A DNA stretch of 64,000 bases from an uncultured Gemmatimonadales bacterium (GCA_963793305.1 CAWBZV010000003.1:1280001-1344000); one strand, 5' to 3'. Shown: positions 1 through 64,000, counted from the first letter of the stretch. The notes: generated by a model from the letters alone, not told the origin. Numbers and translations are program-made.

Positions 1-441
1 GATCGGATGCGCGAACGCCGTGAGCGGCCCGACCTGCATTTCGCCCTCGGCGCCGCCGCCAGGCTCAATGTCGCTGGATGTGTTCGCGCGCATCAGCTCG
101 CGCACCGACGAGCTCTGCGCGGTGCCGTAGACGTCGAGGCTCAACTGATAGTGTAGCCCAGGGGCCTTACTGACATCGTACTTCGAGAGCGCGCGCCGCA
201 ACGCGCGCACATAGCTCTGGATGACCGGCGACATATGCGCAGGCATCTCGTGCGCCAATGCCCGACTGATCTCGGCCACGTTGTACGGCCGCTCGAGCGC
301 CGAGAGTGAGCGCATCGCGCCACGCGCGAGCAACGCGTCGAGATAAACGTACGCGTTGTCGCCGAGGGGAACGTCCGCAGAGCCTTGCGCGGCGAGCGGC
401 TGGGCCGCCACGAGGAATACCAAGAGTACGAGGCGGCGCAC
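1..441 (-). CDS. Secreted/outer-membrane protein, N-terminal part (runs off window start)
   Basis: Manual translation from GTG at 441: MRRLVLLVFLVAAQPLAAQGSADVPLGDNAYVYLDALLARG..., open to base 1. Signal peptide; directly downstream of the TBDR. Confidence 0.7.
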   Translation of the reverse strand, partial: MRRLVLLVFLVAAQPLAAQGSADVPLGDNAYVYLDALLARGAMRSLSALERPYNVAEISRALAHEMPAHMSPVIQSYVRALRRALSKYDVSKAPGLHYQLSLDVYGTAQSSSVRELMRANTSSDIEPGGGAEGEMQVGPLTAFAHPI

Positions 442-452
442 GCCCCAATGTA

Positions 453-2603
453 TCAGAGCGACGCGCCGACGGAAACCGTGAACGACCGTGGAAACGACGG
501 CGTAAGGAACGGCACCACGGGTGGATTCGCCGGCGGTGTCGTTGATCCATACGGGCCGAGCGAGTTCTGCGCCTCGATGCCGAACGTCGTGTATTGTCGG
601 TCGAACAGATTCTCGACACCAACGTCGACGTGGTATCGCTGGTAGTTCAACCTGACAGAGAGATCACTGACCGTGTAGCCTGGGATCTGGGGACGTTGGT
701 TCGACTCATCACCCCGCAGATACTGGCTCGAGTACCCGCGAATGGCGAACTCGGCGTCGATCAATACGGGGCCGATCAACCGCCCGATGCCGGCCCCGAC
801 GCGGCCGCAATGCAGTGGCGATGTCGGAAAGAGATCACCCGGTCGCGTCGGCTTCGGCGCGGTATCGGCCGTCTCGATGTTGACCGTGCTCTGATACGTC
901 GCGGCGACGTAGCTATACGATGCGAAGAGCCGCGCGCCGGCGGGGAGGCCGACCTGGCCGGACGCTTCGACGCCGGCCCGCCGGGTCTTCGACACGTTAA
1001 TGAAATAGACCTGCGTCACATTCGGGGCGGCGAACTGGATGTCGTCGATCACGTCGGTCCAGAACGCATCGATATCGAGATTCGAGTGGTGCGGCAGGTC
1101 GATATCGAACCCGCCCTCGTAGTCGCGCGACGAGACGGGCTTGAGCGTCGGGTCGGCGCCGAGCGCCGAGGGCAGCGCGCACGGCGCCGTCGCGCTGGCG
1201 CAGGCCAGCTCCAGCGGCGCCGGGGCGCGGAACCCGCTCTTGTAGGCAACGTATGCCTTGAGGTCGTCGGTGAACCGGTACGTGGCCCCGATCTCGGGCG
1301 AGAGCCGGTCGTAGGTGCTCGTGCCGTTGTTCGTCGCGTCGAGATCATCGCGGAAGGGGATGCGAATGTAGTCCTCGCGGACGCCGACCGTGATGTCGAG
1401 CGACGACGTTGGGCTGATGACGGCTTGTGCGTAGGCGGCCGCATTTTCCTGGCGAACATCGGCAAGCGTCGCGATCGAGTCCGGCATCCCGCCGCCGACG
1501 TTCACCAACCGGAAGTGCACGTTATCCCGCTCGTATTCAGCCCCGATCGTGAAGCCGATTTGGACCTGGCCAATCGCGAACGGACGGGTCCACTCCACCG
1601 TTCCGCCGCCTGACAGGTTGTAGATGTACCCATCGGTGTTGGGCGGCGGGACATTCCCGTTGAATTGCTCGTAATTGTTGCGGCGGCCGAAGAGTGTGCC
1701 GCGCACGATACCGCCGAACGCCGGTTGTGTTCCGCGCAAAATGAGATCGTACGCCTCCGGCGCGAAGAAATCCCCTGGCGTGTAGTTGATCTTCGGGTTG
1801 ATCTGGATGTAGTCCACCGGAAGCGAGCCCGCCTCGTAGATCTTGTCATGTGCGTAGAGCAGGCTGAGCGCGATGTCGCCGCTGTCGTGCGATGGACCCC
1901 ATTGGTAGCCGAGCGTCCCGAACACGTTGCGCGTGTTCGATGATGTCGCCTGGCGGTAGCCGGTTTCGTTGAGGCCGGTCGCGGCGATGAAGCCGTCGAT
2001 GCCGGCGACCTTCCCACCCGCGGTGACCGTCGCGGTCTGTTGCCCGAACGATCCCGCGCCGAGCGTGATGTCGGCCTCGGGGCGGTCGCCACCGCGCTTG
2101 GTATTGAGCAGGAGGGTCCCGCCGAGGGAGTTCCGGCCGAACAACACATTCGATCCGCGAATCAACGATGCCTGGTCGATAGCGGCCAATGGCAAGAGAT
2201 CGAAGTTCACCTCCTGTGCATCGGGCTCATTGAGGCGCATCCCGTCGAGAAACACACTGACGCCCTGAGGCGTGCCGACGATCGGTGAGACGGTGAAGCC
2301 GCGTACCTCGAGCTCGGGCTGGAGCCGCGCGCCCTGGTCGTCGAAGAACGTCACGCCCGGAAGGTTGAGCAGCGCATTACTCACCGCATCGGGGCCCGGG
2401 GTGGTCTTGTGCAGGTCCAATGGCTCGACTTGTGATGGCGTGCGCTCATCGACGGTGGACAGTCGCGTACCTGTGACCACGACCGTCGCCAATTTATGCT
2501 TGGCCGCGGCGATCGAGTCCGCCCGTCGCGCGCTATCGCTTTGGGGTTGCTGTGCGCGCAAGCCGCCGGCGGTGACAAGCAGGAGTACGACCAGTCGTTT
2601 CAC
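453..2603 (-). CDS. TonB-dependent receptor
   Basis: Signal peptide, TonB-box-like VVVTGTR, plug (VRGF...VSVFLDG...GRNSLGGTL), C-terminal ENLFDRQY...PRSFTVSVGASL. GTG start overlaps the upstream TGA. Confidence 0.9.
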   Translation of the reverse strand: MKRLVVLLLVTAGGLRAQQPQSDSARRADSIAAAKHKLATVVVTGTRLSTVDERTPSQVEPLDLHKTTPGPDAVSNALLNLPGVTFFDDQGARLQPELEVRGFTVSPIVGTPQGVSVFLDGMRLNEPDAQEVNFDLLPLAAIDQASLIRGSNVLFGRNSLGGTLLLNTKRGGDRPEADITLGAGSFGQQTATVTAGGKVAGIDGFIAATGLNETGYRQATSSNTRNVFGTLGYQWGPSHDSGDIALSLLYAHDKIYEAGSLPVDYIQINPKINYTPGDFFAPEAYDLILRGTQPAFGGIVRGTLFGRRNNYEQFNGNVPPPNTDGYIYNLSGGGTVEWTRPFAIGQVQIGFTIGAEYERDNVHFRLVNVGGGMPDSIATLADVRQENAAAYAQAVISPTSSLDITVGVREDYIRIPFRDDLDATNNGTSTYDRLSPEIGATYRFTDDLKAYVAYKSGFRAPAPLELACASATAPCALPSALGADPTLKPVSSRDYEGGFDIDLPHHSNLDIDAFWTDVIDDIQFAAPNVTQVYFINVSKTRRAGVEASGQVGLPAGARLFASYSYVAATYQSTVNIETADTAPKPTRPGDLFPTSPLHCGRVGAGIGRLIGPVLIDAEFAIRGYSSQYLRGDESNQRPQIPGYTVSDLSVRLNYQRYHVDVGVENLFDRQYTTFGIEAQNSLGPYGSTTPPANPPVVPFLTPSFPRSFTVSVGASL

Positions 2604-3076
2604 GATCCGGACACGTCGCACCCGACGGGCCGCGAGATGAACCGCACGGGATCGCGTTTCGAGAACGCGCGCGTGCCCGCCTGATCTTCGTAGAGCACGA
2701 CACAGTCGACGACCTGACCCGGAAGACTGATCGTGAGCAAGCCGTCATCCCCGCGACCGCCGCCGTCGAGGTTGAAGCAGCAGACATCGTGCACGCGCGT
2801 GGCGCCGGCCGTGCTCGCGTGCACGGTTGGGAGGCTGCGCACGACCAGGCCGACGACGAGCACGGCCGCGGCGGCCGTCATGATCGCGGCGTATGGCTGG
2901 CGCGCGGGCCTGACTTGCTTCAGGAGACGAGTGGCAGCACGACCGTCCGCGCTCACGCGGTCGAGCCGCCGCCGGCAGTCCGCGCACGAGCGCAGATGCC
3001 CGGCGAGCTCACGCGTCAACGCGAGCCCAAGCTCTCCGTCGAGAAATGTGCGGATGGTTCCGTCGCTGTAGTGCAT
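2600..3076 (-). CDS. zf-HC2 anti-sigma factor with TM helix and small Cys-containing C-terminal domain
   Basis: FLDGEL...HLRSCADC (HxxxCxxC), TM AAAAVLVVGLVV, downstream of an ECF sigma factor. Confidence 0.85.
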   Translation of the reverse strand: MHYSDGTIRTFLDGELGLALTRELAGHLRSCADCRRRLDRVSADGRAATRLLKQVRPARQPYAAIMTAAAAVLVVGLVVRSLPTVHASTAGATRVHDVCCFNLDGGGRGDDGLLTISLPGQVVDCVVLYEDQAGTRAFSKRDPVRFISRPVGCDVSGS

Positions 3077-3558
3077 AGTTGCCTCTGGTAGTCGCTGAGA
3101 AACCGCCAATGCGCTCTCGTCAACAGCGATCCGATGGATGACTCGGCCAGCCCGAGCTGATGGGCGATCTCGCGGTAGCGCACGCCGTCATGGTGCAGCA
3201 GCAGGAGCTGGCGATCGCGATCCGGCAGCGCCCGGAGCACGCAGCGCACGGACTCGATCACCTCATCTTGGAGCAGCGCCTGATCAGGAGGAGGCGCCGT
3301 CGTATCCACCGGCGCGGGCGTGAGCCGCTCGCGCCGGGCCTTCGTGCGCTTGCTATCGATCGCCAGCCTACCGGCGACCGTGAACAACCAGGCCGATGGA
3401 TCCTTCGGCTGTTGATCGAGCAGTCGAATGAATGCGTCCTGCGCGACATCCTCGGCCTCGTCCCGACTGCCGAGTCGCCGATAGATCGCACCGACCAACC
3501 GCGGATACCACTTCACGAACAGTCGGTCGATGCGCCGCTCCGCGGCGCGTCGAGGCAA
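3016..3558 (-). CDS. ECF RNA polymerase sigma-70 factor (start uncertain)
   Basis: Region 2 AEDVAQDAFIRL...AWLFTVA; region 4 LPDRDRQLLLL...YREIAHQLG...SIGSLLTRA. Confidence 0.88.
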   Translation of the reverse strand: MPRRAAERRIDRLFVKWYPRLVGAIYRRLGSRDEAEDVAQDAFIRLLDQQPKDPSAWLFTVAGRLAIDSKRTKARRERLTPAPVDTTAPPPDQALLQDEVIESVRCVLRALPDRDRQLLLLHHDGVRYREIAHQLGLAESSIGSLLTRAHWRFLSDYQRQLCTTATEPSAHFSTESLGSR

Positions 3559-3588
3559 CGCGCTTCGCGCTTGCTCGACTGGTCGGTT
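3533..3588 (-). repeat. Structured dispersed repeat (REP-like), copy 1
   Basis: Minus strand AACCGACCAGTCGAGCA-agcgcgaagcgcgt-TGCCTCGACGCGCCGCGGAGCGGCG; matches 21884-21944. Confidence 0.7.
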
Positions 3589-3681
3589 CTCCTCCGGGGG
3601 GCAACCGCAACTACGCCCCCCGGACCCCCCACTCTGGCTGCCTACACGAGGGTGCACAATCTCATGGACGTTCTGAGGAGG

Positions 3682-5806
3682 CTAAAGCCGGACGGTCGCT
3701 CCCAAATAAGCCGTGCGGCCCTGTGCCGGGATGATCCCCGGACCCGGGTACTCGACCGCGCGGAACGTGAAATAGTACGCGTTCAGGAGATTGTCGATAC
3801 CGAAGTGCAACTGGTAGCGTGGCCCGAGCTCGACATGCGCGCTCCAGTCGTACACCCGGTACGCCGGAATCACGCCGACGCTCGGGTCGGCCGGGTCCAC
3901 CACGGCATTGCTGGCATCGCCGTATTGCGTGGCCGTGTAGTTCCACGTGACCGTCGTCGAGAATGGGCCGTAGCCGATCGTCGGGCCGACGCGATTCGTG
4001 ATCGGCGGGGCATATTCGACGACGTTGCCCGCGTATTGGCCGTTCACGTAATGCGCGTTGACCCAAGCGAACGAATCGAACAGCGACACCCGCCAACGTC
4101 CGCCGTGGAAGAGATCGACGTTGAGATAGCTCTCGATGCCATAATGCCGGCTGTTCGCGACGTTGGTGGTCTCAGTGATCGAATCGTTGACCAATACGGT
4201 GCCGATGCGATCCCCGTACCAGAGATAGAACGCATTGACATCGCCACTGACGGGCCCCATTCGTCCACGGATCCCAACATCACCAGTATACCCGCTGGAG
4301 TGGTGCAGATTGGGATCGATGACAGCCGTGTTGGCGGCGCCGAACGGAATCAAATTGTCGTAGGTGATAGGCCGATACGCTTGCGTCAAATTGCCGTAGA
4401 GCGTGATCGGTGCGTCCAGCGCGTATTCCACGCCGAGGGAGCCGAGCGCGAACGTCTGCGAGCGCGCGTCATAGGGGATGTTCCCGTCGTCGATCGTGAC
4501 CCCATGAATGGCACTCCGCAGCCACTCCGCGCGCACGCCAGGCGTGACCGTGAGCTTATCGGTGAGATGCACGGCCTCCTGCACATACCCCGCGACGTTC
4601 TGCGTCAGGAAGTGCATGTCGGTGGTGTACGGCTGCACCAGGCGCATCGTAAAGTTCGACCCGTCGGTCCCGACGCCGTCCTCTTGTCGGTGCATAAGCC
4701 CATTGAACAGCCGCAACCCGGTTGCGAGATTCGGCGTGCGAGCCGAATAGCGAGTGCTGATATCCGAGTCGCGATTCGAGAATGGCATTCGCGAACCGCT
4801 CGCGCTCCACCTCGCGAGGCCCGCCGCTATCGATGGCCTGCGGCCCCCCGTCCTCGTTGCGCCACACGAGATACCGCTGGCTCAGCGTGCCGGACAGCTG
4901 GTTCGTCCACGTGAGCCCGGGCGCCAGGTGCCACGTGGTGACGTTCTCGAGAATCCCCCACGGCGAGGCGAGCCAGTTGCGCTTCCGCTCCGAGAGTTGC
5001 GGGTTCGCGTAGAACTCTGAGTCGTCGAACCCGCCCGGCATGTGCACGTTATTCCCGTACACGGTCAGCTGGAGCGACGACGACAGGTTCTCGTTCGCGT
5101 GGTACGTGATCGACCCGTATGCGTCCTCTTCCTCGAAGTTCGAGTTCTGCCGCCACCCGGCGGCGCCTTGATACTTGCCGAACACGTAATACGTGAACTT
5201 GCCGCTGCCGCCGGCGATCGAGCCGAACGTATCGGTCTCGCCAAAGCTCTCGCCGGTCTCGCCAACGGTGATCTGTGGCGCGGTGTTCAGCGCGCCGTCC
5301 TTGAGCACGAAGTTGATCATGCCGCCGAACTGCGGTCCGTACTCCAGCCCGGACGCGCCGCGCACGACCTCGACGTGATCGACCGCCTCGAACGGCGGCG
5401 AGTAGTAGATCTCGGGATATCCGTAGAGGTCGCCAGCGAGGTTGACGCCGTTCTGCCGCATGTTGACTTCGACCGACTGGCGCGGCTCGAGCCCGCGGAA
5501 GCCGATGCCATCGGACGGGAATCCGCTGGCGCGTGTCTCCGAGATATTCGCGCCGGGGACCTGCCCGAGGACTTCGCGATAGTTGTCGTTCGTCGTGTTC
5601 GCGCTCAGGGAGTCGACGCGCAGGAGGGTCGTCGGCACGCCGGTGTAGATGTGGCCCGTGGTGTCGTCACCGAGCCGGGTGACGCCGGGGTTGGCGGGGC
5701 GCGGGGCCTTGATGACCGTCTGCGGGAGACGGTGCGCCGTGGTGTCTTGGGCTGAGACCTGAGCAGCCGCAAAGACTAAAAGGGATAGAATTACTCGGCT
5801 TTGCAT
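3682..5806 (-). CDS. FecA-like TonB-dependent receptor, frameshifted near 4735
   Basis: N-half (signal, plug GIGFRG...RGASGLEYGPQFGG) in the 4556..5842 frame; C-half (barrel, DNLLNAYY...GRTAYLGATVRL) in the 3682..4788 frame. Confidence 0.85.
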
Positions 5807-5848
5807 GGCGCCGAAACTATCGCCATGATGTAATCCCGACAAGATCTG

Positions 5849-6961
5849 TCAGGTATCGAGTATGCGCCTGACCGTCTCGATCTCGTCGGCAGTGTTGTAG
5901 ACGTGTGGCGAGAAGCGCAGCAGGATGCCCTTCAGGGGCCCAAGGTCGACATCGCGGGACGAATAACCGACCCCAGCCGTATTTAGCCGTCCGCGAACGC
6001 CGGGATCATCGGTCAAGCATGACACAATCCCTGCGCTTCGCTTGGGATCTTGTGGAGTGAGAAGGCGCATGCGTTGGATCTTCGAGATCCCGTCGGATAG
6101 TTGTCGAGCCAGTGCGTGGATCTGCCGTCCAATATTCTCGACGCCGGCGTCGAACAGCACCTCGAGACTCGCATTGAGCCCGACGAAATCCTGATACGGC
6201 ATCGTCGCCACCTCGAACCGCCGGGCATCGTCGAGATACGCGAACCGCGCCGGCACGAGCTTGGAGAGATCGTGCGACTGTTGCATCCCCAACCACCCGC
6301 CGGTCGCGGGTTCGATGCGGGTAATAAGTGGCCGCCGCACATACACGAACCCTGTCCCCCATGGCGCGCGCAGCCACTTCTGCGCCCCGGACACGAGGAC
6401 GTCGATCGGCAGTCGCGACACGTCGATCGGCACGACGCCGAGTCCCTGGATGGCATCGACGACGAACCACGCCCCAACTTCGCGACACGCCGTCCCGATC
6501 GCTTCGAGATCCGCCCGGTCGCCGGACATGTACGACACCCACGACAGCGCGACGAGCCCGATATCGCCGGTCTCGATGCGACTCACGAGCGCCTGGTGAT
6601 CCGGCAGCCCGTCACACAGCGGGATGACCTCATACGGCCGCCCGTCCCGCCGCGCCCGCGCCATCCACGGATAGATGTTCGCGGGAAACTCGGCCTCGTG
6701 CGACAAAATCGCTCGCCCAGGCGCGATCGGCAGGGAGAGCGACGCCACGTGCAGCCCGGTGCTCGTGTTCGGCACGAGCGCGATCTCGTCAGCCGCCGCG
6801 CCGATCAGCCGCGCGCAGAGCGTGCGAGACTCGGCGAGTACGCCGAATGTCTCGTCGATCGTGATCGTCCACGGCGCCGCCCGCTTCGCGTTGAACTCGG
6901 CGATGACATCGACCGTTCGCTTGGGCAACGGCCCCGTGCCGGCCGCATTGAGATAAATCAT
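5849..6961 (-). CDS. Aminotransferase class V (cysteine desulfurase-like PLP enzyme)
   Basis: IYLNAAGTGP, VVDAIQGLG, SGAQKWL PLP lysine, RFSPHVYNT. ATGA overlap with the upstream gene. Confidence 0.88.
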   Translation of the reverse strand: MIYLNAAGTGPLPKRTVDVIAEFNAKRAAPWTITIDETFGVLAESRTLCARLIGAAADEIALVPNTSTGLHVASLSLPIAPGRAILSHEAEFPANIYPWMARARRDGRPYEVIPLCDGLPDHQALVSRIETGDIGLVALSWVSYMSGDRADLEAIGTACREVGAWFVVDAIQGLGVVPIDVSRLPIDVLVSGAQKWLRAPWGTGFVYVRRPLITRIEPATGGWLGMQQSHDLSKLVPARFAYLDDARRFEVATMPYQDFVGLNASLEVLFDAGVENIGRQIHALARQLSDGISKIQRMRLLTPQDPKRSAGIVSCLTDDPGVRGRLNTAGVGYSSRDVDLGPLKGILLRFSPHVYNTADEIETVRRILDT

Positions 6962-9312
6962 AGGCCCGCGGGCGGTCGGCGCCGGAATACGGGGTATGGC
7001 ACGTCTGGCCCCTTGATGGTCTCCCACAATACGCGATTGAGCACCCGGGAGTCGGCGGCGTCCGCGACCCGAAAATCAAGTGTGCTCGACACTCGCGCAA
7101 CCTTGCCCGTGTCAGGATTGTGCTCGGCCAGATCGATGTTGGCCACGTGCGCCGTGTATGGCGTCGTATCCGGCACGGTACGCCAAATGCCTCGCAGCGG
7201 CCGACCGTAGGCGTCGAACTGCGACATCGAGGGAAGCTTCAAGATCTCCTCGATCGTCCGAATCACGTCCGTCGTGTTCGTGAAGCAATGGACCACGCCG
7301 CCGCGTGTCCACGGCGAGATCACGAGGAACGGCGCCCGATGCGAGTCGACGTGGTCGGCGCCATCCTGCGCGTCGTCCTCGACCACGAACACCGCCGTGC
7401 TGCGCCAGAAACGCGAGTGCGACAGCGCGTCGATCATGCGGCCGAGCGCCCAGTCGTTGTCCGCCATGTACGCGCGCGGCGTTGGCGCTCTGGGGGTAGC
7501 GCCGGCCGTGTGATCATTCGGCAGCGTCAGGATCTCGAGCGCGGGCATCGATCCATCGCGCTCGAATTTGTGCAGCTCATCGATCCACACTTCGGCCCGC
7601 GCCTGGTCAGTGACTTTGACGTCGAATCCGGCATACGTCGGGCACGTGCGCGCGGCGAGCGCCGGCTTGGACGCCGTCACGATCCCGTGCGACGTGGCAT
7701 CCTCGGCGCTCCGGCCGTGCTCGACCGCGAACTCGCCATAGTTGCGCAAGCTGAGTCCCTTAGCTACCGCGAGATCCCACAAGTATCCCGCCGCGGGGGC
7801 GGCAACGTCGTCTCCATCCGCGGGGACATCCTTTCGATTCGTGCCATCGTAGTCGTAGTCGCGGCCGCGATCGGAGTAGTTGTCCGGTGTCGTCTTCTCC
7901 GTATAGTCCGTCGCGTACGCGGCCGTCGACCACTGATGGCCGTCGGCGCTCACTTCGGCGTTCACGAAGAACCGATCGTAGAGCCCGAATCGGTCGGCCA
8001 GCGCATGGTGGTTGGGCGACACGAATCGGCCGAAGAACACGAGCGACGTGTCGCCATCGCCCTGTGCCTCGTCGCCGAAGACCTGGTCGTAGGTTCGGTT
8101 CTCCTTGATGATGTAGACCACGTGCTCGATCGGCGGATAGCCCCTAGCCGCCGTGTCCTGCGCCCACCCCCACCCATTTGCCTGCGCGACGCGACTCCCG
8201 TAGGCATCTCGCCCGGGAACGATCGTGAGGGTCCCCGAGAGTTGTCCGAGCGTGTAGCCGAACGGGTCCGAGCTCTTGGCGCCGATCCGGTATCCCGTGG
8301 CCTCGTTCGGCCGCGATCCGTGGCCCTTGGCGTTCGCCACGTACAGCGTGTCGCCCGGACCCGCGACGACCGCGGTCGGATACCACTCGACCGGGATGCG
8401 GCCGACGATCGAATCGGTGTCGAGATCAATTTGCGCAACGGCATTGTTGTCCGACTCGGCCACATATAACCGTCGCCCTGATATCGTGATGCCCTCGGGC
8501 GTACTCCCCTCACTCGCTCCTGGTACCGAGTCCGCGATGTGCTTGACCACAGTCAGCGTCTTGGTATCCACGACGTCAATGCGATCGGTGCTCGCCGAGA
8601 CGACGTAGAGGTTCGTCCCATCGAGCAGCATAGACGAGGGGTGTCGCGACACATCGATGCGTTTGTTCCGCGGGAACACCGAAACCGTGTGGCTGCCCCA
8701 GGCCGAGACGAAAATCGTTCCGTCTTTGTCGACGACGACCGCATACGGATAGCGCCCGGTTGGCAGTCTCCGCCGCACCCTGCGAGACGCCAGATCGATT
8801 ATCGCCAGCGAGTCATCGAGGTTCTCAGCGACGTACAGCGTCTTGCCATCCGGCGACACGCCGAGACCAGCGGGATAGCGCTGTCCTTTCTTTGCCGAGA
8901 GCCGGATGCTGTCGGTGAGTGATGCGCTGTCGTGGCGCCAAGCATAGACATAGACGTTGTCGCCAAACCCGCCGGAGGCATAGAGCTTCGTCCCGTCGGG
9001 CGAGAACGCGAGCCCGACGAACGCGGCCGGTTGCTGGAGCGTCTGCATGACGTTGCCGGAGGCTCGATCGACAACCTGTAGGCCCTGCTGTCGATAAGAG
9101 CCGAGGAGCAACACGATTCGCGCGCTGTCGGGCGACAGCAGCTCTGTCGTCGGAAAGTCCCCTATGTCGACGCTTCGCCCCGCGGGATCGAGCCGGGCGC
9201 CAGTGGGAAGCCGCCCGAGATCGGCGTCGAACGTGCTAGCGCTGTCGGTCGTCCCGCACGCGGCGAGCAGCGACAGACACGCAACCGTGAAAGTTCGGAT
9301 TATTCGCTGCAT
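6958..9312 (-). CDS. YVTN beta-propeller plus phosphoesterase (alkaline-phosphatase-like) lipoprotein
   Basis: Lipobox LLAAC; propeller repeats (SPDGKTLYVA); IEHVVYIIKENRTYDQVFGD, SADGHQW, LPNDHT, VEDDAQDGADHVDSHR. Confidence 0.88.
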   Translation of the reverse strand: MQRIIRTFTVACLSLLAACGTTDSASTFDADLGRLPTGARLDPAGRSVDIGDFPTTELLSPDSARIVLLLGSYRQQGLQVVDRASGNVMQTLQQPAAFVGLAFSPDGTKLYASGGFGDNVYVYAWRHDSASLTDSIRLSAKKGQRYPAGLGVSPDGKTLYVAENLDDSLAIIDLASRRVRRRLPTGRYPYAVVVDKDGTIFVSAWGSHTVSVFPRNKRIDVSRHPSSMLLDGTNLYVVSASTDRIDVVDTKTLTVVKHIADSVPGASEGSTPEGITISGRRLYVAESDNNAVAQIDLDTDSIVGRIPVEWYPTAVVAGPGDTLYVANAKGHGSRPNEATGYRIGAKSSDPFGYTLGQLSGTLTIVPGRDAYGSRVAQANGWGWAQDTAARGYPPIEHVVYIIKENRTYDQVFGDEAQGDGDTSLVFFGRFVSPNHHALADRFGLYDRFFVNAEVSADGHQWSTAAYATDYTEKTTPDNYSDRGRDYDYDGTNRKDVPADGDDVAAPAAGYLWDLAVAKGLSLRNYGEFAVEHGRSAEDATSHGIVTASKPALAARTCPTYAGFDVKVTDQARAEVWIDELHKFERDGSMPALEILTLPNDHTAGATPRAPTPRAYMADNDWALGRMIDALSHSRFWRSTAVFVVEDDAQDGADHVDSHRAPFLVISPWTRGGVVHCFTNTTDVIRTIEEILKLPSMSQFDAYGRPLRGIWRTVPDTTPYTAHVANIDLAEHNPDTGKVARVSSTLDFRVADAADSRVLNRVLWETIKGPDVPYPVFRRRPPAGL

Positions 9313-10567
9313 ACCCGGAGACAGGGAATGTGACGTCAGTCCCGTACGGGAGGCCAGCGACCGGACTGACTCCAGTCGGGAAAACGGTCTCCGGGCCTCT
9401 CCCGTACTGGCCAATGAGCCGACGAAGATCGCCCATCCGATGGGCGGTGAGGAAGAGCCAGAATGCTCGTTCCGAGAAAACCTGGTCGACCTGCGCGCTA
9501 TCGTCAGCGGGTTCGACCAGGGGCGCCAGCGACGGTTGAAACTCGCTCCGGAGATTGTTCAGCGTCGTCGCGTAATCTCCAGCAACCGCGCCGTGCTGCT
9601 GCGCCTCAGCCAAGATCAATCGCGCCTCGACGCCGTCGGCGAGGTTGATGTCCGATGCGGCCGTCGGGTACTTGAGCTCGCTGATCAGGTCGGTGTTCGG
9701 CTGCAGGCTATACCCGGGCGCGCCCGTCGAGTCGAAGGTCACGCGCGGGTCGTGGGCCGAAACGAATGGCAAGCCGTTGCCGCCTTCGCGGTCGAACATG
9801 CTGAAGTAGCCGTTCTCCGGTCCGAAGTACCAGACGCCATTGTTCTGGCGCTGAGTGTTCGTCGAGTACTCGATCACGTACACGAACGAATCGGGCACGG
9901 CCGCCACGGCCGCCGCCGCGTCGCTGTATCGTCCCATGTCGAGCAACACCCGGGCAGTCCCGACTCTGGCCAGGTTCTTCGTCGTACTATCGGGCGCCGC
10001 CGCCAATGCGCCGGCGAAACGGGCGAGCGCCCGAGCGTAGATCGAATCGGTTGTCAAAGGCTGGCCGTAGCTGATCGATCCACCGTCGGAGATCGAGCTG
10101 AACGGAACACCAGAGCAGTAGATCTCGCCGAACAGCGCGTACGTGTATCCAGCGAGACTCAACGACTCGCTGTACCCTGCATCGTGGGGCAGATACTGCT
10201 GATAGAGGCTCGCCGACTTCTCGGTTGCCACGCGGGCCTTGGCCACATCCGCGAAGAGTGCATCCAGCTGCGCGTTGTTGTCCGACGCCTGTCGCAAGTC
10301 GACATCGACCCGCGTTTGGTACGTATCGAGATCGACGTACTCGTCGGTCATGAGCGCCGTCATGTTGATCTCCCCTTCGTGCCCACCGCCGGAGAGATCT
10401 CCGGCACCACCGTAGGCGACGGCGAATTGCCCGATGGCGCCGAGCCGCAATGAGGCGAGTTGAGCAGGGCTTTCGGCAGTTGCCGGCGAAACAATGTCGT
10501 GATCGCTGACCGTCGTATCGCACGCCACGAGGCCGAGCGCGATCACGGGGACGAGGCGCTTTACCAT
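9236..10567 (-). CDS. SusD/RagB-like lipoprotein
   Basis: Lipobox LVAC; EIYCSGVPFS, EARLILAEA, ERAFWLFLTAHRMGDLRRL; directly downstream of SusC. Confidence 0.88.
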   Translation of the reverse strand: MVKRLVPVIALGLVACDTTVSDHDIVSPATAESPAQLASLRLGAIGQFAVAYGGAGDLSGGGHEGEINMTALMTDEYVDLDTYQTRVDVDLRQASDNNAQLDALFADVAKARVATEKSASLYQQYLPHDAGYSESLSLAGYTYALFGEIYCSGVPFSSISDGGSISYGQPLTTDSIYARALARFAGALAAAPDSTTKNLARVGTARVLLDMGRYSDAAAAVAAVPDSFVYVIEYSTNTQRQNNGVWYFGPENGYFSMFDREGGNGLPFVSAHDPRVTFDSTGAPGYSLQPNTDLISELKYPTAASDINLADGVEARLILAEAQQHGAVAGDYATTLNNLRSEFQPSLAPLVEPADDSAQVDQVFSERAFWLFLTAHRMGDLRRLIGQYGRGPETVFPTGVSPVAGLPYGTDVTFPVSGYAANNPNFHGCVSVAARRVRDDRQR

Positions 10568-13479
10568 GTGGCCGTCACCCTCACCGTCCAATACTGTACG
10601 GGCGGCTGCCCGAAGTACTCGGCGCGTGTGAACCCGCTCCCACCGGGCAAATAATTGAGCTCGGGATCGAGCCCGGGGTACTTGGTCCACGTTGCGAGAT
10701 TCCGACCGGCGACCGTGAGACTGACTGCGCTCGCGCCGAGATGCTTGGCCCATCGCGTGGGCGCGGAGACGGTCATGGCCAACTCGCGCCATTTCCAGAA
10801 CGACCCGTTGTAGTACCATCCGGCATCGCTCAGAGAATTCGCCGCGGCTGCGGCGGCGACCTGATCGCGGAGCGATGTGCGCGGATCGAAGATCTCGCGA
10901 CAATCGGGCGGTCCGGCGGTGACGCACCGGTATTCCTCGGTCGCATCGTAGGCGAGTGCCCCGGCGTGCCGGTCGAAGGTCGCCGAGACCTTGAAGAATC
11001 GAAAGAACGTGAGCGTCGGGATGACCGAGAACTCGTCGGTTGGCTGCGAGTTGCCGAAGAAGACTTCCTGTGGGCCAACCGTGATGTCGGAGATGCTCTT
11101 GTACGTGTACGGGTACGCCCAGAATCCGCCGAGCGAATAGCCAGGTTGATTCTTCTGCGTGTAGCCACCGTCGCCGATATTGTAGCCGGTGGCGACCACG
11201 CCCTGTCCGAGCTGAATCAGTCGATTGTGATTCACGGAGCCGTTCACGGTCAGCTCGGCCGCCAGCGGGCGCGTGTCGAGCAGTCGGCCGCTCACGAGGA
11301 TCTCGAATCCGCGGTTCGAGACCTTGCCGAGGTTGACGGGAATGCTGTCGGCGCCCGTTGACGGGTCGATGGGCTGTTCGACGATCGCATCGCGCGTGGT
11401 CTTGTCGTAGTACGTGAATTGCGCGGTGATGCGATCGTGCCAGAAGCCCAGGTCAGCGCCGCCCTCGTACTCGGTAGAGATCTCTGGCTTGAGGTTCGCG
11501 TTGCCATACTCGCCGGGAATCACGGCTGCCGAATCCACGCCGCCCTTTCGCTGACTGATGGGCACATAGTACGTGAGTGCCTGGAGGCCCGAGAAACGCT
11601 GCCCCGACTCCCCAAACGCGGCCCTCAGCCGCACCGAGCTCACCACGGGGAATTCACCAACGACCCACGACAGGCTGGCCGAGGGGTAGTACGTCAGCGA
11701 CGTGTTCCTGCCCACGGCGCTGTTGCCGTCGGCTCGTCCCGCCACCGTCAGAAAGACCCGGTCACGCCACGCGAACCCCTGCTGCAAAAACCCACCGATC
11801 GTCACTTCCTCCGGCCGCAAATCCGTCGGGGCTAACGGTTGTGTGGTGCCGCCCACGCCCGTGATGCCCTCGGTGAGGTTCGTGCCGCCGGCGGTCGTGA
11901 AGTCGGTGAGGTCGTGCGCGTATTGCGTTCCCGCCGTCGTGGTTCCTCGAAGCGATGGCGCGATGGCGTACTGGGCGGTGCCGGTCAGATTCCCGGTATA
12001 GACGGCTTGCGTGCCCGACGTCGTGATGGCGATGCCCTGAGCCAGCGAACCGCCCCCGGATGTGGGTACGAGGCCAGCCGGCCAATCGTACGCGTCGATC
12101 AACGCATTCTGATCGAGACCGGCGGTCCCGATAAACGACAGCCACGGCAGGGGCTTCCAGTTGGCGGTGACGCCGAGCGTGGTACGATCCGCCGACTGCT
12201 TGTTGTGGATCTGCGCGAGTTGCGCTGGCCCGACCCCTTGGAGGAACCCATGGGTGATCGGATCATTGACCGCGTATCCGTCGAGCGCATCGGCAATCAG
12301 GCCGTAATACTGGTTGTCGTTGAGCGGCAGCTCGGTGCGCCCTTGGACGTAGCCGGCGTTGAACGTCGCGTCGATCGTACGGCTCAATTGCACGCGGACA
12401 TTCGCCCGTCCGGTCAATCGCAAGGTGCTGTTGTTGGCGTAGACGCCTTGCTCGCGATAGTAGTCGCCGGCGACGAAGAACGTCGTGACGTCGGTGCCTC
12501 CGGCGGCGCTCAGCCCGGTCGCTTCCCGGTACCCGCCGATAAATGCGTCGTTCGCCTCGAGGGGATTGAACGACAGGAGCGCCCCGGGCACGCAGCCGCC
12601 GCTCGCGGCGAGCGACAACGTGCAGGCGTTGGTGGGTGTGCCTTCGCGTGCATAGTTCGAAGGGTAGTCCGTGACATCGCGCACGGTCCCGCCTTCGAGA
12701 TTCGCGGTCCATCGCGTGCCGCCGGCGATGCCGTGCTTGGTGGTCACTTGAATGACGCCATTGGCGCCGAGTGTGCCGTAGAGGGCCGAGGCGGCGGGGC
12801 CTTTTAAGATCTCGATGCTCTCGATCTCGTCCGGGCTCAAGTCGTCGAATCGCGACGGCTCTTGGCCGCCGGCGTTCATGAGGCCGGAGCTTTCGGTGTT
12901 GTCGGCTCTGACGCCGTCGATCACGAGCAGCGGCTGGTTGGCTTGGGTGATGCTATTGTTGCCGCGAATGCGGATCTGTTGTCCGGCGCCGGTCTCACCG
13001 GAGTTGAGTGATACGACGACGCCGGCGGCACGGCCCTGCAGCACGTCGGAGAAGCTGGTGACGGCGGCCTTGCTCAGGGAGTCGACGGTTATCGTCGCGA
13101 TGGAGTTGCCGATTTCGCGTTCGCGCTCGGTTGTGCCGGCGGCCGTCACGATCTGGAGGTCGAGCTGGACGGCGCTCGCGGTCAGCGCGAAGTCCACGGT
13201 CGTCACGCCGGAATCGCCGACCGTGGCGCGATTCGTCTGCTGCTGAAAACCGAGGCGCAGGGCCCGCAGGGTCACAACGCCTGGTGCGACACCCGTCAGA
13301 CGATACGTGCCGTCACTTCTCGTGGTCGCAACGAGATCGGTTCCTACGACCCGTACTTGCGCGCCCGCAATCGGCGCGCGCGAGGCCGAATCGCTCACGC
13401 GACCAGCGATCGCCGCGCGTTGCGCGCTGACGATCGCTGGGACGAGGGCCCCGAGAACGGCCCATTGATAGCGGAACAT
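10561..13479 (-). CDS. SusC/RagA family TonB-linked outer membrane protein
   Basis: Carboxypeptidase-regulatory-like N-domain, IRIRG...PLLVIDG, IESIEILKGPAASALYG...GVIQVTTK, NLKPE, GRNLATWTKYPGLDPE. Confidence 0.92.
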   Translation of the reverse strand: MFRYQWAVLGALVPAIVSAQRAAIAGRVSDSASRAPIAGAQVRVVGTDLVATTRSDGTYRLTGVAPGVVTLRALRLGFQQQTNRATVGDSGVTTVDFALTASAVQLDLQIVTAAGTTEREREIGNSIATITVDSLSKAAVTSFSDVLQGRAAGVVVSLNSGETGAGQQIRIRGNNSITQANQPLLVIDGVRADNTESSGLMNAGGQEPSRFDDLSPDEIESIEILKGPAASALYGTLGANGVIQVTTKHGIAGGTRWTANLEGGTVRDVTDYPSNYAREGTPTNACTLSLAASGGCVPGALLSFNPLEANDAFIGGYREATGLSAAGGTDVTTFFVAGDYYREQGVYANNSTLRLTGRANVRVQLSRTIDATFNAGYVQGRTELPLNDNQYYGLIADALDGYAVNDPITHGFLQGVGPAQLAQIHNKQSADRTTLGVTANWKPLPWLSFIGTAGLDQNALIDAYDWPAGLVPTSGGGSLAQGIAITTSGTQAVYTGNLTGTAQYAIAPSLRGTTTAGTQYAHDLTDFTTAGGTNLTEGITGVGGTTQPLAPTDLRPEEVTIGGFLQQGFAWRDRVFLTVAGRADGNSAVGRNTSLTYYPSASLSWVVGEFPVVSSVRLRAAFGESGQRFSGLQALTYYVPISQRKGGVDSAAVIPGEYGNANLKPEISTEYEGGADLGFWHDRITAQFTYYDKTTRDAIVEQPIDPSTGADSIPVNLGKVSNRGFEILVSGRLLDTRPLAAELTVNGSVNHNRLIQLGQGVVATGYNIGDGGYTQKNQPGYSLGGFWAYPYTYKSISDITVGPQEVFFGNSQPTDEFSVIPTLTFFRFFKVSATFDRHAGALAYDATEEYRCVTAGPPDCREIFDPRTSLRDQVAAAAAANSLSDAGWYYNGSFWKWRELAMTVSAPTRWAKHLGASAVSLTVAGRNLATWTKYPGLDPELNYLPGGSGFTRAEYFGQPPVQYWTVRVTATW

Positions 13480-13556
13480 GGCGCCAACATACCGGAGACA
13501 GATGAGGTGTCTGCATTTCGGCGCCTTGAGTTACAGGACGGTGACCGGACCGTCGC

Positions 13557-14111
13557 CTACGCTTTCGGCATCAACACGCGATCGATGACGTGGATGACGC
13601 CGTTCGATTGCTTGACATCGGTGATCGAGATGTCCGCCACGTTCCCCTGCTCGTCCTTGACGACGAGGTTCGTGCGGCCATTCATCATGAACCACAACAT
13701 GCCGCCTTGCACGGTCTTGAGCGACGCCGTGCCGTTGCCCTGCTTGATGGCCTTGGTCAGCGCATCGAGATCGTAGTTGCCTGCCACAACGTGATAGGTC
13801 AGCACGTTGGTGAGCATGCCCTTATTCTCGGGTTTGAGCAGATTATCGACCGTTCCCGCGGGCAACGCGGCAAACGCTTCGTTTGTCGGGGCAAACACGG
13901 TGAACGGGCCTTTGCCTTGCAGTGTCGGCACGAGGCCGGCGGCCTTCACCGCCGCGACAAGCGTCGTATGATCCGCCGAGTTGAGCGCGTTCGTAATGAT
14001 GTCTTTGCGTGGCGACATCGCTTGGCCGCCGACCATCACGTCCATTTGCGCAGCGAGGGGCATCGCACCGGCGCACGTCGCCAGTGCGAGAGCAATCGAG
14101 AGCTTTCGCAT
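13557..14111 (-). CDS. Fasciclin (FAS1) domain protein
   Basis: TLVAAVKAAGL, GPFTVFAPTNEAF, LTYHVV, SNGVIHVIDRVL; signal peptide. Confidence 0.93.
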   Translation of the reverse strand: MRKLSIALALATCAGAMPLAAQMDVMVGGQAMSPRKDIITNALNSADHTTLVAAVKAAGLVPTLQGKGPFTVFAPTNEAFAALPAGTVDNLLKPENKGMLTNVLTYHVVAGNYDLDALTKAIKQGNGTASLKTVQGGMLWFMMNGRTNLVVKDEQGNVADISITDVKQSNGVIHVIDRVLMPKA

Positions 14112-14146
14112 TGATTGAGATCCTATGTTGAGGGGTTCGCCATGTG

Positions 14147-14172
14147 TACGTTTTCGCGGGGCAGATCGGATC
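14147..14172 (-). promoter_or_regulatory. Candidate SigK-like ECF promoter for the fasciclin gene
   Basis: Minus strand GATCC-N17-CGTA, 35 nt upstream of the ATG; FAS1 genes are typical targets of SigK-type ECFs. Confidence 0.45.
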
Positions 14173-14262
14173 TCTCTCTTCACCCAACGCCTGGAACGGC
14201 GCGCTGGTAGACGGTTATGATGCACGCACGACATACCCCAGGGACTTAGAGAGGAAACCGCT

Positions 14263-15885
14263 GTGCGATTCGTTACGTGTGTGTTTGTCGTCGCTGCCGT
14301 AACGGCTTGCGGCAGTTCCAACAGCACCTCCGGCCCCCAGGCGCACGGCAATTGTTCGCCGGCCTCGGCCACGCTCGCCGTCTATCAAGGCGCGTCATTC
14401 AACTGCGCCGGCGGAACAGGGATCACCCTGAACGGCAGCAACGCCACCTATCTCGTCGTCCCGCAGTTCGCCGTCGGCGACGTTGCCTACACCACGAACA
14501 CGTTCCAGATCGAGCGATCCGGCTCGGCTTCCGCCGCCGCGCAGATGGTTGCCGCGACCGCGCGATTCGCGCGTACGCCGTACGCTGGTCATAACCTGCG
14601 CCAGGCCAAGTTTGATGGGATGTTGCGCGCGCGAGGGCGCCGACTGGCCGCCGCGCGCGCGGGCATATCCGCTCAAATCGCCAAGCAAACGCTTCCCAAT
14701 AGCCGGACGTTCTGGGTGTTCGCCGATACGCTGGCGGAGACGTACAAGCAGATCACGGCCACCCTGGTCTATGATGGCGACAGCGTGGCCGTCTATCTCG
14801 ACAACGCCTCGCCACCGGGATTCTCGGGGCAGCAGCTCACAGAGTTCGGCACGCTGGATGACCAGGTGCTCTATCGGATCGTGGTCAACACGTTCGCGCG
14901 GCCCACGGATATCGACAACAACGGCCACGTGATCATGCTGCTGACGCCGGCCGTCAACGCGCTGACACCGGCGCCTGACTGCTCGACCGAAGGGTTCGTC
15001 GCCGGCTACTTCGACCCCAACGATCTCACGCCCTCGGCCCCGAACTCGAACGCTGGCGAAATCTTCTACGGGATCGTGCCCGACCCGAACGGCGCCGCGC
15101 ACAGTTGCGCACACTCGGTCGACGACGTTTTCTCGATCATTCCCGGGACGTTCATGCACGAGCTGCAGCACATGATCTCGTATGGGCAGCACGTGCTGAT
15201 TCACGGCGCTCAACCGGAAGAAGGCTGGCTCGACGAGGGGATGAGCATTGTCTCGACCGAGCTCGGTGGCCTGCATTACGACTCGTTGTACCAGGCGACC
15301 GGGAATACGGCCTACGCGGACTCGGCCCCACCGTACGTCGACGAGCAGTTCAACGACTCGTACAATTATCTCCAGAATCCCGACACGGCGTCCCTGACGC
15401 TGCACACCGACGCCGATTGCTGCCTCGAATGGCGCGGCGGCGATTGGCTCATGCTGCGGTATATCGGCGACCAGAAAGGCCAGGCCATCTACCACACGAT
15501 GGAGACGAGCACCAACATCGGGACGGCCAACATTGCGGCCGCTTCCGGCGAGTCGTTTCCGACGATCTTCGGCACGTTCGGCGTCGCGGCGTACACCGAC
15601 AGCCTGCCCGGTCACACGCGGGACTCGATTCCGGCGCAGTACAAGTTCACGACCTGGAATTTCCGCACGGTCTACGAGAACAACGTCGGGCCGAACTATC
15701 CCATCCAACCCATCGCGCTCTCGCCGAGCGCGTCGACGTCCGGGAGGATGGTGCCGGGAACAAGTGCGTACTACACGATCACGACGCCAGCTGGTGCGAG
15801 TTCTGTGACGATTGTGTTCGGAACATTGAGCGGGGCGTTCTCTTCCAGCCTCAACCCGCAGGTGCTAGTCTTCAGGACACAATGA
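14263..15885 (+). CDS. Lipoprotein zinc metallopeptidase (M30/hyicolysin-like)
   Basis: Lipobox VTAC; TDIDNNGHVIMLLT, GYF, HELQHMI...WLDEGMS (HExxH...E). Confidence 0.75.
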   Translation: MRFVTCVFVVAAVTACGSSNSTSGPQAHGNCSPASATLAVYQGASFNCAGGTGITLNGSNATYLVVPQFAVGDVAYTTNTFQIERSGSASAAAQMVAATARFARTPYAGHNLRQAKFDGMLRARGRRLAAARAGISAQIAKQTLPNSRTFWVFADTLAETYKQITATLVYDGDSVAVYLDNASPPGFSGQQLTEFGTLDDQVLYRIVVNTFARPTDIDNNGHVIMLLTPAVNALTPAPDCSTEGFVAGYFDPNDLTPSAPNSNAGEIFYGIVPDPNGAAHSCAHSVDDVFSIIPGTFMHELQHMISYGQHVLIHGAQPEEGWLDEGMSIVSTELGGLHYDSLYQATGNTAYADSAPPYVDEQFNDSYNYLQNPDTASLTLHTDADCCLEWRGGDWLMLRYIGDQKGQAIYHTMETSTNIGTANIAAASGESFPTIFGTFGVAAYTDSLPGHTRDSIPAQYKFTTWNFRTVYENNVGPNYPIQPIALSPSASTSGRMVPGTSAYYTITTPAGASSVTIVFGTLSGAFSSSLNPQVLVFRTQ

Positions 15886-15895
15886 TCCTGGCACT

Positions 15896-16270
15896 ATGAT
15901 CTGGCGACGGCTGGGCGCGCTCTTCGTCGGTCTCGCGTTTGCGTTCGCGACGACCGAGCCGCTCGGCCATCATCATTGTCCTGTGCACGACGGCATTGTG
16001 TCGGACATGGACGCGATGCCGGGGCACCACATGCCCGCGCCGAGCCATTCGCAGACGCCGGAGCACTCGCACCAATGCACGTGTCTTGGCGCATCGTGCT
16101 GCGCGGTCGCGATCACGACGCCTTCTGATCGTCTTGTTGCTCTCCCGGTCGTACCGGTCACGATCGTTCGCATTGCCGCCGTCGCGCGAAGCGCCGACGA
16201 GCGGCCCATGTCCCATGAGGACGTCCTCCTCCCTCCGCCGATAGGCCCGCCCGAGTCGCTCCCAGTCTGA
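15896..16270 (+). CDS. His/Cys-rich DUF2946-like leader protein upstream of a TBDR
   Basis: N-terminal hydrophobic helix, HHHCPVH, HSHQCTCLGASCC, C-terminal PPPIGPP; 40 nt before the TBDR. Confidence 0.7.
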   Translation: MIWRRLGALFVGLAFAFATTEPLGHHHCPVHDGIVSDMDAMPGHHMPAPSHSQTPEHSHQCTCLGASCCAVAITTPSDRLVALPVVPVTIVRIAAVARSADERPMSHEDVLLPPPIGPPESLPV

Positions 16271-16310
16271 TCTGATCTTCTTTTTTCCTTGACTAGGGAG
16301 CACCACCACA

Positions 16311-18422
16311 ATGCTAGTTCGTCTGTTCGCGCTCGCTGCGGCGTGCGCGTTGTTGCCATCCATCGCTGAGTCGCAACAGGATACGACGCATCGCAAGCCC
16401 GACTCGACGGCGACGCCGAGCCCGGCGCGACTCCGCGCGATCACGATCACCACCACGCCCGTCGAGCGCTCCGAGCCGCTTACGGTCATCACCGTCAACC
16501 AACAACAGCTCTCGATGTCCCCGGCAAACTCGCCGTGGGAGCTTCTGCGCGAGACCGCCGGTCTCGAAGCGCATGAGCAGGGCCAGGGCCCAGGATTCGC
16601 CTCCGACATGTCGGTGCGAGGGTTCAGCTCGGACCACTCCACCGATATCGCGCTCTATATCGACGGTGTCCCGATCAACGAACCGGTGAACGGGCACGCC
16701 GAGGGCTACAACGACCTGAATTTGCTCTTTCCCGATATCGTCACCGGTATCGACGTCGTCCACGGCCCGACGAGCGCGCTCTACGGCAATTTCGCGTTCT
16801 CCGGAGCCGTGAACGTCCGCACACTGGACCGCTACGATGGCTATCAGCTCGAGGCCACCGGTGGCTCGTTCGGGAATGGCGGCGGGTCGGCGATCATCGG
16901 CTTCAACGATCCGCACGCGGGCGGCGTCTTCGCCATCCAAGGCCTTCGCGAGGATGGCTGGCGCGCGCACTCCGAGAACCAGTACGGCCACGTGCACTCT
17001 CAGGTCTTCGTCGACCTGAGCACGCGCACGCACCTGCATGCGGGCGTGGACGCGTATCTCACGTCCTACGACTCACCGGGATTCCTGGACTCCACGCGGT
17101 ACAACTCCCGCACATACAACTTCGTCTCCAATTTCGGCGACGGCGGCTACAAGCGGCACGCGATGGAGCACATGAGCCTCCAGACGTTCCTGCGTCCCGA
17201 CTTGCAATGGCGCTCCACGGTCTACGCGACCCAAGGCACTTGGAATTTCTGGCTGAGCACTCCGCCGGGCCTCGGCGGGTTGACCGAAGGGACGGGGGCC
17301 GAGACTCACGAGTACAACGGCCGATATGGGTTCGGCGCGAATTCGGCGCTGACCTTCGCCCGGCACGGCGTGGATATCACGCTGGGCGCCGAGATCCGAT
17401 ACGACTGGTCGCACTACGGCAACTGGGCGGAAAGCTCGACGGGATTCCGGCAAGACTCGGCGCCGCTGATCCTGGCCGAGCCGGCACGGCAGACGTCAGG
17501 AGGGTTGTATCTCCAGAGCGGCTTCGACGTGTCGAAATACGCACGCATCGATCTCGGCGGGCGAGTCGACCAGCTCTCGAGCTCCGTCCGCCAACCCCAA
17601 TCGGATTCGACCGGCGCGCTGATCGTGAATCAGCTCTACGATTCGCAGCACAGCAAAGGGGTCTTCTCTCCGAAAGTTGGCCTGCTGATCAAGCCGTTCG
17701 TCGACGTGGGCGAGCCCGGTCTCGGTCTATTTGTGAACGTCTCGCGCGGATTCCGGCAGACCGATGGCATCATCACCGACCCGACGTTGCCGTTCATCTT
17801 CGTCTGGGACTACGAGGCCGGCATCAAGTTCGAGCACGGGCCGTTCGGCATCGATGCATCGCTCTTTCGGATGGACGTGAATAACGAGCAGTCGTTCGAT
17901 CCGGTCTTGCAGCGCTCGATCGGTGGCGGCGAGAGCCGCCGCAACGGCCTGGACGTCCAGGCGCACGCTCGGATCATCCGCGGCATCACCGCGACGACCG
18001 ATTTCACCATTTTGCACGCGTTCTACACGCATTTCGTCGATCCCGGCCTGATCGCCGCGGGGGATACGACGAAAGGCGGCCGGGACTCGGCGACCTTCAC
18101 CGGCTATCCGATTTACAACACGTCCAAGTACGTCGGCTCGGCCGCGATCGACGCGAATATTCCCGGCCAGATCTGGACCGCGCGGATCGGCACGACGTTC
18201 AATGGTCCGTATACGCCGTTCGAGGAGAGGGGCATACTGCGGCCAGGGTATGCACTACTCAATGTCGAGGGTGGCGTGCGTGTCTATCACGGGACCACAC
18301 TCCTCCTCGGCGTCCGCAATCTCGTGAATACGCCGTACCGTGAGCTCGAGTCCGGTGGACAGGTCACACCGGGGCAGTCGCAGACGTTCTACGCGACGGT
18401 CAGGTACGATGGGGCTTGGTGA
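16311..18422 (+). CDS. TonB-dependent receptor (probably metal uptake)
   Basis: Signal peptide, plug VRGFSSDHSTDIALYIDGVPIN...HAEGY, GPTSALYG, FSPKVG, C-terminal RNLVNTPY...FYATVRY. Confidence 0.9.
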   Translation: MLVRLFALAAACALLPSIAESQQDTTHRKPDSTATPSPARLRAITITTTPVERSEPLTVITVNQQQLSMSPANSPWELLRETAGLEAHEQGQGPGFASDMSVRGFSSDHSTDIALYIDGVPINEPVNGHAEGYNDLNLLFPDIVTGIDVVHGPTSALYGNFAFSGAVNVRTLDRYDGYQLEATGGSFGNGGGSAIIGFNDPHAGGVFAIQGLREDGWRAHSENQYGHVHSQVFVDLSTRTHLHAGVDAYLTSYDSPGFLDSTRYNSRTYNFVSNFGDGGYKRHAMEHMSLQTFLRPDLQWRSTVYATQGTWNFWLSTPPGLGGLTEGTGAETHEYNGRYGFGANSALTFARHGVDITLGAEIRYDWSHYGNWAESSTGFRQDSAPLILAEPARQTSGGLYLQSGFDVSKYARIDLGGRVDQLSSSVRQPQSDSTGALIVNQLYDSQHSKGVFSPKVGLLIKPFVDVGEPGLGLFVNVSRGFRQTDGIITDPTLPFIFVWDYEAGIKFEHGPFGIDASLFRMDVNNEQSFDPVLQRSIGGGESRRNGLDVQAHARIIRGITATTDFTILHAFYTHFVDPGLIAAGDTTKGGRDSATFTGYPIYNTSKYVGSAAIDANIPGQIWTARIGTTFNGPYTPFEERGILRPGYALLNVEGGVRVYHGTTLLLGVRNLVNTPYRELESGGQVTPGQSQTFYATVRYDGAW

Positions 18423-18723
18423 TCAGCTTACCGTTCTTGATCTCACGGGACCAGACGATCGCGCCGGTGGCGTTGACCTGCGCGATCGTCAGGTGGTGCG
18501 GGCCGCGGGCGTTCTTGAGCCAGGCGGAGAGCCCCGGGTTGGAAATCACGCCGCGCGTCAGCGTGATCCGCGTTGGCCCGGTTCCCGTCGGAAGCTTTCT
18601 CACGAAAAGCCCGCCGTCGTCGCCTTCCCGGTACTCGACGACGCTCGTGTCGCTCGTCAGGCCGCTGGCTTCGCTGAAGCTACCGACAGTTTGTCCGTTG
18701 ACCTTCAAGACGTAAGCGTTCAT
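18400..18723 (-). CDS. Orphan, C-terminally short gp19/eCIS-type tail tube protein
   Basis: FSEASGL...VVEYREG...VRKLP...ITLTRGV...LSAW signature of T4 gp19-like tube proteins; only 107 aa. Confidence 0.75.
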   Translation of the reverse strand: MNAYVLKVNGQTVGSFSEASGLTSDTSVVEYREGDDGGLFVRKLPTGTGPTRITLTRGVISNPGLSAWLKNARGPHHLTIAQVNATGAIVWSREIKNGKLITKPHRT

Positions 18724-18745
18724 ACCGAACGGTAATGCCGGCGGC

Positions 18746-19696
18746 TCACCAGGGAACGCCGCCCATCTGGGCAGCGCCCATCATGGTGGACATCTGCCGC
18801 CAGTCGGCGATGGACGTGACCGAGGACGTGACATCGCGATAGCGGGCCGCGGCCGCGAGCACTTCGGCGCGCTTCCGCGAGGCTGGCACGTCGGGCGACG
18901 CGAGAATGTCGGCGACGACATCGTGAAACGCGTGCAGGTTATCGAAGATGATCGCCGCCTCCGGATACCGCCCGGCGAACTCCGGCGCGATCGCGGCCGT
19001 CATCGGCATGACGCTCGGCATGTGCGCCGGCGGATCCTCGAGCATCGCCCGAAATCGCCGCACGACCGTGTCGACATTCGCCTGGCGCTGGGCCGGCGTC
19101 GCGCCCCGCATCAAAGCGTCGTACAGCACGATCTGCATCCAATGGTACGACCACAAGAGGCCGGTGAACTTGGGATACGTCTTCCGAAATGCCTTCGAGT
19201 AGAACTGACCGTCCATGAGCGACATGCTCTTCGGCGTCGCGCTGAACGCCAGATCGCCGCGTGAGCGATAGTACCGGATCACGGTCGCCACCGCGCTGTC
19301 TTTCGCGGCCGGCGGAATGTCGTCGTCGGCCCAGATGTCGTAGATCTGCCGGTGCAGGATGTGCGCCCACTCGAACATCTCGTGCGCCTCGGGCAAGAGC
19401 TGCGCATAACGCGGCCCGATAGCCTCCTCGTCCAGCGGTACGGCCGGCGGGTGCACCAACAGATGGTCGACGATGAAGGTGAATCGATCCTGCTCGATCC
19501 GACTCGCGGGCCCATTGGGATGCGCGATCAGCTCCTCGTAGACGATCGCGTGGCCATAATCGAACGCGTTGAAGAGTCGATCTGCCGTCGGATACTTGTG
19601 CCGAAACGCCCAGTTGTGCGGCGCCGGCATGTAGGTCTGCTCGTAATACGCACACCCACCGAACAGGACCGCCGCAAGGATCGCCTTAGTGCGCAC
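18746..19696 (-). CDS. His/Met-rich helical lipoprotein with internal duplication
   Basis: GTG start; lipobox-like FGGC; two homologous halves (FRHKYP..YGH..PEAHEMFEWAHILH / FRKTYP..SYH..PEAAIIFDNLHAFH). Confidence 0.75.
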   Translation of the reverse strand: MRTKAILAAVLFGGCAYYEQTYMPAPHNWAFRHKYPTADRLFNAFDYGHAIVYEELIAHPNGPASRIEQDRFTFIVDHLLVHPPAVPLDEEAIGPRYAQLLPEAHEMFEWAHILHRQIYDIWADDDIPPAAKDSAVATVIRYYRSRGDLAFSATPKSMSLMDGQFYSKAFRKTYPKFTGLLWSYHWMQIVLYDALMRGATPAQRQANVDTVVRRFRAMLEDPPAHMPSVMPMTAAIAPEFAGRYPEAAIIFDNLHAFHDVVADILASPDVPASRKRAEVLAAAARYRDVTSSVTSIADWRQMSTMMGAAQMGGVPW

Positions 19697-20664
19697 CGGG
19701 CCGCGCCTCCGGCACGAGCGCCGGGATCGAGAACGTGTAGGTCGTTCCGATCGTAAAGAGCCACGCAGGCCGCAGCCCCTTGAACAGTCGCCCAACGCCC
19801 GCGTCGAGCACGAAGCACGGCGAAATCTGCTTCCTGAACCCAATGTCCGAAGTAAAGTCGGCCGGCCGCGGCAACCCGTTGTTGTATTGCTCGACCACGA
19901 AGTCGCCGACGACCAGCAACGACATCAACGGAAAGCTCTTGTCGACCGCCGCGCCCATCAGCAACACGTTGCCATTCGTCTGACCGTTCGATGCCGCGGC
20001 AGTCGTGGCGGCACTCGACGCGGCGATCCGCGCGACATTGGCGTCGACGTCGGCCTCCGATATTGCAGTGGGCCGCGTGTCGACGATGCCACACGGATAG
20101 TCGGGTGTTGGCGGCGGTGGCGGTGGACACTTCTTTGTGCAGGTAACCGGCGGGGGCGGCGGGGGCGCTACGTGATACGAGCTATACCCCACGTTGACAT
20201 GCAACCGCAGCCCGTCGAACAACGATTTCGTCGCGATGGCCCGGCCCTCGTACAACGTGCCACTCGTCGGCGCCCCGCCGGCGGGAAACGCCACCTCGGC
20301 CTTGAGCGCGAACGCCGGCAGCAGCGGGCTCTCGTTATTGAAGTTGTATTGCGCCGCAATGCCGAACTGCGTGACCCCATGCGAGGGGGTCTCGCCGCGC
20401 TCCCGGAAGATGAACGGCGCGATGAGCTCGAATGTCCGTGCGCGGGAGGATGCCATAACTCACGGCCGGCTCGAGCGTGGCTCGCGTGAGCCCGTTCCCG
20501 AACTGCTCGACCGTCACGGGCGCCAGTTGCAGCTCGATCGCCTGGCGCGCCGTCACGTACGCGTCTTCGATGGTGACTGGCCGCCCGGATTCGAGCTCAT
20601 GATACTCGGTCTGAGCCAGGAGAGGCCCAGCGACTAAACAGCCGATGAGAACGACAGCGCGCAT
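19686..20664 (-). CDS. Putative outer-membrane beta-barrel protein, frameshifted near 20433
   Basis: Signal plus GRPVTIEDA N-part (20335..20664 frame) continues in the 19686..20456 frame; amphipathic strands, end LFTIGTTYTF; Pro/Cys-rich loop. Confidence 0.65.
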
Positions 20665-20715
20665 CGCCTTAAGCCTTGCCTTGCCGACCCTCGTTGCGCC
20701 ACCCCAGCTGGGCGG

Positions 20716-21858
20716 ATGACATTATGGCGCGTGAGATCAACTCCTCTCCTCGCGTTCGTGACTTTCGTCGCTGCCCCACTGGCAGCACAAGATTTTCGCG
20801 CGGCGTTCGACAAATATGTGCACGACGACAGCGTCGTCGGCGGCGCCTACGTGGTGGTCGACCACGGCCGGATCACCGAATGGCACGGCGTCGGCATGGC
20901 CGATCGCGAACGCCACGAGGCCATCGACAGCAACACCATATTCCACTGGGCGTCGATCACGAAAACGTTGACGGCGGTCGCGATGATGCAGTTGCGCGAC
21001 CGTCATCGGCTGTCGCTCGACGATCACATCGTCGACTACTGCCCCGAGCTGCTGGCGGTCCATGCCGACTCTGGCAGTGTCCGTGATGTGACGTTGAAGC
21101 AGTTGTTGTCCCACAGCGCCGGGTTTCAGAACCCGACATGGCCGTACAAGCAGGGCTTGCCCTGGGAGCCGTTCGAGCCAGCGCGCTGGGAGCAGTTGGT
21201 GGCGATGATGCCCTATCAGCAGCTCGCGTTCCGTCCGGGCGCCCGCTACTCGTACTCGAATCCCGGTTTCATCTACTTGGGCCGCGTCATCGAATCACTC
21301 TCGGGTGACCCATACGCGCTCTATATCGTGAAGAACATTTTCATGCCCCTCGGCATGACGCACAGCTACATGAACGTCACGCCGTATTACTTGGAAGCGC
21401 ATCGCTCGAACAACTATACGGTCACCAACGGAGTCGTCACGGCCAACGGTCGCGACTTCGACACGGGCATCACCACCGCCAACAGCGGCCTCAACGCCCC
21501 ACTCGGCGACATGGCCCGCTACGTTGGATTCCTGACGTCAGTGGCGCCCACAGTGCTCGCACGAGCGACGCTCGACGAGATGTGGCGCCCGGTCGTTCGG
21601 ATCGAGCCGGGCTCGTGGCCAGAAACCCCGGCCGCGGGTTCGTCCATGGGCCTGTCGTTTTTCATCTTCCCGCGCGGGAACGTGACGTTCGTGGGCCACA
21701 CGGGCGAGCAGGCGGGCTACCGCAGCTTTCTCTTTATCAACCCGGCCAACGGAAAGGCGATAGTCGGCTCGTTGAACACCACGCACGCCGAGAACTCAGG
21801 CGCAACGGCTGCCGGCTATGATTCACTCCGAGAGCAAGCGTTCCAGCTAATACGCTGA
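20716..21858 (+). CDS. Serine hydrolase, beta-lactamase/AmpC family
   Basis: ASITK (SxxK), LLSHSAG, YSYSN, GHTG; signal peptide. Confidence 0.9.
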   Translation: MTLWRVRSTPLLAFVTFVAAPLAAQDFRAAFDKYVHDDSVVGGAYVVVDHGRITEWHGVGMADRERHEAIDSNTIFHWASITKTLTAVAMMQLRDRHRLSLDDHIVDYCPELLAVHADSGSVRDVTLKQLLSHSAGFQNPTWPYKQGLPWEPFEPARWEQLVAMMPYQQLAFRPGARYSYSNPGFIYLGRVIESLSGDPYALYIVKNIFMPLGMTHSYMNVTPYYLEAHRSNNYTVTNGVVTANGRDFDTGITTANSGLNAPLGDMARYVGFLTSVAPTVLARATLDEMWRPVVRIEPGSWPETPAAGSSMGLSFFIFPRGNVTFVGHTGEQAGYRSFLFINPANGKAIVGSLNTTHAENSGATAAGYDSLREQAFQLIR

Positions 21859-21883
21859 GCGAGACGGAGTCGAGCGACATCTT

Positions 21884-21944
21884 AACCGACCAGTCGAGCA
21901 GCGTCTGGGCGAAGCCCGCTGCATCGACGAGCCGCGGAGCGGCG
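21884..21944 (+). repeat. Structured dispersed repeat (REP-like), copy 2
   Basis: AACCGACCAGTCGAGCA-gcgtctgggcgaagcccgc-TGCATCGACGAGCCGCGGAGCGGCG between convergent genes; matches 3533-3588. Confidence 0.7.
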
Positions 21945-21952
21945 ACGTTCGA

Positions 21953-22231
21953 TTATCTCAAGTAGCTGCGAATGATATCCACGAGCTGCTCGGCAGCCTG
22001 ATGCTCGTGGGAGTCGGGCTCCGAGTCCGGCGGCAGGACGTGATACCGCACGTGATCCTCGAGAATCTCGGCCATAAGCGCGTTGATCGCGCCCCGGCAC
22101 GCGGCGAGCGTGTGCAGAGCCCGCTCGCAGTCGATGTCCTCGGCCAAGAGCTCCTCGACGGCCCCGACCTGACCCCGTATGCGCTTGATGCGATTGATGA
22201 GCTTCTGCTTCTCGCGCACGGTGTGCGACAT
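21953..22231 (-). CDS. RcnR/FrmR/CsoR family metal/formaldehyde-sensing repressor
   Basis: MSHTVREKQKLINRIKRIRGQV...DCERALH...RGAINALM...EDHVRYHV. Confidence 0.92.
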   Translation of the reverse strand: MSHTVREKQKLINRIKRIRGQVGAVEELLAEDIDCERALHTLAACRGAINALMAEILEDHVRYHVLPPDSEPDSHEHQAAEQLVDIIRSYLR

Positions 22232-22248
22232 GTGGGCCATGTCGAATG

Positions 22249-22269
22249 GTATACCATGGAAGGGTATAC
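22249..22269. promoter_or_regulatory. Inverted-repeat operator for the RcnR/CsoR-family repressor
   Basis: GTATACC-atggaag-GGTATAC perfect 7-bp arms just upstream of the repressor; resembles the family TAC...GTA operators. Confidence 0.7.
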
Positions 22270-22320
22270 GGCTAGGCATTTGGGGACGACCCTGGCACCC
22301 CTAATGCGTTAGGAGACGGC

Positions 22321-22575
22321 ATGTATATCATCTGGTGGGTCATCGTCGGCCTGATCGCGGGCTGGGCAACAGGCAAGATCATGCGTGGAGCGGGCTACGG
22401 CCCGCTCATGGACATCGTCCTCGGCATCGTCGGGGCCGTCATCGGTGGATGGATCGTGACCGCGCTCGGCTTTGGGGGCGGCGGGATGATCTACACGATC
22501 ATCGTCGCCATCCTGGGTGCGTGCATCCTGGTCGCGATCGCTCGGATGCTGTCCGGGCGAAGGTCGGTTGTGTAA
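22321..22575 (+). CDS. GlsB/YeaQ/YmgE family membrane protein
   Basis: IVGLIAGWAT...DIVLGIVGAVIGG...VAILGA; AGGAG RBS. Confidence 0.9.
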   Translation: MYIIWWVIVGLIAGWATGKIMRGAGYGPLMDIVLGIVGAVIGGWIVTALGFGGGGMIYTIIVAILGACILVAIARMLSGRRSVV

Positions 22576-22821
22576 GGCCATCGAAAGTGTTGCGTCCGAG
22601 CCGCGGTGGGAGCATCGACCCTCGGTAGCCCCCAGCTACCCCTGGGCGTTGCCCCGCCGCGTTTGCATCTCGCTGGCGAGTTACGGCCGGCTAGGCGCGG
22701 CGGAGCCCTTACCACAAGGCATCTTGCCCTGCACGGATGCGTCGTCATGACTGACGATAAGGACATACTCATGTGATCGGGCTCGCGGCTTAAAGGTTGC
22801 TCATGAGGCATCATTAATCCC

Positions 22822-23418
22822 ATGATCAACGCCGCCCGAAAACTCGCCCTGATTGCTTGCACCTTCGGTCTTACCGGGTGCGGATATCTCGACAACATGC
22901 TCGCGCCGGCAAAGCCCGACACGGCGCAGTGGGATAAATTCGCTCCGCCAGGCTGGTATCGTACGCTGTTCGTTCAGGCCGAAGAGTGCTCCGGCCTCCA
23001 CCGCGACTACTCGGCGCTGCGCTTCTACTATCACGTCCAGAAGAGCCCCACGGACTACGTGCTCGATAGCCAGGGCCAGCCGGTGCTCGCCATGACGAAC
23101 TACTGGACCCGTCAGATCTGGATTGGCTCCGAGTCGCTCGCCGACCCGATGGTCGTCGAGCACGAGATGATGCACTATCTCCTCGACGGTGTCGGCGGTC
23201 ACCCGCCCGAGTACTTCGAGGCGAAGTGCCACCTCCGTCCCTGGGCCTACACCGACGCTGACTACGTGCGCGATCACAACATGATGTCGGCGTTCTTCCA
23301 GCAGAACGGCTCGCTCGAGCTGCCGTCCGCCGCGAACATCGGCGCGACGACCGCGAACAACACCGTGTCTGACGGGAACGACGTGGGCGTGCCGACGGGC
23401 GCTTCGGCCTCGGAGTAA
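22822..23418 (+). CDS. Lipoprotein with HExxH zincin motif
   Basis: Lipobox LTGC; VVEHEMMHYLL...GH. Confidence 0.7.
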   Translation: MINAARKLALIACTFGLTGCGYLDNMLAPAKPDTAQWDKFAPPGWYRTLFVQAEECSGLHRDYSALRFYYHVQKSPTDYVLDSQGQPVLAMTNYWTRQIWIGSESLADPMVVEHEMMHYLLDGVGGHPPEYFEAKCHLRPWAYTDADYVRDHNMMSAFFQQNGSLELPSAANIGATTANNTVSDGNDVGVPTGASASE

Positions 23419-23431
23419 CCAGCGCGGCGAG

Positions 23432-24676
23432 CTATTCGTAGCGCAGCGCGGTGACCGGGTCGAGCCGGGACGCGCGAAGGGCGGGCAGAAGGCCGAAGAA
23501 GATGCCGGTGATGGCGCTGGCGCCGAGCGAGGCGACGATCGCGAAAGCGGGGATCGTCGCCTCGACTGGTGAAATGGAGCGAATGAGCCAGCTGGCGAGC
23601 CCGCCGCCCACGAGGCCGATAATGGCGCCGATCATGGTCAGCGTCGCCGCCTCGACCAGGAACTGCCAGAGAATCGCGCCGCGGGTCGCCCCGAGCGCCT
23701 TCCGTACCCCGATCTCGCGCGTGCGCTCGGTGACGCTGATCATCATGATCGCGACCACCCCGACGCCGCCAACGAGGAGCCCGATCCCGGACAGCACGAG
23801 CATGACGAGGAAGAAGACGAGAACGGTCTGGTTGTAGACCTCCATGACCTTCTCGTTGCCATAGATGAAGAACGAGTTGCCCGCGTCCGGCCGTAAGCCC
23901 CGATGCACGCGCAGCGTGGCGGTCACGTCGTCCATGGCGATGTCCTGCGCCACGTCCTCTTTCGGCTTGACCGTCAAATCCAGCCAGTGGATGTCGACCT
24001 TGAGCGACCGCCGCGCGGTCTCGAACGGCACCACGACCTTGGGCTTGTTCGCCGGGTCGAAGAGATTGCCGCGCTGGTGATAGACGCCAATGACATGGTA
24101 CGGCTCATTGTCCAGCGAGATGAACTTCCCGATGGCCGGCCCGCTCGGAAAGAAGTCCTCCGCGACCACGCTATTGATGAGCGCGACGTGCGCCCCACCG
24201 TCGTTCTCCCGCTGCGTGAACGTCCGCCCCGAGTCGATAACCGAGGGGTCGACCTCCGTCCACCCGGGCGTATACGCGTCGACGTTGACGGATGACAACG
24301 ATCGGTCGTTGACCCGCGCCAGCGCCGTGGTATTCACATGCACGATGACCGCGTGCACACTCGACAGCGCCCCGATCTGGGCCGCCTCGGCCACCGAGAT
24401 CGGCTTGTTGTGCCGCCAGGGACAACTATCGGCCGAGCCGTTGCAGCTATTGACCGACATCGGCCAGCGCGTGACGTAGAACGTCGTCGGCCCCGCCGCG
24501 GCCAGCTCGGCCTCGACGCCGTTATTAATCCCGTGCACGGCGGCCGACATCGCGGTAACGACGAACACGCCGACAGCGATGCCGAGAATCGTGAGACCCG
24601 CGCGCACGCGGTTCGATTTAATCGCGTCGACCGCGATCATCACGCCCTCTACCAGGGCAAGGATAAACCGGCTCAT
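23432..24676 (-). CDS. MacB/FtsX-type ABC transporter permease
   Basis: LTILGIAVGV; IMMISVTERTREIGVRKALGA; LDPVTALRYE. Confidence 0.93.
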   Translation of the reverse strand: MSRFILALVEGVMIAVDAIKSNRVRAGLTILGIAVGVFVVTAMSAAVHGINNGVEAELAAAGPTTFYVTRWPMSVNSCNGSADSCPWRHNKPISVAEAAQIGALSSVHAVIVHVNTTALARVNDRSLSSVNVDAYTPGWTEVDPSVIDSGRTFTQRENDGGAHVALINSVVAEDFFPSGPAIGKFISLDNEPYHVIGVYHQRGNLFDPANKPKVVVPFETARRSLKVDIHWLDLTVKPKEDVAQDIAMDDVTATLRVHRGLRPDAGNSFFIYGNEKVMEVYNQTVLVFFLVMLVLSGIGLLVGGVGVVAIMMISVTERTREIGVRKALGATRGAILWQFLVEAATLTMIGAIIGLVGGGLASWLIRSISPVEATIPAFAIVASLGASAITGIFFGLLPALRASRLDPVTALRYE

Positions 24677-25914
24677 TCAGAACGCAGCGCGACGATGGGA
24701 TCGAGGCGCGAGGCGCGGCTGGCGGGGTACGCGCCGGCGACAATGCCCACGCCGCCACCGAGTGCGACAGCGACAATGATCGACCAGGGCGCGATCGCGG
24801 CCGGCAATGGCGACAGGGCCGCGACGAGCTGTGTAAGGCCGAGCCCCAAGGCGATCCCGATGCCGGCGCCGATCAAGCTCAGGGTCGCGGCCTCGACGAG
24901 GAACTGGGCCATGATGTCGCGCCGCCGCGCCCCCAGCGACTTTCGTATCCCGATCTCCCGCGTCCGCTCGGCCACCGCGACGAGCATGATATTCATGATC
25001 ACGATCGCGCCGACGAGGAGGCCGACCGACGGCAGGATGAGGCCACCCCACACCATGAACGTCTTGAGCACGCGCCAATCACTGAGCGCCGACTCCGACG
25101 TCTCGAACACGAAGTTGTCCGGCTCACTCGGGTGGAGCTTGTGCCGGCGGCGCATGACGTCCCGCGCGCGATCCTCGGCGTCGATCAAGCCACTCGCGGA
25201 GGGCGCTTGCACGACCACACCATAGAGCCCCGCTGACCTGCGCAGCGAGCGCTCGAGCGGCGAGTGGAAGGGGCCGATGATCTGCCGGTCGAGGTCGAGC
25301 CCGAACACCGATCCCTGCTTCTCGAGCAACCCGATCACGGTGAAGGGCAGGCCATCGACGCGAAGCTCACGCCCGATGGGATCGAGATGCGGGAAAAGCT
25401 GATCCGCCGCCGTCTTGCCGATCACCACCACCGACGCGCCGTAGGTGTCTTCCTCGGTGTTGAAGAGGCGGCCCGCGGTGACATGCAGATCTTTGATCGC
25501 GAAATAGTCCTCGGTGACGCCTTCGAGCATCACTTGCGGTCCACCCTTCGAGTACTCGGACCGCGGCGACACCCACCGCGCGTCCTGAATCGCCCATCGG
25601 ACCTGCGCCGGAAGCCCTTCTCGGACGGCTTGGGCGTCGTCGACCGTGATCACTGGCCGCTGTTTCCACTCGCGCCAGGTTTTTTCGGAGACATCACCGC
25701 CAATGTCGGGGAATCGGCGCAAGTTGAACGTGTTGATGCCGAGGAACTTGCCCGCGAAATCTTCCTCGACATACTTGGACATCCCGTTCACGACCGCGAC
25801 CACGGCGACCAGGAACATGACGCCAATGGTGACGCCCATGAGCGTGAACACGCTCTTGAGCTTTTGAACACGTATTTGTGACAGGGCCAGCCGGATGGCC
25901 TCGAACAGCGACAT
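24673..25914 (-). CDS. MacB/FtsX-type ABC transporter permease
   Basis: IMNIMLVAVAERTREIGIRKSLGA; LDPIVALRSE; ATGA overlap with the next permease. Confidence 0.93.
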   Translation of the reverse strand: MSLFEAIRLALSQIRVQKLKSVFTLMGVTIGVMFLVAVVAVVNGMSKYVEEDFAGKFLGINTFNLRRFPDIGGDVSEKTWREWKQRPVITVDDAQAVREGLPAQVRWAIQDARWVSPRSEYSKGGPQVMLEGVTEDYFAIKDLHVTAGRLFNTEEDTYGASVVVIGKTAADQLFPHLDPIGRELRVDGLPFTVIGLLEKQGSVFGLDLDRQIIGPFHSPLERSLRRSAGLYGVVVQAPSASGLIDAEDRARDVMRRRHKLHPSEPDNFVFETSESALSDWRVLKTFMVWGGLILPSVGLLVGAIVIMNIMLVAVAERTREIGIRKSLGARRRDIMAQFLVEAATLSLIGAGIGIALGLGLTQLVAALSPLPAAIAPWSIIVAVALGGGVGIVAGAYPASRASRLDPIVALRSE

Positions 25915-25936
25915 GCGGCCACTACGGACCTAGTCG

Positions 25937-26443
25937 CTATCCGGTTTCGCCTTTGATCTCCACGGCGATCCCGGCGACCATGAGGGTCACCCGATCGGCC
26001 GCTTCGGCCACCAGTTGGTTCACGACCCCGAGGGCGTCCCGATACCGGCGCGCCAATGGGTTATCCGGCACAATGCCCAGTCCAACTTCGTTGCTGATCA
26101 CCACCCAATTGGACTGGTGCGCCCGATACGCCGCCAGCAGGGGCGCCACCCACTCGGCCGGAGTCCCACCGGCTTCTATGAGATTCCCCACCCAAAGCGT
26201 CAGACAATCGACGATGACCGTGTCATACCCACCGCCCTTGGCCCGCAGCGCTCGCGCGATCTGCCGGGGCTCCTCCAGCGTGTCCCACTCGGTCGGACGC
26301 TCGGCCTTGTGCGCCGCAATACGCACCGCCATTTCCTCGTCCAGCGCCTCGGCGGTCGCGACAAACAACGCGCGTCCCTTCGCCAGCGTCAACGCCCGCG
26401 TGCTCTTGCCCGATCGTGCGCCACCGAGGATGAGCGTCAGCAC
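25937..26443 (-). CDS. cobU: Adenosylcobinamide kinase / adenosylcobinamide-phosphate guanylyltransferase
   Basis: LILGGARSGKS, ATAEALDEEM..RIAAH, VDCLTLW, SNEVGLGIVP. Confidence 0.95.
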   Translation of the reverse strand: MLTLILGGARSGKSTRALTLAKGRALFVATAEALDEEMAVRIAAHKAERPTEWDTLEEPRQIARALRAKGGGYDTVIVDCLTLWVGNLIEAGGTPAEWVAPLLAAYRAHQSNWVVISNEVGLGIVPDNPLARRYRDALGVVNQLVAEAADRVTLMVAGIAVEIKGETG

Positions 26444-27810
26444 TCGATCCCCGCGAGTCTGAACATCGCTCTCACGTCACAGTGCCTCGACACATGCTCG
26501 GCCAATGCGTCGAATACTTGATCTCGCGTCGGCGGCAGCGGTCCGAGGTCGAGCTCGACGCCTTTCTGCTCCGCGATCTGGCGCAAGATCCCCCGGCGAC
26601 GATCCGGATCGTCGAACAGCCCGTGCACGTATGTGCCGGCAACGCACCCTTCCGACAGCGGACCTTCACTGACGCCATTGTGAATCTCATAGCCCCCGCC
26701 GGCCAGGCGCTTCGTCGTCTTGACGGCGTCGAACGTCGTCACCACTGGCAGCAATCCCAGCCCCACGACGCAATCGCGCGACGATTCGACGTGGAGCGGG
26801 TCTCTGATCTCGCGACCAAGCATCTGATATCCACCGCAAATGCCGAGGATCGGCGTGTCCTTCGTCAACACCTCAGCAAAGCCCCGTGCGCGAAGCCATT
26901 CGAGATCCGCCACGGTCGTCTTGGTACCTGGCAGCACGATGAGATCCGGGCGCCCGAGCTGCTCGACTCGATCGACGAACCGCACGCCCACGCCACGCTC
27001 CCGGCGCAATGGGTCGAAGTCGTCGAAGTTCGCCATATGTGGAAACTGTATGACCGCAATGTCAATGATGGCATCGGCCACGTGATCGGTCGGCACTCCG
27101 AGTGTGTCTTCTTCGGGCAGCCCGATCTCCGGCATGTACGGAATGACGCCAAGCGTCGGAATCCCTGTACGCTCGGCCAACATGCTCGGCCCCGGCTCGA
27201 TAAGCGAAGGATCACCGCGGAACTTGTTGATGACAAACCCACGAACGAGTTGGCGCTCGGCGTTGCTGAGCAGTGCCACGGTGCCATAGAGCGATGCGAA
27301 CACGCCGCCGCGCTCGATGTCGCCGACGAGTACCACAGGAGCGTTGGCGCGAAGTGCCACGCGCATATTCACGATCTCGCGCGAAGCCAGGTTGATCTCA
27401 GCAGGGCTTCCGGCGCCTTCGATGATGACCAGATCGTGCTCAGCGAGCAGCGCGTCGAGACTCTCCGTGACGACGGGCCACAACGCCTCGCGCCGCTCGA
27501 AGTACTCGGCCGCGCGCTCCGCCCCGATCGCGCGGCCGAGCACGATAACCTGGGACCGCTGGTCATCGGTCGGCTTGAGCAGGATGGGATTCATCTGAAC
27601 CGTCGGCACGACACCGGCGGCCTCAGCCTGCGTATACTGCGCCCGCCCGATCTCGCCACCGTCCGGCGTAACCGCCGCATTGAGCGACATGTTCTGCGCT
27701 TTGAACGGCGCAACCCGATATCCCGCGTTGGCGGCGATGCGACACAACGCGGTCACCAATGTCGACTTGCCGACGTGTGATGCGGTGCCTTGGACCATGA
27801 GGACCGGCAT
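26437..27810 (-). CDS. cobQ: Cobyric acid synthase
   Basis: MVQGTASHVGKS, PFKAQNMS, EGAGSPAEINL, GICGGYQMLG, GYEIH, GTYVHGLF. Confidence 0.95.
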   Translation of the reverse strand: MPVLMVQGTASHVGKSTLVTALCRIAANAGYRVAPFKAQNMSLNAAVTPDGGEIGRAQYTQAEAAGVVPTVQMNPILLKPTDDQRSQVIVLGRAIGAERAAEYFERREALWPVVTESLDALLAEHDLVIIEGAGSPAEINLASREIVNMRVALRANAPVVLVGDIERGGVFASLYGTVALLSNAERQLVRGFVINKFRGDPSLIEPGPSMLAERTGIPTLGVIPYMPEIGLPEEDTLGVPTDHVADAIIDIAVIQFPHMANFDDFDPLRRERGVGVRFVDRVEQLGRPDLIVLPGTKTTVADLEWLRARGFAEVLTKDTPILGICGGYQMLGREIRDPLHVESSRDCVVGLGLLPVVTTFDAVKTTKRLAGGGYEIHNGVSEGPLSEGCVAGTYVHGLFDDPDRRRGILRQIAEQKGVELDLGPLPPTRDQVFDALAEHVSRHCDVRAMFRLAGIEC

Positions 27811-27883
27811 CCGTCGAGGCTAGCCGCGCTCGCGCTTGCGCGCCAGCCGCGCGCTGAGTTACCGTTCGGCCCACAATTGTTCG

Positions 27884-28042
27884 GCGAACGGGGCTCACGG
27901 AAGACCGGTGAAAGACCGGCGCGGCCCCGCCACTGTAAGAGGCATTACGGCGTGCTCGAAAGAGCCACTGGTGCGCGGCCCTAGTCCGCGCGCTGGGAAG
28001 GCGAGCCCGCTGCCTCGAGCCAGGAGACGCGTCCCGTTTCGC
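27884..28042 (+). ncRNA. Cobalamin riboswitch
   Basis: GGAA-gaCCGGTG-AAAgaCCGGcgCgGCCCcgcCACTGT, AGCCACTG...GGGAAG, B12 box GAGCCAGGAGAC; P1 cgaacggg/cccgtttcg; upstream of btuF. Confidence 0.93.
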
Positions 28043-28078
28043 TCCCGAAGGCAACACCCTCGAGGGAGGGGCACGGGG

Positions 28079-28969
28079 ATGGTTCGCTACCTAGGCTTAC
28101 TGCTCATCGCCATCGGCTGCACCAGCGGCACGCCGCCGGCGCAGTCCAAATTTGTTTTGGTCGACGGTGACGGCGACACGGTCCGACTGGCCGCCGCCGC
28201 GCAGCGCGTGATCTGCCTGGTGCCGAGCGTCACGGATCTCACCATCGCGATGGGCCTGCAATCGCGACTGGTCGGCCGCACCCGATATGACAAGTCCCCA
28301 GCGATAGCCTCGGTAGCGTCCGTAGGCGGGACGATCGATCCCGACCTGGAGCGCGTGTTCGCGCTGCACCCAGATCTCGTCCTCGCCTGGGAGGGCACAA
28401 AGGGGACGGCGCAGCGACAGGCGATCGGCGCACATGGTATCCCGTTGTACGCCGTAGCACTCCGTGACTCGGCCGCGCTGTTCAAGACGGTAAAAGACCT
28501 CGGCACGATGCTGGGATCCGACAGCGCCGCCGTGCAAATGGCCACGTCACTCCGAGCGCAACTCGACTCCGTGCGAGCGTCGGTGAGCGGGTTGCCCCGT
28601 CCGACGGTGCTGTTCGCGATCTGGGGCGATCCGCCCATGACCGTCGGCCCTCGCACATTCATCGCCGAGCTGATCCGCATCGCCGGCGGCCGTAACGTAT
28701 TCGATGACGCGTCGATGGACTGGCCGCGCGTGACCGTCGAGGAGATCGTGCATCGCGCCCCGGATGTCGTGATCCTCTCGGTCGGCGAAGACTCGACGCG
28801 CGGCGCTGAGGCCTTGCGACGCGCGCCGGGCTGGCGCACGCTGCCCGCCGTTCGCGCGGGCCACATCGCCGCAGTCCCGGCGGATCTCACCAATCGTCCG
28901 GGCCCACTCTTCGGCGTAGCCGCGCGCGCATTTCGCGATGCCATCCACCCCGAGGCGCGCCCGCGATGA
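28079..28969 (+). CDS. btuF: Cobalamin ABC transporter substrate-binding lipoprotein
   Basis: Lipobox AIGC; QRVICLVPSVTD, LVGRTRYD, DLERVFALHPDLV, RPGP; follows the B12 riboswitch. Confidence 0.88.
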   Translation: MVRYLGLLLIAIGCTSGTPPAQSKFVLVDGDGDTVRLAAAAQRVICLVPSVTDLTIAMGLQSRLVGRTRYDKSPAIASVASVGGTIDPDLERVFALHPDLVLAWEGTKGTAQRQAIGAHGIPLYAVALRDSAALFKTVKDLGTMLGSDSAAVQMATSLRAQLDSVRASVSGLPRPTVLFAIWGDPPMTVGPRTFIAELIRIAGGRNVFDDASMDWPRVTVEEIVHRAPDVVILSVGEDSTRGAEALRRAPGWRTLPAVRAGHIAAVPADLTNRPGPLFGVAARAFRDAIHPEARPR

Positions 28970-29958
28970 AGCGCCGCGGCGCGCCGTTGCTGCTGCTCCT
29001 CACGCTGGTGATGCTCGCCGCGTTCGCGTTGAGCATTCGCGTGGGCTCGGTCACGCTCGACCTGCGCGCCGTGCTCACCGCGCTGACCGGCCATGGCGAC
29101 GCGGCCACCGCCGCGATCGTGCGCGACCTCCGGTTGCCGCGCGCCACGGCCGCCGCTCTTGTCGGGGCGGCGCTGGCGGTGAGTGGGGTCACGTTCCAAG
29201 CGCTGCTCCGGAATGCATTGGCCGAGCCGTACGTCCTCGGCGTATCCGGCGGCGCCGCGCTCGGCGCCGTCGCGGCGATCGTCCTCGGTGGACTCACCGC
29301 CAGCCCCATCTCGATCTCGGCTGCCGCCTTCGCCGGGGCAGCCGCCAGCATTGCGCTCGTGCTCCGCGTCGCAGCTGGGGTCGGCCCGACGCTGGATACG
29401 CGAGTGCTGCTCCTGGCCGGCGTGGTCGTCGGCGCGTTCGCCAACGCGGGCATCTTTCTCATTCTGTCAATCGCCAACGTCGCCGCGTTTCGGTCGGCGA
29501 CCGGCTGGATGATGGGCAGTCTCTCCGGTTCCACATGGGCTGGCGCCGGAACGCTCGCGGCATATCTGGTGCCGACGCTCGTGGTGTTGCTCGCGCTCGC
29601 GCGCCCACTCAACGCGCTCGCGATCGGCGAGGACACCGCCGCGTATCTCGGCGTATCCGTCGAGCGCACGAAGTGGCTCGCGTTCGGCGCCGCGTCACTC
29701 CTCGCGGCCGCGGCCGTCGCCGCCGCCGGCATCATCGGGTTCGTCGGACTCATCGTCCCTCACGCCGCGCGCCTCGCATGGGGCAGCGACCATCGCTTTC
29801 TGTTGCCGGCCTCCGCGCTCCTCGGCGCGACGTTCGTGCTCGTCACCGATACCGCGGCCCGCACCGTCGTCGCGCCGACCGAGCTCCCACTCGGCGCCGT
29901 GACCGCCATCGTCGGCGTGCCACTCTTCGTCGCGCTCCTTCGGCGCCGCCGGTCATGA
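28966..29958 (+). CDS. btuC: Cobalamin ABC transporter permease (FecCD family)
   Basis: LRLPRA, FQALLRNALAEPYVLGVSGGA, AIGEDTAAYLG, GIIGFVGLIVPH, ELPLGAVTA. Confidence 0.9.
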   Translation: MKRRGAPLLLLLTLVMLAAFALSIRVGSVTLDLRAVLTALTGHGDAATAAIVRDLRLPRATAAALVGAALAVSGVTFQALLRNALAEPYVLGVSGGAALGAVAAIVLGGLTASPISISAAAFAGAAASIALVLRVAAGVGPTLDTRVLLLAGVVVGAFANAGIFLILSIANVAAFRSATGWMMGSLSGSTWAGAGTLAAYLVPTLVVLLALARPLNALAIGEDTAAYLGVSVERTKWLAFGAASLLAAAAVAAAGIIGFVGLIVPHAARLAWGSDHRFLLPASALLGATFVLVTDTAARTVVAPTELPLGAVTAIVGVPLFVALLRRRRS

Positions 29959-30734
29959 CCGCCGCTTGGACCTGCGATCGCGTGACGGTGCGATATCCCG
30001 GAGGCCGTGCGCCGGCGGTCGATGAGGTGTCGCTGGCTATTGCCGAGGGCGCATGCACGATCATCCTCGGCCCGAACGGCTCGGGAAAGTCCACGCTCCT
30101 TCGGGCACTCCTCGGCCGTGTTCCGCTTGCCAGCGGGACGATCACGTGCCTCGGCGCGCCGCTCGTCACGTGGCAGCGCCCCGCGCTTGCTCGCGCGGTG
30201 GGCGTCGTGCCGCAGGGCGAGCACGAGACGTTTCCGATAACGACCCGCGCCTTGGTGGCGATGGGGCGATATCCGCATTTGGGCCCCTGGCGTCGAGAGG
30301 GCGCCGAGGATCTGGCGGCGATCGACACAGCGATGGCGCGATGCGACGTCACCCAGTTCGCCGAGCGAATGGTCGACACGCTCTCGGGTGGCGAGGGCCA
30401 ACGCGCCCGGATCGCGCGCGCTCTCGCTCAACAGCCCCGCGCGCTCGTGCTCGACGAGCCGACCGCGTCGCTCGATCTCAAGCACGAGATGGAAGTACTG
30501 GCTTTGCTCCGGTCGCTCGCCGCGAGCGGCACGACGATCGTGCTCGTCACGCACAATCTGAGCGTCGCGGCGCAATACGCGGATCGAGTGGTTCTGCTCG
30601 ATCACGGATCTCTCGTCGCCGAAGGTCCGCCAGCCGTGGTGCTGTCGCCTTCGCGGGTGCGCGAGGTGTTCGGCTGGCCCGTCGAGCTGATCCACGGTGA
30701 GACCGGCGCGCCGTATATCGTCCCGCTTCGCTGA
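29955..30734 (+). CDS. btuD: Cobalamin ABC transporter ATPase
   Basis: GPNGSGKST, LSGGEGQR, VLDEPT, VTHNL. Confidence 0.9.
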   Translation: MTAAWTCDRVTVRYPGGRAPAVDEVSLAIAEGACTIILGPNGSGKSTLLRALLGRVPLASGTITCLGAPLVTWQRPALARAVGVVPQGEHETFPITTRALVAMGRYPHLGPWRREGAEDLAAIDTAMARCDVTQFAERMVDTLSGGEGQRARIARALAQQPRALVLDEPTASLDLKHEMEVLALLRSLAASGTTIVLVTHNLSVAAQYADRVVLLDHGSLVAEGPPAVVLSPSRVREVFGWPVELIHGETGAPYIVPLR

Positions 30735-32791
30735 TGCGATACCTGGCCCTCCTCCTGGCCGCACGTCTGGCCGCCCAAGTCCCGGCCGAAGTGACGGGCC
30801 ACGTCACGGCGCGAGCCGATGGCCACCCCATCGCGAATGCATTCGTGGAAGGTGCTCAGACGAATGAACTGGGCGTGTTTGTCCTGCACGGACTGATGCC
30901 CGGCCGCCGGGCGCTTCGCGTGCGGGCGCTCGGCTTTCGTGCGACCACGGTGGCCGTCAACGTCGCCAATGGGCAAACCACGACACTCGAGGTCGCTCTC
31001 GATGCGATCACGCTGCCCGGCGTCGCGGTGGTGGCTCAGGGAGATACGGCGGGCGCCACCACCCTCACGCACGAGGATATAGAGCGGTCGGGCCGCCAGG
31101 ACCTGGGAGCTGTACTCCAGGACCAAGCGGGCGTGCTCGTCGTATCGACGGGCGGCCCGGGCGCGCCGAGCCACCTGTCGATCCGCGGATCGTCCGCGAA
31201 CGAAATCCTGGTCCTCGTCGACGGCGTGCCGATCAACTCGCCGATCACAGGCGAAGCCGACCTGTCGGTGATCCCACTCTCGGAGATCGAGCGCGTCACC
31301 GTCCTGCGCGGCTCGCAATCGGCGCAATGGGGCGGCCGCGCGATGGCGGGCGTCCTACTGATCGAGACACGCCGCCCAACGATCCCGGATGCGGAGCTCG
31401 ACGCGAGCGCCGCATCGTACGGCGAGCGCGACGCCGCGCTCTCGATCGGCGGCGCGTTTGGCCTTCTGTCAGCGTCACGCCGGTTGAGCCGAGGCGACTT
31501 CCCATACGACGTGCCCGTCGTGCGTGGCGGTGGCAGCGCGATCCGTGGCGACGACGGCTTCTCGGCCAGCGCCGTGGACGGCGCGCTGACGCACGACCTC
31601 GGTCCGGTCGCCCTGCGCCTCCATGGCACCTACGACGCGAACGCGCGCGGCCTTCCAGGCTCGATCACGGCACCGTCGTTCACCGCACACGGCGCCGACG
31701 ATCGCCTCGCCGGCGGTCTCAATGCCTCGTCGTCGGGCGGCCCGATCCAGTGGAGCGCCGACGTGGAAGCCGATCGCGAGCACACCCGGTTCAATGACTC
31801 CACGCCGCCGATCGGCGCGCCATACAATGACCACACGACGGCCTCGAGTCTCACCGAGCTCGCCTCCGCCTCATTTCATGGTCTGTCGATCGGCGCCGAG
31901 TCGCGTCTGATCGACGTGACGGCGACGGACCTCGCGCCTGCCACGCCGACATTGGAGCACGAGAACGGCATCTGGGCGCGCGCGGTCGCGCATGTCGCCA
32001 TGTTCAACTTCGACGCTGGCGCGCGGGCGGACTGGAGCTCGCTCCTCTCCGGCGTGTTCATCTCGCCGAAACTCGCCGCCTCGGTTACTCGCGGCGCTGT
32101 CACGGCCGCCCTCAGCTGGGGCGATGGCTATACGCCGCCGTCGCTCGCCGATCAGTTCTTTCACGAGGGCGTGCTGGTCCAGGCGAACCCCTCGCTTCAG
32201 CCCGAGCGCGTGCACGACGATATCGAAGCGCGCCTCACGGTCCGCAACGTCACCCTCGGTCCGCTGCATCTCGGGAGCGAAGTCGCCGCGTACCGCTCAA
32301 ACGTGGACGGCATGATTCTGTGGTTCCCGGACTTCCGGTTTGTCTGGAGCCCGGAGAATACGAACGTTCATCGCTACGGCTGGGATGCAACGGGTACGCT
32401 GTCGGCGTTTGGCGCCTCGCTCCGCGGAACAATCACCAACGTCGCGGTCGACTACGCCACCCGCGCGCTCGGCGGACAGATCGCATACCGTCCACGCGTC
32501 AGCGCGGCGGTGACAACCTCGCTCACGCGATGGCGCTTGGGCCTCAATGTGACGACCCGATACATCGGGGATCGCCGTACCGTGCAGGGCTCCGGACTCA
32601 ACACCATCGGCGCGTATTGGCTGACCGACGCCCAGCTCACCATGCGTGTGCTCAGCCAGTTCGACCTGCTTGCCGGCGTCGACAACGCCTTCGACCGCCG
32701 CGTCGCGCTGCTGTTCGACTATCCACTGCCGGCCCGCACCTGGCGCGTCGGCTTCCGTCTCCACACCCTCTCGACTTCGTCACTCAGATGA
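30734..32791 (+). CDS. btuB: TonB-dependent cobalamin receptor (BtuB-like)
   Basis: SIRGSSANEILVLVDGVPIN, IERVTVLRGSQSAQWG, NPSLQPE, DNAFD; in a B12-riboswitch operon. Confidence 0.82.
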   Translation: MRYLALLLAARLAAQVPAEVTGHVTARADGHPIANAFVEGAQTNELGVFVLHGLMPGRRALRVRALGFRATTVAVNVANGQTTTLEVALDAITLPGVAVVAQGDTAGATTLTHEDIERSGRQDLGAVLQDQAGVLVVSTGGPGAPSHLSIRGSSANEILVLVDGVPINSPITGEADLSVIPLSEIERVTVLRGSQSAQWGGRAMAGVLLIETRRPTIPDAELDASAASYGERDAALSIGGAFGLLSASRRLSRGDFPYDVPVVRGGGSAIRGDDGFSASAVDGALTHDLGPVALRLHGTYDANARGLPGSITAPSFTAHGADDRLAGGLNASSSGGPIQWSADVEADREHTRFNDSTPPIGAPYNDHTTASSLTELASASFHGLSIGAESRLIDVTATDLAPATPTLEHENGIWARAVAHVAMFNFDAGARADWSSLLSGVFISPKLAASVTRGAVTAALSWGDGYTPPSLADQFFHEGVLVQANPSLQPERVHDDIEARLTVRNVTLGPLHLGSEVAAYRSNVDGMILWFPDFRFVWSPENTNVHRYGWDATGTLSAFGASLRGTITNVAVDYATRALGGQIAYRPRVSAAVTTSLTRWRLGLNVTTRYIGDRRTVQGSGLNTIGAYWLTDAQLTMRVLSQFDLLAGVDNAFDRRVALLFDYPLPARTWRVGFRLHTLSTSSLR

Positions 32792-33837
32792 TTCGTTCGT
32801 TGACCGTGTGCGGCATCGCGATCGCCGCCACCGCCTGTGGCTCGGATACGGCCACCGCCCCGAAAGGATTCCTCAACGGGCAGGTGGGCATCATCGTGAA
32901 CTCGACCGGCCGCGCCCTGACCATGTTCCAGCTCGCGTCGCCGTCGACGCAGCAAACGCTGTCGCTCGGGAGTTCGAACGCGATCACACCCGTCGACGCC
33001 AGCGTGCGCGGCAGCCTCGCGGTGGTCCCCCTCGGCGACGCGGCGAGCGCGGCCCTCGTCGATCTCACGAAGCCGACGATCACGCGATTCTTCCTCTACC
33101 CGGCCGGATTCGCCACTGGCTCGGCGTTCGTCGACGACACCACGATCCTCATCGACAATACGGGTGACGGCACGATCGGGCGCGTCACGGTGCACCAAGC
33201 CTCCGATACGATCTCCGACACCGTCACGGTCGCACCGATGCCGAGCGCGATCGTCGTCAGCGGGTCGCATGCATTTGTCGTCTCGGCCAACGAGGACGCG
33301 AACTTCAACTCCCTCGGCAATGGCATCCTGACCGAGGTCGATCTCGGCTCGATGCACGTCACGGGCACCGTGTCGCTCAGCGGGATGAACAGCACGGCCG
33401 GGGCGCTCGGAGCGGACGGCAAGGTCTACGTGCTGAACACCGGAGACTTCGTCAACCCTGGCAGCATGGACATCGTCGACCCTACGTCGCTGACCGTCGT
33501 GCAGACCGTTCCACTCTTCGTCGGCCCGGGCGCGATCCAGGTCAACGCAGCCGGGCTCGCATTTATCTCAAGCTTCAGCGCCGGGACCATCATCTACAAT
33601 ACGGCGACGAAGGCGTTCGTCCGCGGGCCGAATAATCCGCTGTGCGCGCCGTCGCCGAGCGGGTGCCGGGGGGCGTTCGATGCCCAGTCCGACGCGCATG
33701 GCAATGTCTATCAGACGTTCTTCGGAAGCGCGAACGTCCCGGGCCAGGTCTTTGTCTACGCTGCGTCCACGTACGCACTGGCCGACAGTGTGGCCGCCGG
33801 CGTCGGGCCGACCGCCTTGCGTATCGCGTCATTTTGA
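32788..33837 (+). CDS. Beta-propeller surface lipoprotein (BtuG/YncE-like)
   Basis: Lipobox ATAC; beta-rich repeats; coupled to the btuB-like gene as btuG is in Bacteroides. Confidence 0.7.
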   Translation: MIRSLTVCGIAIAATACGSDTATAPKGFLNGQVGIIVNSTGRALTMFQLASPSTQQTLSLGSSNAITPVDASVRGSLAVVPLGDAASAALVDLTKPTITRFFLYPAGFATGSAFVDDTTILIDNTGDGTIGRVTVHQASDTISDTVTVAPMPSAIVVSGSHAFVVSANEDANFNSLGNGILTEVDLGSMHVTGTVSLSGMNSTAGALGADGKVYVLNTGDFVNPGSMDIVDPTSLTVVQTVPLFVGPGAIQVNAAGLAFISSFSAGTIIYNTATKAFVRGPNNPLCAPSPSGCRGAFDAQSDAHGNVYQTFFGSANVPGQVFVYAASTYALADSVAAGVGPTALRIASF

Positions 33838-34670
33838 AAAGCGCGCCAACGCTCGCGATGTTACTCGACTGGGCCCTCGGCGAGCCGCCGTCGGCCCTGC
33901 ACCCCGTCGTCTGGATGGGCCGCGCCATCTCGGCCGTTCCGGTGGGATCGTTTCTGGATGGCGCGGCCACTCTCCTCGGCGTCACCCTCGCCTCCGCGGC
34001 GGTCGCGAGCCTCGTGCCTCGCATGCTGGAACCGATCGCTCTCAAGCCGGCGCTCTCCCTACGCGCATTACTCGAAGCCGGAGCAGCGGTCGAGCACGCG
34101 CTGGAGGCCGGTCGACTCGACGAGGCGCAACGTCTCCTCTCGTATCACCTCGTGTCGCGCGACGTGACGAACCTCGACGCGAGCCAGGTCGCGGGCGCCG
34201 CGATTTCATCATTGGCCGAGAACGTGAGTGACAGCGTCGTAGCACCGCTCATGGCGTATCGACTCGGCGGCCTTCCCGCCGCATACGCCTACCGCGCGAT
34301 CAACACGGCCGACGCCATGCTCGGGTATCACACGCCGGAGCTCGAGTGGTTCGGCAAGCCCGCCGCACGCATTGACGACGTCGTGAACTGGCTCCCCGCA
34401 CGTCTCAGCGCCTTGCTGATCGCGATCGCCTCGGGCGCGCCCCGCTCGGCCCTCACGGTCGCGCGGGCCGACGCACGGCGGTGTCCGAGCCCGAACGGCG
34501 GCTGGCCCATGGCCGCAATGGCCGGCGCCCTCGGGGTCGTGCTCGTCAAGCGGGGCGTCTACACATTGCACGCCGGCGGCCGTGCGCCCACGGCCGCCGA
34601 CGTCGCGCGCGCTCGCCACGTCACCGCTGTGACCGCCACCTTGGCCACAGCCCTGGTCGAACTCGCATGA
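33834..34670 (+). CDS. cbiB: Adenosylcobinamide-phosphate synthase
   Basis: LGEPP..HPVVWMG, LVSRD, AENVSD, YRAINTADAMLGY, FGKPAARIDD, SPNGGWPMAA. Confidence 0.93.
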   Translation: MKSAPTLAMLLDWALGEPPSALHPVVWMGRAISAVPVGSFLDGAATLLGVTLASAAVASLVPRMLEPIALKPALSLRALLEAGAAVEHALEAGRLDEAQRLLSYHLVSRDVTNLDASQVAGAAISSLAENVSDSVVAPLMAYRLGGLPAAYAYRAINTADAMLGYHTPELEWFGKPAARIDDVVNWLPARLSALLIAIASGAPRSALTVARADARRCPSPNGGWPMAAMAGALGVVLVKRGVYTLHAGGRAPTAADVARARHVTAVTATLATALVELA

Positions 34671-35620
34671 TACGGGAGGCGACACACGGTCGCGGCGGTT
34701 TCGCCGTTTGCGTCAACGCCTACGGTCCGGCGCCCAGCGTCCGCGAGGCGATCCTCTCGGCGCCGATCGACGCGTATCCCGACGCTCAATGTATCGCGGC
34801 GTGCGAGGCCGCCGCGGCCCGATGGAGACGGCCACTGGACGAGGTCGCGTGCGGCGCGGGGACTGCCGAGTTGATTCACGCGCTGGCGGTGGCCCTGCTT
34901 CGTCCAGGCGATCGCGTCGTCATCCCGCGTCCTGCATTCGCCGAGTATGGCCGCGCCGCGTTGCTCGCGGCCGCGCGAGTGCATCGCCCGTTCCAGGGGG
35001 ATATCCTGGCGGCCATTCGCTCGCACCGCCCGCGACTCGCGTTCATTGCCGCTCCGACGAGTCCCGCCGGCACGCCGATCGCGCGTGAGACGCTCCGTAC
35101 GATTGCCGATGCGTGCGCCGAGAACAACGCGCTCTTGGTGCTGGACCAGGCGTACGACGCATTCACATCCGAGCCACTCGGTACGCCTGCGCTACCGGGC
35201 CATCCAGCGGTCCTGCATTTGCGATCACTCACGAAGGACCACGCGCTCGCCGGCGTGCGCGTAGGCTTCGCGATTGGGCCGACGTCGACCATCGCCGCGC
35301 TCAATCGCGTGCGCGTGCCATGGATGGTCTCGGCCCCCGCCCAAGCCGCCGCAATCGCGGCACTGACGGACGAGGCCGAAGCGCACGTCTGCCGCACGAT
35401 CGCACTACTCCGCCAGAGCGCCTCTGATCTCTGGTCGTGGTGCGACGACGTTGGAATCGAGCGCGTCCCGAGCGACACGCACTATGGTCTGCTGCGCGCT
35501 CGCGCGACCGGAATCCAGGTGCGCGACTGCACGTCATTCGGCCTCCCAGATTGGATCCGCGTGGCCGTCAGAACTGAACCAGAGAACGCCGTCCTGCGGC
35601 GAGGACTCAGACATGGCTGA
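34667..35620 (+). CDS. cobD: L-threonine-O-3-phosphate decarboxylase (class I/II PLP)
   Basis: YPD, PAFAEY, LDQAY, LRSLTKDHALAGVRVG, VRDCTSFGL..IRVAV; next to cbiB. Confidence 0.8.
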   Translation: MIREATHGRGGFAVCVNAYGPAPSVREAILSAPIDAYPDAQCIAACEAAAARWRRPLDEVACGAGTAELIHALAVALLRPGDRVVIPRPAFAEYGRAALLAAARVHRPFQGDILAAIRSHRPRLAFIAAPTSPAGTPIARETLRTIADACAENNALLVLDQAYDAFTSEPLGTPALPGHPAVLHLRSLTKDHALAGVRVGFAIGPTSTIAALNRVRVPWMVSAPAQAAAIAALTDEAEAHVCRTIALLRQSASDLWSWCDDVGIERVPSDTHYGLLRARATGIQVRDCTSFGLPDWIRVAVRTEPENAVLRRGLRHG

Positions 35621-36239
35621 CCGCACCGACCCTCTCGCGCCGCCCGATGACGAGGGCCGCAAGGTCCCGCGTCCAAAGCAAAAGCGCCCATCCTCGCGCC
35701 GCGTCCCTCCGCGCGAGCAGCGCCATGGCCTACTGATCGTCCACACCGGCGATGGCAAGGGCAAAACCACGGCCGCCCTCGGCCTACTGTTGCGCGCGGC
35801 CGGCCGCGGCATGACCGTCGGAATGTTTCAGTTCATCAAGAACGCGAACGCCGACTACGGCGAGCACCGCGCCGCACGGCAACTCGGCGTCGAGATCACC
35901 CCACTCGGCGACGGCTTTACGTGGCTCACCGAAAACATCGCCGCCGACCGCACGCTCGCCGAACGCGGCTGGACGCTGTGCCGCGAGGCATTAGCCAAGG
36001 GCACGTTCGACGTACTGATCCTCGACGAGCTCACGTATGCCCTGACATTCGGCTGGCTCGACACGTCGTCGGTCGTATCAGCGATCGCCGAGCGCCCCAA
36101 GGGCACCCACGTCGTCGTCACCGGTCGCGACGCCCCAGCCGCGCTGATCGAAGCGGCGGACCTCGTGACGGAGATGCGGCTCATCAAGCACCCGTACCGC
36201 GACCGCGGCCTCGGCGCGCAGGCCGGTATCGAGCTCTAG
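35613..36239 (+). CDS. cobO: Cob(I)yrinic acid a,c-diamide adenosyltransferase (CobO/BtuR)
   Basis: GLLIVHTGDGKGKTTAALG, QFIK, LILDE, VVTGR, ADLVTEM...KHPY...AQAGIE. Confidence 0.95.
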   Translation: MADRTDPLAPPDDEGRKVPRPKQKRPSSRRVPPREQRHGLLIVHTGDGKGKTTAALGLLLRAAGRGMTVGMFQFIKNANADYGEHRAARQLGVEITPLGDGFTWLTENIAADRTLAERGWTLCREALAKGTFDVLILDELTYALTFGWLDTSSVVSAIAERPKGTHVVVTGRDAPAALIEAADLVTEMRLIKHPYRDRGLGAQAGIEL

Positions 36240-36922
36240 CTACCGTTGTCGAACGCCTTACTTAAAACCATCGCGAGCCCCACAAGGCCGGTTACGGCGG
36301 CGACGCCCGTCGCGGTCGAAAGCTTCGCCTGAAGGTCGGTCGCGATCGCGTAGTTCCGATTCGCGATTTCGGTAGCGTTCGCGTGGGAAGCCCACGCGAT
36401 ATTCAGCTGTTGGCGGACGCCGTCAAGATCGGCCATCAGCACCGCTCGCTCACGACGGAGAGTCCGATTCTGGTTTTCCAACTCGTTCTGCTGGTGCCTC
36501 GCAGCTCGTAGCTCCGACTCTGCCGTGGTTCGCAAGCGTTGCTCTCGCTCGTCGGATGACCGTAGTTCTTCGCGCTCTTCTACGAGCTTTCGGAGTTGCT
36601 GCTTTGTGGCCGCCAACTCCTCGGTGAGCCGCTCATTCTCCCCAACGAGTGTCCCATGATCTTTCGTCAGTGTGGCGACGAAGTGCTCAGCGAGCGGACC
36701 AGTGAGTTCGAGGGAGGCGTCAATTCCTTTGGTGAGCTCCTCTGGACTTGTCGAAAGGGCAGCGGCGATTCGAGCGATGTGTTCCTGCTTCCACGGACGG
36801 CTGCCGGCTAACAACCGACTCACCACCGAAGGTTGGAGTCCGCTCGCTTCGGCCAATTGAGCTTGAGACCAACGCCGAGCGGTCAGCAGATCGCGGATTC
36901 GGATACGGAGGGTCGTGGCCAT
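36236..36922 (-). CDS. XRE-family HTH protein with coiled coil and C-terminal hydrophobic segment
   Basis: WSQAQLAEASGLQPSVVSRLLAG HTH; long heptad E/L/Q/R region; GVAAVTGLVGLAMVL tail. Alternative start 36937. Confidence 0.8.
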   Translation of the reverse strand: MATTLRIRIRDLLTARRWSQAQLAEASGLQPSVVSRLLAGSRPWKQEHIARIAAALSTSPEELTKGIDASLELTGPLAEHFVATLTKDHGTLVGENERLTEELAATKQQLRKLVEEREELRSSDEREQRLRTTAESELRAARHQQNELENQNRTLRRERAVLMADLDGVRQQLNIAWASHANATEIANRNYAIATDLQAKLSTATGVAAVTGLVGLAMVLSKAFDNGS

Positions 36923-37104
36923 CACGGCATTGTCCATCTGGCAATCTGTATTATACTTGGCACTGATAATTATAAGTAGCTCAAGATTGCCGATTGTCAA
37001 TATAAATGCCGATCTCACTTGCCGGTTCTCTGGCGAATGCTCAAAATATATGTGTATATTGCTCGAATACAGCAAGTAGTACCATACTGACTTGGCATTC
37101 TAGC

Positions 37105-37135
37105 TCACAATACACAATATTATTGTGTATTGTGA
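37105..37135. promoter_or_regulatory. Perfect 15-bp inverted repeat, probable AbiEi operator
   Basis: TCACAATACACAATA-T-TATTGTGTATTGTGA overlapping the abiEi start region. Confidence 0.75.
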
Positions 37136-37956
37136 ATGAATATAGACAGTCAGTTCGGTCAGCTGAATTCTTCGCCACGCATCCAGTTTTTACTCGCGGA
37201 GAGTATCTGGCCACACGCCCGTCGCGCGGCGATCATAGTCGACGCACCGGAGACAACCTGCTCGCCCACTATGCGGGCACCGGTAGAATTCTGCACGTCC
37301 GTCGGGGACTCTACGCCACGGTTCCGGCAGGAACAACAGCCGACGCGGCTGAGCCGGATCCATTTCTTCTTGCGGCCAAACTCGCGCCCGACGCCACGGT
37401 GGCCTATCATGCGGCGCTGCAATTCCGAGGCAAGGCGTACTCGGTATGGCACCGGTTTGCAGTACTCTCGAACACTGTCGTACGTCCTCTGGATTTTCGT
37501 GGGAGCGAGTTTTTTGCAGTGCGGCCGCCAATGGCGATGCGCGGCCTGGCGGATTGGGGCGGTGGCATCGTTGCGGAAAGCCATGCTGGCGGAACCGTCC
37601 GTGCCGCCACCCTCGAACGCACTCTCGTGGATGTGCTGCACGTTCCCAAGCTGGGAGGAGGGTGGGAGGAGATCTGGCGTTCGCTCGAGTTGATCGAGTT
37701 CTTCGATCTCGATGCCGTCATCGAGTACGCTCTCGCGCTGCGATCGGCGCTGACCACGGCGAGGGTCGGATTCTTCCTCGAACAACATCGCGCGCAACTT
37801 TTTGTCGAGGACCATCATCTCTCGCGACTCCGTGCCCAAGCGCCGCGACAACCGCGCTATCTCGACAGTGCGCGGGAACGTGGTGAGCTCGTGAAGGCGT
37901 GGAATCTGGTGATCCCGGAGCGTGTGATCCATCGTTCCTGGGCGGAGACGACGTAA
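37132..37956 (+). CDS. abiEi: Type IV TA antitoxin, AbiEi family
   Basis: HPVFT wHTH, HVRRGLY, VAYHAALQFRG, ATLERTLVD, ARVGFFLE, WNLVIP; coupled to abiEii. Confidence 0.85.
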   Translation: MNEYRQSVRSAEFFATHPVFTRGEYLATRPSRGDHSRRTGDNLLAHYAGTGRILHVRRGLYATVPAGTTADAAEPDPFLLAAKLAPDATVAYHAALQFRGKAYSVWHRFAVLSNTVVRPLDFRGSEFFAVRPPMAMRGLADWGGGIVAESHAGGTVRAATLERTLVDVLHVPKLGGGWEEIWRSLELIEFFDLDAVIEYALALRSALTTARVGFFLEQHRAQLFVEDHHLSRLRAQAPRQPRYLDSARERGELVKAWNLVIPERVIHRSWAETT

Positions 37957-38948
37957 TGCTGCCGGGCGCTCAGTTACAACGCGCGGCATCGGAGGGCGGC
38001 TTTCCGGTCGAGTCGTACGAGAAGGTGCAGATACTCCTTCAGTTGCTCGACACTATACGCATCCATCCATTTCTCGGCGACCGCGTTGCGCTGAAGGGAG
38101 GAACAGCCCTAAATCTCTTCGTCCTCGACCTACCGCGTCTTTCCGTTGATGTCGACTTGAACTATCTCGGACCATCAAGTCGCGAGGATGCGCTCTCGGA
38201 ACGACCACTGGTCGAAGAAGCGATCCGGCAGGTGTGTGGTCGAATTGGTATTGCGATCAAGAAAGCCCCATCGGAACACGCCGGTGGCAAGTGGCGTCTG
38301 TCATACCGGTCCGCCTTCGGCAGGCCTGGCACGTTGGAGCTCGACGTTACCTTCATGCTGCGAACGCCACTGTGGCCGGTACTTCGACGCGACTCTCATC
38401 GGATCGGCAATGTCATCGTGACGCGGTTTCCCATTCTCGACACGCACGAGCTTGCGGCGGGGAAGCTCGCCGCCCTCGTCGCTCGGGGAGCGAGTCGGGA
38501 TGTCTTCGATACCCATTCGCTGCTGAGCCAACGGGGCTGGCTCGATCCGATGAAATTGCGGCTCGGGTTCGTCGTGTACGGTGGGGCGAACCGCGTGGAT
38601 TGGCGATCGATCACGAGCGATAGTATTCGGGTATCAGCGAAGGACGCGGATGCGCAGTTACTCCCTATGCTTCGGAGCAGCGTCCGACCCGATAGACCTC
38701 AGGTTGCGGACTGGACCGAAACTCTCGTACGCGAGACACGGCAACTCATGTCCGTTGTGCTGCCACTCACTGACCGCGAGCGCGAGTTCATCGACCATTT
38801 GAATGACAATGGTGAGATCATCCCCGAATTGTTGACCGATGATCCCGGTATGCAATCGATCATCCACGAGCATCCGGGTCTCAAATGGAAAGCGCTCAAT
38901 GTGAAGGAGTATGTTGGGCGCCAGGATGACCCACGGCGATCCGCCTAG
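37956..38948 (+). CDS. abiEii: Type IV TA toxin, AbiEii nucleotidyltransferase
   Basis: EK..., ALKGGTALNLF...RLSVDVDL, ELAAGKLAAL...SRDVFD; TAATG coupling. Confidence 0.9.
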   Translation: MLPGAQLQRAASEGGFPVESYEKVQILLQLLDTIRIHPFLGDRVALKGGTALNLFVLDLPRLSVDVDLNYLGPSSREDALSERPLVEEAIRQVCGRIGIAIKKAPSEHAGGKWRLSYRSAFGRPGTLELDVTFMLRTPLWPVLRRDSHRIGNVIVTRFPILDTHELAAGKLAALVARGASRDVFDTHSLLSQRGWLDPMKLRLGFVVYGGANRVDWRSITSDSIRVSAKDADAQLLPMLRSSVRPDRPQVADWTETLVRETRQLMSVVLPLTDREREFIDHLNDNGEIIPELLTDDPGMQSIIHEHPGLKWKALNVKEYVGRQDDPRRSA

Positions 38949-39667
38949 ATTGACGCGCTGAGTACCAGATAGACGGCGAGCTCGACGAGCTGGTTGGCCG
39001 CGCCGAGGCAGTCGCCCGTGACGCCGCCGAGTCGTCTCCTGAAATACGCGCCGGTCACTGTTGTCACGCCCAGGGCAACCAGCACCGGGATGAACGCTCG
39101 GCGCTGAAGCGCCAGCGCGCAAATTCCGAGCGCCAACACTGTGGCCATAACGAGTCGCAACGTCGTCACGCTGCCGGCGAACGGCGCGCCCTTCGTCCCC
39201 ACGTATTCATAGCGACCAAGGAGCCACACACTCGACCACCGCGCCAGCGTGTGGCCGGCGATCAGCGCCACGACAACGTCCACACGCGTCAGGGAGGCGA
39301 GCGACGCGAGCTTGAGGAGAATGCCCAGAATGAGCGCAACGACCCCGTAGGAGCCGACGCGGCTGTCTTTCATGATCTCGAGCACGCGCTCCGGCGTCGA
39401 TCCGCCGCCGAATCCGTCGGCCGCATCCGCCAGCGCGTCCTCGTGCAATGCACCGGTGACCAGAACCGTGGCGGTGAGCGAGAGGATCAGGGCGACGGGC
39501 GTCGGCCAGAAGATGCTGACGAGCCAGAATACGCCGGCGCCAACGCCGCCGACGAGCGCGCCGATCAGCGGGAAGTAGACCGTCGATGCGCCAAAGTCGC
39601 CCGGATCCAGCGGCCCCGCCCAGGGAACGCGCGTGAGAAACGTGACCGCGGCGCGAAGCGATCGCGT
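38945..39667 (-). CDS. cobS: Adenosylcobinamide-GDP ribazoletransferase (cobalamin synthase); canonical start missing
   Basis: FLTRVP, FPLIG, TGALHEDALADAADG, IMKDSRVGSYG, GGVTGDCLGA; ACG at the expected start. Confidence 0.92.
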   Translation of the reverse strand, partial: TRSLRAAVTFLTRVPWAGPLDPGDFGASTVYFPLIGALVGGVGAGVFWLVSIFWPTPVALILSLTATVLVTGALHEDALADAADGFGGGSTPERVLEIMKDSRVGSYGVVALILGILLKLASLASLTRVDVVVALIAGHTLARWSSVWLLGRYEYVGTKGAPFAGSVTTLRLVMATVLALGICALALQRRAFIPVLVALGVTTVTGAYFRRRLGGVTGDCLGAANQLVELAVYLVLSASI

Positions 39668-39668
39668 A

Positions 39669-40670
39669 CTATGCCTCGCGCGAGACGCTCGCCGAGGCGA
39701 ACGTCGCCATGTCGGTGAGCACCGCGGCGGCCGAGCGGAGCAGGGGAATGGCGAGCGCGGCGCCGGTGCCCTCGCCGAGCCGACACCGGAGGTCGAGCAT
39801 CGGAATGGCGCCGAGGGCCTCCAGTGCGACGCCGTGGCCCTGCTCGGCCGAGCGATGCGCCCAGAAGAGGTTCGTGCGAATGTTCGGATCGATCCGCACG
39901 GCGGCGAGCGTCGCGACGGTCGAGATGAAACCATCAGCCACGACGATCATCCCGTGCGCCGGCGCCTCGAGCGCCGCGCCGGCGATCGCCGCCAGCTCCA
40001 GGCCGCCCAGCGCGGCCAGTGTCGCCTTGGGATTGTCCGAAGCGTGCTTCGCTACCGCCTGCGCGACAACGTCCCGCTTATGCGCCAGGCGCTCGTCGTC
40101 GACACCTGTCCCGCGCCCGACGGTCTCTGACGCCGGCGCGCCAGTCAGGCCGCTCAGCAGCGCCGCGGCCGCGGTGGTGTTGCCGATGCCCATCTCGCCG
40201 AGCCCCACGGCCTGGACGCCTTCGCTGGAGGCCCGCCGGATGGCCTCGCGCCCGACGTTCATGGCCGCCGCGCATTCGTCGGCGGTCATGGCCGGCTCAT
40301 GGAGCATATTGCGCGAGCCCCGACGCACCGACGCGTGCACGATGCCATCGAGCGACGAGAGGTCGGCATTGACGCCCACGTCGATGACCTCGACCTCGAG
40401 GCCATTCGCTTTCGCGAGCACGTTGATCGCCGCGCCACCCCGCGCAAAGTTGCGCATCATTTCCGGCGTCACCTGGGGCGGATACGCGCTCACCCCTTCG
40501 GCCGCGACGCCGTGGTCGGCGCCGAACACCAGGACCCGAGCGCGGTCAATGCGGGGCGTGAGCGTGTTCTGGATGCACGCAAGCCGCACGGCCCAGGTCT
40601 CGAGTTCACCAAGGGAGCCGAGCGGCTTGGTTTTTTCGTCGATAGCGCGTTGCGCGGCGGCGGCGATCAT
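39669..40670 (-). CDS. cobT: Nicotinate-nucleotide-dimethylbenzimidazole phosphoribosyltransferase
   Basis: KTKPLGSLGELE, ADHGV..EGVSAYP, GEMGIGNTT, DGFIST, RLGEGTGA. Confidence 0.95.
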   Translation of the reverse strand: MIAAAAQRAIDEKTKPLGSLGELETWAVRLACIQNTLTPRIDRARVLVFGADHGVAAEGVSAYPPQVTPEMMRNFARGGAAINVLAKANGLEVEVIDVGVNADLSSLDGIVHASVRRGSRNMLHEPAMTADECAAAMNVGREAIRRASSEGVQAVGLGEMGIGNTTAAAALLSGLTGAPASETVGRGTGVDDERLAHKRDVVAQAVAKHASDNPKATLAALGGLELAAIAGAALEAPAHGMIVVADGFISTVATLAAVRIDPNIRTNLFWAHRSAEQGHGVALEALGAIPMLDLRCRLGEGTGAALAIPLLRSAAAVLTDMATFASASVSREA

Positions 40671-40680
40671 GCGCCGGAAT

Positions 40681-41010
40681 TTACTCGCCGACGAGTTGCG
40701 ACGCCTCCTCGACGACAATTTCCGGCTTGCCCCGGTACAGGACGATCTTCCCGGTGACCTTGGCCTTGTGCGACATGAGCTTATCGACGTCGGGGAACTT
40801 GCTGGCGTTCTTCTCGTCGATGTACGCCGTGAATGACTGATTCGGGTACGCCGCGCCAAAGTCGACGAAGATCGCGTGGAAGCGGGGCGCGTGCTTGACG
40901 TTAGCGACCGTTCCCTCGACCGTCGTCGTTTCACCAACGTGCTTGGCCGCCGAGTCGGCGCTCACCACGACGGTCTGCCACGCGATCACGGCGGCGATAA
41001 GCAACCTCAT
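40681..41010 (-). CDS. Small exported OB-fold protein
   Basis: Hydrophobic N-terminus; HVGETTTVEGTV...YPNQSFTAYI...VTGKIVLYRGKPEIVV. Confidence 0.72.
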   Translation of the reverse strand: MRLLIAAVIAWQTVVVSADSAAKHVGETTTVEGTVANVKHAPRFHAIFVDFGAAYPNQSFTAYIDEKNASKFPDVDKLMSHKAKVTGKIVLYRGKPEIVVEEASQLVGE

Positions 41011-42590
41011 TTGCCAGCGCCCTCGAGCTTGTAGCCCTTGACCGGCCACCCGCCACCGAGCGCGCGGTACAGGGCGATCACGCCAACGAGTCCTTGGCGC
41101 TCGGCCGCCGTCAGCGACACCTCGGCCGTGAACAGGCTGCGCTCGGCGTTCAGCACGTCGAGGTAGCTGGAGACGCCGGCCGCATAGCGGTCGTTGGCGA
41201 GCTGGAGCGCCCGACGTAGCGCGTTCACCTGCGTTTGCTGCGCGATCACCTGCTCGCGATCTGTGCGCACCTCGACGAGGGCGCCGTCCACTTCGCGGGT
41301 CGCGTCGAGCACTGTCCGCTCGTACAGGTAGCGCGCCTGCTCGCGCCTGGCCTGCGCCGCGTCCTGCGCGCTCTTGAGCGCCCCGCCGTGAAAGATCGGG
41401 ACTGACACGCCGAGGAATAACTGATAGGTCTGATTCCCAGCCTGATCGAATTTCCCAGGGCCCGGGAACTTGAACGCGGTGTGCGTCGTATCGAACGCTT
41501 CGAGGCCCCAGTTCCCGCTGATCGTGAATTTCGGCAACCGATCATCGAGCGCCGCGCCAACTCGCGCCGTCGCCGCGACGAGATTGTGCTCGGCCTGCCG
41601 CACATCCGGCCGGCGGTCGAGCAACGTCGACGGCACGCCGACGGGGACATCGACCTGTGCCAGCACCTCGTTCAGCGGCCGCCCGCGTGGAATCGGACCG
41701 GGATAGTGGCCGAGAAGAAACGCCACTGTGTCTTCCTGCTGCTGGACCTGGCGCTGGTAGTTCGCGACCTGGGCCGCCGGATCAGCGACGTTGGCCTCGA
41801 ACTGGCGTACATCGAGCTCGGAGATGACGCCGCGGTTGAACCGCTGGCGAGCGAGATCGAGGGTCTGCTGGTTCGACCGCAGGGTATTGCGCGAGATCTC
41901 GAGGTCGAGATCGAGCTCGCGCAGCCGCAGGTAGGCCGCCGTGACAGTGCTCACGAGGTCGAGCACGACCGCGCGCCGGCTGTCCTCTTGCGCCAGGAGG
42001 TCGTTCCGCGCGCCTTCGCGCGTCTGGCGCAAGCGCCCCCAGAAATCGAGCTCCCAATTCAACGTGCCCTGCACGAGCGCCACGCTGGACGACGGAATGG
42101 TGATGCCCGCGCCGAACGCCGGCTTGGCTTTGCCGGCCTGCGCGTTCGCGTCAATCTGCGGGAAAAACGATCCCGTGGACTGACCCAACAGCGCGCGATA
42201 CTCGTTGATGGTCGCGACGGCGACTCGGACGTCGCGATTCTCATTGACCGCGGTCGTCACGAGCTGCGTGAGGACTGTGTCCTGGAACAGGTCGAACCAG
42301 GAGATATTGGCCGCCGAGTCCGACAGCTTGTAGTTCAGGTTTGGAAAGTCAGCGGTGCGCCCACCGGCCGCCTCGCCAGCAGGTGGAGCTTTCATCGTGT
42401 CGCCGGGCAGATGGATCATCGAATCCCGGCTCGCGGCCAGCGAGTCGAACGTGGCCCGGGTCGAATCTTCACCCGCGCTCGCCGGCTGATACGTGGTCGT
42501 CGACGAGCCCACCTTGGGCCGATGATACGTCGGCCCAAGGGCGCACGCCGTGGCGAACAGATAAGGAACAAGCAGTGCAAGACGTTTCAT
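41007..42590 (-). CDS. RND efflux outer-membrane lipoprotein (NodT/OprM family)
   Basis: Lipobox ATAC, WFDLFQD, WELDFWG, LLDRRPDVRQAE, LYRALGGGW. Confidence 0.93.
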   Translation of the reverse strand: MKRLALLVPYLFATACALGPTYHRPKVGSSTTTYQPASAGEDSTRATFDSLAASRDSMIHLPGDTMKAPPAGEAAGGRTADFPNLNYKLSDSAANISWFDLFQDTVLTQLVTTAVNENRDVRVAVATINEYRALLGQSTGSFFPQIDANAQAGKAKPAFGAGITIPSSSVALVQGTLNWELDFWGRLRQTREGARNDLLAQEDSRRAVVLDLVSTVTAAYLRLRELDLDLEISRNTLRSNQQTLDLARQRFNRGVISELDVRQFEANVADPAAQVANYQRQVQQQEDTVAFLLGHYPGPIPRGRPLNEVLAQVDVPVGVPSTLLDRRPDVRQAEHNLVAATARVGAALDDRLPKFTISGNWGLEAFDTTHTAFKFPGPGKFDQAGNQTYQLFLGVSVPIFHGGALKSAQDAAQARREQARYLYERTVLDATREVDGALVEVRTDREQVIAQQTQVNALRRALQLANDRYAAGVSSYLDVLNAERSLFTAEVSLTAAERQGLVGVIALYRALGGGWPVKGYKLEGAGK

Positions 42591-42591
42591 A

Positions 42592-45500
42592 TCAGTCATC
42601 CCCGGTCGATGGGGCCGGGGCAAGTGCGGGCGAGGTGGCGGGCGCGCGGCGGCGGAAGACGCCTTCTTCACTGGCCGTGCGCACGATAACGAACAAGGTG
42701 GGAATGAAGACGACACCGAACAGCGTTTCGAGCAGCATACCGAAGCACACCCCGGTCCCCAGGGAGTGCCGACTGCCCGCGCCTGCTCCGGTCGCGAACA
42801 ACAGCGGCGCGACGCCGAGAATGAACGCGAACGAGGTCATGAGAATCGGACGCAGTCGCTCACGTCCGGCCTGGATGGCCGCTTCCTTAATAGAAAGGCC
42901 GGTTTCTCGGAGCTCGCGCGCGAACTCGACGATTAGAATTGCATTTTTCGCTTCGAGGCCGATCACGACGATCAGGCCGATACGAAAATAGATATCGTTC
43001 GCCATGCCACGGAGGTACACGGCGAGGAACGCGCCGAGCAATCCGAACGGCACACCGAGCATGACGGCGAGCGGCGTCGACCAACTCTCGTACTGCGCGG
43101 CGAGCACGAGGAACGCCATGCAGATACCGAGTCCAAGCACGAGCCCGACGCCGCGCCCGGTCGCCAGGGTCTCCTGGTATGACTGCCCGCTGAACGCATA
43201 GCCGACGCCTTTCGGCTCGAACTCGTTGCGCGCCAGTGTCGTCACGGCCTTGAGCAAGTCGCCCGAGCTGTGGCCGTTGTCCGGCGTGCCGATGACGAGG
43301 GCCGAGGTGAACCCATTGAACCGGTTCACGACCGTCGGGCCGGCGCGGAACGACGTGCGCGTCAGCGCCGAGATCGGGACCATGCCGCCGGACGCCGTGC
43401 GCACGTAGAGCTCGCCGATGTCCTCCGGCCTTCCGCGGAACTGCTGCTGCGCTTCGAGCTGTACGCGATAGGTGCGGCCGTACAGGTTGAAGTCGTTGAC
43501 GTAGTTGTTGGCCAACAACGAGGACAGCGTGCTGTACACGTCTTGGATCGGGATGCCCAGCGACTTGGTCTTGGCCCGGTCGACATCGACGTAGAGCTGT
43601 GGCACGTCGACACGGATCGTGCTCCGAATCCCCGTTCCGATCGTTTTTCCTTCCTTGTCCTTGAGCTGACTCGCCTCGGCCGTGAACTGGTTGACATACT
43701 GCGCGAACTTCCGGATATCGTTGACGTTCCGGTCCTGCAACTGCATCTCGAGGCCGGCGCTCGTGCCAATGCCGGGAATCTCCGGGAAGTTGAACCCGAA
43801 GACGAGCGCGTCTTTGATGGTGAAGAAGTACCCCATCGAACGCCCGATGACCGATTCGACGTCGTGGCCCTTCCCCTTCCGCGCCGGGTCATCCCAATCC
43901 TTCATGACGGCGAAGAGCGTCCCCGAGCTCGTCTGACTCGTGCCCAAAATGAGGCTGAAGCCGGTGAGCGAGAACGTGTGGTCGATCTCGGGTTGCGACA
44001 ACAAGAATTTCTCGACCTGACCCAGCGTCGCGCTCGTCCGCTGGGCCGACGCGCCGCCCGGCAGCTCGACGCCCACCACGAAGTACCCCTTGTCTTCCGG
44101 AGGCAGGAAGCCGGTCGGCGTATGGGCCGAGAAGTAATAGATGCCGACCAGGATCAATGCGACCATGCCGAGCACCGGCACCGGGTGGTCGACGAGCCGG
44201 TGCATGATGCCCACGTACCAGTCACGGAACCGGTCGAACGACCGGTTGAACCACCCGAAGAATCCCGACTTGGTCTGTTCCGCGGCCCCCACCGCGCGCT
44301 CGGTCAACAGCATCGAGCAGAGCGCGGGCGTCAGCGTCAACGCGACGACTCCCGACAGGATGACGGCAATGACCAGGGTGGTCGCGAACTGCTTGAACAG
44401 CTGACCCGTCACGCCACTCAGGAATGCGACCGGGACGAAGACGGAGCAGAGCACGAGCACGATCGCGATCAACGCGCCGGCCAGCTGTCGAATACCGCGG
44501 TCGGCCGCGACCTTCGCCGAGACGTGATCCTCCTCCATGATGCGCTCGACGTTCTCGATCACGACCATGGCGTCGTCGACGACGATGCCGATGGCCAAGA
44601 CCAGCGCAAACAGGGTCAACAGATTGATCGACATGCCCAGGAGGCCCATGCCGAGGAACGTCCCGATGAGCGAGACCGGCACCGCCAGCACCGGGATGAG
44701 CGTCGAGCGCCAGTTCTGCAGGAAGACGAACACGACGATCGTCACCAGAATGATCGCGAAGATCAGTGTCGTCTCGACTTCGGCGATAGAGGCGGTAATG
44801 AATGGCGTGGTGTCGTAGCCGAGGACCCAGTGGACGCCGGCTGGGAAGTTTCGCTCCAGCTCGTTCATCCGGTCCGTGACCGCCTTTTTCACGGCGAGGG
44901 CGTTGGCGCCGTTCCGCAGGTAGACGAGCATACCGCCGACCTGGTTGGTATGCGGGTTGCCTTGCGCGCCCGGGTTGATGCCGTAGCGGGTGAAGTTGTC
45001 ATAGCTCTGCGCGCCGAGCGTGACCGTCGCGACGTCGCCGACCTTGAGGACCGACCCATCGGGCCGCGCGCGAACAATGATGTCCGAGAACTCGCCCGGC
45101 GTCGTGAGACGCCCTTGGGCCGTCACCGGGATCGTGAACTGGTTGCCGAGCGCCGCCGGCTCGCGCCCGATGCGCCCCGCCGGGTTCGTGGTGTTCTGCT
45201 CTTGTATCGCGTTCACAATGTCGCTGACGGTCACGCCGAGCTGCGCCATCCGGCGCGGGTCGGCGCTCACGAGCATCGCGAACTGCAGGTTGCCGAACGT
45301 CTGCGCCTGGCCGACGCCCGGTACGCGCGAGATCTCGTCCTGCACGTAGATACGCGAGTAGTTCGACAGCGCCGCCGCATCCCAGCGCGGATCATCGGAC
45401 GTGAAGCCGACGGCCAGCAGGATATTCTGCTGCGCTTTTTGGACGGTGACGCCGACGCGCTGCACATCCTGCGGGAGCAACGGCTTCGCGATCTCGACGA

Positions 45501-45874
45501 CGTTCTGCACGTCGACCGCGGCCAGATCCTGGTCGCGTGAGATGTCGAAGAAGCAGTTGATCTGCAACGAGCCATCGCTCGCCGTCGACGTTCTGGTAGT
45601 ACAGGAGCCCGTTGAGTGACGGCAGCTGCTGCTCGATCGGCGCGGCCACGGCCGTCGCCACCTGCTCCGCCGTCGCTCCGATGTACTGGGTCACGATCTG
45701 GACGCTCGGCGGCGTGATGTTCGGATACGTATTCACCGGCAGGCTGCCGATGGAGAACGCCCCGAGCAACAAGATCACGATGGAGATCACCATCGCGAAG
45801 ATCGGACGTTTGACGAAGAAATACTGGACCTGCTGAACGTCCATCTCGTTTTCAGTGGGATCCGGCTTACTCAT
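42592..45874 (-). CDS. HAE1 RND efflux transporter (AcrB-like), frameshifted near 45592
   Basis: FFVKRPIFA..YPNITPP in the 45392..45874 frame; rest (GIVVDDAMVVIEN, AKNAILIVEF, RLRPILMTS) in the 42592..45567 frame. Confidence 0.92.
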
Positions 45875-47074
45875 TGGCTACGGCCCTCGCGGACGATCGG
45901 CACTGCCGGCGCCGCAATCGCGTCATCGTTGATCGGAACGTTCGTCGAGTCCTTCGCGGCCACGTAGGCCGTGGGGCTCACCCTCATCCCGGGGAAGAAG
46001 ATCTTCTGCTGGCCGTCGACGATCACTTGGTCGCCAGCCTTGAGGCCATCGTCGATCACCCACTGCGAGCCCTGCCAGCCGGCGGCCTGCACGGGCTTGA
46101 TGCCAGTCTTGTTGCTATCGCCGACGACATACACGTACTGGCCGGTGATGCCCTGCTGGACCGCGCGCTGCGGCACGAGGATGGCGCCAATGCGCTTGAA
46201 GTCGAGCATCTCGACGCGCACGAACTGCTGGGGCAGCAAAATGTGCCCAGGGTTTGGGAACGTCGCGCGCAACGTCTGGGTGCCAGTCGTCGAGTTGAGC
46301 GAGATGTCGGCGAAATTGACCAGGCCAGGCCGCGGGAAAACCGTCCCGTCGCTCAACATGACCCGCACTTGCAGCTGGCCGTTGGGCAGCGTGAGCCGCT
46401 TCTGCGCGACTTCGCGCCGCCACTCCAAGAACGTCCTGATCCGACGGACTGAACGTCACATAGATGGGATCGACCTGATCGAGCGTGGTGAGCGAATCGG
46501 TGCCGCTCGCGACCCGCGCGCCGAGCACCATCCACGCGATCCCCGCGCGGCCGCCGACTTGCGCGCGAACCTCGGTGTCGTCCAAGTCCTTCTTGGCGTT
46601 GTCGACCGCCCCCTTTGCCGCAATGACATCCGCGGAGTCCTGGTCAACCTGCGCCTTGGCGTTGTCGACATCCTGCTGCGCCACCGCGTGCTCGGCGAGC
46701 AACGGGAGGTTGCGATTGAGCGTGATCTTCGCGTTTACGAGGCGCGCCTTCGCATCCGCCAGCGTCCCAAGCGCGTTCTCGTACGCCGCCTTGTACTTCG
46801 TGGGGTCGATGCGAAAGAGCACCGCGCCCGCGGGCACATCGCTGCCCTCTTTGTAAGGCCGGTCGACGATGTAGCCGCTCACATTCGATCGTACCAGAAT
46901 GTGTTTCGATGCTTGTGCCTGGCCGACGTAGTTGTAATGTGCCGCGATCGTCTCGGGCTTGACCGTCAAGACCGACACCTGCGGAGGCGGCATCTGGAAC
47001 GGCTTCTGACCACCACTACACGCTGCCGCGATAACCGCGCACGCCACTATCCCAAAAAAACCCTTTCGCCGCAC
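45871..47074 (-). CDS. RND membrane fusion protein (AcrA-like), frameshifted near 46429
   Basis: Lipobox AAC, VRSNVSG, LFRIDP, DPIYVTF; continues with TGTQTLRATFPNP, LVPQRAV in the 45871..46428 frame. Confidence 0.9.
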
Positions 47075-47168
47075 ACTTCCTCCGATGCCCGGATTTCAAA
47101 CGATCGTTCGATGTGTTTCCGCTCGAATCCTGACAAGCGCGGCTGAGTTCCGCCAGTCGGGAACCGGA

Positions 47169-47531
47169 CTAAGGCGTTGCGACGCCCTGGAGCGCAAAGA
47201 AGTGGCCGCTCGTCGCCTTCTCACGGAGCGGTCGGATCGCGGTGTAAGCTGGTGAGTTATACCACTGTTGCAGCGCTTCCATGCTCGGAAATCGGACGAT
47301 GACAAATCGTCCCTTGGGTGCCGGCTGTGAGTCGAGTTCAACGACGGCGGATGACGCCCCCACGAGGACCGTGCCGCCGTAGTCCTGGATCGTCTTTCCC
47401 ACCGCTGCGCCGTACTGCTTGACCATTGCCGTATCGGAGACCGTTTCGGCGTTCGAGATGAGATACGCCGGCCGCGGCGCTTGGACGGCGCCAGAGAGCA
47501 TCGCGATGCTGAGTATGAGGATAGGTTTCAT
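47169..47531 (-). CDS. DUF1330 domain protein with signal peptide
   Basis: YGGTVLV...VIVRFPSMEALQQWYNSPAY. Confidence 0.8.
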   Translation of the reverse strand: MKPILILSIAMLSGAVQAPRPAYLISNAETVSDTAMVKQYGAAVGKTIQDYGGTVLVGASSAVVELDSQPAPKGRFVIVRFPSMEALQQWYNSPAYTAIRPLREKATSGHFFALQGVATP

Positions 47532-47670
47532 GCGCCGACGTTAGCCGACGCGCCGTCCGCGGATCAATCTGATTCCGATACATGGAGTCCGTCGCACGCC
47601 AGACGGTTCCCGCCATACGTCGAGCGGCCCCTCCGATTGCCGGGGCGTCGCCCGCTCCTCATGATTGGGC

Positions 47671-48642
47671 ATGCGGACCTCACGCGTGGTGGCGCTCGCG
47701 CTCGTCGTCGGCACGCTGTTCACCGCGCAGGCGATCTTGCTCGACCTCGCGGCCGGGCGAAAAGTCGATGTCGCGCAGCGCGTCGCGATCGCGCTGTTGT
47801 TCTGGGTCGTCTGGGCGTTCTTGACGCCCGTGGTGCTCGCGGCGCTCCGCCGCTGGCCCCGCTCGTTGGTCGTGCACTTGGGGCTCGCGCCAGTCTTGGC
47901 CGCCGCCCAGACATTGATCACGCTCTGTCTGAACTCGCTCTATGCGCACGCGCGGATCGCACCGCTCCTGCGCTCACCGGTGGTCATTTGGGGTGTGTTC
48001 ACCGGGGTGTTTTACTATGGATTGGTAGCGGTCCTGTACACCGCGCTGCGCTTTCGTAGCGAGCTGACGCGGGCCAAGCTCAACGTCCTGCGCTCGCAGC
48101 TCCGGCCGCATTTTCTCTTCAACACCCTGAACGCCATCTCTGGCCTCGTCGGCGAGGACACTGAAGCGCATCGCATGCTGCTGCGCCTTTCGACGTTGCT
48201 CCGGCGGAGCCTCGACGAGCAATCGCACGAGGTGACGCTTCAGCAAGAGCTCGCGTTCTTGAACGACTATCTCGACATCCAGCGCGTGCGATTCGGTGAT
48301 CGTCTCTCCGTCCAGCTCACCGTCGATCCGACGATTCTCAACGCCCAGGTTCCGGTGTTTCTGTTGCAGCCGTTGCTCGAAAACGCGATCGAATACGGGG
48401 GATCGAACGATGGCTGCACGACGATTGCCCTCAGTGCGAGCCGAGAGAACGAGACGCTACGAATCGTTCTCGAGGATCGGGGTCCGGGTATCTCGGCCAC
48501 ACGCGAAGGCATTGGCTTGGGCAACACCCGCGAGCGGTTATTGCATCTGTACGGCCCACGAGCGTCGGTGACCCTTGGGACAGCGGAGCGAGGCGCCCGC
48601 GTCGAGCTCCGCCTGCCGATCGATGAAAATTCTCGTCGTTGA
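47671..48642 (+). CDS. LytS/YehU-type sensor histidine kinase
   Basis: TM helices; LRSQLRPHFLFNTLNAI, LQPLLENAI, DRGPG, GIGLGN. Confidence 0.92.
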   Translation: MRTSRVVALALVVGTLFTAQAILLDLAAGRKVDVAQRVAIALLFWVVWAFLTPVVLAALRRWPRSLVVHLGLAPVLAAAQTLITLCLNSLYAHARIAPLLRSPVVIWGVFTGVFYYGLVAVLYTALRFRSELTRAKLNVLRSQLRPHFLFNTLNAISGLVGEDTEAHRMLLRLSTLLRRSLDEQSHEVTLQQELAFLNDYLDIQRVRFGDRLSVQLTVDPTILNAQVPVFLLQPLLENAIEYGGSNDGCTTIALSASRENETLRIVLEDRGPGISATREGIGLGNTRERLLHLYGPRASVTLGTAERGARVELRLPIDENSRR

Positions 48643-49351
48643 CGACGAGCCGCTGGCGCGGCAGGTGATCCGCCGTTCTCTCACGCGGATCCCCGGCATG
48701 TCGTGTGTGGGCGAGTGCGCGACGCGCGAAGAAGCGATCGCCGCCATCGTCCAGCAGCGTCCCGATGTGGTGCTGCTCGATATTCGCCTCGGCCGCGCGA
48801 GCGCGTTCGATATCATCGCGGAAATCGGCGCCGACGCGATGCCGCTGGTCATTTTCGTGACGGCATATGATCGGCACGCGATACAAGCATTCGAGGTCCA
48901 GGCGCTCGACTACGTGCTCAAGCCCGTCGACACGGCTCGACTCAACGAGGCGCTCCAGCGGGCGGCCGCCCAGTTGTCCCTCAAACGCGGGGTGGCCCCG
49001 GAGAACCCGCCGTCGCGAGAGGATCGGCTCATCGTCCGGGACGGCGAGCGGCTCGCTTTTCTGGACCCCGATCACGTCGAGTGGATCGAGAGCGCCGGCG
49101 ACTACGCGCGCGTGCACAGCGGCCCGGCCTCGTACTTGATGCGCAGCACCTTGGACCGCCTGGAGAGCCGACTCGCCAAAGGCGGCAACTTCATCCGGGT
49201 CCGTCGCTCGGCCTTGATCAACGTGCGTGCCGTCATGACGCTCGAGCGTTACGCCAAGGGCATGTTCGTCATCCATCTTCGCGGTGGCGCGAAGGTCATC
49301 TCGAGTCGCTATCACCAGAACGCGCTGCGCCGCCTCCTGGGAACTCAATAG
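48623..49351 (+). CDS. LytTR response regulator
   Basis: VDDEPLAR, LLDI, FVTAYD..AFEVQALDYVLKP, FIRVRRSALIN. Confidence 0.93.
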   Translation: MKILVVDDEPLARQVIRRSLTRIPGMSCVGECATREEAIAAIVQQRPDVVLLDIRLGRASAFDIIAEIGADAMPLVIFVTAYDRHAIQAFEVQALDYVLKPVDTARLNEALQRAAAQLSLKRGVAPENPPSREDRLIVRDGERLAFLDPDHVEWIESAGDYARVHSGPASYLMRSTLDRLESRLAKGGNFIRVRRSALINVRAVMTLERYAKGMFVIHLRGGAKVISSRYHQNALRRLLGTQ

Positions 49352-49373
49352 TCGAGACCGGTACTTTTACTCG

Positions 49374-50939
49374 ATGTCCGCGACCGCCCTGCCACTTCCT
49401 GCCGATCGCTACGCGAACAAGTGGCCGATCGCCTTCGCGGTCACGTTGGGCGCGGTCATTGAGCTCATCGACACCAGTATTATCAACGTCGCCCTCCCGC
49501 ACATCAGTGCCAATCTTGGCGCGACGATCGAAGAAGTGACGTGGGTGTCGGTCGGCTACATCCTGGCGGCGGTGATTGTGCTGCCCATGACCGGATGGCT
49601 GTCCGCGTTCTTCGGCCGCACCCGCTACTACATCGGCTCGATCATCCTGTTCACGATCGCGAGCTTCCTCTGCGGCGCGTCACGCTCGCTCGAGGTGCTG
49701 GTGCTCTGTCGCATCATCCAGGGCATCGGGGGCGGGGCGCTCATCGCGACCTCACAGGCGATCCTGTACGAGAGCTTCCCGCCCGACGAACAGACGCTCG
49801 CCGCGGCGATCTTCGGCATCGGCATGATGATCGGCCCGGCGATCGGACCGACGCTTGGCGGCATTATCGTCGATCGCTACGACTGGCCGTGGATTTTTTA
49901 TATCAACATCCCGATCGGCTTCGTCGCGACGATCATGATCCTCACGTTCGTGAAAGATCCCGTGCACGAACACAAAGCGGGCCGATTCGATTTCGTCGGA
50001 TTTGCCCTCCTGGCCGGCGGCCTGGGTTGTCTCCAATTCGTGTTGGAGCGCGGCGAACACTACGACTGGTTCGAATCGAACCTGATTCGCGGGCTGACCG
50101 GCGCCGCGACGATCATGTTGGTCTCGTTGATCTGGTGGGAGCTGCACATCGACCAGCCCATGATCAACCTCCGGTTGCTCAAGCATCGAAGCCTGGCGGC
50201 CGGGTGCCTGGCTATGGGCGCCGTTGGTCTCGCGCTCTATGGCAGTATCTTCGCCGTCCCGCTGCTGACCCAGAATCTCCTCGGCTACGACGCGGCCACG
50301 ACGGGATGGGTTCTGTTTCCGGGAGCCGTAGGGAGTGCCATCGGCATGTTCGGCATTACCCGGCTGCCCAAGAACATCGACCGTCGCATGATCGCGGCAA
50401 CCGGCGCGCTGATCCTGGTCGTCGCCATGTTCATGCACGGTCAGTTCACCACAATGACCGGGCGGCAGCAACTCTTCTGGCCGATCGTGTTACGGGGTGT
50501 CGGGGCAGGTCTCATGTTCGTGCCCTTGGCGGCCTCGACCGTAGCAGGGCTCAAAGGCCCGGACATGGCCCAGGGCAGCGCCATGTTCAACCTGGCGAGG
50601 CAGCTGGGCGGAAGCTTCGGCCTGGCTTGGTTGGCGACGCAACTGACAACGGCAACGGCAGTTAACCGGGCCAACCTCGTCACGTATATCAACTGGACGA
50701 ACCCAGAGGTACAGAGGCGGCTGGCAATGATCACCGCCGCGATGCAGACCCGGGTGGGCGATCCGGTGCTGGCCGCGCGCCAAGCGCGGGCGATTCTCGA
50801 TCGCATGGTCCAAGCGCAAGCGCTCATACTGACCTACGACCAACTTTTCCGGATCGTCGGCGTCGTCATCTTCTGTTGCCTGCCACTCATCTTCCTCCAG
50901 AAAAAGCCCTCCGGCGGCGCACCCAGCGATTTGCATTAA
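49374..50939 (+). CDS. DHA2 (EmrB/QacA) MFS efflux transporter
   Basis: DTSIINVALP, RIIQGIGGG, GPAIGPTLGG, WIFYINIPIG, RQLGGSFG. Confidence 0.93.
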   Translation: MSATALPLPADRYANKWPIAFAVTLGAVIELIDTSIINVALPHISANLGATIEEVTWVSVGYILAAVIVLPMTGWLSAFFGRTRYYIGSIILFTIASFLCGASRSLEVLVLCRIIQGIGGGALIATSQAILYESFPPDEQTLAAAIFGIGMMIGPAIGPTLGGIIVDRYDWPWIFYINIPIGFVATIMILTFVKDPVHEHKAGRFDFVGFALLAGGLGCLQFVLERGEHYDWFESNLIRGLTGAATIMLVSLIWWELHIDQPMINLRLLKHRSLAAGCLAMGAVGLALYGSIFAVPLLTQNLLGYDAATTGWVLFPGAVGSAIGMFGITRLPKNIDRRMIAATGALILVVAMFMHGQFTTMTGRQQLFWPIVLRGVGAGLMFVPLAASTVAGLKGPDMAQGSAMFNLARQLGGSFGLAWLATQLTTATAVNRANLVTYINWTNPEVQRRLAMITAAMQTRVGDPVLAARQARAILDRMVQAQALILTYDQLFRIVGVVIFCCLPLIFLQKKPSGGAPSDLH

Positions 50940-51559
50940 CGCTGGTCGCGCTTGCCGTCCTCGTCACCACCGTTGTCGTCGTCGCGAACCACGCCGAGAC
51001 GCAGTGGCTGAGATCAATGCGCCACGGTATCTCGGTCGTGCGGCACACCGCCGGCCGCGGCGTCGCGCGCATCGCGTTCGTGGTCGTGTATACGGTCCTC
51101 TTGACCATCGGCTTGCCCGGCGGACCGTTAATGATTCTCGGTGGGGCCGCATTCGGTCCCATCACCGGGTCGATTTTGAACCTGACCAGTATCACGCTCG
51201 GCGCCGCCGGAGGGTATTGGCTCGCGAGAACCCTGGGTCATCGCATCCCGCGCCGCGCGCTGCACATCGAGCCGCCGCACAATGTGACGACACTGATCTC
51301 GCTGCAGATCAACCCATTGGTACCGAACAGCATCTTGAACCTCGCCGCGGGCCTCGCCCGAGTCGATTTTCGGACCTATATGGTCAGCGTCGTGGTCGGG
51401 AACGTCGCGCCCACGATTGCCTACAGCTATTTCGCGGGCGCACTACTGTCCGCGGGTGGTGCCAACGGCGGGGTTGGACGGGAATTGTGGATCGCGGCGA
51501 TTGTACTGGCGGTAATCCTGCTCGCGCCGATATTTGCCGGGAGATGGCGAACAACCTGA
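50876..51559 (+). CDS. TVP38/TMEM64 (VTT/DedA-like) membrane protein (start uncertain)
   Basis: LPGGPLMILGGAAFG...GYWLAR...PLVPNSILNLAAG. Confidence 0.75.
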   Translation: MPATHLPPEKALRRRTQRFALTLVALAVLVTTVVVVANHAETQWLRSMRHGISVVRHTAGRGVARIAFVVVYTVLLTIGLPGGPLMILGGAAFGPITGSILNLTSITLGAAGGYWLARTLGHRIPRRALHIEPPHNVTTLISLQINPLVPNSILNLAAGLARVDFRTYMVSVVVGNVAPTIAYSYFAGALLSAGGANGGVGRELWIAAIVLAVILLAPIFAGRWRTT

Positions 51560-52848
51560 CTGTGCCGACCGTCGAGCACTTCGTGTTCTTCGAGGCGTTG
51601 GGCGCGATCGTCGATCGCACCGAACGCGGCGGCCTGTCCGCGGAAGACGCCGAGGCGGTCCCCGAGTACCGGCTGGTGCTCGCGGGCCTGCTGACGTTGC
51701 GCCTCGTCGATGGCTGGGTGGCGGCCGTCGCCGAGGGCGGAGAGGCGCCGAGTCTCAAGCACATCGCCAGCGCCCAGCGCGCGGTGCGCGCGTGCGAGGT
51801 CAGTCCGGTCCGGAACGCGCTCGAGGCGCTGGTGACCGCCATGACCGAGTCATGGGGCGTGGCCTCGTCGGAGGTCATCGCACAGGCATTCGCGTATGCG
51901 CGACTCCTGCAGGATGATTCGGCGTGGGCCATCGCGGCCGATACCTATCAGTCGGTCGTGGCCTGTTCCGACGCATCGCACGACGCGGGCCTCGCACCGG
52001 TCGCGTTGCTGAATATGGCCGCCTGTCTCCGGACATGCGGTCGCCTGACCGATGCGGATCGGGCGTATGCGCGCGCGTTCGAGGCGGCCACCGCGGCCGG
52101 CGACACCTATCACGCGCTCTTGAGCCGCATCGGCGCCGCCAACGCCGTCGCCAATCGCGGCAACCTGCCGCGCGCCGAGGCATTGCTCGATGAGATCATC
52201 CGCGAGACCGAGGCGCTCGTCCCCGGCGCGCCCGCGTTGATGGATGTGATGGCGCGCGCCAAGCACGATCGTGGCGTCGTTGTCGTGGATCGCGGTGATC
52301 CCGCGCGGGCGACGGACGATTTCTTCGATGCGTTCGAGGCGTACACGGAGCCCAAGCGCCGGACGCGCGCGCTGGTTGATCTCGCCAACGCGCTGACCGC
52401 CCTCGGCGCCCGCGCCGCGGCGCGCGATGCGTTTCACTTGAGTCTCGGCGCGACCACCGATCGCGAAGTCCGATGGGTGGTGAGCATCAACTTGCTCGAG
52501 CTCGCGCAGCTCGATGGCGAGGAGACCGTGTTCGAGCGGTGGCGCCGCGACATCGGCGATGCCGATCTCCCGCCGCGTCTCCGCGCGTACTACCTGCTCT
52601 ACTCCGGCTTCGGCCTGTACCAGTTCGGCCGCTCCGATGCCGCTCGCGCGGCGCTGGCCGGCGCGCTCGTCATCGCCGAGCGCCACGAGTTGGGCGAAGT
52701 CGTGATGCGCGCCGACAGCGCGCTGTCGGCGATCGATCGCAACGAACGGTTGCCGGTGACGGGTGCGAGCGCCCCCAGCGCGCCTGGGGTGGCTCGCATC
52801 GTCGACCGGCTCCGTGTGATGCGCGCGCGGCAGCCGACTACTGCGTGA
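51544..52848 (+). CDS. TPR-like helical repeat protein
   Basis: TPR-like repeats (GRLTDADRAYARA, GNLPRAEALL, HDRG); N-terminus homologous to 55492..56136. Confidence 0.75.
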   Translation: MANNLTVPTVEHFVFFEALGAIVDRTERGGLSAEDAEAVPEYRLVLAGLLTLRLVDGWVAAVAEGGEAPSLKHIASAQRAVRACEVSPVRNALEALVTAMTESWGVASSEVIAQAFAYARLLQDDSAWAIAADTYQSVVACSDASHDAGLAPVALLNMAACLRTCGRLTDADRAYARAFEAATAAGDTYHALLSRIGAANAVANRGNLPRAEALLDEIIRETEALVPGAPALMDVMARAKHDRGVVVVDRGDPARATDDFFDAFEAYTEPKRRTRALVDLANALTALGARAAARDAFHLSLGATTDREVRWVVSINLLELAQLDGEETVFERWRRDIGDADLPPRLRAYYLLYSGFGLYQFGRSDAARAALAGALVIAERHELGEVVMRADSALSAIDRNERLPVTGASAPSAPGVARIVDRLRVMRARQPTTA

Positions 52849-53272
52849 CGACCAGCGTGCCGTGCATGTACGTGTGAATCGAGCAGTGCCACGTGTACGT
52901 GCCCGGCGTCGTCGGCGTGCCGTCCGTCACCACGGAGTTCGTGACACCCGTGGCATTGCCGTTGGTGAAGCCGAGGTTGGGCAATCCATTCGCGGCGTCC
53001 CACGTCACCGTGTGCGGGACGTTGTCGAACTTGAAGCTGACCGCGGTGCCCGCGGCCACCGTGTCGGGCGTCGGGTTGAAGAAATACGTGCACGATGTGT
53101 TGCTCCCCCCGTACGCACCGCCGCTCGTGGTGCATCCCAGTGCGCTGCCAACTGCTTCGACCTGCGCGTTGTGTCCGCCCGTTGGTCCATTGGCTGGCGC
53201 GGTGCTCGAACTGCAAGCTGCGGCGGCCAGCACGCCTGTGACCGCGGCGGCGATCGCGTAGACTCTCACCAT
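52838..53272 (-). CDS. Plastocyanin/cupredoxin-like lipoprotein
   Basis: Lipobox AAAC; HTVTW and YTWHCSIHTYMHG type-1 copper ligands. Confidence 0.88.
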   Translation of the reverse strand: MVRVYAIAAAVTGVLAAAACSSSTAPANGPTGGHNAQVEAVGSALGCTTSGGAYGGSNTSCTYFFNPTPDTVAAGTAVSFKFDNVPHTVTWDAANGLPNLGFTNGNATGVTNSVVTDGTPTTPGTYTWHCSIHTYMHGTLVVTQ

Positions 53273-53374
53273 TTCCCTCGTTGAAGAAGACGATAGCAAC
53301 GTAGGGCGAGGGGCATCTACGCCACCCTGATGTTGGGGTGAATATCCACTGCTTTGGGGTGTATGTTGCGGGCC

Positions 53375-54958
53375 ATGGAATCCAGACGGCAGTTCGTCCT
53401 CAGTGGGATCGCCGCCGGTGCAACTGCGCTGTTGCGAAACGCGCCATCCCCCTCGCGTGCGCAAGACAATTTCGAGCTCGCCGAATTAACGGTGTCCGAC
53501 CTGCAAGCGGGCATGCAGTCAGGTCGCTGGACCGCGCGCAGTATCGCCGAGCACTATCTGGCGCGCATCGATCAAGTCGACAAACAGACGCACGCGGTGC
53601 TCGAAACCAACCCGGACGCGTTGCACATTGCGGATGCGCTCGATGCGGAGCGCAAGACCAAAGGTCCTCGCGGTCCGCTCCACGGTATTCCCGTGCTGAT
53701 CAAGGACAACATCGCGACCGCTGATCGCATGCAGACGACCGCCGGCTCATTGGCACTCGTCGGCAGTCTGGTTCCACGCGATGCGTTTATCGTCACCCGC
53801 TTGCGTGCCGCCGGCGCGGTCATCCTCGGCAAAACGAACTTGAGCGAGTGGGCGAATTTCCGTTCCACGCACTCGTCGAGCGGCTGGAGTGGTCGCGGTG
53901 GTCAAACGCGGAACCCCTATGCGCTCGATCGTACCCCGTCCGGCTCGAGCTCTGGCTCAGGCGTTGCGGCGGCCGCGAATCTCGCCGCGCTCACGATCGG
54001 CACCGAGACCGACGGCTCCATTCTTTCACCCTCGTCTTGTAATTCCTGTGTGGGAGTCAAGCCGACGATTGGTCTCGTGTCTCGTGCAGGCATTGTCCCG
54101 ATCTCGCACAATCAAGACACCGCCGGTCCCATTGTTCGCACGGTACGTGATGCCGCTATCCTGTTAACCGTCCTCGCTGGCGTTGATCCGAGAGACAAAG
54201 CCACGAGACCAAAAGGTGTCGACTACGCGGCCAGCCTCGATCCCAATGCACTCCGCGGTGCTCGTATCGGAATTGCCCGGAAGAACTATTTCGGCTACAG
54301 CTGGATCACCGACAAAATCGTGAACGAAGCGATCGACGCGATGAAGCGCCTGGGCGCCGTGATCATCGACCCGGCGGATATCGAGACCGCGGGCAAGTAT
54401 GACGCGGCCGAGCTCGAGGTGTTGTTGTACGATTTCAAAGCGGATCTCAACGCGTATTTGGCCGATCTGGGTCCGGGCGCTCAGGTTCGCACGCTCGCCG
54501 ACGTGATTGCCTTCAACGAGGCGCACGCGGACACGGAGATGCCGTATTTCCGGCAAGAGCAGATGGTGGCGGCGCAGGCCAAGGGCCCGCTGACGAGCCC
54601 CAAATATCTCGCGGCCCTCGCCAAGTGCCACCAGATGGCGCGCACCGATGGCATTGATCACACCATGACCCTCCACCGTCTCGACGCGATCGTCGCGCCG
54701 ACCGGCGGCCCGCCCTCGCCGATCGACCTCGTCGACGGCGATGGCGGTAGCGGTGGGTCGAGCACGACGCCGACCGCGGTCTCGGGCTATCCCGCCGTCA
54801 CCGTGCCAGCCGGGTACGCGTTCGGCCTACCGGTTGGGGTCTCGTTTATGGGGCGAGCATTTTCTGAGGCCAAACTCCTCTCATTGGCGTACGCGTTCGA
54901 GCAGGAGACCAAAGTGCGCCGCCCGCCCGAGCTCAAGCCAACCGTCTCGCTGACGTAA
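53375..54958 (+). CDS. Amidase-signature family enzyme with Tat signal
   Basis: SRRQFV twin-arginine; GPLHGIPVLIKDN, GKTNLSEW, GSSSGS, GTETDGSI. Confidence 0.92.
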   Translation: MESRRQFVLSGIAAGATALLRNAPSPSRAQDNFELAELTVSDLQAGMQSGRWTARSIAEHYLARIDQVDKQTHAVLETNPDALHIADALDAERKTKGPRGPLHGIPVLIKDNIATADRMQTTAGSLALVGSLVPRDAFIVTRLRAAGAVILGKTNLSEWANFRSTHSSSGWSGRGGQTRNPYALDRTPSGSSSGSGVAAAANLAALTIGTETDGSILSPSSCNSCVGVKPTIGLVSRAGIVPISHNQDTAGPIVRTVRDAAILLTVLAGVDPRDKATRPKGVDYAASLDPNALRGARIGIARKNYFGYSWITDKIVNEAIDAMKRLGAVIIDPADIETAGKYDAAELEVLLYDFKADLNAYLADLGPGAQVRTLADVIAFNEAHADTEMPYFRQEQMVAAQAKGPLTSPKYLAALAKCHQMARTDGIDHTMTLHRLDAIVAPTGGPPSPIDLVDGDGGSGGSSTTPTAVSGYPAVTVPAGYAFGLPVGVSFMGRAFSEAKLLSLAYAFEQETKVRRPPELKPTVSLT

Positions 54959-54996
54959 CACGGAACCTCTGTTCTCGTCGTCGTACACGTACGGCG

Positions 54997-55506
54997 ATGA
55001 CGAGCAGCATAACGGCCAACGACCACGTGTTTGGACCGGCGGACGCGCCGGTCACGCTTCTCATGTACGGCAACTACGAATGCCTGCATTGCCGGCGGGT
55101 GTATCCGGAAGTTGCCGCCATCCGTGCCGACCTCGGCGCTGACTTGCGGTTCGTGTATCGACACTTCGCGCTGACCGCGGATTTTCCGCACGCGGAATTG
55201 GCGGCCGAAGCGGCCGAAGCAGCGGGGGCGCAAGGGCGATTCTGGGAGATGCACGAAGCGTTGTCCCTCCGTGCTCCGTCACTGGTACGCGAGGCGCTAC
55301 TCGCCGAAGCCGAGCGCTTGCACCTGGATGTGGCCCGTCTCGCCGCTGATCTCGATGGGCACACGTACCGCGCACTCGTCCGTGAGAAGACGACTGGTGC
55401 GTTGGCGTCAGGCGTGCGCAGCACGCCGACGTTCTTTGTGAATGACATGCACGTCGAGGACCCGTGGGACCTCGACGGTCTGCGCGCCGCGTTACAGCGC
55501 GCCTAA
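54997..55506 (+). CDS. DsbA/thioredoxin-like protein
   Basis: DHVFGPADAPVT..YECLHC, FVYRHF, GRFWEMH, GVRSTPTFFVN. Confidence 0.88.
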   Translation: MTSSITANDHVFGPADAPVTLLMYGNYECLHCRRVYPEVAAIRADLGADLRFVYRHFALTADFPHAELAAEAAEAAGAQGRFWEMHEALSLRAPSLVREALLAEAERLHLDVARLAADLDGHTYRALVREKTTGALASGVRSTPTFFVNDMHVEDPWDLDGLRAALQRA

Positions 55507-56136
55507 CGCGAGCGCTCTGACGTGCGGCAGTCCGGCGCGTTCCGCGGCGCCGATGGTCTCATTGATGATCGCGCGTGCCTCGCCAATCCGGCCGCGACGC
55601 GACGCAACGCTCGCTTCGGCGATCCGCATTCTGAGCTCGCCGACGACGTCGCCTCGACGCAGCGCCAACGCTTGGGCCTCGCGGAAGCTCTGCGTGGCTT
55701 CGTCGAAGCGACCGAGCGCTCGCAGGGCTTCGCCGCCGCGCTCATACGCTTCGGCCGCGATCGCCGCGTGCAGCGGAATCTCGAGCTGCGCGAGCAGCGT
55801 CTCGTAGACATTGACCGCCAACGCCCACTCGGCCACTTCGTGCAAGCGAGCCGCGTAGGTGTGCAAGGCATCAACGACGCGTTGGCGACGCAGTCGCCAC
55901 GCACTGCCGACGGCCGAGAACAGCGCGATGAGCGCGGGGTACAACGGCGACTCGCGATCGACTTGGGAGACGGCATGTCGCACCCGACGGAGCTCACGCC
56001 AACTCGGCCGACGGCCGGACACACGCCGGTCGGCGAGTCGAATCGTGACGAGCCCCGCCGACGTTGTTCGCCAATCCGCGCTGTCCGGCGTACATCGGCT
56101 CAACACTTGAAAGAACGGGATGTGTAATGAGGACAT
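55492..56136 (-). CDS. TPR-like protein, short paralog of 51544..52848
   Basis: HIPFFQVL...AGLVTIRLAD...WALAVNVYE...LGRFDEA; 214 aa. Confidence 0.7.
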   Translation of the reverse strand: MSSLHIPFFQVLSRCTPDSADWRTTSAGLVTIRLADRRVSGRRPSWRELRRVRHAVSQVDRESPLYPALIALFSAVGSAWRLRRQRVVDALHTYAARLHEVAEWALAVNVYETLLAQLEIPLHAAIAAEAYERGGEALRALGRFDEATQSFREAQALALRRGDVVGELRMRIAEASVASRRGRIGEARAIINETIGAAERAGLPHVRALALGAL

Positions 56137-56227
56137 ATCTTATTAAAGACGCATATCTGGTGCGCGTCCTCCATGTCTTACCGAGCAGGGATCGCGCCCC
56201 ACGCGCGTCGCCCGTAGATTTGTGACG

Positions 56228-57472
56228 ATGAAGCAACGGGTTGTCGTCACTGGCATGGGCGCGCTCACGCCGATCGGAAACACGGTCGGCGAGTTTTGGT
56301 CCGCGGCCCTGCGCGGTGAAAGCGGTGCCACTCCTATTACGCGGTTCGACGCGTCGGCGTTCGATACGCGCTTCGCTGCCGATGTCAAAGGCTTCGATCC
56401 GCTCGAGCACCTCGATCGCAAGCTCGCGAAGCGACTCGATCCGTTCTGTCAGTACGCGATCGTTGCGGCCGATGAGGCCCTGCGAGATGCCGGCATCACT
56501 CCCGCGGCGCTCTCAACCGAGGCCAAGTCCCGCATTGGCGTGATCTTTGGTAGTGGCATCGGCGGGATACAGACCTTGCAGGCGCAATCGGCCGAGTTCC
56601 AGAAACACGGCCCCAACCGGTTATCGCCATTCTTCGTTCCGATGATGATCTCGGACATGGCGGCCGGCATCATCTCGATCCGCCACGGCTTCACCGGACC
56701 GAACCATTGCGTCGTCTCCGCCTGCGCGACGGGGAATCACAATATCGGCGATGGTCTCGCGGCGATTCGCGCGGGGGACGCCGACATCGTGCTGTGTGGC
56801 GGCAGCGAGGCCGTGATCTGCGAGCTCGGCGTCGGTGGGTTCTGCGCCATGCGCGCGATGTCCACGCGCAACGACTGCCCGCAGATGGCGAGCCGACCGT
56901 TCGACAAGGATCGCGACGGCTTTGTCATGGGCGAGGGCGCGGCCGCGCTCGTGCTCGAATCCCTGGAGCACGCCGAGAAACGCGGCGCGCGCATCTACGC
57001 CGAGCTGCTGTCCGTGGGCTCGTCGGCCGACGCGTATCACATGACCGCGCCACACCCGGAAGGGCTCGGCGCGCGCCTGGCAATGGCTGCCGCACTGCGC
57101 GATGGCGGTATCACGCTCGACGACGTCGACACCATCAACATGCACGCGACCTCTACACCACTCGGTGACGAGTCGGAGTCGCGGGCCATCAGAACGCTGT
57201 TCGGTGACAAGGCGGACCGCATCACGGCGACATCGACCAAGAGCATGACGGGCCACATGCTCGGCGCGGCCGGTGCGGCCGAGGCGATTCTGTCGATCCT
57301 GAGCATCGTGCACGGCGTCGTACCGCCCACGATCAACGTGCGGCAGCCCGACCCCGCGTGCGATCTCAGCTACGCGTTCAACACGCCGGTCGAGCGCCCC
57401 ATCCGCGTGGCGCTCAGCAACGCCTTCGGGTTCGGCGGCCACAACACGACGGTGGCGTTCCGAGCCCTATAG
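56228..57472 (+). CDS. fabF: 3-oxoacyl-ACP synthase II
   Basis: RVVVTGMG, SACATG, DAYHMTAP, NMHATST, KSMTGHMLGAAG, SNAFGFGGHN. Confidence 0.95.
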   Translation: MKQRVVVTGMGALTPIGNTVGEFWSAALRGESGATPITRFDASAFDTRFAADVKGFDPLEHLDRKLAKRLDPFCQYAIVAADEALRDAGITPAALSTEAKSRIGVIFGSGIGGIQTLQAQSAEFQKHGPNRLSPFFVPMMISDMAAGIISIRHGFTGPNHCVVSACATGNHNIGDGLAAIRAGDADIVLCGGSEAVICELGVGGFCAMRAMSTRNDCPQMASRPFDKDRDGFVMGEGAAALVLESLEHAEKRGARIYAELLSVGSSADAYHMTAPHPEGLGARLAMAAALRDGGITLDDVDTINMHATSTPLGDESESRAIRTLFGDKADRITATSTKSMTGHMLGAAGAAEAILSILSIVHGVVPPTINVRQPDPACDLSYAFNTPVERPIRVALSNAFGFGGHNTTVAFRAL

Positions 57473-57473
57473 G

Positions 57474-57752
57474 TCAGCGCAGAAAGCGCTCTGCCAGCTG
57501 CTCCAGACGCTCATCGTGGTCAGCCCGCGCCCGCGTGAGAATGCGCTCGACGTACGGCCGGAGCTTCCGCTCGCCCCAGTAGTATCCGGTCGCCATCTCG
57601 GCGCTGCCGGTCTCGCCGTCCCGCGCGGCTTCGAGCAGCGCGACCGCCGCGGCTTCGTCGAACGACGGGTCCTCGCGTGGCGGGAGATCAAACCGGCGGG
57701 CCGGGTTGCCCCAATGCCCGCCGGCATCATCATCGACGAATGCGCGGGACAT
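57474..57752 (-). CDS. Small hypothetical protein
   Basis: 92-aa ORF MSRAFVDDD..., tightly packed in a minus-strand operon. Confidence 0.6.
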   Translation of the reverse strand: MSRAFVDDDAGGHWGNPARRFDLPPREDPSFDEAAAVALLEAARDGETGSAEMATGYYWGERKLRPYVERILTRARADHDERLEQLAERFLR

Positions 57753-57755
57753 ACT

Positions 57756-58544
57756 CTACAACGGGACGATCTGCGAGCGAATGGTCTGCGTGCTCGCGGG
57801 CCCATCACCCGTGTCGGGGAACGACTCCACCAGTCGCATGATCTGCGTGACCTTCGATCCGAGATACCGGCCGGTCACACTCACATATTGCACACCGCGG
57901 ATCGTGCCGTCGCCCGCGACGCGCAGCACCTTCCCGCCCTCGGTGCCCTGGCCGCTCAGCGCGATGCTGCCCGTCCGTTCGATCCGCCACGCGCGCTCGC
58001 CCGCATAGGTCGTATCGCCCGTCACCTTCGACATCACGATCCGCTGGGTCGACACGGAGTCGAACGGCCCACGCTTGCCGGACCGCTCCTTCGACGTATC
58101 GGCCCACGCCGAGCCGGCCCCAACCGACGCGCGGAGCGCCGGCAGAAAATACTTAAATCCCCCGTACAGGCCGCGCAGGTTTCCGTCGGCGCTGGCCGGT
58201 GGATCGAACGCGTATATCTGCCCGGTTGGTGAAAGCATGCCGGTGAGCTTCACGCCCTTGGCCCACGACAGATCCTGTTTCGGCGCATCAAGCGCCGATT
58301 CTTGATCGATCGAATCAATCGTGACCGTGAGCGCAAGCGTGTCGCGCGACTGCTGCGTGAGATGGACCGTCACGACCTGCTTCGTCGTGTAGTCGAACTC
58401 GGCGGGCGCCCGGCCGCCGTTTTGATCGCGCTGATTCTGCGTGGCGATCTCGATGCGATATCGCTGTGTGCCAGGCGTGTAGGCGAATGTCTGGGCGCCC
58501 AGAGGCGCCGCGAAGACCAAGAGGGTGAGGCAGCGCATGACCAT
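57756..58544 (-). CDS. Secreted beta-rich hypothetical protein
   Basis: Signal peptide (LLVFAAPLGAQ); beta-strand pattern. Confidence 0.7.
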   Translation of the reverse strand: MVMRCLTLLVFAAPLGAQTFAYTPGTQRYRIEIATQNQRDQNGGRAPAEFDYTTKQVVTVHLTQQSRDTLALTVTIDSIDQESALDAPKQDLSWAKGVKLTGMLSPTGQIYAFDPPASADGNLRGLYGGFKYFLPALRASVGAGSAWADTSKERSGKRGPFDSVSTQRIVMSKVTGDTTYAGERAWRIERTGSIALSGQGTEGGKVLRVAGDGTIRGVQYVSVTGRYLGSKVTQIMRLVESFPDTGDGPASTQTIRSQIVPL

Positions 58545-58547
58545 AAC

Positions 58548-59594
58548 CTAATCGTGTCCGGGCGGCGTCGCTGTCATGACCCGCACCACCGGCGCGCCGC
58601 CGATGTCTTGCAGCGGGAAGTAGATCAAGTGGGTGCGTGGGTCCACCGCTACGGTGTGTGCGTGCGGTAACGCAAAATCGCCGTCACGGACCAGGCGCAT
58701 GCCATCATGCGCCGCGACTTCGGTAAACGCGGAGACCGTCCCCGACTCGGTCCCGACGTACAGTCGCCCCCACGCGGGATCGAACGCCAGCACATCGGGC
58801 TCGGCGCCGACGCTGTACGTGGCCACGACGCGATCGGAGGTGAGATCCAGCACGCCGACGCGGGCATTGGTTTCGCCGGCCACGAACGCCACGCGCCGGG
58901 CGGCATCGAGCGCGATCCCGTGTGGCCGCTGAATGCCCGGCACCGGCACGTGCGCCACGATGCGATTGGTTTCCGGGTCGATCACCACGATCTCGTTCGT
59001 CTCGTGCACCGCTACGAGGATGCACGCGGTCACGGGATCGTAGACGGTGTTACCCGCCTCGCCACCCACCGGGATGCGCGTCACCAGCGTGTCGGCGTAC
59101 ACGTCGATCACGGCATTGGCGCCACCGTGCTCGTCCGACACGAAGATGCGGCGCACGTTCGGCGCGTACGCGATGCCATCCGGATAATCGATCCCGCTGA
59201 TGCGAGCCAACACGCTATCGTTGCGCATGTCGACCACCGCCACTTGCTGGCGTCCGGTCACCGACGCATACAATCGCCCGAGCTCGGGGACGGCCCACAC
59301 GCCATGCACTTCCGAGAATCCGCCGAGGTCGGCGACCACACGCTGATTTTTCACGTCGACGATGAGCAGCGTGCCGGCGTCCATGTGGGCGACGTACAGA
59401 AGATCCGTGGTCGTATCGAGGCTCTGGTAGTCGAACCGCACCGCCGGGCCAGGCACCGGAATCTCGGCGACCGTCTTGAGCAAGAAAGCGCCGCGGCCTG
59501 GCCCAGGCGGCGGCGCAATGGCCACCGCTGGTGGTGTCGGCCTCGTCTTCGGCTGACAGGAGGGGAGATACAGGATCAGTGCAATCGCGAGCAT
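58548..59594 (-). CDS. YncE/YVTN beta-propeller protein
   Basis: RFDYQSLD...LYVAH, VHGV, YPDGIAY, AHTVAVDP; lipoprotein-like N-terminus. Confidence 0.82.
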   Translation of the reverse strand: MLAIALILYLPSCQPKTRPTPPAVAIAPPPGPGRGAFLLKTVAEIPVPGPAVRFDYQSLDTTTDLLYVAHMDAGTLLIVDVKNQRVVADLGGFSEVHGVWAVPELGRLYASVTGRQQVAVVDMRNDSVLARISGIDYPDGIAYAPNVRRIFVSDEHGGANAVIDVYADTLVTRIPVGGEAGNTVYDPVTACILVAVHETNEIVVIDPETNRIVAHVPVPGIQRPHGIALDAARRVAFVAGETNARVGVLDLTSDRVVATYSVGAEPDVLAFDPAWGRLYVGTESGTVSAFTEVAAHDGMRLVRDGDFALPHAHTVAVDPRTHLIYFPLQDIGGAPVVRVMTATPPGHD

Positions 59595-59733
59595 TGCCAC
59601 AATCGTACGGATTGCGCCCGCTATGTCCAGTCGCTGCAACGAGAAACAATTGTTACCGAGCACGGACAAAAGTCCGGATCCGGCGGTCGGTGGGTGGTGT
59701 CAGTTGGCTGACATCCCACTTACGGAGAACGGC

Positions 59734-61194
59734 ATGCCCGGCGACACCACGATCGTTTACAACCCCAGCACCACTGACTACGGCCCGGCGATCCAAGCGG
59801 CGATCGCCACGGCAAATTCAGCCGGCGGCGGCACAGTGAGTATCCCATCGGGCACTTATCCGGTTCTCACGACGATCAACTTCCAGAGCGGGACTGGTGT
59901 GACAATCCAAGGCGCCGGACTGGGCACGACGCTCGCATGCCAGATGGCGAGCCCGAATGCGGGTGGGATCGTCGCATCATCGACGACCCGTTGTGCCATT
60001 CGGGATCTTCGCATGACTGGCGCGGGGACCACGACGACGCTGAACGGGTTGATCTTCGCCCAAGCCGCCACACAGCTCACCGTTGATTCCGTGCGCTTCG
60101 AGAACGGTGGGAGTCATCTCAGTCTGAACGGCTGCACCTACTGCACGGTCTCGAACACCTCCCACAACGGTCTGACAATCCCCTCACAAGTCCTCGTCCT
60201 CTACCAGTGCAAGTGGTGCTCGCTGATCAATCCGATCGTATCGGGCTTCGCTTTTCCGTCACAGATTGGCGGGACCCCACGCGTCATTATTCTCAACGAC
60301 TGCACGGACGTGAACGTCAATGGGGGCAGCATCACCAATGTCGACCTCTCTCCCACGGGCGGTGGTGCCGGGTTCTCGTTCTTCAACTCCAATCATTGCA
60401 CGCTGACCGGCTTCACAGTCAGCGGGTTGGGGTCCGCCGATGGAATCGAGGTGTCGACGGGCTGCAGCTACATCGCGATCAGCAACTGTGACTCGTCCAA
60501 CAACAGCCAGAACACCGGAACGGGCAGCCCGGTGGGCGACGGGTTCGACATCTTCCATTCGTCGTACATCCGCATATCCAACTGCATTGCGTACAGCAAC
60601 GGCACGAACGGCGCTCACCCGGGGTTCGAGATCGTGACGTGTAACGACGTCTCGATCACGAACTGCCTCAGCCAATCGAACAACTCACACGGCTTCCTCA
60701 TCGAGGCGTCGACCGACGTGTTGCTGTCGGGATGCAGCGCCATTGATAACGGCGACTCCGGAGTGTACGCGACCTCAGGGTCGGGGGTGCAAACGCAAGA
60801 CCTCCGTATTATCGGCGGTGACTGCAGCAGCAACAACCGGAACGGAACGACGGATCCCACCATGCCCTGGCGGGAATCGGGCATCGTGCTTTACGACGCC
60901 ACGACGGCCTGGATCGTCGGCACGCGAGCGTCCGAGCCCAACTCGGCGTCGCCGGAACAACGGTATGGGATCTACGTCAACAATACCTCGACGGCGACGA
61001 TCATTGGCTGTCACACTGCGAGTAACGCCGTTGACAACATCTTTGTGTATAGCATGGCGACCGCGAAACCGATCGCCGGTGATACGAATCTAGGGACGGT
61101 GATCGTCAGTGGCTCCAAGGACGGGAATGTGGCGCTCGCCAGCTTGGTTTCGGCGCTGGCAGGGCTCAACATCATTCACGACGGGACGAGCTAA
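59734..61194 (+). CDS. Right-handed beta-helix (pectate-lyase-3/tailspike-like) protein
   Basis: GGAG RBS; AIQAAIATA..GGGTVSIPSGTY, GVTIQGAG; repeated ISNC..xN..GF; no signal peptide. Confidence 0.8.
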   Translation: MPGDTTIVYNPSTTDYGPAIQAAIATANSAGGGTVSIPSGTYPVLTTINFQSGTGVTIQGAGLGTTLACQMASPNAGGIVASSTTRCAIRDLRMTGAGTTTTLNGLIFAQAATQLTVDSVRFENGGSHLSLNGCTYCTVSNTSHNGLTIPSQVLVLYQCKWCSLINPIVSGFAFPSQIGGTPRVIILNDCTDVNVNGGSITNVDLSPTGGGAGFSFFNSNHCTLTGFTVSGLGSADGIEVSTGCSYIAISNCDSSNNSQNTGTGSPVGDGFDIFHSSYIRISNCIAYSNGTNGAHPGFEIVTCNDVSITNCLSQSNNSHGFLIEASTDVLLSGCSAIDNGDSGVYATSGSGVQTQDLRIIGGDCSSNNRNGTTDPTMPWRESGIVLYDATTAWIVGTRASEPNSASPEQRYGIYVNNTSTATIIGCHTASNAVDNIFVYSMATAKPIAGDTNLGTVIVSGSKDGNVALASLVSALAGLNIIHDGTS

Positions 61195-62039
61195 TCTCCG
61201 ATGCTCCAGCGCGCGATGAGGGCCGAGTAGAGACGACCCGCGATTGGACCCGGACGGCCGTCCCCCACGGGGCGGCCGTCGATCGCGACGACCGGCATCA
61301 CATCGTTCGTCGTGCCCGTCAGGAAGCTCTCGCTCAGCCTTGGAATATCGTCGACGAACATCGGCTCCTCCCGTACCGCGAGTCCCAACTCGTGCGCCAA
61401 TTCCAGCACGACCTCTCGCGTAATGCCCGGCAGGATGTAATTGCTCCTCGGGTGTGTTCGAACCACGCCATCGATCACGCCAAAGAAATTCGTAGCCGCG
61501 CCTTCCATGATGACGCCATCGCGCATCAGGATCGCCTCGTGCACGCCCGCGGCCACGGCCTTCTGCTTGGCCAACACATTGGGCAACAGGTTGACCGTCT
61601 TGAGATCACACCGCGCCCAACGCTGGTCAGCTAGCAGAATAGTGCCGACTCCCGAAGCCCTCTTGTCGTGCAGTGGTGTAAATATGCTCGCGCTCGCGTA
61701 CACCGTGACCGGCGTACCGGCCGGCGGGAATTGATGCGTTCGAGGCGCCGCGCCGCGCGTGACTTGCCAGTACACCGTCGCCTCACCGCGCGCGAGCCCG
61801 TTGTCGCGGAGCAGACGAAGAGAGATCGCAACCAGCTCGGAGGGCGAGTATACCAGGTCGAGACCGGCCAAGCTGCGTTCCAGCCGCCGCACGTGGCGAT
61901 CGACCTCCAGCAACACCCCATCCCGCGAGCGCGTAACCTCATAGACCCCGTCGCCGAACACGAACCCTCGGTCATCGACGGAGACGACCGCCTGGTCGCG
62001 GTCTACAAACTGGCCATTCACATACACGATGCCTGTCAT
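61191..62039 (-). CDS. dat: D-amino acid aminotransferase (class IV PLP)
   Basis: DRGFVFGDGVYE, YWQVTRG..R.H, RWARCDLKTVNLL, EGAATN, ILPGITR. Confidence 0.88.
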   Translation of the reverse strand: MTGIVYVNGQFVDRDQAVVSVDDRGFVFGDGVYEVTRSRDGVLLEVDRHVRRLERSLAGLDLVYSPSELVAISLRLLRDNGLARGEATVYWQVTRGAAPRTHQFPPAGTPVTVYASASIFTPLHDKRASGVGTILLADQRWARCDLKTVNLLPNVLAKQKAVAAGVHEAILMRDGVIMEGAATNFFGVIDGVVRTHPRSNYILPGITREVVLELAHELGLAVREEPMFVDDIPRLSESFLTGTTNDVMPVVAIDGRPVGDGRPGPIAGRLYSALIARWSIGD

Positions 62040-62891
62040 ATGCTGAAGTATATCGCAGTCGCCTTGCTCCAGATCACTCAAGGAACCACGACGGTCGGAT
62101 CCGTTAAGATCCATTACTTGCAGTCCGGCCCGACCAAGTCGGACCACGCGTTGGTTCTGATCCCGGGTTGGCGCCTGCCAGCGTATCTCTGGACGGAGCA
62201 GCTGACACACTTCGGGGCGACCGAGCGCGTGATCGCGATCGACCCGCGCTCTCAAGGCCCGTCGACGAAGACGACCGAGGGCAACACCCCCGAAGTCCGC
62301 GCGGCCGATCTCCACGGCGTACTCGCCAACCTCGGCGTGGCCCACGCAACCCTCGTCGGTTGGTCGCAGGGCGCGCAGGATGTCGCGGCCTACTTGGCCG
62401 AATTTGGCACGTCGACTGTGGATGCGGTGGTCCTGGTCGACAGTCCTGTGTCGTGGGGCCCGGCTGAAGTCGACGCGCACCCGGCGTTCTCGAAGATTAT
62501 TCTGTCAGGCATCCCGAATTACGCGAAATCCCCCGAGGACTATTCCCGTGGGATGGTCCGCTCGATATTCGTCCAGCCGCATCCCGATCTCGATATAGAC
62601 AAGATCGTGCAGTCAACGATGCAAACACCGCCAGATATCGGCGTCGCGATGCTCACTCAGGATATTTTCGGCGCCGATCGTCGCCCACCGCTCCGTGCGC
62701 TCGACAAGCCAGCCTTGATCCTGGCCGCGGGAAAATCGCCGTTGCTCGATCTGCAGAAAGAAGAGGCCGCGACGATACCGGGATCGCAATTCGTGGTGAT
62801 CGAGAACGCGGGCCACGCGGTCATGGTCGACCAACCCGCGCGGTTCGACAGCGTCCTCGCCGCGTTTCAGTCGGCGGGCAAGACCAAGTGA
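62040..62891 (+). CDS. Alpha/beta hydrolase
   Basis: LIPGW, IDPRSQG, GWSQG nucleophile, AGHAVMVDQP. Confidence 0.88.
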   Translation: MLKYIAVALLQITQGTTTVGSVKIHYLQSGPTKSDHALVLIPGWRLPAYLWTEQLTHFGATERVIAIDPRSQGPSTKTTEGNTPEVRAADLHGVLANLGVAHATLVGWSQGAQDVAAYLAEFGTSTVDAVVLVDSPVSWGPAEVDAHPAFSKIILSGIPNYAKSPEDYSRGMVRSIFVQPHPDLDIDKIVQSTMQTPPDIGVAMLTQDIFGADRRPPLRALDKPALILAAGKSPLLDLQKEEAATIPGSQFVVIENAGHAVMVDQPARFDSVLAAFQSAGKTK

Positions 62892-64000
62892 TCGAACGCC
62901 TCGTACCCACGCAATGGCTCGAGCGCGCGATCGGTGTGCAGGGTCAGGTCGTACGGCTTACCCTGCGTAAACGCGGCGCGTAGCAACTCGACCGCCCCGG
63001 GCCGCTCGCCGAGTTGCGCCGCTATTCGCGCGCGTTGATACGTGTTGCGTCCGAATAAGTACGGGGGCTGCATCGCGGCGAGTTGCGCCGAGTATCGCTC
63101 CGCCGCTGCCCGGTCACCCTTTCGTGCCGCGGCCACACCCAGCCCGCCAAGCGCATCTATATCCCCGATCGACACCCAGATTGATTCGGCCGCCGCGGGC
63201 TGACCAGAAGCGTCGTATGCTTCGGCTAATCCACTCTTATCAGATGATTGCGTCTGGAACCAGCGCACGGCCCGCGCGTAGAGCGCTTGATCAGGGTGCC
63301 CATGCGCCCGGAGCTCGTCGGCCGCAATGAGCATGAGACGTCCGGTGTTCATGGTGTCGCTCGGGACCCAGGGCAATGTCTCATCGAGACGCGACGAGAA
63401 CGTCCGCTGACCGCCCCATAGCCGCGAGGGCGCGGACTTCCGCGGCCATCGTCCGCCAGCCGTTCGGAAACCGGTCGCGTCCTTCCTTCGCGATCGCCAG
63501 CTCGGCGCGGTGATCGCCGATCATGTGATCGGCGGCCGCCGGCAACATCCAGTACCCGTCCCACCCTTTCATCCACCCGCGATTCGCGTCGACGCCTTTG
63601 AGCGCCGCGAGCGCGTGGTGCGGATGGTCGAGCATGAGCTCGAAATACCCGACGTTCGAGCAACCCCTCGCTGCCCGGCGCCGCGTCGACCATCTCGTGC
63701 GACGTGCGGACGGCGGCGGCCCAGTCGCCATGGATCTGCGCGATCGAGTTGTCGAGAAAGAATCGATCGAACGGCGCGAGCTCGGCCCGGCGTGCGGCGA
63801 GTCGCGTAATCAGCGAGTCGGCGCTCGCGTACTGGTGCGTCGTGAGGTACGCGTCGACCGTCCAGAGCACCGGTTGTGCGTAGGTCGAGTCGAGCGCGGC
63901 CGAGCGCAGGTAATGCGCGATCGCCTCGCGTTTTTGGCCACGGGTCTGGAAATCGAGCCCTTGCTCGAACTCCTGGTAGGCCTCGTACGTTGGCGGCGAC
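62867..64000 (-). CDS. C-terminal part of a large TPR protein, two frameshifts (about 63400 and 63662)
   Basis: Continuous helical-repeat sequence across three frames ending RARIAAQLGE..AVELLRAA...LEPLRGYEAF; runs off window end. Confidence 0.7.

Follow-up and report, generated by a model that had tools for sequence, protein, structure and literature searches.

A putative metal-sensing ribosome-arrest leader with an arginine-less proline tail upstream of a TonB-dependent receptor gene in Gemmatimonadales

The analysed stretch of DNA (hereafter the window; 64,000 nucleotides from an uncultured Gemmatimonadales bacterium) contains on its plus strand a 124-aa leader ORF (position 15896–16270), which was attributed by homologue and profile searches to a CruR/CutF-like family without annotation. 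Residues 1–19 of the ORF (15896–15952), basic and then hydrophobic, are predicted to act as an export signal or a membrane anchor; the ORF further carries the sequence HHHCPVHDG, a His/Met linker and the sequence CTCLGASCC. The former contains the first Cys motif, C-P-x-H (C28–H31, 15977–15988), present as C[PA]xH in 126 of the best 150 cluster representatives of the family; C28 and H31 are at least 90% conserved in 102 sequences, and the motif is analogous in position to the semi-conserved Cys of CruR. The latter is the Cys cluster C61-x-C63-x4-C68-C69 (16076–16102, family form CxCxxxC(C)), a predicted metal site in which C63 is invariant and C61 at least 90% conserved in 102 sequences. The protein ends with LLPPPIGPP-ESLPV. 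The predicted arrest motif comprises residues L111 to P119 (16226–16252), where P113 and P118 are invariant in 102 sequences, the Ile occupies the position of the Arg of RAPP, and the five residues ESLPV follow the PP (residues 118–119 of 124). The predicted P-site codon is that of P118 (16247–16249), the register being set by analogy to the CruR toeprint reported in PMC12992588. Modeling with AlphaFold using 102 sequences led to a pTM of 0.29; the sole predicted helix comprises residues 2–19, and no fold was found in the model beyond this N-terminal helix. A similar lack of predicted fold is reported for CruR. The ORF, its basic-hydrophobic N-terminus, His/Met linker, Cys cluster and LLPPPIGPP, and a receptor gene 40 nt on, had been noted in a first-pass annotation and are confirmed here; the ESLPV end had been omitted there.

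The start of the predicted target, a TonB-dependent receptor (TBDR; 16311–18422, plus strand, 703 aa; Pfam PF07715, Plug, and PF00593, beta-barrel), lies 40 nt past the leader stop. The receptor scored below every NCBIfam cut-off, and a PDB sequence search gave weak plug-level matches only and no clue to the substrate. By its sequence, the receptor is a member of an uncharacterised TBDR subfamily, with orthologues in 84 of the 301 genomes of the order (the tally includes the unpublished G157, on which nothing else here depends). Upstream, a five-codon mini-ORF (15882–15899, plus strand), a predicted coupling relay, overlaps both the stop of the upstream gene and the start of the leader. The same relay was found in 5 close relatives and direct overlap in 3, so that in the clade of the window the leader is coupled to an upstream 540-aa gene directly or via the five-codon relay. 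A promoter and terminator scan revealed no intrinsic terminator on the plus strand and one promoter-like site at chance level.

A word-indexed search yielded 28 homologues among 49 candidates. In these close homologues, C61, C63, C68, G117 and P118 are invariant and indels are mostly confined to the His-rich linker. The profile search gave 307 cluster representatives (50% identity clusters) at E ≤ 0.001. The invariant residues, the linker indels and the 307 representatives confirm the predicted leader ORF as real, above chance. Tail and Cys motifs were counted in the best 150 of the 307 representatives. The pattern P-x-x-x-[GA]-P-x lies within the last 25 residues in 135 of them, and the other 15 have truncated or variant tails. 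The family tail consensus is P-[FPY]-[APS]-[NILT]-[GA]-P-P, and Arg was found at the RAPP position in 0 of the 135 relatives. The absence of Arg suggested earlier for an IGPP tail with different Cys ligands thus holds in all of these, while IGPP itself is one variant only (23 of 135), next to the commonest NGPP (52), LGPP (20), TAPP (13) and VGPP (7). The invariant prolines are located about 2–6 residues before the leader stop. In 110 of 127 sequences, the tail motif and the last Cys of CxCx3-4C are 45–47 residues apart (46–47 in the window leader). The stretch joining the first Cys motif to the Cys cluster, by contrast, may be as short as 23 or as long as 85 residues. The Cys motif, the GPP tail and their spacing are conserved in the family; a lack of GPP and Cys conservation, named in the first-pass annotation as an outcome that would speak against its reading, was thus not observed.

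No Pfam or NCBIfam match above the cut-off was found for the window leader and the 28 members scanned. The best library match was the CopL family (NCBIfam NF033807), which was hit by 10 of the 28 members (best E 6e-4), with all matches far under 40 bits; for the window leader the values were E 0.0012 and 19.5 bits, below the cut-off of 40. CopL is reported to act in cis on the copper gene that follows it, as is proposed here for the leader, and was placed among the CutF-like proteins (PMC9973294), but it precedes a copper oxidase. DUF2946 (PF11162) gave no match to the window protein or in its own genome, and matched 3 of the 28 members weakly (best E 0.029). The Atlas gave unnamed clusters and one with 12% DUF2946, but no named family above threshold. 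Literature searches, whose coverage of subscription journals was poor, found no description of the motif or of Gemmatimonadota leaders.

Since the profile included the tail itself, two independent checks were performed, with the tail motif alone and with the receptor alone. In the motif-only check, the genome collection was scanned with a DNA pattern covering the eight codons of the tail, which gave at least 121 stretches and 80 named loci; a full leader was counted where the motif ends a small ORF whose Cys cluster stands as far from it as expected. Among the matches listed, 24 of the 28 Gemmatimonadota matches (27 loci) are full leaders, the four misses being one read-through, one contig end and two without an in-frame Cys. 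Likewise among the matches listed, 4 of the 7 unclassified loci are leaders, and a convincing leader was found in 0 of the 46 loci named as other taxa, of which L099 alone was picked up by a loose rule and is without CxC. The labels of these loci, together with the Atlas clusters, point to Gemmatimonadota as the phylum of the window. In the receptor-only search, 25 of the best 29 loci have, by rule, a Cys-rich PP-ending ORF upstream. Two others (L199 and L201) have such an ORF past the distance cut-off; of the remaining two, L217 ends at a contig edge and L220 has the tail without an in-frame Cys. In three of the 25 (L209, L218 and L222), the same receptor stands behind a different leader type, with the tail P-x-[TS]-P-P-P. 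The narrow profile matched 36 of the 401 genomes of the phylum sample.

The next gene encodes a TBDR in 24 of the 26 scanned loci with narrow-profile leaders (three further loci were left out). Behind motif-selected leaders it encodes a TBDR in 17 of 28 cases, MbnP in 2 and a PCuAC-cytochrome c in 1, and the other 8 are without assignment. Past the receptor, the narrow-profile loci contain genes for Sco and PCuAC, for CopC/CopD and DUF1775, and, four times, for BNR-repeat proteins; in 16 scanned receptor-selected loci, CopC (twice) and Sco were found there. The 61 upstream neighbours are mostly unrelated housekeeping genes and include one CtaG and one CopC (behind a second leader). The repeated occurrence of copper-handling neighbours (MbnP, PCuAC, Sco, CopC/CopD, CtaG) makes copper the best guess for the signal metal. 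The earlier choice of Cu, Ni, Co or Zn is thus narrowed to copper first, with one NicO nickel transporter among the upstream neighbours (L049).

The operon of the window itself is without a copper gene, as most receptor orthologues are without an adjacent one; in most loci, the window included, no metal gene is seen beside the receptor. DsbA-like genes adjoin two loci, beyond the receptor as seen from the leader. A paralogue of the leader in the same genome (G000:C10; L001 5179–5541) ends with LPPPLGPP and precedes a DJ-1/YHS protein.

Folding of the RNA from 16200 to 16340 gave a predicted hairpin over the Shine-Dalgarno (SD) sequence of the receptor gene. Its anti-SD arm (16258–16267) consists of the last codons of the leader (S121–V124) and pairs with 16291–16301 in both the MFE and the centroid structure; the 3' arm (16291–16301) contains the SD-like GGGAG (16296–16300), and the 23-nt loop (16268–16290) is made up of the leader stop codon and a U-rich pyrimidine tract. 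In the window the arm pairing probability is 1.00. The cost of opening the ribosome-binding site (RBS) falls from 14.6 to 7.4 kcal/mol when the ribosome footprint on the PP is masked, and is 14.0 kcal/mol with the control footprint 11 codons earlier. The 141-nt fragment 16200–16340 was no more stable than its shuffles (z −0.30). The loop is the most variable part among close relatives. The tract was found as first noted, at 16271–16290, where pyrimidines make up 18 of the 20 bases (13 T, 5 C), but it is U-rich, not C-rich, and its predicted place is that of a hairpin loop rather than of a family feature or Rho element. The intergenic regions of distant relatives are GC-rich and 39–196 nt long and do not keep the tract, which was ruled out as a conserved family element.

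In order to evaluate this pairing across the family, a set of 65 loci was used, obtained from 101 leader rows after removal of 17 near-duplicates and of 19 in which no start could be called; 15 of the 65 start codons were set by hand. Pairing of the tail window with the SD window of the same locus reached −15.3 kcal/mol, compared with −12.2 kcal/mol for swapped partners (z −9.1, n = 65; five control window pairs, z −1.1 to −2.8). A replicate of 24 receptor-selected loci unused before gave z −4.3 (controls −1.0 to +1.1); the loci are related, and all these z values overstate independence. SD-tail pairing with P > 0.5 was found in 31/65 loci and 17/24 replicate loci, and the opening cost dropped by at least 3 kcal in 24/65 and 11/24, respectively. 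The share of loci with a predicted SD-masking stem-loop lies between roughly one half and two-thirds; the hairpin is not universal. In addition, the first Pro codon of the PP is the rare CCT in 38/65 leaders, compared with 30/369 at other leader prolines and 32/385 at genome [GA]PP sites. An anti-SD is spelled by CCT-CC. In the window, where the PP is encoded by CCG-CCC, the anti-SD comes from the codons of L122 and P123 instead. The covariation and the CCT bias are accounted for by SD masking. The evidence thus points to codons at or after the PP that would mask the downstream SD, with the anti-SD hairpin as the predicted RNA output.

On balance, we lean towards the assumption that the 124-aa ORF is an arrest leader that senses a metal: a ribosome paused on it would uncover the predicted masked RBS of the receptor gene, with copper as the likely signal. 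From the architecture, the fixed Cys-to-tail distance, the TBDR and copper context and the covariation, we infer the following steps. The nascent leader chain would be targeted to the membrane, and the ribosome would pause when P118 occupies the P site and P119 the A site. Given the 45–47-residue spacing, the Cys cluster would at that moment be just outside the exit tunnel or inside the translocon. The paused ribosome would cover approximately 16258–16263 of the anti-SD arm, and the receptor would be translated; exposure of the next gene's RBS by a stalled ribosome is likewise drawn for secM-secA (PMC10951233) and was also proposed for CutF (PMC9973294). Metal binding would then fold or pull the chain and release the pause, the hairpin would re-form and the importer would be off when the metal is plentiful.

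Arg is reported as required for arrest in CruR, ApdA and ApdP (PMC9426467, PMC12992588, PMC10951233), and the Arg-less tail of CutF alone is reported to cause no strong stalling (PMC9973294). The genome of the window also encodes EF-P, which could relieve stalls at PPP and GPP. Since EF-P is present and Arg matters for RAPP arrest, a strong arrest is not guaranteed. Judging from conservation, the candidates for taking the place of Arg are an invariant Pro located three residues ahead of x-[GA]-P-P and the Phe, Pro or Tyr that is preferred after that Pro. Arg-less tails are not new: besides CutF of Rhodobacter capsulatus (cutFOG), whose tail PEPEGPPPRL is Arg-less at xGPP (bioRxiv 10.1101/2025.02.05.636593), non-Arg first residues are published for arrest peptides of the RQH and uA_LPPP types (HAPP, QAPP, TGPP and LPPP; PMC10987492).

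The weakest step of the proposed mechanism is its sign. That the receptor would be on when copper is scarce is favoured because the targets are mostly importers and because BfrG, the one tested TBDR case, is reported as copper-repressed. CutF, with a similar tail, has the opposite sign. According to its reports (PMC8456105, PMC9973294), CutF shares with the window leader an Arg-less proline tail (PEPEGPPP versus PPPIGPP), a CxxxC-containing site, a signal sequence and a stem-loop over the SD of the next gene (both predicted for the window leader), and a 40-nt intergenic region. The window leader also has features used for the rule-based recognition of CutF-like proteins in PMC9973294, namely fewer than 150 aa, PP in the last 15 residues and a same-strand neighbour at less than 1000 nt, as well as further CutF-like traits, a central Cys/His motif (predicted metal site) and a predicted SD-masking stem-loop. 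As a candidate for the Sec signal peptide that SignalP predicts in this class, it has the basic, hydrophobic helix 2–19. The supplementary text of PMC9973294 gave no match to the family, and its 29 published clusters may contain members. The same leader and hairpin could thus work in the CutF sense, with the metal prolonging the pause and the downstream gene on in its presence. The RNA covariation is silent on sign, and Sco, PCuAC and DJ-1/YHS targets could be useful when copper is present. We nevertheless consider this sign rather unlikely: the targets of the leader family are mostly outer-membrane importers, BfrG is copper-repressed, and the spacing of 45–47 residues fits CruR, whereas that of CutF from C73 to EGPP is 38 residues (computed from positions). 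CutF further differs in being described as copper-induced and in controlling a detoxifying oxidase. The family tail is distinct from that of CutF, and the CutF stem-loop is described as intergenic, whereas the predicted anti-SD arm in the window lies inside coding codons.

A close counterpart is CruR of Bordetella pertussis (Bp2923, DUF2946/PF11162, cruR-bfrG-bp2921), also described as a small exported-type ORF before a TBDR (PMC9426467). Its arrest has been shown (PMC12992588), and its Cys-to-tail spacing of 45 is reported to be conserved within 1–2 residues, an insertion of 5 impairing regulation (PMC9426467). Both have a semi-conserved early Cys, a Cys motif that precedes the C-terminal x-[GA]-P-P by some 45 residues, and copper-related neighbours. 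The first place in the operon, which characterises CruR, would suit the −10-like sites ahead of the start and the unrelated upstream genes in the family, whereas the leader of the window is coupled to an upstream gene. In contrast to CruR, the family is without Arg and has CxCxxxC(C), in the window CxCxxxxCC, instead of CxxC. The CruR/DUF2946-like leader suspected at first is thus recovered in its architecture, Cys residues, GPP tail, spacing and TBDR; as far as these features indicate, the family would work like CruR and CutF, yet by HMM, RAPP and CxxC it is not DUF2946.

The output predicted here, via SD masking, also differs from the Rho-dependent one of CruR, whose arrest is copper-relieved, and the intergenic region is 40 nt compared with 162 nt. 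Transcription attenuation of the CruR type, in which a stalled ribosome blocks Rho and the C- or pyrimidine-rich stretch is the Rho loading site, would suit the shared spacing, a somewhat C-rich 3' half of the leader (72 C, 55 G) and family intergenic regions that are often about 100 nt long, and translational masking might itself set off downstream Rho polarity. We regard it as improbable, given that the tract is U-rich, only 20 nt long and lost in distant relatives, that the 5' coding region of the receptor is as C-rich (73 C, 53 G), that SD masking accounts for the covariation and codon bias, and that an intrinsic terminator was not found on the plus strand. The sequence evidence accordingly favours the predicted anti-SD hairpin over the first-pass analogy to Rho termination.

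Slightly less probable still is an ordinary small secreted metal-binding protein whose hairpin serves plain translational coupling with no regulated pause. A terminating ribosome would also melt 16258–16267, the protein is rich in His, Met and Cys, and the ORF is itself coupled to its upstream gene, but a folded domain is absent from the AlphaFold prediction, Cys cluster and PP keep a fixed distance, with the linker upstream free to vary, the invariant prolines stand about 2–6 residues from the stop, and the same receptor sometimes follows another PP-ending leader type (L209, L218, L222). The least probable is an arrest leader monitoring secretion or disulfide formation, where periplasmic Cys pairing and folding would pull the chain free; the predicted export signal with several Cys, the DsbA-like genes at two loci and the RAPP leaders reported before DsbA and thioredoxin genes (PMC12992588) speak for it, whereas copper-specific neighbours recur and the His beside the Cys is conserved. 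SecM and the RQH and uA_LPPP peptides, which monitor secretion, precede sec/yidC genes, and a fixed-distance Cys cluster is not described for them in the reports cited (PMC10951233, PMC10987492).

A bolder extension of the proposed arrest leader, which is possible but which we hold only tentatively, is that P-[FPY]-[APS]-[NILT]-[GA]-P-P represents a distinct EF-P-resistant arrest chemistry tuned to Gemmatimonadota ribosomes, where upstream Pro and aromatic contacts replace Arg. The proline codons would then be doubly selected, as stall site and as anti-SD, and the copper-off switch would combine the sensing geometry of CruR with an RNA output of the SecM type and act as a main copper-import regulator of the phylum. 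With the principle already published, what is added is an Arg-less motif typical of the phylum and a predicted anti-SD embedded in codons; the gain is in mechanistic breadth rather than in a system of a new kind. In the literature found, CruR and CutF alone are experimentally studied metal-sensing arrest leaders, which differ in output and are opposite in sign. The family adds hundreds of natural variants with a different tail, by which the need for Arg in regulated arrest and the features setting the sign can be probed. Surveys keyed to RAPP/RGPP, as described in PMC12992588, would miss it. It also provides a functional handle, likely copper, on the uncharacterised TBDR subfamily.

As for their starts, most leaders of the family look leaderless, with a −10-like TAnnnT located 4–8 nt before the start codon in 32 of 57 (0–3 in control intervals); the leader of the window is without TAnnnT at that spacing. 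Leaderless starts were ruled out as a special feature of the family, since 220 of 1377 roughly called genome genes share the same −10 spacing.

The leader is preceded on the forward strand by a lipoprotein-like ORF of 540 aa (positions 14263–15885) whose sequence contains an HExxH motif. Pfam and NCBIfam searches with this ORF gave no match; judging by the motif, we take its product to be a likely metallopeptidase. A mini-ORF of five codons (15882–15899, forward strand) joins the two genes: its start overlaps the 540-aa gene's stop, and its stop overlaps the start of the leader. Comparison of loci with related leaders or receptors revealed that the leader is preceded by the 540-aa gene in the close clade and that the five-codon length is retained in L032–L035 and L040, while a direct overlap replaces the mini-ORF in L037–L039.

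In three related loci (L209, L218 and L222), a receptor of the same subfamily as that of the window follows a leader of a different type, namely CxC plus P-x-[TS]-P-P-P, which suggests that leader types are interchangeable ahead of one receptor subfamily. In L055 and L071, two divergent leaders are located back to back, one ahead of a TonB-dependent receptor and the other, with a HAPP tail, ahead of CopC. The only nickel/cobalt hint seen was a NicO nickel transporter gene in L049 (2919–3929, forward strand), directly upstream of a leader and a receptor of the window's type.

The genome carrying the window, G000, also encodes a paralogous leader (contig C10, 24178–24540; L001, 5179–5541) upstream of a twin-arginine-type DJ-1/PfpI-YHS protein, and this pairing was found again in L041. 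Two more leader-like ORFs in G000 are of types other than the window's leader: the first (C2, 362165–362488, reverse strand) combines CxxC with a RAPP end and precedes a putative outer-membrane-efflux-like protein, and the second (C5, 860033–860401, forward strand) has a PETPPP end and precedes a Met/His-rich protein. In a rough set of 1377 G000 genes, leaderless-type (220/1377) and Shine-Dalgarno (195/1377) starts appear about equally common.

Convergent with the receptor gene, whose last 23 nt it overlaps, is a lone phage tail-tube-like gene (18400–18723, reverse strand; Pfam PF06841), for which the NCBIfam scan gave sub-threshold matches to TIGR02241 and CIS5. A similar layout of these two genes was found in L033 and L034. 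A CsoR/RcnR-type metal-sensitive repressor gene (21953–22279, reverse strand; Pfam PF02583) is located 3.5 kb downstream of the receptor.
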